A stretch of 32,000 nt of DNA from Euryarchaeota archaeon UBA186 (GTDB taxonomy: Archaea > Thermoplasmatota > UBA186), in assembly GCA_002494765.1 (NCBI GenBank), contig DACJ01000105.1:4157-36156 (forward strand), written 5' to 3'. A model generated the notes under the pieces. That model was not told the origin of the DNA. It was given only the letters and a program-made list of their open reading frames with translations, and searched no databases. A program made the translations under genes and the position numbers. Of this stretch, positions 1-32,000 are shown in pieces. The first letter of the stretch is position 1. Every line of letters begins with the position of its first letter.

Positions 1-760
1 CCAGTCCATTTATCGTGGCTTCAACTTGTCGGGCCCCAGCCCTCACACCCGCTAACGAGTTTGCCACCGCCAAACCGAGGTCGTCATGGCAATGTACTGA
101 TAGAGGGATACTAGTCACTTTTTTCGCCTCTTTAATAATATTGGACATCTTGGATGAGGATGAAACACCTACTGTGTCGGGCAGGTTTATCCGGTCGGCT
201 CCCGCATCTTGGGCGGCTATGCACATCTCCTTGAGGAAATTCACATCCGTTCTCGTGGCATCTTCGCAGGAAAATTCTACTTTAACCCCGTGCGATTTCG
301 CGTATTCTATTGAAGAAACCGCCCTACTCTTCACCTCCTCTCTCTTCATTTTCAGCTTATTCTTGAGATGGATGTCGGAGGTGGCTATGAATATATGGGC
401 TAGATCGACGTCGCAATCCAATACGGCTTCCACATCTTGGGTATCGGTCCTAGCCAAACCACATATCTCGGCATTCAACCGGGCATGTGCGATCTGTTTT
501 ACCGCCTCCCTTTCTCCCCTAGATGAGATCGGAAACCCAGCTTCGATCGTATCGACTCCGAGTTCATCCAGCGCCTTTGCGATGGTCAGCTTTTCCTCGG
601 TCGTTAAGAAGACCCTCGGAGTCTGTTCCCCATCTCTGAGAGTAGTGTCAAATATCCTTACCCTCTGTGAACTCCAGTTTTTAGAGTGACCTCTCCTTCT
701 CGTACTTCCCCTGGGCACGACATCACGCGGCAAACTTCCCATATTCTTTTCAAAACCCAT
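1..760 (-). CDS. LeuA/CimA/AksA-family synthase (2-isopropylmalate / citramalate / homocitrate synthase), N-terminal ~250 aa; gene runs off the window start
   Basis: Absent from the ORF track because it is open at the window edge. Own translation of the minus strand from ATG 760: MGFEKNMGSLPRD..VRIFDTTLRDGEQTP..IEAGFPISS..EFSCEDATRTD..INLPDTVG..HCHDDLGLAVANSLAGVRAGARQVEATINGL. These are the DRE-TIM metallolyase motifs of this family. GGAGGTG lies ~6 nt upstream of the ATG. Alternative ATG at 742. Track ORF 15..689(+) is its antisense shadow. Confidence 0.85.
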   Translation of the reverse strand, partial: MGFEKNMGSLPRDVVPRGSTRRRGHSKNWSSQRVRIFDTTLRDGEQTPRVFLTTEEKLTIAKALDELGVDTIEAGFPISSRGEREAVKQIAHARLNAEICGLARTDTQDVEAVLDCDVDLAHIFIATSDIHLKNKLKMKREEVKSRAVSSIEYAKSHGVKVEFSCEDATRTDVNFLKEMCIAAQDAGADRINLPDTVGVSSSSKMSNIIKEAKKVTSIPLSVHCHDDLGLAVANSLAGVRAGARQVEATINGL

Positions 761-914
761 CACAAACACCTCCAAAAACCAAACAAAAGAGAGGCTCGAT
801 TAGTGACTAATCAAACTAACCAAGACTACCAAACCCAAAACAAGCAAGGACTCACATCCTATCCTGGTAGCCAATTCCACGTTCTTCATTGTTCACCGAC
901 TAATATTGGATTGG

Positions 915-923
915 TATATAAAA
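915..923 (-). promoter_or_regulatory. TATA-box-like element (TTTTATATA) upstream of the LeuA-family leader and uORF
   Basis: AT-rich nonamer on the minus strand, centred ~30 nt upstream of the uORF ATG at 889. This is the spacing expected for an archaeal TATA box driving a (near-)leaderless transcript. Confidence 0.35.
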
Positions 924-959
924 GTATCGATCTCCGTTTTGAAGGTTGGATAAAAGCGG

Positions 960-2420
960 TTAGGTCCGCATCTTCTGCCCAAATCTCGCCGCGAAGTCTA
1001 TCTCCTCCCAGATCTCGTCCCATTTGTTTGAAGCTAGCCTGAAGAAGATGTAATAAAAAACTAAGCCCATCAATATTAATACTGGAGCCGCTATGTAAAA
1101 TGGAATCAATTCAGGTAAAATCATGGCAGGTATGAACGTGAGAAAAGAACCCCAGGTGCTAAGCATGTAACCCACTTTTTTGAACTTGAGCGATGCCCAT
1201 ATCATGTAAGGTGGGATCATAATGGCGATGGCGAGTATGCCAGGTAAGAGCCACAGATTCGCCCTCCCAATGATTAACAGTATCGCGGCTATGGGCAGAT
1301 AAACCATCGATAGAGAAACCAATATCTTCAGCATGGACGATATCACCTTCTTCCCGCTCAGGTCCAAAGATTTCAGGATCCACATCCTCTCGTTTACCAG
1401 AATTTGCTGAGTCAACGTTTGAGATGATATCATTATCAAAAAGCCGGCGAAAAACGGCATCATGGATCCACCTGAAGACGAGAGAAAAATCCCCAAAACA
1501 ATGTAGATGGCTGCAGTCATCAGGGGATAGAGATAGACCCTTTTCCTCTTTATTAAAAGGAGATCCTTCGAAGCCAGGGGGTCCCTCATTTTCTTTCTTG
1601 TGTATCTTTTACCTTTTACGATCTTTGGTTTGTATTCATACTCATAGCCTATAGAGGCCCAGGAGACCAGAAGGATGAGGGTCAACAGAATGGCCCCAGA
1701 TGCTAAAAATTGCGCCAGTCTAAAGGAACCAACCATCGAGCCTATCAGGACCCTGGCCAGAAAGGTGGTAGGTAGAATATCGTATAAAACATTCAGTTGG
1801 GGGTTATCTGTCAGAGGGGAGGCGATTATCAACACAGTTATCACGACGAGTATTGCGTATACGGCGATAGGCACCACTTTCTTTCCCTTTTTTAAACCTA
1901 TGGTGATTAGCGAGGCTATCGAATCCATCATCAGAACGAAGATCGTCAAGGTGATAGGGAACAGGACCATGTGCCAGAGAGCTTCATTAAGGGTCGTAAG
2001 GGTCAGGGCCGGGACGAGCATCAGGGGTGCGGTAAAGACGAGGGCAAAGAGGGCGTACTCCAATGTATGAGCCCAAACGTACTGGCTGGTCGTCACCCCA
2101 GTGGTGAATATCCAATTGGCATCTTTCTCCTTGATTCCAAGCCCTGCCCCCATTGTTCCTCCCACCACATTCATAACCAGGAAGAACCATAGTATCATCG
2201 ACACGACAAATGTAGTCAGTGGATCACCAAGCCCACCACTCTCCGCTACCCCGGGCATCACGAAGAAGATCCAGACGAACTGGCTTCCATATATGAGTGC
2301 CATGAAGAGGAGGATTCCCAGAAAAGATCTCTTTGTGTACTGGCTGCTCACCATCCTGATGGCTTCTTTTGCCTTATATCTTGCAACGGTCGTTATGGCA
2401 TTAGCTTTTTTTGTTTTCAC
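960..2420 (-). CDS. ABC-2-type transporter permease (polytopic membrane protein), substrate unknown
   Basis: 486-aa ORF made almost entirely of hydrophobic helices (roughly 10-12). Its GTG start overlaps the TGA of the upstream ABC ATPase gene (GTGA at 2417-2420), implying translational coupling. Stop TAA. Confidence 0.6.
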   Translation of the reverse strand: MKTKKANAITTVARYKAKEAIRMVSSQYTKRSFLGILLFMALIYGSQFVWIFFVMPGVAESGGLGDPLTTFVVSMILWFFLVMNVVGGTMGAGLGIKEKDANWIFTTGVTTSQYVWAHTLEYALFALVFTAPLMLVPALTLTTLNEALWHMVLFPITLTIFVLMMDSIASLITIGLKKGKKVVPIAVYAILVVITVLIIASPLTDNPQLNVLYDILPTTFLARVLIGSMVGSFRLAQFLASGAILLTLILLVSWASIGYEYEYKPKIVKGKRYTRKKMRDPLASKDLLLIKRKRVYLYPLMTAAIYIVLGIFLSSSGGSMMPFFAGFLIMISSQTLTQQILVNERMWILKSLDLSGKKVISSMLKILVSLSMVYLPIAAILLIIGRANLWLLPGILAIAIMIPPYMIWASLKFKKVGYMLSTWGSFLTFIPAMILPELIPFYIAAPVLILMGLVFYYIFFRLASNKWDEIWEEIDFAARFGQKMRT

Positions 2421-3139
2421 TCTCTTTCTCCCTCGGTGAGCTTGAGAAACACGTCCTCCAGGGTGGCTCTCTCTCCGGATCTAGATTTTTTCTTCAGATC
2501 TTCCAGATTACCCTTAGCCAGTATACTTCCCCTACTTATTATCGCAACGCGATCGCAGAACCTTTCCGCCACGTCAAGGATGTGCGTCGAAACCAGTGCT
2601 ACCCCCCCCTTATCGGCATAGCTTTTCATTAGATTTCTCACCGCCCGCTGACTTTTGGGGTCCAGTCCCATCAAAGGCTCATCCCCTATGAGCACTTTGG
2701 GCTCGTGCACGGTAGCGCAAGCTATAGCCACCTTTTGTTTCATCCCTCTTGATAAGGTAGAGACCATCTCATCCGATTTGTCGTTCAAATTCATGAACTC
2801 AAGCAAATAATCCACTCTGTTGTCGAGATCCTCAACCCCTCTCAACTTTCCCACGAAATAAAGGTGTTCATAGACGGTAAGGTGCTCATAGAGGTTGGCC
2901 TCTTCGGGTATGTAACCCATCAACCCCTTCCATGTCCAGTTCTCCTTAGAGAGCACTTTTATCGTTCCACTATCGGGCTTTAGGAGCCCTGTCAACATCC
3001 TTATGGTGGTGGTTTTCCCAGCGCCGTTCGGGCCCAACAAGCCGAATATCTGTCCGCCCTCTATGCTTAGGTTGAGGTAATCGACCGCCCTCAGCCCGTT
3101 AAACGATTTAACGAGATCTCTGATCTCTATTGCTGGCAT
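2417..3139 (-). CDS. ABC transporter ATP-binding protein (ABC-2/DrrA-like subfamily)
   Basis: Walker [10 protein letters not shown], signature LSRGMKQK, Walker B VLIGDEP, H-loop STH. Start placed at ATG 3139 ([13 protein letters not shown].., the usual N-terminus of this family). The ORF-track start is 3172. Confidence 0.9.
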
Positions 3140-3160
3140 ATGAACGCAGAATGCTGACCG

Positions 3161-3168
3161 ATATTTAA
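3161..3168 (-). promoter_or_regulatory. TATA-box-like element (TTAAATAT) for the ABC operon
   Basis: Minus-strand TTAAATAT centred ~25 nt upstream of ATG 3139, consistent with a leaderless mRNA starting at or near that ATG. Confidence 0.4.
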
Positions 3169-3287
3169 GCATACAGCCTAATCAGGCAGATCGCAGACCT
3201 TCTCAGACGTTATGAGCTGTTGAATTCATCGACAGTCGGAGCTATAAGTTTAGAGCGCGACATATCAGCTCGCGTTTACCTTCCTAG

Positions 3288-4154
3288 CTACTCCTTAACG
3301 GACTTATCGTTTCCGCCCCTCGATTGCTTTTCTAAGAGATCTCTCATCTGCTTTTGCAGCTCAACCTGCTCCCTCTGGTAGACCGTCATGGTACTTTCCT
3401 GAATGAGATTTTCAAGCAGCGTCTTAACGTCATCATATGGTTTTACACCATGCAGTTCATAATAACTCCTGGTCATTGGAGTTTGGATTCCCTTTCCTCC
3501 GCCTGCAAATACTTTCCCGCCTATCTTCTTCCCCGCTTCAAGACCGCCACCTGCAAAAGTGACTTCCTCCCCCAGACCGAAACCCGATTTGGTTATCGGG
3601 ATTATCGTTCCGAACCCAAAGATCCTCCCCAGTATCCCCTGTGAACTCTCTATATCAGTTATTCCATCATATCTCAAGGTCCTCTCTCTTTTTTTTAGGA
3701 TTCCCCCTCTGAAGATCAGGCGAAAATTGGTTATGAAGTAGCGGTGTGATCTTCTATAGATGTCCACTAATAAGAACCCCATTACCGAAACTATCGCCGA
3801 ATAGATCGATATAAACCATATGTAATCGGTTTGTAACCCCTCCCAATACATCAATACAGTACCGCATGCCAATACGCCCAAATAAATGAAGAATATGCGC
3901 CACCTCACCAATAAAAGTGAGGCGACAACGCCGCCGGCGAGAAGGACGACCCACCAGATTACGAGCGCTACAATCTGCGTTCCGGCACCCAACCAGTTTT
4001 CAATACCCGGCCAATATTGAGAGTGTACTAGCCAGAAGAAAACTATCCCCCAAACGAGGATGAAAAGGCACGGGGACTGCAAACTCATGAGTGATATTGG
4101 ATGTGGAATGACCTCTTTTTGGATCTTTTCACCCTTTAGAAGTGCTACCTTCAT
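3288..4154 (-). CDS. Membrane protein with bacterial-type PH domain (bPH_2 / YdbS-YdbT-like)
   Basis: About four N-terminal TM helices, then FITNFRLIFRGGILKKRERTLRYDGITDIESSQGILGRIFGFGTI, typical of membrane-flanked PH (DUF304) domains. Gly-rich linker and charged C-terminal helix. Stop TAG. Confidence 0.6.
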   Translation of the reverse strand: MKVALLKGEKIQKEVIPHPISLMSLQSPCLFILVWGIVFFWLVHSQYWPGIENWLGAGTQIVALVIWWVVLLAGGVVASLLLVRWRIFFIYLGVLACGTVLMYWEGLQTDYIWFISIYSAIVSVMGFLLVDIYRRSHRYFITNFRLIFRGGILKKRERTLRYDGITDIESSQGILGRIFGFGTIIPITKSGFGLGEEVTFAGGGLEAGKKIGGKVFAGGGKGIQTPMTRSYYELHGVKPYDDVKTLLENLIQESTMTVYQREQVELQKQMRDLLEKQSRGGNDKSVKE

Positions 4155-4266
4155 GACCTCTAGAAAATAGCTTTTTGGTATTTAGTGCTTTGGTTAAAGC
4201 AGATTTATGGGCGGACCCTGTAAGGCAGCGGAAAAAGAAGGAGAAACTCCCACCTAATCTACCAGT

Positions 4267-4299
4267 CCCCCTCCTCTCCCTTCTAACCCTCACCCCCCC
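4267..4299 (-). other. Canonical G-quadruplex motif on the minus strand (G7-N3-G3-N6-G3-N6-G5)
   Basis: The plus strand reads CCCCC-tcctct-CCC-ttctaa-CCC-tca-CCCCCCC. It lies in the divergent intergenic region ~115-145 nt upstream of the PH-domain gene ATG (4154). Confidence 0.4.
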
Positions 4300-4339
4300 T
4301 TGAGTTTACATACCTTGTATAACGATAAAGAAATACCTA

Positions 4340-4630
4340 TTGTGGGCATCATTGTTCTGCATAATTGCAATTTTAACTATTGTAATTCTCTCTTCATCTC
4401 CATTATTGAACTGGCCCATGGAAGTGCGTAGATATCTAATGGCTTTTGGGCTCTGGCTTCCTGTGATTCCTTTAAGCTTCTTTTTACTCTATGTTGGAAT
4501 AAAACAATACAAAAGTAAGTCGCTGATGAGTTATCGGATGTCGACCGGTGATCCTCTCTTAGTTCTCTCTTCCCCATTCTTTGTAAGAGGTGATCTAAGA
4601 CAGATTAATACAAATAGAAAAATAAAATAG
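4340..4630 (+). CDS. Hypothetical small membrane protein (2-3 TM)
   Basis: 96-codon ORF with a TTG start, hydrophobic N-terminal two thirds, and a tandem TAG-TAG stop. No recognisable motif, so coding status is uncertain. Confidence 0.3.
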   Translation: MWASLFCIIAILTIVILSSSPLLNWPMEVRRYLMAFGLWLPVIPLSFFLLYVGIKQYKSKSLMSYRMSTGDPLLVLSSPFFVRGDLRQINTNRKIK

Positions 4631-4679
4631 TAGTCCCCCATATTCTTTACATCTATCGTCTTTTGGTTCTATCAGGAGA

Positions 4680-5669
4680 TCAATAAGGATTTGGTCCCGT
4701 AACGATTGGATTTTCTGGATATGCGCTCCACTCCGTGAAAGATCCCTCGTAGATTCTGACATCGGGATATCCGAAATACCATTTTAGGAGGACGAATTCG
4801 GCTGTTGCTTCTCTACTGGTGCCACACGAACAGATGATTGTCTTGTCGGGTGTAATCCCATGTTCTTCGAGAATTGAGGTTATCTCCGCGTCAGGTTTTA
4901 GGAGACGTGCGTTATCATCATCCATGAGGCTTACCCACGGAAGATTGACAGCTCCGGGGATGTGCCCTGGTTTGATCCATGGGCCCTGTCCCTCATAATG
5001 TCTAGCGGGCCTCGCATCGAGGAGGACGACGTCATCATTATCTTTTATTTCCTTCAACTCTTCCATGCCGATGGCGTATTCATCCGATCTGTCGACAACC
5101 TGAAAGCGGGACGATTCAACCTCGAGGAATACTTTCGTCAGAGGCCTTCCATCTTCTCTCCATTTGTCCAGGCCTCCATCAAGCACGTATACGTTGCTGT
5201 GCCCGTATCTCGCAAGACAGTATGCTGCATGCGTCTGTTCGAGACCGTTTCCCAATCCCGTGAATGCCCCTGTCCCCGTATACACAACTACGGGGACGTC
5301 GGGATCTAGACCCATACTCTGGAAGCTCGGTTCGATGGCTTCGGGAGGGACGTACGCAGCTGGATTTCGACCGCTCTGGACACGCAGCAGACCCTCGTTC
5401 ATGTAGATCGCGCCTGGAATGTGCTCCATTATGTAATCATGGACGTTTGGCTGTACATCTAGTATCATAATTTTGTCATTTAAGTGCTCTTCCAGCCAGT
5501 CCGTTGAGACCCACTTCACTACCCCCTCACCTGCAGGATAGGAGTAGTCTCTTTCCATTTTCAAACCCTGTATGGGGTCCTCCAGACTCCCTATCACCGC
5601 CGAAATCGCACCGGCTAATAGCAGTGCAAAGGTCAGCAGCAATACGGTTATACTATTTTTTTTCCACAT
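4680..5669 (-). CDS. Tandem-rhodanese sulfurtransferase (thiosulfate/3-mercaptopyruvate sulfurtransferase-like) with N-terminal signal/anchor
   Basis: Two rhodanese-like domains. The active-site loop is ..[11 protein letters not shown].. in the second. N-terminal hydrophobic segment [31 protein letters not shown] lies ~30 nt upstream of the ATG. Confidence 0.85.
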
Positions 5670-5774
5670 ATGCCAATAATAAATGCAGTGCCAACTATAT
5701 ATAATTTTTTGCGAATCTATTGATTTAGGGATTACCTAGATCTGGAGAGAATTTCGATTATGCCATCACAGCAG

Positions 5775-6896
5775 CTAGAGGAACATCCTCTGCTCTTCTC
5801 CCTCCCCCTCCTTCTTTTTTAAGACCTTCTCCACAGCTTTGAGAAAGTCCATCATCTCAACTCTCCCCTTCCCATCCCTGATGGCGAATATGCCGGCCTC
5901 CATGCATATGGCCTTTATATCCGCCCCGCTAGCCCCTTCGCTCACCGTGGCGAGCATTTTGATGTCAATCCCACTACTGCTCATCCTCCTCAGATGAACT
6001 TTGAGTATCTCTTCCCTTCCCACAGTGTTGGGGAGGGGCACCTCGATCACCCTGTCGAACCTTCCCGGTCTCAGTATGGCCGGGTCGAGCATGTCTACTC
6101 TATTAGTGGCTCCAATTATCTTTATCTCCCCCCTATCATCGAAGCCGTCCATCTCGGATAACAATTGCATCATGGTTCGTTGAACTTCCCTATCTCCGGA
6201 CGCGTCTTCATACCTGGCAGAGGCTATCGTATCGAGCTCGTCTATGAAGATTATGGTGGGGCTCTTCTTCTTAGCCAGTTCGAAGACTTCCCTGATCAAC
6301 CTGGCCCCCTCCCCTATGTACTTCTGCACGAGCTCCGAACCCACGATCCTCATAAACGTGGCACCAGTTTCATGGGCTACCGCCTTTGCAAGAAGAGTCT
6401 TTCCAGTCCCTGGAGGCCCGTATAGTAATACGCCGCCTGGCGGCTCGATTCCTATTGTTTTGAAGACCTGTGGTTTGCAAAGCGGAAGCTCCACCGTCTC
6501 CTTTATCTCCATGATCTGAGTAGCCAGTCCGCCGATGTCCCTAAATGACACCTTAGGGCTGTTGATAATCTCCATGCCGTGAACCGCGGGATCCACGGTT
6601 GAAGGCAAAACCCCCACAATAACCGATGAGCCCTGATTAAGGGCCACCCTCGTCCCAGGTCTGAGGTTCTTCGATCCAGGAAAATCCAAAACGCTCACGA
6701 GAAGAGTGGGGCCAGCGCTCGATTTAACCACAGCGCGTCCCTTGTCGATTACTTCTACTATGACCCCTACGAGATGAGGAGGCATCCTAACCTGTTCCAA
6801 TCTGATCCTAAGATATGCATTCTCGGCCTTGATCTTCGCGAGTTCTTTGGTAAGATCGCATTCGTCTATGTTCGATTGACTTGCTTGAGCTTCCAT
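5775..6896 (-). CDS. pan: Proteasome-activating nucleotidase (PAN, Rpt-like AAA+ ATPase)
   Basis: N-terminal coiled coil ([18 protein letters not shown]) and an OB region. Walker A GPPGTGKT, Walker B IIFIDELD, second region of homology [25 protein letters not shown] lies 9 nt upstream of the ATG. Stop TAG. Confidence 0.9.
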
Positions 6897-6921
6897 TTCG
6901 GAGTTCTCCTTATAGTAATAT
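6896..6921. repeat. Direct repeat copy 1 (26 nt, TTTCGGAGTTCTCCTTATAGTAATAT); it is the SD/leader of PAN
   Basis: 25/26 identical to 7301..7326. On the minus strand it reads ATATTACTATAAGGAGAACTCCGAA-A(TG) and runs into the PAN start codon. Confidence 0.8.
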
Positions 6922-7032
6922 CTTATTTTAGATACTTAAGCCTTACGGATGACTCAGTATCTCCGATGGGAAAAAACAGGCAGAATAGGAGGCTTGTGAG
7001 AGTTCTGTAGAGCTTCTCCCTGTTTAACTCAT

Positions 7033-7185
7033 TCATATGATCACCAGATAGACCTCTCTTCCCAGGTACTTCTTTGGGCAATCCACTTTGGCCGAATTAC
7101 CGAATGGCGTTACCTTTCTGACAATGAATCCTTCGATGTTATCGATCTCCAAATGGTTGGTAACTTGGAGCCTTACTTTTTTCAT
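7033..7185 (-). CDS. Small protein, 50 aa, resembling the archaeal DUF2080 (putative transposon-encoded protein) / AbrB-SpoVT-like beta-barrel pattern
   Basis: Below the ORF-track size cutoff. Own translation: MKKVRLQVTNHLEIDNIEGFIVRKVTPFGNSAKVDCPKKYLGREVYLVII*. The ..K.V.PFGNSaki..PK.w.G+.V.v.. pattern is what I remember for DUF2080; this is from memory and not searched. Confidence 0.4.
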   Translation of the reverse strand: MKKVRLQVTNHLEIDNIEGFIVRKVTPFGNSAKVDCPKKYLGREVYLVII

Positions 7186-7300
7186 AGGATGTCCTAAAGA
7201 TATCCTAAGCTGGAAAAGTTTGTATCCAAAATCTGAAAAAGTGCGAGTAAAATAACGTCAAAAGGTAGCTAGAGGTTCTTATCACTGTATCACGAAGTTC

Positions 7301-7326
7301 TTTCGGGGTTCTCCTTATAGTAATAT
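7301..7326. repeat. Direct repeat copy 2 (TTTCGGGGTTCTCCTTATAGTAATAT)
   Basis: 25/26 identical to 6896..6921 and 405 nt away. On the minus strand the SD-like AAGGAG is followed by AGA instead of ATG, so no ORF starts here. Confidence 0.8.
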
Positions 7327-7368
7327 TTATCATCTGTGATATATATACTTTATCTAGGAGTTGATCCG

Positions 7369-7830
7369 ATGAACTGTGAAATGTGTGGTGCCGATGTCGA
7401 TTCTCCGATAACCGTGAAGGTGGAGGGAATCGAGATGAAGGTGTGCAGAAAATGCGCTAAATATGGAGTCACGATTTACAAAGCCGGAAATGGAGCAGCT
7501 GTGGCCCATGATGAGGGAGGAGGAAGGGTAAGAGAGTCCGAAAGAGGAGTTGAAGAGAGGTTGAAGAAAAAAGGAGGAAGAAGTGAAGGAGCTAGAAGGG
7601 ATATATTCGACAAAATGGTCTACGATCTCGCGGAGAACTACGGTGAACGGATAAGGGGAGCTAGGGAGTCGATGGGGTTGACGCAGGAGGAACTTGCCAA
7701 ACGCATCAATGAGAGGAGATCCGTACTAGCGAAACTCGAGACGGGAGATATGAGGCCTGATGAAAAGATCGCCAAGAAGCTAGAGAAGATCCTGAGCATA
7801 GATCTTAAAGAGGACTATGAGGAGGTATAG
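7369..7830 (+). CDS. mbf1: Archaeal multiprotein-bridging factor 1 (aMBF1): zinc ribbon plus HTH
   Basis: N-terminal CEMCG..CRKC zinc ribbon and C-terminal cro/C1-type HTH GLTQEELAKRINERRSVLAKLETG. Start placed at ATG 7369, with TAGGAG 8 nt upstream; the track start is 7336. Stop TAG. Confidence 0.85.
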   Translation: MNCEMCGADVDSPITVKVEGIEMKVCRKCAKYGVTIYKAGNGAAVAHDEGGGRVRESERGVEERLKKKGGRSEGARRDIFDKMVYDLAENYGERIRGARESMGLTQEELAKRINERRSVLAKLETGDMRPDEKIAKKLEKILSIDLKEDYEEV

Positions 7831-8407
7831 AAGAGACGAGGGAGCGAATTGGGGAGACGTCCAGGAGGGGATAGAAACCCTTAGGGAAGGGGGGGTAATA
7901 GTATATCCGACCGACACCCTCTATGGGCTGGGATGCTCATGCGAGGAGTGCATGGAGAGGGTCTTTGAGATAAAGGGAAGACGCGAAAAGATTTCTCTCG
8001 TTTTCCCGAAAGTCGAATCTGCGATCGATTTTTTGGCCTCGAAAGAAGCTGAATTCGATCGCAAGCCAATTAAAGAATTTCTGCCAGGACCATTCACATT
8101 CGTGATCTGGGGTTACGGAATAAGAGTGCCAGAGTGCGAGATCGCCTTATCCCTGGCAAAGGGTGGTGGGCCCCTGACAGCCACGAGTGCCAACCATCAT
8201 AATGGAAAACCTCCGATCACGGCTAAGCAGGCCTGCTCAGAGCTTGGAGAGCGGGTGGACTTATATATAGATGGAGGAGTCACCAGATATAAAGGTCCGT
8301 CTACGGTGGTGGAGATCAAGGACGGAAAAGTATCTATATTGAGAAACGGTGTGGGCGATTCGTGGAGAAGTCCGAAAGGGAGAACTATAGGGGAGCTGGC
8401 AAGATAG
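7817..8407 (+). CDS. tsaC: L-threonylcarbamoyladenylate synthase, YrdC-domain-only form (TsaC/Sua5 family)
   Basis: Motifs VIVYPTDTLYGLGC, KGRREK.SLVF and LTATSAN. 196 aa with no C-terminal Sua5 domain. Overlaps mbf1 by 14 nt. Confidence 0.85.
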   Translation: MRRYRRDEGANWGDVQEGIETLREGGVIVYPTDTLYGLGCSCEECMERVFEIKGRREKISLVFPKVESAIDFLASKEAEFDRKPIKEFLPGPFTFVIWGYGIRVPECEIALSLAKGGGPLTATSANHHNGKPPITAKQACSELGERVDLYIDGGVTRYKGPSTVVEIKDGKVSILRNGVGDSWRSPKGRTIGELAR

Positions 8408-9264
8408 CCGCAAAAGCCCTCAGGATCGGTTGCGAAGAGGCCGATGAGGGGGTAAAGCTCATAGATGTGGCTAGGTCCATAGAGAACTATATAAAGGAGA
8501 TGGATGCGAACATCGCGTTTCCCGTCAACATATCTATAAATGAGATCGCAGCACACTACACCCCCGGCTACAACGATGAGAGAAAGTTCAAAAGCGGGGA
8601 TCTCGTGAAGTTGGATGTTGGGGCACATATAGAGGGTTATATAGGGGATACCGCGAGAAGCTTTGTCACAGGAGTGCCCAAAGAAAACGAGATCGAACTC
8701 ATAAATTGCAGCCAGAGGGCCCTGAATGGGGCATTGAAGGCGATAAGGGCCGGAATAACGTTGAACGAGATCGGGGGCATAGTCGAAAATATATGCAGAG
8801 CTCAAGGGTTCGTATCCGTCAGAAATCTCTCCGGGCATAGTCTCGAAAAGTTCAATCTTCACTCCGGCATTTCTGTCCCAAACTTCGCAAATGGGGATTT
8901 AACGAAGATCAGGGAGGGGATAGCCATAGCCATCGAACCATTCGCGACGGATGGAAAAGGGATGGTGACCGAAAAAGAGTACGGGAACATATACAGATAC
9001 AGGTATAGGCAGAGGGGCAATAACGAACATTCTCAGGAAGACCCATTGATGGAAATAATTCGGAGCTACAGGGGATTGCCCTTCGCTGAGAGATGGCTTT
9101 ACGATCTAGAAGGTAAGAGGGTAAGGGCAAAAATGAGGAGGCTGGTTTCCAAGGGCATTTTGACCGGGTACAGAGTTCTAGTTGAGAAGAAGAACGGTTA
9201 CGTGGCTCAATCCGAGCATACAGTGCTCGTAAACAAGCATGGTTGTGAAGTTACTACCAGGTGA
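8362..9264 (+). CDS. map: Methionine aminopeptidase, type 2 (archaeal)
   Basis: Pita-bread fold motifs FPVNISINEIAAHYTP, DVGAHIEGYIGDTA, SGHSL, IAIEPFAT, AQSEHTV. GTG start 46 nt inside the tsaC 3' end. The N-terminus aligns with archaeal MetAP2 N-termini as I remember them. Confidence 0.9.
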   Translation: MEKSERENYRGAGKIAAKALRIGCEEADEGVKLIDVARSIENYIKEMDANIAFPVNISINEIAAHYTPGYNDERKFKSGDLVKLDVGAHIEGYIGDTARSFVTGVPKENEIELINCSQRALNGALKAIRAGITLNEIGGIVENICRAQGFVSVRNLSGHSLEKFNLHSGISVPNFANGDLTKIREGIAIAIEPFATDGKGMVTEKEYGNIYRYRYRQRGNNEHSQEDPLMEIIRSYRGLPFAERWLYDLEGKRVRAKMRRLVSKGILTGYRVLVEKKNGYVAQSEHTVLVNKHGCEVTTR

Positions 9265-9401
9265 AAACTCGGGGGAAGGGGGCTGAAAATTATGGAGGGG
9301 ATGGGATGCACCATATACTACCAGCCTAGCCCTTCCGCTATAGTAAATAGCTAAGCCCTTATTTATAGTTTTCCTCTAACATCTGGGAGGTTAACTGGCT
9401 G

Positions 9402-9417
9402 TTTTTTTATTTTTTTT
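9402..9417 (+). terminator. Oligo-T tract (T7-A-T8), candidate archaeal intrinsic terminator of the mbf1-tsaC-map operon
   Basis: GTTTTTTTATTTTTTTTACC lies ~140 nt downstream of the map stop. Archaeal termination signals are oligo-T runs. Confidence 0.4.
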
Positions 9418-9448
9418 ACCTATTTTTCACTTTTCTTCCCAAAATCGA

Positions 9449-9521
9449 TGGACCGGTCGGGATTTGAACCCGAGGCCTCTCGCATGCCAAGCGAGTGATC
9501 TACCAACTGATCTACCGGCCC
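9449..9521 (-). tRNA. tRNA-Ala (anticodon GGC), 73 nt, CCA not encoded
   Basis: Hand-folded cloverleaf: GGGCCGG-TA-GATC-AGTTGGTA-GATC-A-CTCGC-TTGGCAT-GCGAG-AGGCC-TCGGG-TTCAAAT-CCCGA-CCGGTCC-A. Anticodon loop is TT-GGC-AT. The G3:U70 acceptor pair is the alanine identity element. Confidence 0.9.
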
Positions 9522-9538
9522 CGATGGACTATCTTGCT

Positions 9539-10210
9539 CTAGTATTTAATCTTGACGTCATGCAACAGCTTAAAGACGAGCCGGGCTCTCTTTTTCCCTA
9601 TTCCGTCTACGGACTCCAGCTCATCTTGAGAGCTGTTTACTATGGCCGCTACAGATCTGAACCTTTCCAACAAATTTTGAGCCATCTTCGGCCCTATTGA
9701 GGGTATCGAGGTTAATAGATAGACTTGAGGGTCTTCTTCTCTCTTCCTGAATTTTCGGTAGCTTGGCAAAAATAGCGGTGAATTCTTTCCCTGCGTCTCT
9801 CTATTTATCTCCACCTTCAGAAAGGAGATGAGCTCATCGTCGGAGCATAGGCGTATAACTGGTATCCCGTAAACATAAATACACTCGAGCATGGCTCCAA
9901 TAGCGCTGCTTAGATTGTCGTAAAGATCGAACTCACCATGGATCAAGAGCAGCTTCCTCCTCACCTCTATCCCAAAAACGTCCTCGGCCCGAGCCAATCT
10001 TTCAAGTTGATCCCATATCCTATTGTTCCAGATAGATGAGAAAAAATCCCTTACCGCTTTTCTCTCGATCAGAGTACACTCATTTTTTTCCGTTATGGCT
10101 ATGTCCCCCACGTTCAGCTCAATCACTCTTACCTCTACCATCGGATCCGATAGAGCTCTGAGGGATTCGATCATGTATGGGGGTTCCCTGTAATCGATAA
10201 ACACCCTCAT
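9539..10210 (-). CDS. xpf: Short-form archaeal XPF/ERCC4 structure-specific endonuclease (nuclease + HhH2, no helicase domain)
   Basis: ERCC4 motif GDIAI..(n)..ERKAVRDF. C-terminal tandem helix-hairpin-helix IPSIGPKMAQNLL..VDGIGKKRA. ATGA overlap with the upstream DUF2085 gene. Stop TAG. Confidence 0.85.
   Translation of the reverse strand: MRVFIDYREPPYMIESLRALSDPMVEVRVIELNVGDIAITEKNECTLIERKAVRDFFSSIWNNRIWDQLERLARAEDVFGIEVRRKLLLIHGEFDLYDNLSSAIGAMLECIYVYGIPVIRLCSDDELISFLKVEINRETQGKNSPLFLPSYRKFRKREEDPQVYLLTSIPSIGPKMAQNLLERFRSVAAIVNSSQDELESVDGIGKKRARLVFKLLHDVKIKY
9544..9550 (-). promoter_or_regulatory. TATA-box-like element (TTAAATA) for tRNA-Ala
   Basis: Centred ~26 nt upstream of tRNA position 1 (9521). 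It lies inside the last codons of the XPF gene. Confidence 0.4.
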
Positions 10211-10671
10211 TTCTCCCCCTCGTGATTCCCTATCCTGTTTATTACTATCCCCAAAACGAAGCCCGCTATAACTCCTAAAAGAGAACCGGTGATCAAACGT
10301 GTGACGTTATCGCTCTCATATGCTGTTATCTCCTGGAGCAGTCCATCTACAGCGATGGGAAGGACAAACAGCGCGATTATAACCGGATGAATGATCTTTT
10401 TTCTGGATGGCGCCATCAAAATCAAGAGAAGCTCCCCTATCTGAAGAAAAAACCATATACCCGTGCACCTGGAGCAAACGACCATCTGATTGCCCCATAT
10501 CTCGAACGATCTTTGGGGCAACTGGTGGCACGTTATGGAAAAAAGATTACGGATCCACTCTACATCATATATCGTTCCTATTAGAATAAGGATGGGCGGT
10601 ATGCATAGCAAAGCGAGAACTAAGATGTGATACCTCAGATTTTTCGACAACCCTTTCTCCTGAGCTTGCAT
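10207..10671 (-). CDS. DUF2085-family membrane protein
   Basis: CHQLPQRSF..(n)..VCSRCTGIW flanked by about four TM helices, the pattern I associate with DUF2085. Confidence 0.65.
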   Translation of the reverse strand: MQAQEKGLSKNLRYHILVLALLCIPPILILIGTIYDVEWIRNLFSITCHQLPQRSFEIWGNQMVVCSRCTGIWFFLQIGELLLILMAPSRKKIIHPVIIALFVLPIAVDGLLQEITAYESDNVTRLITGSLLGVIAGFVLGIVINRIGNHEGEK

Positions 10672-10795
10672 TAAAGATTAAACGCGTTTATGTTTAAATG
10701 CTTTGATGGCTAGGATTTATTCGTTTAAGACAGAAAGGAACTCGTTGGACATAATTCGAAAGCCCAAAAAAAAACTTAAGTTTCCTAACATATTA

Positions 10796-12499
10796 ATGCC
10801 CATGAAGACTAGGAAAGGGGATGAGAGTAGGAGGAAAGAATTGCAGACCTTAAAGGGATTCCCATCAACTTCGCAGGATAATTACCAGCTAAACATGGTC
10901 AATATCATCAGGCACGCGGTAAGATGTTTCGCCAAGCAGGAGATCGTCTCCAGAAAGCCAGATGGAATATTCCGCTATACCTACCAAGATGCTTATGAAA
11001 GGATAAAGAAACTCGCCAACGCTTTAGAAGGGCTGGGAGTAAAAATCGGCGATCGTATAGGAGTACTCGAATGGAATACGTACAGATATTATGAAATGGA
11101 CTTTGGCATTCCGGGCACTGGAGCTGTACTCCTCCAATTGAACCTGAGACTTCCTCCCCCAACTATAAGCTACGTCGTAAATCACGCCGAGGCCAAATTC
11201 ATATTTGTAGACGAATCGTTGATACCTGTCGCTGAGGCAATCGCTCCCCTATGCAAGATTAAAGGTTATATCATACTTACCGACAAAGATCTAAGCGAGA
11301 TGAAGACAAAGCTGAGCCCCGTTTACAGCTATGAAGAGCTGCTGAAAGAAGCGGAGCCAGAGTACGAATGGCCAAACCTCGATGAGACCTCCACCTATGC
11401 CGCCTGCTATACCACTGGGACGACTGGCGACCCCAAAGGGGTCTACTATTCCCATCGAAACGTCTATCTTCATTCCATGGCAATCGCTCTGTCCACGGAA
11501 CTGTCGTATAGGGACTGCTTCCTGCAGATGGTCCCGATGTTCCACGCCATGGGTTGGGGCACTCCTCAGGCCGCCACTCTCGCCGGGGCAAAACTCCTTC
11601 TCCCAGGAAGGTATGCGGCAGAGGATTTGGGCTCGATCGTGGAGTTGATGGCAAAGGAGAAGGTAACGGTTGGAGATGGGGCACCAGCCATTTTCCTGCC
11701 TATGCTCAGGTACATAGAAAAAATGGAGAAGAAACCCAACTTGAAGGGCGCGCGTTTAATTTCTGGTGCCACTGAACCACCGATAGCCATGATGAAGGGT
11801 TTCCATGATTTGACCGGGGCCGAGATCGTCCATGCTTATGGCGCGACTGAAACCACTCCACTTGTCACCATAAACAGGTTGAAGCCCTGGCTTGAGGATA
11901 AGTTGTCGGAAGAGGAGAAGTGGGATCTGAGGAGAAAGCAGGGCTATACCGTCCAAGGCTTGGACATCAAAATCATCGATGACCAGGGTGAATAGCTTCC
12001 CCATGATGGCGAATCAGTAGGGGAAGTAGCCATTAAGGGTCCGTGGATTGCTGGTCAATATTACAATGCTCCCGAGACCGAAAACCAATTTACCGAAGAT
12101 GGTTACTGGAGAAGCGGCGACGCTGGAACCATAGATCCCGAGGGATACATGAAGATAACCGACAGGGTTAAGGATCTGATTAAGAGCGGTGGCGAGTGGA
12201 TCTCTTCAGTAGACATGGAGAATGAGATGATCTCTCATCCGTCGGTGTTAGAGGCCGCCGTCGTAGGGGTTAATCATCCAAAATGGGAGGAGAGACCATT
12301 AGCCCTGGTAACCTTAAGAGGAGAACAGAAGGGCAAAGTGAACAAGGAGGACATATTAGAGCACATCAGTAAAAAGTTCGCCAAATGGCAACTTCCTGAC
12401 GAGGTAAAATTTGTCGATTCGATCCCCAAAACCAGCGTTGGCAAGATCGATAAAAAGGCGATAAGGGAACAGTATAAAGACATCTATAGGAAGAAATGA
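10796..12499 (+). CDS. Medium/long-chain acyl-CoA synthetase (ANL superfamily), single gene interrupted by one in-frame TAG at 11993-11995 (pseudogene or recoded)
   Basis: Track ORFs 10703..11995 and 12149..12499 are in the same frame, and 11996..12148 is open in that frame (LPHDGESVGEVAIKGPWIAGQYYNAPETENQFTEDGYWRSGDAGTIDPEGY). Motifs LKGFPSTS, YTTGTTGDPKGV, YGATE, GEVAIKGP, SGGEWISS, PKTSVGKIDK. The start is probably ATG 10796 or 10802. Confidence 0.85.
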
Positions 12500-14139
12500 T
12501 TTTAGCATCGCAAGAAATTAAAGAATGGACGGAAAAGGGGATTTGGGGAGAGAAAACCCTCATTGATTACTTCAAGGAACAAGCCGCTAAACACCCTGAC
12601 AAAGTGTGTCTGGTGGACCCCCCAAATAAAAAAGATCTGGTAGGATTGGAACAGGAGAGGCTAACATACGATTAGCTGAATAGGGCGGTTGATGCCACGG
12701 CTGAGGGTTTAATCGAGATGGGGGTTAAAAAGGATGACATCGTCATGGTCCAGCTTCCCAACTGCTGGGAACTGGCGATGCTCTATCTTGCAATTGCCAG
12801 GGCAGGTGCCATTATCTCTCCTTTGCCGGTGCAGTGGAGAGCATCAGAGCTGGAGTATATCGCGGAGTTGACCGAAGCTAAGGTATTTATTACGGTAGAA
12901 GAGTTTCACGGTTTTAAGCATAAGAAGATGGGGGAAGAACTCTTGAAGCACCCTAACTTGGAACGTGTCATCATCCTACAAGAGATCAGGGAGATGAGCA
13001 AGGGAATGAGCAAACTCGAGAGGATCGATGGGGCCAACGATATTTTTACCCTAAACTGGACTTCCGGTACAGAGGCCCAACCCAAGGGATGCCCAGCAAG
13101 TCATAACAATTGGATCGTCCAGGCTTCTCTCCAGATAGAATCCGTGGGGATAGAACCGGGGGATAACTTCCTCACTGCGGGACCATTGGTCAATATGGCT
13201 TCTGTCGGAACGGTATACATCCAATGGCTGATGGTAGGCGGTAAACTCGTTTTACACCACCCATTTAACGCTGAGATATTGTTCAAGCAGCTGATAGAGG
13301 AGAAGATCAACTACACCCTTCTCGTACCGGCGGTGGTGAACATGCTCCTAAAACACCCAAAAGTGGATGAATTCGACCTTAGCAGTGTGAGGGCTATCAC
13401 CATAGGTTCTGCACCCCCCTCACTCTGGTCCGCTCAGGAGCTCAAAAGACGTTGGGGGATAGAGTTTGGCAATATATGGGGGCAAAACGAATCAACAGCC
13501 ATTATCTCTGGGCCTTTCGATGTACCGGATATGGAAAAAAGGATCGATCATTTCCCTCAATTCGGAAAGCAGGGTATAAAATGGGCATCCGCGACGTCTC
13601 AATTCATTCAAACAAAGCTAATAGATCCCGCTACCGGAAAAGAGGTAACCGAGGTCGGTAGCGTTGGGGAACTGTATTACAAAGGGCCAAATGTAATTCC
13701 TTGTTATTTTAAGAGACCGGGTCTAACGGAAAAATCGTTCGATAAAGGGTTTCTTAGGACAGGTGACCTTTTTCAGATAAAAGAGGGGCACTATATCGGT
13801 TTTTTTGATAGATGTAAAGACATTATTATCCGCGGCGGTTTTAACATCAGCGCTCAGGAGATAGAAAATATGCTCTTGGGGCATCCAAAGGTAATGGATG
13901 TAGCAGCGATCGCCATGCCTGATGAGATCATGGGAGAAAGGACTTGTGTTTATGTGGTTCCTAGGAGAGAAGTCGAACTGGAAGATCTAACATCATTCAT
14001 GAAAGAAAAAGAGATAGCGACCTACAAGCTTCCAGAGCAACTGGTGATAATTGATGCTATTCCAAGAAATCCCTTCGGAAAAGTCCTTAAAGGAAAACTC
14101 AGGGAAGACATAAAGAAAAAATTAAAGACTACTAACTAG
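12496..14139 (+). CDS. Second AMP-dependent acyl-CoA ligase paralogue (AliA/EntE-like), interrupted by one in-frame TAG at 12673-12675 (pseudogene or recoded)
   Basis: ATG 12496 overlaps the TGA of the preceding gene (ATGA). 12496..12672 reads MILASQEIKEWTEKGIWGEKTLIDYFKEQAAKHPDKVCLVDPPNKKDLVGLEQERLTYD, then TAG, then LNRAVDATAEGLIEMGVKKDDIV.., continuous with track ORF 12718..14139. Motifs WTSGTEAQPKG, GELYYKGPN, FLRTGD, IIRGGFNIS, PRNPFGKVLK. Confidence 0.85.
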
Positions 14140-14177
14140 AACTAAATCTAAAAATCTAAATATTCCTTTCTGTTTTC

Positions 14178-15635
14178 ATGTCGATGTGGAATGGCCCTCT
14201 AGAAGAGATAGACGAATACAGGTTCAAGATCCCACAAGATTATAAAGAAGGGATGAGGGTACCTGGCATAATCTACACATCTAAAGAATTGATGCAGGGG
14301 CTTAGAAAGGACAACGCGCCAGAGCAAGTAGCGAACGTTGCCACTCTTCAAGGGATAGTGAAGGGCTCCCTCGCCATGCCCGACATACACTGGGGCTATG
14401 GTTTTCCCATTGGAGGGGTGGCCGCCATGGACGTCGAACAGGGCGTGATATCGCCCGGTGGGGTGGGATTCGACATAAATTGTGGAGTCAGGCTTTTGAG
14501 AACCGATTTAGAGACCAAGGATCTGAGCAAAGGCAAAATAAAAGAGATAGTGGACTCGATGTTCATCAACGTTCCGAGCGGCGTCGGTTCCAAGGCTAGA
14601 GTTAAACTTTCTTCTTCGCAACTAAACGATGTTCTGGAGGAGGGGGCTAGATGGGCCGTGAAAAACGGATATGGGTGGGATGATGATCTCGCCCATCTGG
14701 AAGAAAAGGGTTCTATGAAGGAAGCGGATCCCTCCAAGGTTTCCCAAAAGGCCAAACAGAGAGGCGCGCCCCAGCTAGGCTCCCTTGGTGCCGGAAACCA
14801 CTTTTTGGAGGTTCAGATAGTGGATGAAATCTACGACGAGAAGATAGCCAGGAAGTTCGGACTTTTCAAGGGGCAGATCACATTCATGATCCATACGGGG
14901 TCAAGGGGATGCGGCCATCAGATATGCCAGGATAGTCTATCCGTCATGGAGAGAGCCGTGTCCAAGTACGGCATTAAACTACCGGATAGACAGCTGGCCT
15001 GTGCCCCTATAGATTCAGATGAAGGGGTTAACTACTTTAAGGCCATGTGCTGTGGCGCCAACTTTGCCTGGGGGAACAGACAGATGATAACCCATTGGGT
15101 GAGGCAGTCAGCTCAAAAGGTTTTGAAAGAGGATTCCGAGGATCTGGGAATGCGGGTGGTATACGATGTCTGCCACAACGTGGCGAAATTCGAAAAACAC
15201 CTGGTCGATAACCAGATAAAAAACCTCTGCGTTCATCGGAAAGGCGCCACTAGAGCGTTCGGCCCGTATGAAAGAGACGTCCCACCCGATTACGAGTCCG
15301 TAGGGCAGCCCGTCCTGATACCTGGCGACATGGGAACTGCCTCTTACGTTCTGGCTGGAACTAAAAAAGCCATGGAGGAGAGTTTCGGGTCCACCTGTCA
15401 TGGGGCCGGTAGAGTCCTATCGAGACATGCAGCCGTTAAAAGGTTCAGCGTCGGCAGCATAGAGAGAGAACTTTCGGACAAGAACATCTATCTCCATGCC
15501 GCCAGCAAAAGGGTAGTGGCCGAGGAAGCGCCTGGGGCTTACAAAGACGTAGACGCCATAGTCGAGATAACTCATGGTGCCGGGATAAGCGAGAAGGTAG
15601 CCCGGATGATTCCTATAGGGGTGGTTAAGGGGTAA
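14178..15635 (+). CDS. rtcB: RNA-splicing ligase RtcB
   Basis: Motifs GFDINCGVRLL, HTGSRGCGHQ, GSTCHGAGR and VARMIPIGVVKG at the C-terminus. 485 aa, no intein. Confidence 0.95.
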   Translation: MSMWNGPLEEIDEYRFKIPQDYKEGMRVPGIIYTSKELMQGLRKDNAPEQVANVATLQGIVKGSLAMPDIHWGYGFPIGGVAAMDVEQGVISPGGVGFDINCGVRLLRTDLETKDLSKGKIKEIVDSMFINVPSGVGSKARVKLSSSQLNDVLEEGARWAVKNGYGWDDDLAHLEEKGSMKEADPSKVSQKAKQRGAPQLGSLGAGNHFLEVQIVDEIYDEKIARKFGLFKGQITFMIHTGSRGCGHQICQDSLSVMERAVSKYGIKLPDRQLACAPIDSDEGVNYFKAMCCGANFAWGNRQMITHWVRQSAQKVLKEDSEDLGMRVVYDVCHNVAKFEKHLVDNQIKNLCVHRKGATRAFGPYERDVPPDYESVGQPVLIPGDMGTASYVLAGTKKAMEESFGSTCHGAGRVLSRHAAVKRFSVGSIERELSDKNIYLHAASKRVVAEEAPGAYKDVDAIVEITHGAGISEKVARMIPIGVVKG

Positions 15636-15642
15636 TAAAGGA

Positions 15643-16929
15643 ATGGAGTATCTGGAAGCGCTAGATTATCTATATTCTCTTGAACAGTCAAGCGCCAAGC
15701 TAAAGCTGGACAACATAAGGGATCTCTTGAACAGATTGGACAGTCCGCACTCGTGCTTTCCCGCAATCCATATAGGGGGCACGAACGGAAAGGGTTCCAC
15801 ATGCTCTATAGTCTCATCGGTCCTCTCCTCCTCTGGTTACAAAACTGGTCTATATACCTCCCCTCATCTCCAATCCTTCGTCGAGAGGATTCAGATAAAC
15901 CATAAACAGATCTCACCCAAAAGAGTGGGGGAATTAATGGAAAGCATCGCGATGATAATGGAAAAGATGGAGGGAAAACCCACGGTCTTCGAGGTCGCCA
16001 CTGCTATGGCTTTCAAACACTTCCAGGAGGAGGAGGTGGATGTCGCGGTTGTTGAGGTCGGAATGGGGGGGAGATTGGATGCCACCAATCTGGTAAATCC
16101 CATCGTCACGGGGGTTACTAACGTAGAGCTGGACCATCAGAGATCGCTGGGAGAGCATAGGACCAGCATCGCACTTGAGAAGGGAAGCATAGCCAAACCT
16201 CGCGTTCCCATGGTTCTCGGAAACGGAAGCGCAGAGGTGCACGAGGTGATAGGGGGGCTCTGCAAGAGGGTTGGAGCGCCTCTACATTTCGCAAACGAGG
16301 TGTATCTGAAAAAGGAGAGATTCGATAAAAAAGGGCAGATCTACGAGATCGGTTACGGGGGTGAGATACTGAGGGTTAAGACGCCCTTGTTGGGTCACTT
16401 CCAGGACGATAACCTGAGGATGGCTATCAAGGTAATGGAAACGTCCGGGTTGGATGTAGAACCAGAATCGATCAAGGATGGCTTGTCAAAAACAGAGCAT
16501 CCCGGCAGGATGGAGGCGGTAAGCGAAGATCCCTTAGTGGTACTCGACGGAGCTCACAATCCATCCAAAATCGAAGCCCTCATTGGATCTCTAAAAGACT
16601 TTTTCCCCGGAAAATTCGCCTTCGTCTTCGGCGTGATGAGGGACAAGGACGTGGAGACCATGCTCAGGAGACTAGCAGGGAAGGGAAAGAAATTCTATTT
16701 GACGAAGGTCGACTACCATAGAGCCATGGAGCCGGAAGAGATAGGCAATATTCTGTCAGGGATCGGTAATGGCGTAAGCTATGAGGTGGCAAAGGACCCA
16801 GGTGAGGCTCTGAATAGAGCCATCGAAAATGGGGAGCGGAGAATATGCGCAACTGGCTCCCTATATATAGCTGGATATCTAAGATCGCTCTACCTTGAGC
16901 CCATTGTAAGGGACAATCACAATTTTTAG
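15643..16929 (+). CDS. folC: FolC-like Mur-ligase family protein (folylpolyglutamate/dihydrofolate synthase type)
   Basis: P-loop HIGGTNGKGST, EVGMGGRLDATN and LDGAHNP. In an archaeon the physiological substrate could be another pterin or cofactor. Confidence 0.75.
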   Translation: MEYLEALDYLYSLEQSSAKLKLDNIRDLLNRLDSPHSCFPAIHIGGTNGKGSTCSIVSSVLSSSGYKTGLYTSPHLQSFVERIQINHKQISPKRVGELMESIAMIMEKMEGKPTVFEVATAMAFKHFQEEEVDVAVVEVGMGGRLDATNLVNPIVTGVTNVELDHQRSLGEHRTSIALEKGSIAKPRVPMVLGNGSAEVHEVIGGLCKRVGAPLHFANEVYLKKERFDKKGQIYEIGYGGEILRVKTPLLGHFQDDNLRMAIKVMETSGLDVEPESIKDGLSKTEHPGRMEAVSEDPLVVLDGAHNPSKIEALIGSLKDFFPGKFAFVFGVMRDKDVETMLRRLAGKGKKFYLTKVDYHRAMEPEEIGNILSGIGNGVSYEVAKDPGEALNRAIENGERRICATGSLYIAGYLRSLYLEPIVRDNHNF

Positions 16930-16966
16930 CCTTATGGGAGAAAACATTCAAAGACTTAAAAATTCT

Positions 16967-17002
16967 TTCCAAAGGAAAAAAGTTTTTTCCAAAGGGAAAA
17001 AG
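16967..17002. repeat. Tandem direct repeat TTCCAAAGG(G)AAAAAG x2 with a 20-nt period, upstream of nadE
   Basis: Copy 16967..16982 (TTCCAAAGGAAAAAAG) and copy 16987..17002 (TTCCAAAGGGAAAAAG), 29 nt upstream of the nadE ATG. Confidence 0.6.
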
Positions 17003-17030
17003 ATTAGTATCAAGATTCGATTGGGACAAG

Positions 17031-17765
17031 ATGATTGGGATAGAGGAAAATATCTCAAACTGGATATTGAAAAAAGTTGAAGACGCAGGGGCTAGGGGGG
17101 CAATTCTTGGACTGAGCGGTGGTCTAGATTCAGCAGTGACCGCTCTCCTTTGCAAGAGAACGGTACCGACCCTTGCTCTTATAATGGACTGCGCTTCTGC
17201 CAAAGAAGACATCGATCTAGCTCTTGAGATAGCTAGAAGTTATGAGATCCCCCATAAGCTCATAAAATTGGATGAAGTGCTCAGAGCTCTTCTTCTTGCC
17301 ATACATACCACAGATGTTGACAAAGAGACCCTTGGCAACGTAAAGGCGAGGCTCAGGATGATAACCCTATACTTTCATGCGAACCAATTCAACTACCTGG
17401 TCGTCGGCACGGGGAACAAGAGCGAGCTCTCCGTCGGATATTTCACAAAGTACGGGGATGGTGGGGTGGACATCTTGCCCCTGGGCGATCTCTACAAAAC
17501 TGAGGTAGGGGAGATAGCTAGACGGATGCTCTTGTCCAGAGAGGTCATTGAGCGCAAACCCTCTGCAGGGCTATGGGAGGGGCAGACGGATGAGGGAGAG
17601 ATTGGCATGAGCTACGAGGAGTTGGACTCAATCCTTATAGGTATGCCGCTAAAGGGGAAGATAGAGGAAAACAAGGTCAGAAAAATTGCGGAGATGACCC
17701 GAATAAGCGAGCACAAAAGGGCTAAGATACCGATATTCAAGGTAAAGAGGCCTTTACCCGACTAG
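17031..17765 (+). CDS. nadE: NH3-dependent NAD+ synthetase
   Basis: PP-loop SGGLDS, GTGNKSELSVGYFTKYGDGG and SEHKR. Stop TAG. Confidence 0.9.
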   Translation: MIGIEENISNWILKKVEDAGARGAILGLSGGLDSAVTALLCKRTVPTLALIMDCASAKEDIDLALEIARSYEIPHKLIKLDEVLRALLLAIHTTDVDKETLGNVKARLRMITLYFHANQFNYLVVGTGNKSELSVGYFTKYGDGGVDILPLGDLYKTEVGEIARRMLLSREVIERKPSAGLWEGQTDEGEIGMSYEELDSILIGMPLKGKIEENKVRKIAEMTRISEHKRAKIPIFKVKRPLPD

Positions 17766-18739
17766 CCGCTTCTCTCCTTCCCGGTCAACAAGAAATAGGC
17801 CAGAAGGGCTTCGATCTGTATACGCTCATCGCCGCCCTCTACAAGCCTGAACTCCGTCTCCCCCATTCTATCCACCAGATTCACCTTAAAATCATCCCCT
17901 ATATTCAACTTGAATATCTCCCTATGCATGCTCCTTATCACATCCTCCCCCGAGAGACCGTACTCGAGAAGAAGCCTATCAAGCGCTTTCCTTGCCCCTT
18001 CGAAATCTCCCTCGATCGCCTTTGTGATCATGTCGCTTACCATTTCCGGACTGGCGGAAGAACCGCTTTTGTACACCGCATCGGCATCGATGATCTTGCT
18101 AACGGTCGCAGCAACTTGGAGAGTGTTGATCGCTTTCCTCATATCGCCCCGTGCCAGATAGACCATCGCCTCTATCCCATCGTCTTTGAGGTCCAACCCC
18201 TCCTCTCTGGCCACCCTCTTCAAAGATTGGGTCATTTCGTCCCTTAACAAAGGCCGAAATCTGAAGACAGAGGTCCTTGATTGGATTGGTTCTATTATCT
18301 TGGAAGAATAGTTGCACGAAAGGACGAACCTGCACGTGGAGCTGTACCTCTCCATCGTGCGGCGGAGAGCGGCTTGAGCATCTGAAGTCAAGGAGTCAGA
18401 TTCATCCAGAAATATTATCTTGAAAGGCGCATCTCCCAGTGGAGCCGTCCTGGCAAAATCCTTTATCTTGGTCCTCACGGTCTGTATTCCCCTCTCATCG
18501 CTCGCGTTTAACTCCTGGAAACTGGCCTGCCAATTATCTCCAAAAAGTTCCCTGGCGATGGCTATCGCGCAGGTGGTCTTACCGGTGCCAGCAGGGCCTG
18601 CAAAAAGCATATGGGGTACCAATCCCTTTTTTACATACCCCTTCAACCTTCTTACGATTTCGACCTGGCCCACCACCTCGTTAAGAGTTTTAGGGCGATA
18701 TCTCTCAACCCATATCTCGAATTCATCCCTGCTAGCCAT
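17762..18739 (-). CDS. rfcS: Replication factor C small subunit
   Basis: Motifs WVERYRPKTLNEVVGQ, Walker A GPAGTGKTT, FLDESDSLT and SRTSVFRF. 325 aa, no intein. Confidence 0.95.
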   Translation of the reverse strand: MASRDEFEIWVERYRPKTLNEVVGQVEIVRRLKGYVKKGLVPHMLFAGPAGTGKTTCAIAIARELFGDNWQASFQELNASDERGIQTVRTKIKDFARTAPLGDAPFKIIFLDESDSLTSDAQAALRRTMERYSSTCRFVLSCNYSSKIIEPIQSRTSVFRFRPLLRDEMTQSLKRVAREEGLDLKDDGIEAMVYLARGDMRKAINTLQVAATVSKIIDADAVYKSGSSASPEMVSDMITKAIEGDFEGARKALDRLLLEYGLSGEDVIRSMHREIFKLNIGDDFKVNLVDRMGETEFRLVEGGDERIQIEALLAYFLLTGKERSG

Positions 18740-18781
18740 CGCCTAATCAACTGGGTTCTACCCTTTAAACTTACGGTTCGT

Positions 18782-20062
18782 CTAAACAAACCGATCAGGA
18801 AATCTGGGAAATGAGGCACAGGTCCTGTAGTAGTTAGCGGTTGGGCGATTTCCGTTGTGGGCATCCGCCAATTTTAGAAGGGATTCTGCCTTGATCTGGA
18901 GCGCGGCTTCGCTTCCCGGATGATTCAGCAGCACCATCTCGGAGAGTTCAAGCGCGATTCGATTTTTACCGCCATCCAGAGCTTGACGGGCGTGATCCAG
19001 AACCTTATCGACAGATCCTGTCAAGTTGATGATCTCCTCACCCAGCTCTTTCCTTGAGGGAGGATTCAGATTGACGGGATTGCCGTCGAACCATCCGACG
19101 TAATGAGTATAAATGGCTCTGATGCAGTATGGAATGTACCCATAAATCTGTCTGAGATAGGGTTCTTCCATATAATCTGGCAGTTCTAGACCATCTAGAA
19201 CCTCGTCGATAGGCCTGAACTCCCGTACCGCTTCCATAGCTTTGCCATGAACGTATAGTATGGCCTTCTTGTAGCTGGTCAGAGCTCTTGTGATTTCCTC
19301 ATTACCGCTCAAAGTTGGACCATGACCTGGGACAAGATACTTCGGCTTCAATGCTAAGATCCTGTCCTGGGCAGATGCCCAATCCAGCACAGGTCTTGGG
19401 GATGTACCCCTAATGGTGTAGAGGTTGGGGAAAAACCGGTAGAAATTATCGCCTGAGCATACCACATCGTACTGGGGTACGTGCACCATGATATGATCGG
19501 GCGTTTCTCCAGGGGCGTGCATCAGGTTGAAGGTTATTCCCCCAAGGATAAATGAGTAGCGGTCATCGAAGGTTTGGGTGGGCCCGACGATTTCAGTCAG
19601 ATCTAGATCCTCCCACCTCAACCCAACGGAGAAGTCGGGATCGCAGATCATCACGGGCAACCTTTCCTCCTCGGGAAGAAGGATCCCAAACATTGCCGCC
19701 GATCTTGCCCTTCCGCTCAGGCCCAACGATTCCTGAAGGTCCATCTCTTTTTTGAAATCCTCATGCGCTATTACCGTCACCTCATCTTCTTTCGTTGCTC
19801 CGTCCTCGAAAATTGCTCTAGTGCCCTGGTAATGGTCCTGATGGTTGTGGGTGTAGATCACGTATTTAACGGGTTTATCCGAAACCTCGCGAAAATCTTT
19901 CAGGATTTCTCGAGCGGCCTCGATGCTCTCAGTGGTGTCGATGATGACTGATCCTTCCGGAGTTATGACCATGGTCATGTTCGCCAGAGCATAGCCAACA
20001 CCCGCATAGACGTTATCAGTTACCTTTACCATCTTCCCTTTTTTAACGCTCGATTTTGTCAT
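18782..20062 (-). CDS. Alkyl/aryl-sulfatase-like metallo-beta-lactamase hydrolase (SdsA1/Bds1 type, MBL + dimerisation domain, no SCP2 tail)
   Basis: MBL motif THNHQDHYQG plus GETPDHIMVHVP, NLYTIRG and YVGWFDGNPVNL, followed by an alkyl-sulfatase dimerisation-like helical domain. Confidence 0.7.
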   Translation of the reverse strand: MTKSSVKKGKMVKVTDNVYAGVGYALANMTMVITPEGSVIIDTTESIEAAREILKDFREVSDKPVKYVIYTHNHQDHYQGTRAIFEDGATKEDEVTVIAHEDFKKEMDLQESLGLSGRARSAAMFGILLPEEERLPVMICDPDFSVGLRWEDLDLTEIVGPTQTFDDRYSFILGGITFNLMHAPGETPDHIMVHVPQYDVVCSGDNFYRFFPNLYTIRGTSPRPVLDWASAQDRILALKPKYLVPGHGPTLSGNEEITRALTSYKKAILYVHGKAMEAVREFRPIDEVLDGLELPDYMEEPYLRQIYGYIPYCIRAIYTHYVGWFDGNPVNLNPPSRKELGEEIINLTGSVDKVLDHARQALDGGKNRIALELSEMVLLNHPGSEAALQIKAESLLKLADAHNGNRPTANYYRTCASFPRFPDRFV

Positions 20063-20130
20063 TTACCACCTTGCGAGACATTTAACTATCCCCCGCCGGC
20101 TCGAAAAGCATCATAACGGAGAGGGTAAAA

Positions 20131-21336
20131 TCAGGGATGGCACCTGAACCTATCCCTTGGGAAGAGTACGGTCTCCCTGACATTGTCCAGTCCCATCATC
20201 GCCTGGATAAACCTATCAAAGCCAAGACCATAGCCACCATGCGGAGGCATCCCATACCTGAATGGTTCAAGATAATATTTGAAATCCTCCAAGTTTAAAC
20301 CACTCTCCTTAATATTATCGCACAGTACTGGGTAACGGTGCTCCCTCTGGCCACCGGATGAGATCTCTAGCCCCTTGTAGAACAGGTCGAAAGAGTTTGT
20401 TCTCTCGCCTTTTTTCATTATGTAAAACGGCTTTTCCTCCGCAGGGTAGTTCAAAATAAAGAAGAGATCGTCATCCACTTTTTCGCTTATCTCGACCTCA
20501 GCCTTTCTATCCATCTCTTCTCTTCCAACCATTGACAACGCCTCATCGTACTCAAGCCTTGGGAATTCTTTCAGTTTAATACCTGCTGCCCTTTCCAAAA
20601 CCCTATTGCACAGGCCTTCGAGGTTGTCGAGCACATCACCCATTTCCACAAAGGCAATCTCGGCATCGACTGATATGAACTCTGATAAGTGCCTTCTAGT
20701 AGCGCTCTCCTCAGCCCTAAACGCGGGAGCTGTCTCGAACACCTTATCAAAACCGCTCCCCATGAGCATCTGTTTGTACAGCTGGGGGGACTGAGCCAGG
20801 TAAGCGGGAGTGCCAAAATAATCCAGTTTAAAGAGGGTTGCCCCTCCCTCCATACCGGCCCTTACAATTTTTGGTGTATTCACCTCTATGAACCCTTCAT
20901 CGTAGTAGAAATCCCTTATCTCCCTCATCACCCTGGTTCTATTTCTGAATGTTTCGGTTACGTCCCTTCTCCTCAGATCGATTATCCTCGAATTGAGCCT
21001 GGTATCAAGATCCGCAGGAGTTCTTCCAGTCGGATCTAGAGGGAGGGGGGTTTCAGCCTTGTTCAAAACTTTAACCTCTTCGAGCAAAAGCTCCCAGCCG
21101 TTCATCACCTCTTCGTTCCCCTTTATTACCCCCTTAGCGGAAATGATGGATTCCTTTGGTATCGCTCGCACCTCTTTTATCAGATCTCCCTTACAGGTCA
21201 CCTGGAACAGGTTCCTGTCCCTCACCACGAGGAACACGATTTTCCCGAGATCTCTTAGATCCTGAAGCCAGCCCTCCAGCTTTAACTCTTTATCGAAATA
21301 TTTCTCGCTAATCTCGTCCGAATAGATTCTTAACAC
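20131..21336 (-). CDS. aspS: Aspartyl-tRNA synthetase, archaeal/eukaryotic type (class IIb)
   Basis: N-terminal OB fold (LEGWLQDLRDLGKIVFLVVRD), motif 2 FRAEESATRRHLSEF, motif 3 GGYGLGFDR. GTG start. Whether it discriminates tRNA-Asp from tRNA-Asn cannot be judged. Confidence 0.9.
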   Translation of the reverse strand: MLRIYSDEISEKYFDKELKLEGWLQDLRDLGKIVFLVVRDRNLFQVTCKGDLIKEVRAIPKESIISAKGVIKGNEEVMNGWELLLEEVKVLNKAETPLPLDPTGRTPADLDTRLNSRIIDLRRRDVTETFRNRTRVMREIRDFYYDEGFIEVNTPKIVRAGMEGGATLFKLDYFGTPAYLAQSPQLYKQMLMGSGFDKVFETAPAFRAEESATRRHLSEFISVDAEIAFVEMGDVLDNLEGLCNRVLERAAGIKLKEFPRLEYDEALSMVGREEMDRKAEVEISEKVDDDLFFILNYPAEEKPFYIMKKGERTNSFDLFYKGLEISSGGQREHRYPVLCDNIKESGLNLEDFKYYLEPFRYGMPPHGGYGLGFDRFIQAMMGLDNVRETVLFPRDRFRCHP

Positions 21337-21342
21337 CCTTGG

Positions 21343-21996
21343 TCAAATGAGTAGTGTATTAAACTTTTTTCTTTTGGCTTTCTGATGTTTATACGACCAG
21401 ATCAAGGCAACCAGATAGCAGCCTCCAAAGAGATAAGCGCCGATCACATCGCTGAACCAGTGGGCCCCCAGATATATTCGGGAAACCCCAGTGAAAACCA
21501 CAAGAAAAATTAACAGAAAAAGCAAGAAAGCCCTCTTACTTGACACGTTTCCCCATAAGATCCAGGCTACATAAATGATAAAACCATAAAGAACTACCAG
21601 ATTCATGACGTGCCCGCTCGGGAAACTATAATCCCAAAATGTGGCTATCTCACCCCAACTAGGCCTGATTCTCTGCACAGCCACCTTTATTATAGCGCAG
21701 AATATGCCGTTGAGGCCTGCGATTATGATGAAAACCGACTCCGGTTTATGGCCCCGGAACCATAACAAGACGAAGAGGATAGCGATAATTATGATGGAGA
21801 ACTCCTGACTTGCGATGAAGGTCGTGACCTTCATTAAACCCTCAAATGCGGGGTGGTCTATACTCTTTACAGCACGTTCGATGCTTTCCTCTCCCGGCAG
21901 TACTGCAAATCTCACGACCGATAGAGCGAGTACAACAGCTCCGATAAGTAGAGCCAAAAAGAGAATCTCGAGTCCTCTAGTTTTGATGTTCTTCAT
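21343..21996 (-). CDS. PAP2-family membrane phosphatase
   Basis: PAP2 motifs KVAVQRIRP, PSGH and SRIYLGAHWFSDV, with about six TM helices. ATGA overlap with the upstream thiolase gene. Confidence 0.8.
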   Translation of the reverse strand: MKNIKTRGLEILFLALLIGAVVLALSVVRFAVLPGEESIERAVKSIDHPAFEGLMKVTTFIASQEFSIIIIAILFVLLWFRGHKPESVFIIIAGLNGIFCAIIKVAVQRIRPSWGEIATFWDYSFPSGHVMNLVVLYGFIIYVAWILWGNVSSKRAFLLFLLIFLVVFTGVSRIYLGAHWFSDVIGAYLFGGCYLVALIWSYKHQKAKRKKFNTLLI

Positions 21997-22904
21997 CTAC
22001 GCACTCTTAACCCTAACTCTTTGAGGATCTCGCACCCCCTGCACGATTCTTTATCGCCTGACTTGGGCATGCCACAAAACTGGCAGATGTCTATGGGAAG
22101 ATCTCGACTTCTACACATTTTCGTTTTAATGTCCCACATGCTCTTCAAGAGACCATACCCCAGACTCGGATTTCTCTCCTCCAACCTGTAAACCATGTCC
22201 CTATAAAGATTTCTAACGTCGCCTTCGGCATAGGGGCATCTGCCACTATGGAAGTCACGTCCCTTGAGGGTACCGTAGAGATAAACCTCCTTTTCAGGAA
22301 ATATCTGAAGGGGCGCCAATCTTGGCACCATGCCCTCTATCTTCCTGTGAGGTGGCAATCTAACCACTTTTGAGAGATTTCCAGTGGTAAGGTTCATCAA
22401 GATCGTCTGGGAGACATCATCAAGGTTGTGAGCTAGACAGAGATAGTCAAGCTTGAGCGACAAGGAACGCTCGTTCAAGAGAAATCGCCTCAAAACTCCA
22501 CACACATCGCACGGTTTGAGCTTCGTCCTATTGACCATCTCATCCAGGGCAAGGCCAAACCTATCTGAAAATGAGACTACATGATGCTCGATGTCGAGCT
22601 CATCACAGGTCTTAATCGCCTTTTCCAGCGTTTTCCCTCTGTAACCCCTTATTCCCTCATCCACCGATATGGCACGAAGATCGATATTCAACTCAGAGAG
22701 CAGGTGGAGAAGAGAGGTACTATCCTTTCCCCCTGAGAGAGCTACTCCCACTCTTCCGAGCTTCGCCCCGGACCAGCTCCTCTGCTTCCTCAGCTCTTTC
22801 TTAAACCTGCGCTCAAAGAGCTGGATGAAGTGTTCTCCACAGAGACGTCTTCCACTATACCTTTGAAAAATGACTTCTTCTTCGGAACAGCGATCACAGG
22901 TCAT
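21993..22904 (-). CDS. TtuA/NcsA(Ctu1)-family tRNA 2-thiolation PP-loop ATPase
   Basis: N-terminal CDRC..CGEH zinc finger, PP-loop SGGKDS, CLAHNLDD, and C-terminal CQFC..CRGC. Confidence 0.8.
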   Translation of the reverse strand: MTCDRCSEEEVIFQRYSGRRLCGEHFIQLFERRFKKELRKQRSWSGAKLGRVGVALSGGKDSTSLLHLLSELNIDLRAISVDEGIRGYRGKTLEKAIKTCDELDIEHHVVSFSDRFGLALDEMVNRTKLKPCDVCGVLRRFLLNERSLSLKLDYLCLAHNLDDVSQTILMNLTTGNLSKVVRLPPHRKIEGMVPRLAPLQIFPEKEVYLYGTLKGRDFHSGRCPYAEGDVRNLYRDMVYRLEERNPSLGYGLLKSMWDIKTKMCRSRDLPIDICQFCGMPKSGDKESCRGCEILKELGLRVRR

Positions 22905-23017
22905 CCTTTTGATTAAAAGACCTTGTATCCCCCCTCTACGAACCCCCTGCTCACCTCATCTATATCTGATAAGTGGTTGCTCGATCCGCACTCAATTGAG
23001 TTGACGACCGGCCTCAC

Positions 23018-23167
23018 CTATACGCCCCTCGATTCCCTTGCTTTTGGTCTCAACTCTTTGGATCCACATTTCCTGCACTGCTTAGCCCTTGGACTGTTTC
23101 TGGCCCCGCACTTCATGCATATCTGCTTGTGCAACAGCCTCTCTTCAGCTACTGGGAATCTAGCCAT
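23018..23167 (-). CDS. rpl40e: Ribosomal protein L40e (eL40)
   Basis: Below the ORF-track cutoff. Own translation: [49 protein letters not shown]. CxxC..CxxC zinc ribbon and the characteristic MARFP..A..RLL.K.IC..C N-terminus. Stop TAG. Confidence 0.9.
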
Positions 23168-23185
23168 GAGCTCTCTATCCCTTGG

Positions 23186-23196
23186 ATATATTTAAA
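23186..23196 (-). promoter_or_regulatory. TATA-box-like element (TTTAAATATAT) for rpl40e
   Basis: Centred ~24 nt upstream of ATG 23167, implying a leaderless transcript. Confidence 0.45.
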
Positions 23197-23224
23197 GATT
23201 GCTCGGACACTTTTCTCTAAAGGG

Positions 23225-23672
23225 CTATGGCCGTCGCTTCGTTTTTTCCTTTCTCTTCATTCTCCATCCCATCCAGTCCTTAACCTCCATCGGCCTGCCA
23301 TCCACGTCGGAAAATGGTCTTGGAGGGTCCCTCTTCTGGGTAAAGAGAGAAACGGTCACGAGGAGCAGAATGGAGATCCCAAAGGGGGGCGCCCACATTT
23401 GCCTCCATAGTCGCTGGCAGGTAATATGAGATGAACCCAACCCAAGAGATTGTGCCCCCTATCAGAGACACCACCGCTCCGTACTGATTGGTCTTTTTCC
23501 AGAGCGTGCCCACGTACGTCCATAGGGGTAAACGTCTGCCGGCAACGATGAAATCGCTTACATTTTTGACCCTTTTAGAGGACCACCCCCCAACCAGCAG
23601 CATAACCCCCATGTAGATAACTATGCCTGTTATGACCCAATTCGCATAAGGGTAACCTTCAAAATCAAGCAT
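23225..23672 (-). pseudogene. Remnant of a sodium:solute symporter (SSS family): large internal deletion plus frameshift
   Basis: ORF 23280..23672 joins an SSS N-terminus (TM1 + DFIVAGRRLPLW) directly to a late-helix motif (WKKTNQYGAVVSLIGGTISW). The typical SSS C-terminus (ISILLLVTVSLFTQKRDPPRPF) continues in another frame (ORF 23225..23440). About 350 aa of a normal ~480-aa transporter are missing. Confidence 0.55.
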
Positions 23673-25043
23673 TTATGCCCCTAGTTTTAAGGTCCAAGCT
23701 ACCTCTTTAAAAGCCTCCAGATGGCGTTGTACGTCCTCCTCATCATGCTGAACCGATATGGTCCACTGCTCATCATGACCGAGAGGCAAGGGGATTACCT
23801 CCCTATTTAGCATCGCTATCCAATACTTAAACCATAGATCTTTGTCGCATCTCAAAAATCCCCTGTAATCTTTTACCTCATCGTCCGTGAAGAGTATGGC
23901 CCCCATGGGTCCTGCGGATTGGATCCTGGCTATGATGCCAGAATCCGCTATTATTTCGTTATATCCATTGATGAGTTTTTCGCCCAGCCTGCTCATGTGA
24001 TCGTAAGCCTTTTCCGTTAATATCTTGGTCAGCGTCACATATCCAGCTCTAATGGCCAATGGATTGGCGTTATAGGTTCCCATGTGAGCTACCCCGCCTG
24101 GTCGGACATGCTCCATTATCTCCTCTTTGCCGGCAAATCCTGCCAGCGGTATGCCCCCACCAACGGACTTTCCGAATGTGATTATGTCTGGCTCTATACC
24201 ATAGTATTCGCATGCACCTCCAGGTGCTATCTTGACCCCAGTTTTAATCTCGTCAAATATCAGGGGGATGTTATATTCAATGGTCAAATCTCTGATGGAC
24301 TGGAGGTAACCCTCTTCGGGTAACACTATACCCATGTTCATTGGAACTGGCTCCATTATCAAACCACCAATCTCATTGGGGTGCTTTTTGAAAATGGCCT
24401 CCATTGCCGCTAGATCGTTAAACGGCGCGACTATTGTGTTAGATAGCGTTTCTTTGGGTATCCCTGTGGACGAGGGGATTGGATATGGAAAACGGGGATC
24501 TCCACTATCTTTGGGGGGCTTTATGCTCACCAGCAAAGCGTCGTGACACCCGTGGTAGCAGCCCTCTATCTTGACTATCTTATCCTTACCGCTATAACCC
24601 CTGGCCAATCTTATCGCGTGCATCGTGGCCTCAGCCCCGGAGTTGCAGTACCTGACCATCTCCACCGGGAACCTCCTGATTATCTCCTTTGAGAGCTTCG
24701 CGGTCTCTTCGTGGGGGAGCGTGTACATGGTGCCGCTTTCCAGCTCTTCCCTGAGCTCTTTTACGAGTAGGGGGTGCGAATGGCCTATATTCAAAGCACC
24801 GAAGCACATGGCAAAGTCGATGTACTCGTTCCCATCCGCGTCCCAGATCTTCGATCCTCGGCCCCTCTGGACGAAGAAGGGATAGGGCTCAAAATAACGA
24901 AAATTGCTCCCAACTCCCAGGGGAGTGATATCTGAAGCCTCTTTATATAGATGCTCAGATCTCCTGGTCCTGTTCCTGTAAAATTCGATCTCATCGACCA
25001 TGAGGATTATATGGCTGCCATATTTAATAATAGCCTGTTCCAA
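23673..25043 (-). CDS. Class-III PLP aminotransferase (glutamate-1-semialdehyde aminomutase-like)
   Basis: Motifs GRGSKIWDADGNEYIDF, GALNIGHSHP, FDEIKTG and the PLP-lysine context TFGKSVGGG. The track start 25043 is TTG; ATG 25001 (MVDEIEFYRN..) is an equally plausible start. Confidence 0.85.
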   Translation of the reverse strand: MEQAIIKYGSHIILMVDEIEFYRNRTRRSEHLYKEASDITPLGVGSNFRYFEPYPFFVQRGRGSKIWDADGNEYIDFAMCFGALNIGHSHPLLVKELREELESGTMYTLPHEETAKLSKEIIRRFPVEMVRYCNSGAEATMHAIRLARGYSGKDKIVKIEGCYHGCHDALLVSIKPPKDSGDPRFPYPIPSSTGIPKETLSNTIVAPFNDLAAMEAIFKKHPNEIGGLIMEPVPMNMGIVLPEEGYLQSIRDLTIEYNIPLIFDEIKTGVKIAPGGACEYYGIEPDIITFGKSVGGGIPLAGFAGKEEIMEHVRPGGVAHMGTYNANPLAIRAGYVTLTKILTEKAYDHMSRLGEKLINGYNEIIADSGIIARIQSAGPMGAILFTDDEVKDYRGFLRCDKDLWFKYWIAMLNREVIPLPLGHDEQWTISVQHDEEDVQRHLEAFKEVAWTLKLGA

Positions 25044-25121
25044 CAGATGAATTTTTCAGAATTACTCCCGTGGCTAAACAAAATGGAAAACTTTAATAGA
25101 ATCCATTAAATAGGAGTGATC

Positions 25122-26306
25122 ATGAGAAAAGAATTCGTTCTTTTGTCAGCCTTTACCCTCCTAGCACTTCCATTGGGGGGAGGCCTGGTTACAGCTAGCA
25201 ATGAGAAATTGAATAGGGAATGGACCGTTGCAATGTACATCGATTCAGACAACAACATTGATTACTGGGGTTTTATCTATCTCGTAGAACACGCGATAGC
25301 TGAGCTAGTTCCCTCGCCAGAGGTGACCACCGTCATCTACTTTGATGCTCTCTCTCCAAAAGGGGTTCTGAAGATCATATACGATAAGGGCCTACCAGAC
25401 ATATCATACGAGAAAGAGAAGAACTTTGGGGACAGCGAGCTGCTGGCTCAGTTCGGAGTTGAGACCTTTACCAAGTATCCAGCTGAGAAGTACCTGCTCC
25501 TTATAATGAATCACGGTAGAGGATGGGGAGGAATCTGCGTAGATGATACTGATAATGGCGATGTGATATACACTCCAGAACTAGCCGATGCCTTATCGAA
25601 GATATCCTGTGCAATAGGAAGGCCGATAGACGTTTTGCAGTTTGATGCTTGTGCGATGGGCAACGTTGAGGTCATATATGAAGTAGCTCCATACGTGAAC
25701 TACTACATAGCCTCGCCAGAGGTCGTGTCCATGGGGACGCTAGTCTACCTGATCGACACCCTGCTCCTCGGATTGAAACCCCAAATATCGCCAGAGGAAT
25801 ATGCCAAATCAGTGGTCAGGACGAGTGGACAGTGGCTGACCGGAGGTTACCTTGTGGCCTACGACACGAGCGGGATAGACACACTAACACAATCCCTGGA
25901 TGAGCTAGCGGTTGCTCTTGGTACTGAAGAGTACAGGGAAGAGGTACTTGAGGCCTATACAAATACGAAGAAGTACTCCCCGGTCCTAGCGATCGAAGAG
26001 CATGACATACCGGTGTTCGTGGATATATACGACCTCGCCTCGGAGATTGAGAGCGGGATCTCAGACCCGGAGGTAAAGGAGCTCTGTAAAGAAGTGATAG
26101 AGAGGGTAGACGGGCTGATCATACTGAAATCGCTTTCTCCCTCTAGTGAGGCTGTTATCGGAAACGGGCTAAGTGGCACACTTATGCACTACGATGAAAC
26201 AATTCCAGATTGGGCGCACAAGGGCTTGCTCGATCAGTACTCGGTTCTCAAGTTCGCACAGGATACGGCCTGGGATGACCTGCTAGCGGAGGTGCTCTAC
26301 CTCTAA
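25122..26306 (+). CDS. Secreted clostripain-like cysteine peptidase (family C11)
   Basis: Signal peptide (FVLLSAFTLLALPLGGGLVTA) and WTVAMYIDSDNN. Catalytic His context LLIMNHGRGWGG; catalytic Cys context LQFDACAMG. Start placed at ATG 25122, with TAGGAG 5 nt upstream; the track GTG start is 25116. Confidence 0.75.
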   Translation: MRKEFVLLSAFTLLALPLGGGLVTASNEKLNREWTVAMYIDSDNNIDYWGFIYLVEHAIAELVPSPEVTTVIYFDALSPKGVLKIIYDKGLPDISYEKEKNFGDSELLAQFGVETFTKYPAEKYLLLIMNHGRGWGGICVDDTDNGDVIYTPELADALSKISCAIGRPIDVLQFDACAMGNVEVIYEVAPYVNYYIASPEVVSMGTLVYLIDTLLLGLKPQISPEEYAKSVVRTSGQWLTGGYLVAYDTSGIDTLTQSLDELAVALGTEEYREEVLEAYTNTKKYSPVLAIEEHDIPVFVDIYDLASEIESGISDPEVKELCKEVIERVDGLIILKSLSPSSEAVIGNGLSGTLMHYDETIPDWAHKGLLDQYSVLKFAQDTAWDDLLAEVLYL

Positions 26307-27169
26307 TTTTCCCCATCTTTTTTATTTTTTAATTTTTCGAACTCTTTTTCAGGTATGTTATAACAATGCTCTGGCCCGGGGAATTTTTCTGTCTTTACGT
26401 CTTTTTTATATCTGGTGAAAACTTTCACCATCTCCTCCCCCAGCTCCGCATACCTCTTCACGAATTTCGGTTTAAACAGCTCAAAGAGCCCCAGTATATC
26501 GTGAACGATCAGTAACTGACCATCGCATTCAGAGCCCGCGCCTATAGAATAGATCGGTATGCTCGCCTCTTTAACTATGATCCCCGCTACTTTCGCCGGC
26601 ACCGCCTCTAACAAGATGGCAAATGCTCCAGCATCTTCCAATATTCTAGCATCGTCGATAAGTCGGCGAGCCGTCTCCGCGTCCCGCCCCTGGCTCTTAT
26701 ACCCTCCTAACTGAGCGGCGAACTGGGGGGTCATACCGATGTGCCCGATGACGGGAATGCCGGCCTTAACTATAGCCAAAACCCTATCCGCCATTTGAGC
26801 CCCGCCCTCCAGCTTTATGGCATCTACACCACATTCAGCCATGAACCTGCCAGCATTGTAGATCGCTTCCTCGCTGGTGGCCTGATAGGACATATAGGGC
26901 ATATCGCCCACGACAAAGGCGTACTTGACGGCCCGGGTTACGGCCTGGGTCATCCAGACCATCTGATCCATGGTCGCTGGAAGGGTGGTTTTTTGGCCCA
27001 ACATCGTCATTACTCCCGAGTCGCCGACCAGAATCATCTCGATGCCAGCTCTATCCTCATAGAGAGCTGTTGGATAGTCATACGCCGTTAACCAGGAGAT
27101 CTTCTCGCCCTCCTCCTTCTTCCTGTACAGGTAGGGGATTGTTATCTTCTTTCGCTCTTCTTCCGACAT
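26303..27169 (-). CDS. panB: 3-methyl-2-oxobutanoate hydroxymethyltransferase (ketopantoate hydroxymethyltransferase)
   Basis: Motifs LTAYDYPTA, ILVGDS, GDMPYMSYQ and AIKLEGG. Stop TAG overlaps the TAA of the convergent C11 gene (CTAA). Confidence 0.9.
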   Translation of the reverse strand: MSEEERKKITIPYLYRKKEEGEKISWLTAYDYPTALYEDRAGIEMILVGDSGVMTMLGQKTTLPATMDQMVWMTQAVTRAVKYAFVVGDMPYMSYQATSEEAIYNAGRFMAECGVDAIKLEGGAQMADRVLAIVKAGIPVIGHIGMTPQFAAQLGGYKSQGRDAETARRLIDDARILEDAGAFAILLEAVPAKVAGIIVKEASIPIYSIGAGSECDGQLLIVHDILGLFELFKPKFVKRYAELGEEMVKVFTRYKKDVKTEKFPGPEHCYNIPEKEFEKLKNKKDGEN

Positions 27170-27237
27170 TTCGCACCTCCTCGGCCTTACAAGAATTAGG
27201 GCGACTTAACCTTTTTCCCGATCCGTTTTAAGGGTTC

Positions 27238-27299
27238 TTAACCTTATGAGCAATTCATCTACGCCCTAAAGGGCGGAGATTTCTTGCTCATAAGGTTAA
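27238..27299. repeat. 62-nt nested palindrome/hairpin (16-bp perfect outer arms, 4-bp and 5-bp inner helices, TAAA loop)
   Basis: TTAACCTTATGAGCAA-ttc-ATCT-a-CGCCC-taaa-GGGCG-g-AGAT-ttc-TTGCTCATAAGGTTAA. Lies between the panB ATG (27169, minus) and the cyclase start (27319/27334, plus). Confidence 0.8.
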
Positions 27300-27318
27300 T
27301 GATGAAAATATCGGCAAG

Positions 27319-27894
27319 GTGAGGAGGAAGAACATGACCATATTCTTCATTGATATCAGGGGTTTTACCACTATCAGCGAAAAGGTAGAGCCCGAGGAAC
27401 TTTTGGACATGTTAAACAACTACTTTTCCGAGGTCACCAAGATAATATTTGACTACGGCGGAACCGTGGGGAAGTTTATGGGAGATGGGATCATGGGTTT
27501 CTTTGGGGATCCCGAGGAATGTCCTGATCATGCTCAAAAGGCGGTAACGATGGCATTAGAGATACAAAAGAGAATAAATAAATTGAATGGGGAAGGTTTT
27601 TTCTGGGGTGAGTTCCCACTTTCCGTTGGGATTGGGATAAACACCGGCTATGTTACTGTGGGATCCATCGGTCCAGAGAATCACCAGGACTATACTGTAA
27701 TCGGAAGGCATGTGAATCTGGCCGCACGCTTAGAAAGCACTGCAAAGCCAGGGCAGATATTGATAAGTCAAAGAACCTATAAACAGGTCAAGAATACAAT
27801 TGAGGCAGAGAAGATTGGAGAGATCGAGGAGATCGGAGAGATAGCTGTGAAGGGATTTGAAAAGCCGGTGAAAGTATATAATGTGGTATACTAG
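27319..27894 (+). CDS. Minimal class III nucleotidyl cyclase (cyclase-homology domain only, ~190 aa)
   Basis: Metal Asp residues in FFIDIRGFT and KFMGDGIMG. Substrate-position residues are Lys52 and Thr126. Transition-state Asn133 and Arg137 lie in HVNLAARLES. No sensor or regulatory domain. An ATG at 27334 preceded by GGTGAGGAGG is a possible alternative start. Stop TAG. Confidence 0.85.
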   Translation: MRRKNMTIFFIDIRGFTTISEKVEPEELLDMLNNYFSEVTKIIFDYGGTVGKFMGDGIMGFFGDPEECPDHAQKAVTMALEIQKRINKLNGEGFFWGEFPLSVGIGINTGYVTVGSIGPENHQDYTVIGRHVNLAARLESTAKPGQILISQRTYKQVKNTIEAEKIGEIEEIGEIAVKGFEKPVKVYNVVY

Positions 27895-27929
27895 GTTCCC
27901 GATTAAAATAAAGGAGATATATCGAAAAA

Positions 27930-28673
27930 ATGGAGATAAAGGTTCTTGGCTGCCGTGAGACTACCAGCTTTTTACTAAATGAGTCTCTCCTTTTAGATGC
28001 GGGATATGTCATCGATGTGCTAAAGATTGAGGAGCAGGATAAAATTAAACATATTTTACTTACTCACTCCCACCTCGACCATATTCGGGATATCCCTATG
28101 TTAATAGATAACACTATAGAAGGTAGGTCCGACCCCATAAACCTTATTGGCACTGAGAGAACACTTACCCAAATTAGGTCCCATTTGTTCAATGATAGCA
28201 TTTGGCCAGATCTTGTCAGGCTTAGCGGTAAGAATTTCTCTTTTTTGAGGTTTAAATCCATAAAGTCTGGCAGGGATTTTTCCCTTAATGAGTTAACCAT
28301 CAGGGCTATCGAGGTCAGCCACACTGTAGAAACCGTGGGCTACTTTATTACGGATAATAACGCCTCAATTTTGTATATCGGTGATACTGGACCGACTGAA
28401 AAGATATGGAGGGAAGCAAATAAGTTTCAGGAATTAAAAGCTATTTTTATTGAAACAGCTTTTCCCAATCGGCTACTAGATTTTGCTAACAATAGCGGCC
28501 ATTTAGTCCCTCTAACTTTAAAGAGCGAACTGCAGAAATTAAATGACTCCCATATCCCTATTTTTATCTTTCATTTGAAGCCACGCTATTCAGAAACGAT
28601 AAAAGAGGAGATAGAGGCAATTGGGAACACAAATATCACTATTTTGCAATCGGAAGACAGTTTTGAGTTTTAA
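27930..28673 (+). CDS. Metallo-beta-lactamase-fold phosphodiesterase resembling class II 3',5'-cyclic-nucleotide phosphodiesterases (CpdP/PDE1 type)
   Basis: LLTHSHLDHIRDIP nearly matches the class II PDE signature HxHLDH[LIVM]. Also IWPDL, EVSHTV, YIGDTGPT, ETAFPN and GHL. Starts 36 nt after the cyclase stop. Confidence 0.7.
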   Translation: MEIKVLGCRETTSFLLNESLLLDAGYVIDVLKIEEQDKIKHILLTHSHLDHIRDIPMLIDNTIEGRSDPINLIGTERTLTQIRSHLFNDSIWPDLVRLSGKNFSFLRFKSIKSGRDFSLNELTIRAIEVSHTVETVGYFITDNNASILYIGDTGPTEKIWREANKFQELKAIFIETAFPNRLLDFANNSGHLVPLTLKSELQKLNDSHIPIFIFHLKPRYSETIKEEIEAIGNTNITILQSEDSFEF

Positions 28674-28887
28674 CTTAACCTAACTTTGGCAAACAGTAGA
28701 ATACCTACAAAAAGCACTTCAAAAGCCGTCTTTGACAGTTTCAACAACTCATTGCAGGCGACCGCATTAGCTTGTTTGATTGATCTGGGTTTAGCGGCTA
28801 AGTTGCGCAGTTCAATAGTTAGGCTTTTCAAAGTAGTTTGGATATAAACGAGTTATGCAATGCTGTACCTAATGAAAGGATGGTAGA

Positions 28888-28959
28888 GTGAGAAGAAAAC
28901 TTGAAGTATATTTAGATACTTCCGTAATTTCGGCATCAGGTTGTTCGATCCGTACCTGA
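28888..28959 (+). pseudogene. Possible N-terminal fragment of a PIN-domain (VapC-like) toxin gene
   Basis: GTG-initiated 23 codons VRRKLEVYLDTSVISASGCSIRT*. The (K)xxVYLDTSVI start with the first acidic residue is typical of PIN-domain N-termini, and the rest of the domain is missing. Very short, so weak. Confidence 0.25.
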
Positions 28960-28978
28960 GCTGTGCGACGTACTAACA

Positions 28979-31942
28979 ATGAACAAAAAATCTACAGTTA
29001 GAACATTCCATGCTCTCGCCAAGGCAGACCTCCAAGAGGTCTATGAACAGAGTAAACAAGAAGTCCTCCGCGAGTATGGTTTCCAAATCGAATTAGGGAA
29101 AGCCAATAGCATTGAGAGTCTTGAGGCACTCGTTTTCGAGGAAGGGTCAGGGCCCGATCGGTGGACAGAGAAGGAACTCTTGGAGATCTCCAATCTATTT
29201 CGTCTCCTCAGCTCTCAAGAAAACGAGGTGCGACTCTATAAAGAATCTCAGAATGAGTTTTTCCGAAATATTCCGAGAGCGCGAGAGTTCTATATCCTTG
29301 CCCTCAATAAAGTCAACAGACCAACGGATGCCATCGAGGAGTGTAGAAAACTCATTGCTGAAGGGGGCGAGAATAGTCTCGTATGGGGAGCATTGGGAGA
29401 TGGCTACACCATCCGAATGATGAGTGTAGAACAATTTGCCCAGGCACTGGAAGAGGCGGAAGGAGATATCAACAGAGCTGATAGTAAAAGCAAGGTGCAA
29501 TTCCAGAAGCATTTTCCTGAAATTGATATGAAGACCGTAACTCTCAATCAGCTCCACAACCTGCGAAAGCTCACCTTAGAAAAAGCCAAGCAGATCTACC
29601 GCCAAGGGTTTCACAGTAATGGGGCCTCCTTCCCAGGACTCGGCTGGATAATGCGAACGATCGAACAAAGGATAGATCTGCTCGCTGAGAAGGCATGTCT
29701 CATGGACAGGCAAAGGCAAAGAGTATTGTTTGAACAGGAAGTGGCAAGCCTAAGGCAGGTAGAAGAACAGATCAGGAGGCTCGAACAGGAGATTGAAAGT
29801 CAACTGATCCTCATAAAGATTGCACTCGAAATGGAAGGGGGCATCGAGTCCCTTGACTACTGGACCCATGCCGGAGAACTCCAACTTGCCTTCAGTCAAG
29901 TCAAAAGTATAACAAAGATTCAGCCGATTCTTGCAAAGGTCTTTGCCACTGTAGACACCGAGTTTAAGCTTGTTATTACCACAAACCGCCTTGAGAGAAT
30001 CAGAAATCAGTACGTAAAGGAACTTGAGATTAAACGGACTCAAGGTGAAAAGACCGAGGAACTCAAATGTAGCCTCGAGATAATGAATGCTGTCCTTGCT
30101 GAACTCAACGCAGGGAGAAGGCGTTTCATAGCGGGAGGAAAAACGCAAGGCAAGGCACTGAATGAGCGATACAGAGTGCTCGCAGAGGCCAAACCAAAGG
30201 ATCCAGAAGGGATGTTCCTCAAGAAGACCATCAACTTCCACACACTGACCAGTAATCTCGTTCCTCAGTACATTCCGGGAGGCGTTGGCCGGACAGGGTC
30301 GCGGGTGCCCGATTTGACGATCAACAGGCATGTGCAGGAGGATATCCATAACATCGTCGAAGAGAAGGTCATCAAGGCATTAAAACTAGGAGAGCAGAAT
30401 CGACCAAAGGCCGTGATCGCATTGATTCAAAAACTCGTCGGAGAGGGGTTGAGTGTCGGAGAACTTCAGGACCTCCAATCTCCTGCTCATCACGAATTCA
30501 GTATACGCTCCGATGGGCTGATCGCCCTTTCTGGCATAGACTGGGATATGCGAAAAGGAACGCGGTCAATCACCGATCTGACGGCATCTCTACTTATGCG
30601 AACCGGGGACTGCAGAGAGACCATGTACCTGAATGGTGCCCTCTTTGCCTACTATCAACAGACGCAGGTTCATAGGAAGATGAGAGAAGCGATAGGGTGC
30701 CTGGATCACGGAGACCAGAAAAGATTCCACCGGATTACTTCAGAGGAGATTCCTGAACTCATACGCTATCAGCTCCGTGGAGGACACGTCTCAGTGTATG
30801 TGGATTCGATCAGCATGAAGGAGAAGTACCATGCCGATCGGATCTCAAGAAAAGATCCGACTGCCATGCAAAGAACATACGGCCTCGAGGAATTCCGGTC
30901 AGATCAGCCGCTGACCCAGTACGAACTCGAGAATGCCAAAATTCGAGTGACCTACAAAGATGATACAATAACCCTGGTTGAGCCAAAAGACCCCGCAATT
31001 GGAAAATGGCGTCCGATTGAATATACCCCAGTCAAGGGGGGTGGTGGAATACCCAAGATTCCAGACACAGGGCCGAATGGAGAAAATATCGCATCGATCC
31101 AACTGCTGAACTTAGTTGAAGAACATACCATGTCCTTTCTATACGATGGTAAAACAGAGAAGGTAGAGTTCTGTGATGGTTTCTACAATGAAACTTTTTT
31201 TGACAGCCCATATCAGTTTGGCTCGGGAACACTCGATACAAGCGATCTTGTTGATAATTATGGGCTTATACACACCGGAAAGAGAGAGCTGATCGGTCCG
31301 GACGGCAAAAGACATACTCGTCCAGTATTCATTGAGTTCCTCCCTTATTCAACAACAGATTACCAGTATTCGCTGGGAGAAGGAGATATACCAACCTCCT
31401 TCCAGTTAATGGGAAGGAGATTTGATGGAAGGCTTACACAAGAGCGCAGGCAACTCGAGGAAGGAGACTTCTGCATCCCTGTCTTCTTAGAGAAGGTATA
31501 TGCGTGGGAGGTGCAACAGCGGGAAGCCGTCGCAGGGCAGCCGAAGTCCATCGATCAGAAATTTACGAATGTGATGATAAAATTAGCCAGAGATCATCCA
31601 GAACTCGTCCAATTACAGGAAGTCAAGCATGAAAAGAACCTTATTAATCAGGGCCAGAAAAGCGATAGTGTCTATCTCGTCTTGAGCGGGTCTCTCCACG
31701 TGTATAAAGACGGCAAACCCCTCATGAGGGATAAAGGACCAATAACAGTTAAAACAGGTGGCATTGTGGGGGAAATTTCTGCCCTCAAAGGTGGACTTCC
31801 CACAGCGAGTGTTGCGGGAAATGCTGTTGTCCTTCGCATTTCGAAGAAAGAATTTCAGAGGCAATTAGACATCAATAGAACGTTTCGAGAGGGTGTGGAG
31901 GAACTCGCCAATACTCGATTCAAAGAACTACACTGCAAGTAA
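28979..31942 (+). CDS. 987-aa uncharacterised multidomain protein with C-terminal cyclic-nucleotide-binding domain (candidate cNMP-gated effector)
   Basis: Long uninterrupted ORF with an ATG start. By eye: aa ~95-235 helical TPR-like region; aa ~236-375 coiled coil (EQEVASLRQVEEQIRRLEQEIESQ); aa ~528-632 putative transglutaminase-like Cys545/His603/Asp626 core. aa ~862-980 is a cNMP-binding beta-barrel (NLINQGQKSDSVYLVLSGSLHVY..GGIVGEISALKGGLPTASVAGNAVVLRISKKEFQRQL). I do not recognise the overall architecture. Confidence 0.9.
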   Translation: MNKKSTVRTFHALAKADLQEVYEQSKQEVLREYGFQIELGKANSIESLEALVFEEGSGPDRWTEKELLEISNLFRLLSSQENEVRLYKESQNEFFRNIPRAREFYILALNKVNRPTDAIEECRKLIAEGGENSLVWGALGDGYTIRMMSVEQFAQALEEAEGDINRADSKSKVQFQKHFPEIDMKTVTLNQLHNLRKLTLEKAKQIYRQGFHSNGASFPGLGWIMRTIEQRIDLLAEKACLMDRQRQRVLFEQEVASLRQVEEQIRRLEQEIESQLILIKIALEMEGGIESLDYWTHAGELQLAFSQVKSITKIQPILAKVFATVDTEFKLVITTNRLERIRNQYVKELEIKRTQGEKTEELKCSLEIMNAVLAELNAGRRRFIAGGKTQGKALNERYRVLAEAKPKDPEGMFLKKTINFHTLTSNLVPQYIPGGVGRTGSRVPDLTINRHVQEDIHNIVEEKVIKALKLGEQNRPKAVIALIQKLVGEGLSVGELQDLQSPAHHEFSIRSDGLIALSGIDWDMRKGTRSITDLTASLLMRTGDCRETMYLNGALFAYYQQTQVHRKMREAIGCLDHGDQKRFHRITSEEIPELIRYQLRGGHVSVYVDSISMKEKYHADRISRKDPTAMQRTYGLEEFRSDQPLTQYELENAKIRVTYKDDTITLVEPKDPAIGKWRPIEYTPVKGGGGIPKIPDTGPNGENIASIQLLNLVEEHTMSFLYDGKTEKVEFCDGFYNETFFDSPYQFGSGTLDTSDLVDNYGLIHTGKRELIGPDGKRHTRPVFIEFLPYSTTDYQYSLGEGDIPTSFQLMGRRFDGRLTQERRQLEEGDFCIPVFLEKVYAWEVQQREAVAGQPKSIDQKFTNVMIKLARDHPELVQLQEVKHEKNLINQGQKSDSVYLVLSGSLHVYKDGKPLMRDKGPITVKTGGIVGEISALKGGLPTASVAGNAVVLRISKKEFQRQLDINRTFREGVEELANTRFKELHCK

Positions 31943-32000
31943 AGGAATAGTTTACATAAGTTTAATAAATTCAGATAATTGCAATAGAGACTAACAGAAA

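Follow-up and report, generated by a model that had tools for sequence, protein, structure and literature searches.

A cyclase, phosphodiesterase and CNB-fold protein gene cluster of mosaic origin in an archaeal contig: a candidate cAMP circuit with a putative enzymatic output

Background

Predicted genes for making, breaking and sensing a cyclic nucleotide follow one another on the plus strand of a 32,000-nt stretch (hereafter the window) of contig DACJ01000105.1 from Euryarchaeota archaeon UBA186. They encode, in this order, a class III cyclase, an MBL-fold phosphodiesterase (PDE) and a 987-aa protein with a cyclic-nucleotide-binding (CNB) fold. The question raised by this locus is whether the trio serves virus defence or signalling, both of which had been put forward in a sequence-only reading of the window. 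A signalling circuit fits the evidence better than Pycsar-like defence, in line with the second of these proposals, a self-contained cAMP circuit with an enzymatic output. We put the probability at about 0.5 that the cluster is such a circuit, horizontally acquired and controlling a putative thiol-type enzyme. Checking of the ORF coordinates showed that the three genes are present as described (Table 1).

Table 1. Coordinates of the cluster, its parts and its left border in the window
Feature	Position (nt)	Strand	Basis
Imperfect palindrome, divergent PanB/cyclase intergenic region	27238..27299	.	Inverted repeat, 30-nt arms
Catalytic domain, without partner domains, of a class III (IIIb-type) nucleotidyl cyclase; putative adenylate cyclase	27319..27894	+	PF00211
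Predicted MBL-fold class II 3',5'-cyclic-nucleotide phosphodiesterase	27930..28673	+	PF02112, PF12706, HSHLDH
305-nt junction of two separately acquired pieces	28674..28978	+	blastn breakpoints
PIN-like remnant, 23-codon ORF, VRRKLEVYLDTSVISASGCSIRT*	28886-28957	+	Sequence
Large ORF, 987 aa	28979-31942	+	Three parts: TPR-S scaffold, central domain, CNB fold
All-helical scaffold, aa 1-395, with TPR-S domain at aa ~87-160	28979..30163	+	AF2, PF20308
Conserved alpha/beta domain, aa 396-860 (~460 aa)	30164..31558	+	Invariant residues, domain model
Linker helices and CNB fold, aa 861-987	31559..31942	+	PF00027, Foldseek
Non-canonical phosphate-binding cassette, aa 931-945, GEISALKGGLPTASV	31769-31813	+	Family alignment

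Host and borders of the cluster

The archaeal nature of the host, assumed earlier, is supported by genes for an RFC small subunit, with best named matches in Thermoplasmata (~65%), and for ribosomal protein L40e. The long hairpin that had been noticed at the left border is a palindrome occurring only once within the window; its arms (27238-27267 and 27270-27299) are 87% complementary and separated by a 2-nt spacer, with a DNA fold of -23.6 kcal/mol (z = -8.95). On the left side, the cluster's composition changes exactly at this palindrome, as tetranucleotide correlations show (r = 0.59-0.72 for the cluster versus 0.81-0.90 for chunks of the host). The lower GC content described for the cyclase and PDE genes is real, although milder than the hand counts had suggested, being 40.9% compared with 47.5% in the large gene and 47-49% in the remaining window. 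On the right, the cluster stops 58 nt short of the window end, and an overlapping public contig has another plus-strand ORF start with an RBS ~11 nt beyond that end, where further partners had been thought possible.

Such a compositional shift could also mean that the archaeal part and the cluster were joined by an assembly chimera and that the cluster belongs to a bacterium of the same community. Logan assemblies of two runs do break at the palindrome (contig ends at 27274 and starts at 27271/27273, with an overlap of only 4 nt) and, in both runs, a second time 84 nt beyond the window end. However, the deposited 51.6-kb contig runs through the junction with no Ns, and each of the two parts was recovered at 100% identity from both runs. 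The imperfection of the palindrome indicates a natural sequence rather than a fold-back artefact, and its perfect arms, only 16 nt long, are shorter than usual assembly k-mers. In addition, the large gene stands out no less from its bacterial contigs (r = 0.31-0.33, versus 0.80 between the flanks), so that a shift in composition is expected for a mobile gene. A chimeric join is considered highly improbable.

Cyclase and phosphodiesterase

The cyclase ORF opens at GTG 27319; the annotated start, ATG 27334, is preceded by GGAGG and is likely the true one (186-191 aa; the annotated 186-aa product is P0371). PF00211 matched with E = 3.9e-34, the alignment covering positions 6-179 of the 183 in the profile. 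Since almost the entire profile is filled, the product consists of the catalytic domain only, as had been claimed for an enzyme of ~190 aa. The best solved match was the adenylate cyclase CyaB of P. aeruginosa (3R5G, E = 2.9e-51, full length), and the nearest relatives, with 64-65% identity, were from Chloroflexota or were REC-cyclase fusions. All catalytic residues are present, including the metal-binding Asp residues (D12/D56), the substrate-specifying pair (K52/T126) and the transition-state pair (N133/R137). The CyaB match and the K/T pair point to an adenylate cyclase, for which cAMP is the predicted product, rather than to a cyclase making cCMP or cUMP as in Pycsar.

The competing proposal was a threshold-controlled module of the Pycsar type for abortive infection or virus defence, in which infection would lead the cyclase to raise cNMP, the PDE would reset the response or set its activation threshold, and the role of a new toxic effector would fall to the large CNB protein. 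PADLOC PycC models matched the cyclase at 6.5e-27, as this proposal would have it. These models would, however, match any class III cyclase; the enzyme is far nearer to bona fide adenylate cyclases than to anything else, and no PycC structure was found among the 60 PDB matches listed for it.

The PDE gene begins after a 35-nt spacer from the cyclase stop codon. Its product is a predicted class II cNMP phosphodiesterase, as had been concluded from its HSHLDH motif; it was matched by PF02112 (1.4e-17; 64.3 bits, cut-off 23.7) and PF12706 (2.8e-17), with yeast PDE1 (4OJV, 9.3e-6) as the best solved match. The metal ligands are complete (H46xH48xD50H51, H131, D152, H191 and H215) and, in an alignment, invariant with the partner MBL proteins of Dehalococcoidia. 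A precomputed match to PF23023 (Anti-Pycsar_Apyc1) would suit a role in defence, and regulation of Pycsar by Apyc1-like host enzymes is a possibility left open by Hobbs et al. 2022 (PMC9117128). The protein resembles the class II MBL PDEs, such as yeast PDE1, B. subtilis YhfI and phage Apyc1 (same reference), in being an HxHxDH di-metal enzyme of ~250 aa; it differs from phage Apyc1 in that its gene sits in a host operon, between those of a cyclase and a CNB protein, and in no phage anti-defence locus.

Scaffold and central domain of the 987-aa protein

The first ~860 aa had been described as matching nothing that could be named, which holds for the central domain but not for the N-terminal scaffold. 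In the AF2 model the scaffold is helical, with pLDDT mostly 85-96. Of 41 family members, 35 were matched by PF20308 (TPR-S), the best at 3.6e-11, and several homologues also have precomputed matches to this profile; the window protein itself is sub-threshold (23.4 bits, cut-off 27.6; 9e-5). MAP3K_TRAF_bd was matched in 7 shorter relatives. The family thus resembles the TPR-S/ASK1 (MAP3K5) scaffold (PF20308, PF13281) in its N-terminal helices, but the cluster protein has no kinase, PH or NADase partner and is fused to a Cys/His domain and a CNB domain. To our knowledge, the ligand of TPR-S has only been predicted in the literature. The domain was reportedly described from conflict systems by Burroughs and Aravind in 2020, a point on the side of defence.

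In the central domain, H504, G543-D544-C545-R546, E714, H716, (D733)-G-F735-Y736, Y745 and G812 are invariant over 41 sequences with identities down to 19%. Structure prediction (pLDDT 86.4) followed by Foldseek, as had been suggested, gave 0 matches at E <= 1e-3 in PDB and BFVD (viral structures), and no sequence match was obtained in Pfam, NCBIfam, PADLOC or PDB; no known family was found. That the large protein is uncharacterised across most of its length is supported by these searches. In the AF2 topology, C545 opens helix 545-576, H716 is inside strand 704-723, and D733 comes after strand 729-731. Such an arrangement fits a papain/transglutaminase-like layout (Cys at a helix start, His and Asp/Asn on neighbouring strands), although neither Pfam nor Foldseek gave a match. 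From the invariant Cys, His, Glu and Asp residues, a thiol-type catalytic output domain, i.e. a thiol-dependent hydrolase or transferase, is predicted.

The statement that the putative effector is neither of the TIR nor of the TM type was upheld: there was no TIR match, no TM segment (maximum 19-aa hydropathy 1.26), and PADLOC matches were confined to the CNB part. The lack of these and of any other known killing module argues against a toxic effector. The large gene is under purifying selection, and because its dN/dS is low (~0.3 at dS ~0.25 and 0.12 at larger distance) it is regarded as functional.

CNB domain

The C-terminal β-barrel read from the sequence was recovered by PF00027 (aa 881-964, 1.2e-8; 35.2 bits, cut-off 27.5) and by AF2 with Foldseek, which matched the model to HCN, MloK1, PKA-R and CAP; the fold is an eight-stranded β-roll flanked by helices. 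For the family profile, the best PDB match was the Pycsar effector PycTIR (8JSK at 7.1e-9, compared with 1e-5 for PKA-R; a further PycTIR structure is 8JSJ), and this proximity speaks for defence. Of the canonical pattern G-E-x-A-x(n)-R-[ST]-A, the phosphate-binding cassette keeps G-E and [TS]-A-[TS]-V across the family, while the position of the canonical Arg is occupied by Pro (36) or Ala (20), never by Arg. Judging from PKA, CAP and MloK1, loss of this phosphate-clamping Arg should greatly weaken canonical cNMP binding. As the key Arg is missing, cyclic-nucleotide binding by the CNB-type domain is uncertain.

Mosaic origin

The cluster is foreign and mosaic in origin, and the earlier suggestion of an accessory or acquired locus is strongly supported by its composition and by separate blastn breakpoints. 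The large-protein family is bacterial (Chloroflexota, Desulfobacterota and Acidobacteriota), and the large gene is 89-90% identical in nucleotides and 84-85% in amino acids to Dehalococcoidia copies (dS ~0.25). The copy in the archaeon was therefore imported recently from bacteria and is no archaeal invention. The PDE shares 28-33% identity with the Dehalococcoidia MBL partners (MAFFT; 32-37% in local tblastn), and the cyclase belongs to a lineage different from that of the Dehalococcoidia cyclases. In another organism (locus L075), the cyclase-PDE cassette recurs at 95% nucleotide identity, and its neighbour there is a gene fusing a CNB domain to an aldehyde dehydrogenase.

Homology of the cyclase-PDE cassette stops at 28724 and that of the large gene, in other genomes, begins at 28949-28971; both breakpoints lie in the 305-nt gap that had been reported. 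The possible PIN-toxin gene fragment noted in this gap exists as a PIN-like ORF; it had no Pfam match and is too short for confirmation by HMM. No Rfam match was found in the gap.

These breakpoints, with a gene remnant between them, the differing GC contents and the unequal relatedness to Dehalococcoidia would also suit a trio made neighbours by recombination only, in which cassette and large gene came separately and the CNB-homology domain binds another or an intrinsic ligand instead of a cNMP. The family-wide loss of the cassette Arg and the many homologues having no cyclase nearby are consistent with this explanation. On the other hand, analogous sets, combining different cyclase types with an MBL protein and the large protein, were assembled independently in at least four lineages, an outcome that would hardly be expected if the genes were not functionally coupled; the remaining CNB cassette motifs are still conserved, and the two CNB-less relatives examined had no cyclase nearby. 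This recombination-only explanation seems rather improbable to us.

Recurrence of the linkage and its neighbourhood

Genes of this protein family are repeatedly coupled to genes for cyclases and for MBL enzymes. Of 48 loci flanked by 2 kb or more, 24 had a class III-fold cyclase gene <=2.7 kb from the large-protein homologue and 11 had an MBL gene, so homologues do co-occur with both; in about half of the long-flank loci there was no cyclase within 10 kb. This recurrence across loci supports the make/break/sense linkage first proposed for the window. In the Dehalococcoidia loci, the large gene is accompanied by an orthologous MBL gene and by a divergent 264-aa cyclase (BLASTP 4e-5; hhalign 94.5%, E = 7.8e-8); in locus L033 the three are collinear. 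In Desulfobacterota, Zn-ribbon-cyclase-STAND-TPR proteins adjoin the large gene.

Several of these neighbourhoods can be read in favour of defence. The STAND-TPR cyclases could be sensors of invaders, the phyletic spread is patchy, the large gene is compositionally foreign in each host examined, toxin-antitoxin genes or remnants lie close to large-protein loci, and one copy is interrupted by an IS element. But only ~2 of 139 neighbouring proteins (22 loci) were real defence genes, i.e. there was no defence-island enrichment, and just 1 of ~60 loci was on a predicted viral contig. The locus is also stably syntenic across species of two bacterial families, Geobacteraceae and Caldilineaceae, and the identical cyclase-PDE cassette accompanies a metabolic enzyme fusion. 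With its cyclase being CyaB-like as well, the Pycsar-like framing proved weak, and a defence module is considered unlikely.

Proposed mechanism and comparison with known systems

Besides the neighbourhoods described above, signalling is favoured over defence because the pairing of the cassette with the CNB-aldehyde-dehydrogenase fusion follows the pattern of a cNMP-regulated enzyme. In the proposed circuit, the stand-alone cyclase would act as a homodimer to make cAMP, and the PDE would hydrolyse it and so set its level and lifetime; these two steps are read from sequence. The 987-aa protein would be both receiver and output, its CNB-type domain sensing the nucleotide and gating the central domain allosterically. 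With its invariant Cys, His, Glu and Asp, that domain may act as a thiol-dependent hydrolase or transferase, a role proposed without a fold match, and the TPR-S scaffold would be the binding site for another protein or for a second ligand.

Pycsar, reportedly described by Tal and colleagues in 2021, is said to pair a PycC cyclase with a CNB-domain effector. The cluster resembles it in having a class III-fold cyclase gene near a gene that fuses a CNB domain, with PycTIR as closest solved relative, to another module. It differs in its canonical adenylate cyclase with the K/T pair, its dedicated PDE, a fused module (TPR-S plus the ~460-aa domain) that is neither TIR nor TM, a CNB domain without the cassette Arg and loci without defence-island context. 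A synthase, a dedicated degrader and a nucleotide-sensing effector are also found together in type III CRISPR cOA signalling with ring nucleases; this likeness is an analogy only, as the protein families and the messenger are unrelated and the cluster has no CRISPR components.

A sensor and a catalytic output in one polypeptide (catalysis being predicted for the cluster protein) are shared with CNB-fused, cAMP-regulated enzymes, including mycobacterial Pat (4ORF, 4OLL and 4ONU), Epac and the L075 fusion, although the cluster protein adds a TPR-S scaffold and its output domain is uncharacterised. The phosphate-binding cassette is canonical (PRSAS) in the L075 fusion and non-canonical in the cluster protein; the same cyclase-PDE cassette lies alongside both.

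Organization of the cluster and of the large protein

The three plus-strand ORFs proposed by the sequence-only reading, for a class III cyclase, an MBL-fold phosphodiesterase (PDE) and a 987-aa protein (the large protein), were all present where it had placed them. The large gene begins 305 nt past the PDE gene, and the cyclic-nucleotide-binding (CNB) domain assigned to the C terminus of its product was recognized by PF00027 (aa 881-964, 1.2e-8). An AlphaFold2 model (pLDDT 87.6, pTM 0.88) had three parts: a scaffold, a central domain and the CNB domain. The first ~860 aa had been described as matching nothing that could be named with confidence; this holds for the central domain and not for the scaffold, where a TPR-S profile matches, below threshold in the window protein and in 35 of 41 family members, the best at 3.6e-11. 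The family comprises 94 clusters at 90% identity, with proteins of ~985 aa that are conserved over their full length, 42-95% identical, and hosted by Dehalococcoidia, Anaerolineae/Caldilineae, Geobacteraceae and other Desulfobacterota, and Acidobacteriota. Shorter relatives matched MAP3K_TRAF_bd, and an HMMER scan of 1.8 billion representatives recovered relatives lacking the CNB domain, some with other termini and some compact (~700 aa).

Coordinates of features in the window, in the large protein and in public contigs with homologues or overlaps (L-numbers)
Feature	Location	Strand	Characteristics
Cyclase ORF	window, GTG 27319; annotated start ATG 27334	+	GGAGG ahead of annotated start; PF00211
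PDE gene	window 27930-28673	+	PF02112
Large gene	window 28979-31942	+	987 aa
Scaffold	large protein, aa 1-~395		all helical (AlphaFold2); TPR-S profile
Central domain	large protein, aa ~396-860		alpha/beta (AlphaFold2); no known relative by profile or fold search
CNB fold	large protein, aa ~877-985		PF00027; structure comparison
Divergent 264-aa cyclase family	L003 13988-14782; L033 8137-8931; L026 2493-3323	-; +; +	motifs FDLAGFT, KYLGDG, INIASRL
Coiled-coil protein, Ala/Glu-rich	L003 14813-15634; L033 7196-8062; L026 1668-2390	-; +; +	240-288 aa, one C-terminal TM helix
Zn-ribbon(DZR)-cyclase-AAA_16(STAND)-TPR	L044 9788-16388; L012 3160-9910; L007 1743-8781		~1,120-1,170 aa, flanking large gene
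NadE (NH3-dependent NAD synthase)	L001 12973-13755; L047 4950-5762; L070 1038-1844; L003 19559-20287; L031 ~12270-12971; window 17031-17765		
CNB + aldehyde dehydrogenase fusion	L075 63-1853; L076 18-1616		596 aa, PRSAS cassette

No match to the central domain was found in Pfam, NCBIfam, PADLOC or PDB sequences, and Foldseek against PDB and BFVD returned nothing at E ≤ 1e-3, though the domain modeled separately reached a pLDDT of 86.4; PDB sequence and profile searches with the large protein matched the CNB domain only. Among 41 sequences, down to 19% identity, H504, G543-D544-C545-R546, E714, H716, F735-Y736, Y745, and G812 were invariant and D733 was kept in 40. In the predicted layout, a long helix starts at C545, H716 sits in the middle of a strand, and the next strand is followed by D733, 17 residues further on. 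Papain-type Cys-His-Asp/Asn enzymes have the same layout, the likeness being one of residue order and predicted secondary structure. The central domain looks catalytic, as we infer from these residues and their layout, and its chemistry, once identified, would give cyclic-nucleotide signalling a new output. H603 (in GGHVSVYVD) was considered as a transglutaminase-like catalytic His and rejected, the residue being Gln in 20 of 57 members. Among the homologues, the large protein of contig L044 (1045 aa) has gained an N-terminal double zinc ribbon, as in the adjoining Zn-ribbon-cyclase proteins, and the gene in contig L056 (10001-11815) is cut after 337 codons by an opposite-strand IS3-type transposase gene.

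The phosphate-binding cassette of the large protein reads G-E-I-S-A-L-x-G-G-L-[P/A]-[T/S]-A-[T/S]-V. In PKA, CAP, MloK1, and PycTIR, an effector of the bacterial Pycsar defence system, an Arg of the cassette clamps the cyclic phosphate. Across the large-protein family this position is Pro in 36 sequences, Ala in 20, and Arg in none, and the cassette is otherwise conserved. Canonical high-affinity nucleotide binding by this domain appears doubtful because the Arg is absent family-wide; combined with the tight genomic coupling to cyclases, the loss amounts to a natural experiment in ligand recognition by the CNB fold.

Cyclase and phosphodiesterase

The first gene encodes, as proposed, a stand-alone class III cyclase catalytic domain (PF00211, E = 3.9e-34, profile positions 6-179 of 183), and the catalytic domain of the Pseudomonas aeruginosa adenylate cyclase CyaB (3R5G) aligned with it end to end (E = 2.9e-51). 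Metal-binding D12 and D56, the transition-state residues N133 and R137, and a K52/T126 pair are all present; we take these roles from the established class III literature, the K/T pair being typical of class IIIb adenylate cyclases. The closest relatives (64-65% identity) were Chloroflexota proteins and receiver-domain-cyclase fusions. The window cyclase also matched the PADLOC models of PycC, the Pycsar cyclase, as would be expected of every class III cyclase. Three stand-alone homologues (P0399, from a Thermoplasmata MAG, P0423, and P0372) had no linked PDE or CNB gene. A divergent cyclase family of 264 aa was missed by PF00211 of Pfam and by every PycC model of PADLOC, yet it could be aligned to the window cyclase across all catalytic motifs (BLASTP 4e-5; hhalign 94.5%, E = 7.8e-8); with its full set of class III motifs, it is a divergent minimal cyclase clade.

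The second gene likewise proved to encode a class II cNMP phosphodiesterase of the MBL fold (PF02112, 1.4e-17), with the HSHLDH signature present and the remaining metal ligands all conserved too. Yeast PDE1 was its top solved relative, and the family of Apyc1, a phage anti-Pycsar PDE, was also listed for it in precomputed annotation. PDE1, YhfI, RNase Z, and Apyc1 have been grouped as one class II MBL group, and it was suggested that host homologues might regulate cNMP signalling (Hobbs et al. 2022, PMC9117128).

Gene neighbourhoods of the large-protein family

Neighbourhoods were counted in 48 loci, non-redundant and each flanked by 2 kb or more. A class III-fold cyclase lay 365-2695 nt from the large gene in 24 of them and an MBL gene lay near it in 11; the linkage of genes to make, break and sense a cyclic nucleotide, first read from the window, thus recurs at the family level. 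Neighbours in Desulfobacterota were Zn-ribbon-cyclase-AAA_16(STAND)-TPR proteins (~1,150 aa), often in tandem, and in Geobacteraceae loci such genes occurred along with a 504-aa MBL protein. A CHASE2 membrane cyclase was also among the cyclases near the large gene. Dehalococcoidia-type loci contained the 264-aa cyclase, an MBL-fold orthologue of the window PDE, and a tail-anchored coiled-coil protein, the gene for which always adjoins the divergent cyclase there and is absent from the window; in contig L033 these three genes and the large gene are all collinear. Functional coupling is favoured since analogous gene sets were assembled independently, and recurrence indicates that cyclase, MBL and large gene are functionally linked at the family level. 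Against this, no cyclase lay in several loci whose 10-kb flanks were complete. With these loci and the Arg-less cassette on one side and the recurrent gene sets on the other, we consider it rather improbable that the window genes are accidental neighbours or that the CNB domain has a non-nucleotide ligand.

NadE, normally encoded by a single-copy gene, recurs beside the large gene or in its vicinity in lineages that are unrelated to one another, in 6 of 36 long-flank loci. It overlaps the stop codon by 4 nt in a deltaproteobacterial MAG, and two other loci have it in divergent orientation, ~250-520 nt upstream. The distance is 5-7 kb in loci of Dehalococcoidia, and in the window NadE precedes the large gene by 11 kb. 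The ligand of TPR-S is reportedly predicted to be NAD-derived, and the proximity of NadE may be connected to it. The single IMG/VR match (L070) had NadE, UvdE and a sensor kinase beside the large gene, with phage-like genes more than 6 kb off. In contig L062 (1540-4655) the region upstream of a close homologue is densely cNMP-related, with a CNB protein of 136 aa that stands alone, two MBL genes, and a membrane protein resembling an ion channel.

Signalling and defence

The cluster is read here as a signalling circuit, with a probability of about 0.5, and the evidence favours signalling over defence. A Pycsar-like defence role, one of the two options of the sequence-only reading, would be in keeping with the resemblance of the CNB domain to that of PycTIR, the presence of TPR-S and of STAND-TPR cyclases, the patchy distribution spread by horizontal transfer, and the toxin-antitoxin genes close by. 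Against this option, the window cyclase is an adenylate cyclase by identity, the large protein has no recognized killing domain or TM segment, only about 2 real defence genes occurred among 139 neighbours in 22 loci, synteny is kept across species in Geobacteraceae and Caldilineaceae, and the same cyclase-PDE cassette stands beside a metabolic CNB-enzyme fusion. We consider a defence system unlikely. More speculative still is a version in which the TPR-S and Cys/His module (~850 aa) would be an enzymatic effector of new fold, controlled by a non-canonical CNB domain, and the output of an undescribed cAMP-based abortive-infection system buffered by the PDE, with the cyclase-STAND-TPR proteins as its sensors in Desulfobacterota and with horizontal spread between bacterial phyla and into archaea.

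The make/break/sense logic and three of the domains are already known. Mycobacterial Pat and other CNB-fused enzymes come closest in function. Pycsar is a more distant analogue; the cluster differs from it in effector type and genomic context and doubtfully agrees with it in the nucleotide made. New in the cluster are the TPR-S and unmatched Cys/His output module, a CNB domain that lacks the Arg, a PDE encoded within the set, and its recent transfer into an archaeon. Archaeal proteins making, degrading or binding 3',5'-cAMP had not been characterized according to a 2023 review (PMC10249747), and the cluster is a compact candidate set for them, albeit a bacterial import.

Foreign origin and mosaic structure

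The host is archaeal, as had been stated: the best named relatives of the RFC small subunit are from Thermoplasmata (~65%), and ribosomal protein L40e, RtcB and TtuA are also encoded. The GC dip reported for the cyclase and PDE genes is real, although modest in size (40.9% in these two genes and 47.5% in the large gene, with 47-49% elsewhere in the window). Tetranucleotide correlation with the rest of the window was r = 0.72 for the cluster and 0.59-0.64 for its parts, versus 0.81-0.90 for all host chunks. The cluster is foreign to its archaeal host.

The large gene is 89-90% nucleotide-identical to genes of Dehalococcoidia-type contigs, one of which also has RecA/RecX and others SmpB and ComEC, and homology extends from only 8-30 nt upstream of the ATG to 24 nt before the stop. 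With its dS to these copies at 0.22-0.28, the inter-domain transfer was recent. Purifying selection on the gene is indicated by a dN/dS of ~0.3 against the same copies and 0.12 against a more distant one. Positive selection, considered since nucleotide identity (89-90%) exceeds amino acid identity (84-85%), was ruled out, the dN/dS of ~0.3 reflecting ordinary purifying selection over a short divergence. In the bacterial contigs the large gene is equally foreign (46-47% GC versus flanks of 39 to 55%).

A contig of another organism, of different composition, showed 95% nucleotide identity over window 27920-28724, from just upstream of the PDE gene to 50 nt past its stop, and 85% over the 3' half of the cyclase gene. 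The partner gene there encodes a CNB-aldehyde-dehydrogenase fusion whose binding cassette is canonical; the fusion is apparently a metabolic enzyme regulated by cNMPs that draws on the same cyclase-PDE cassette. In contigs L075 and L076 this gene lies directly upstream of a truncated window-type cyclase copy and the 95%-identical PDE. Because the cyclase-PDE cassette and the large gene have separate histories, the window cluster is a mosaic of the two, with the junction within the 305-nt gap. The gap contains a 23-codon remnant (VRRKLEVYLDTSVISASGCSIRT, followed by a stop) resembling the start of a PIN/VapC protein, which HMM searches, with 23 aa only, did not confirm. The locus documents how second-messenger modules are built by recombination of a mobile cyclase-PDE cassette with different CNB-fused enzymes, and also records a recent bacterium-to-archaeon transfer (dS ~0.25).

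The hairpin noted at the left border was found as an imperfect palindrome at 27238-27299 (30-nt arms, -23.6 kcal/mol, z = -8.95), and it is unique. Rfam gave no match anywhere in the cluster, and a promoter/terminator scan returned fewer sites than in shuffles, the consensus being bacterial-type and the host archaeal. Logan assemblies of two runs both break at the palindrome centre and at ~32084, 84 nt past the window end, which bounds 4.8 kb, the extent of the cluster. The breaks suggest a recombination site (core CGCCCTAAAGGGCG) or an island that occurs in alternative contexts; they would also fit poor coverage of the hairpin. That an assembly chimera joined the cluster to the archaeal flank, a reading on which the breaks also bear, is very improbable.

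Two proteins encoded in the archaeal flank are unrelated to the cluster: a clostripain-family (C11) peptidase that appears to have a signal sequence (25116-26306, plus strand) and an MBL/alkyl-sulfatase-type protein (18782-20062, minus strand). PanB (ketopantoate hydroxymethyltransferase) is encoded upstream of the large gene in both the archaeal window (26303-27169, minus strand) and Dehalococcoidia contigs (L003 5308-6159, L031 5-781), the window protein being 54% identical to those of Dehalococcoidia; this could be coincidence or the trace of a larger common context. Just beyond the window end, contig L024 (4741-4814, corresponding to window ~32011 onward) has a plus-strand ORF with an AAGGAG ribosome-binding site, beginning MESIRLLWRSARLSATSIRTS.
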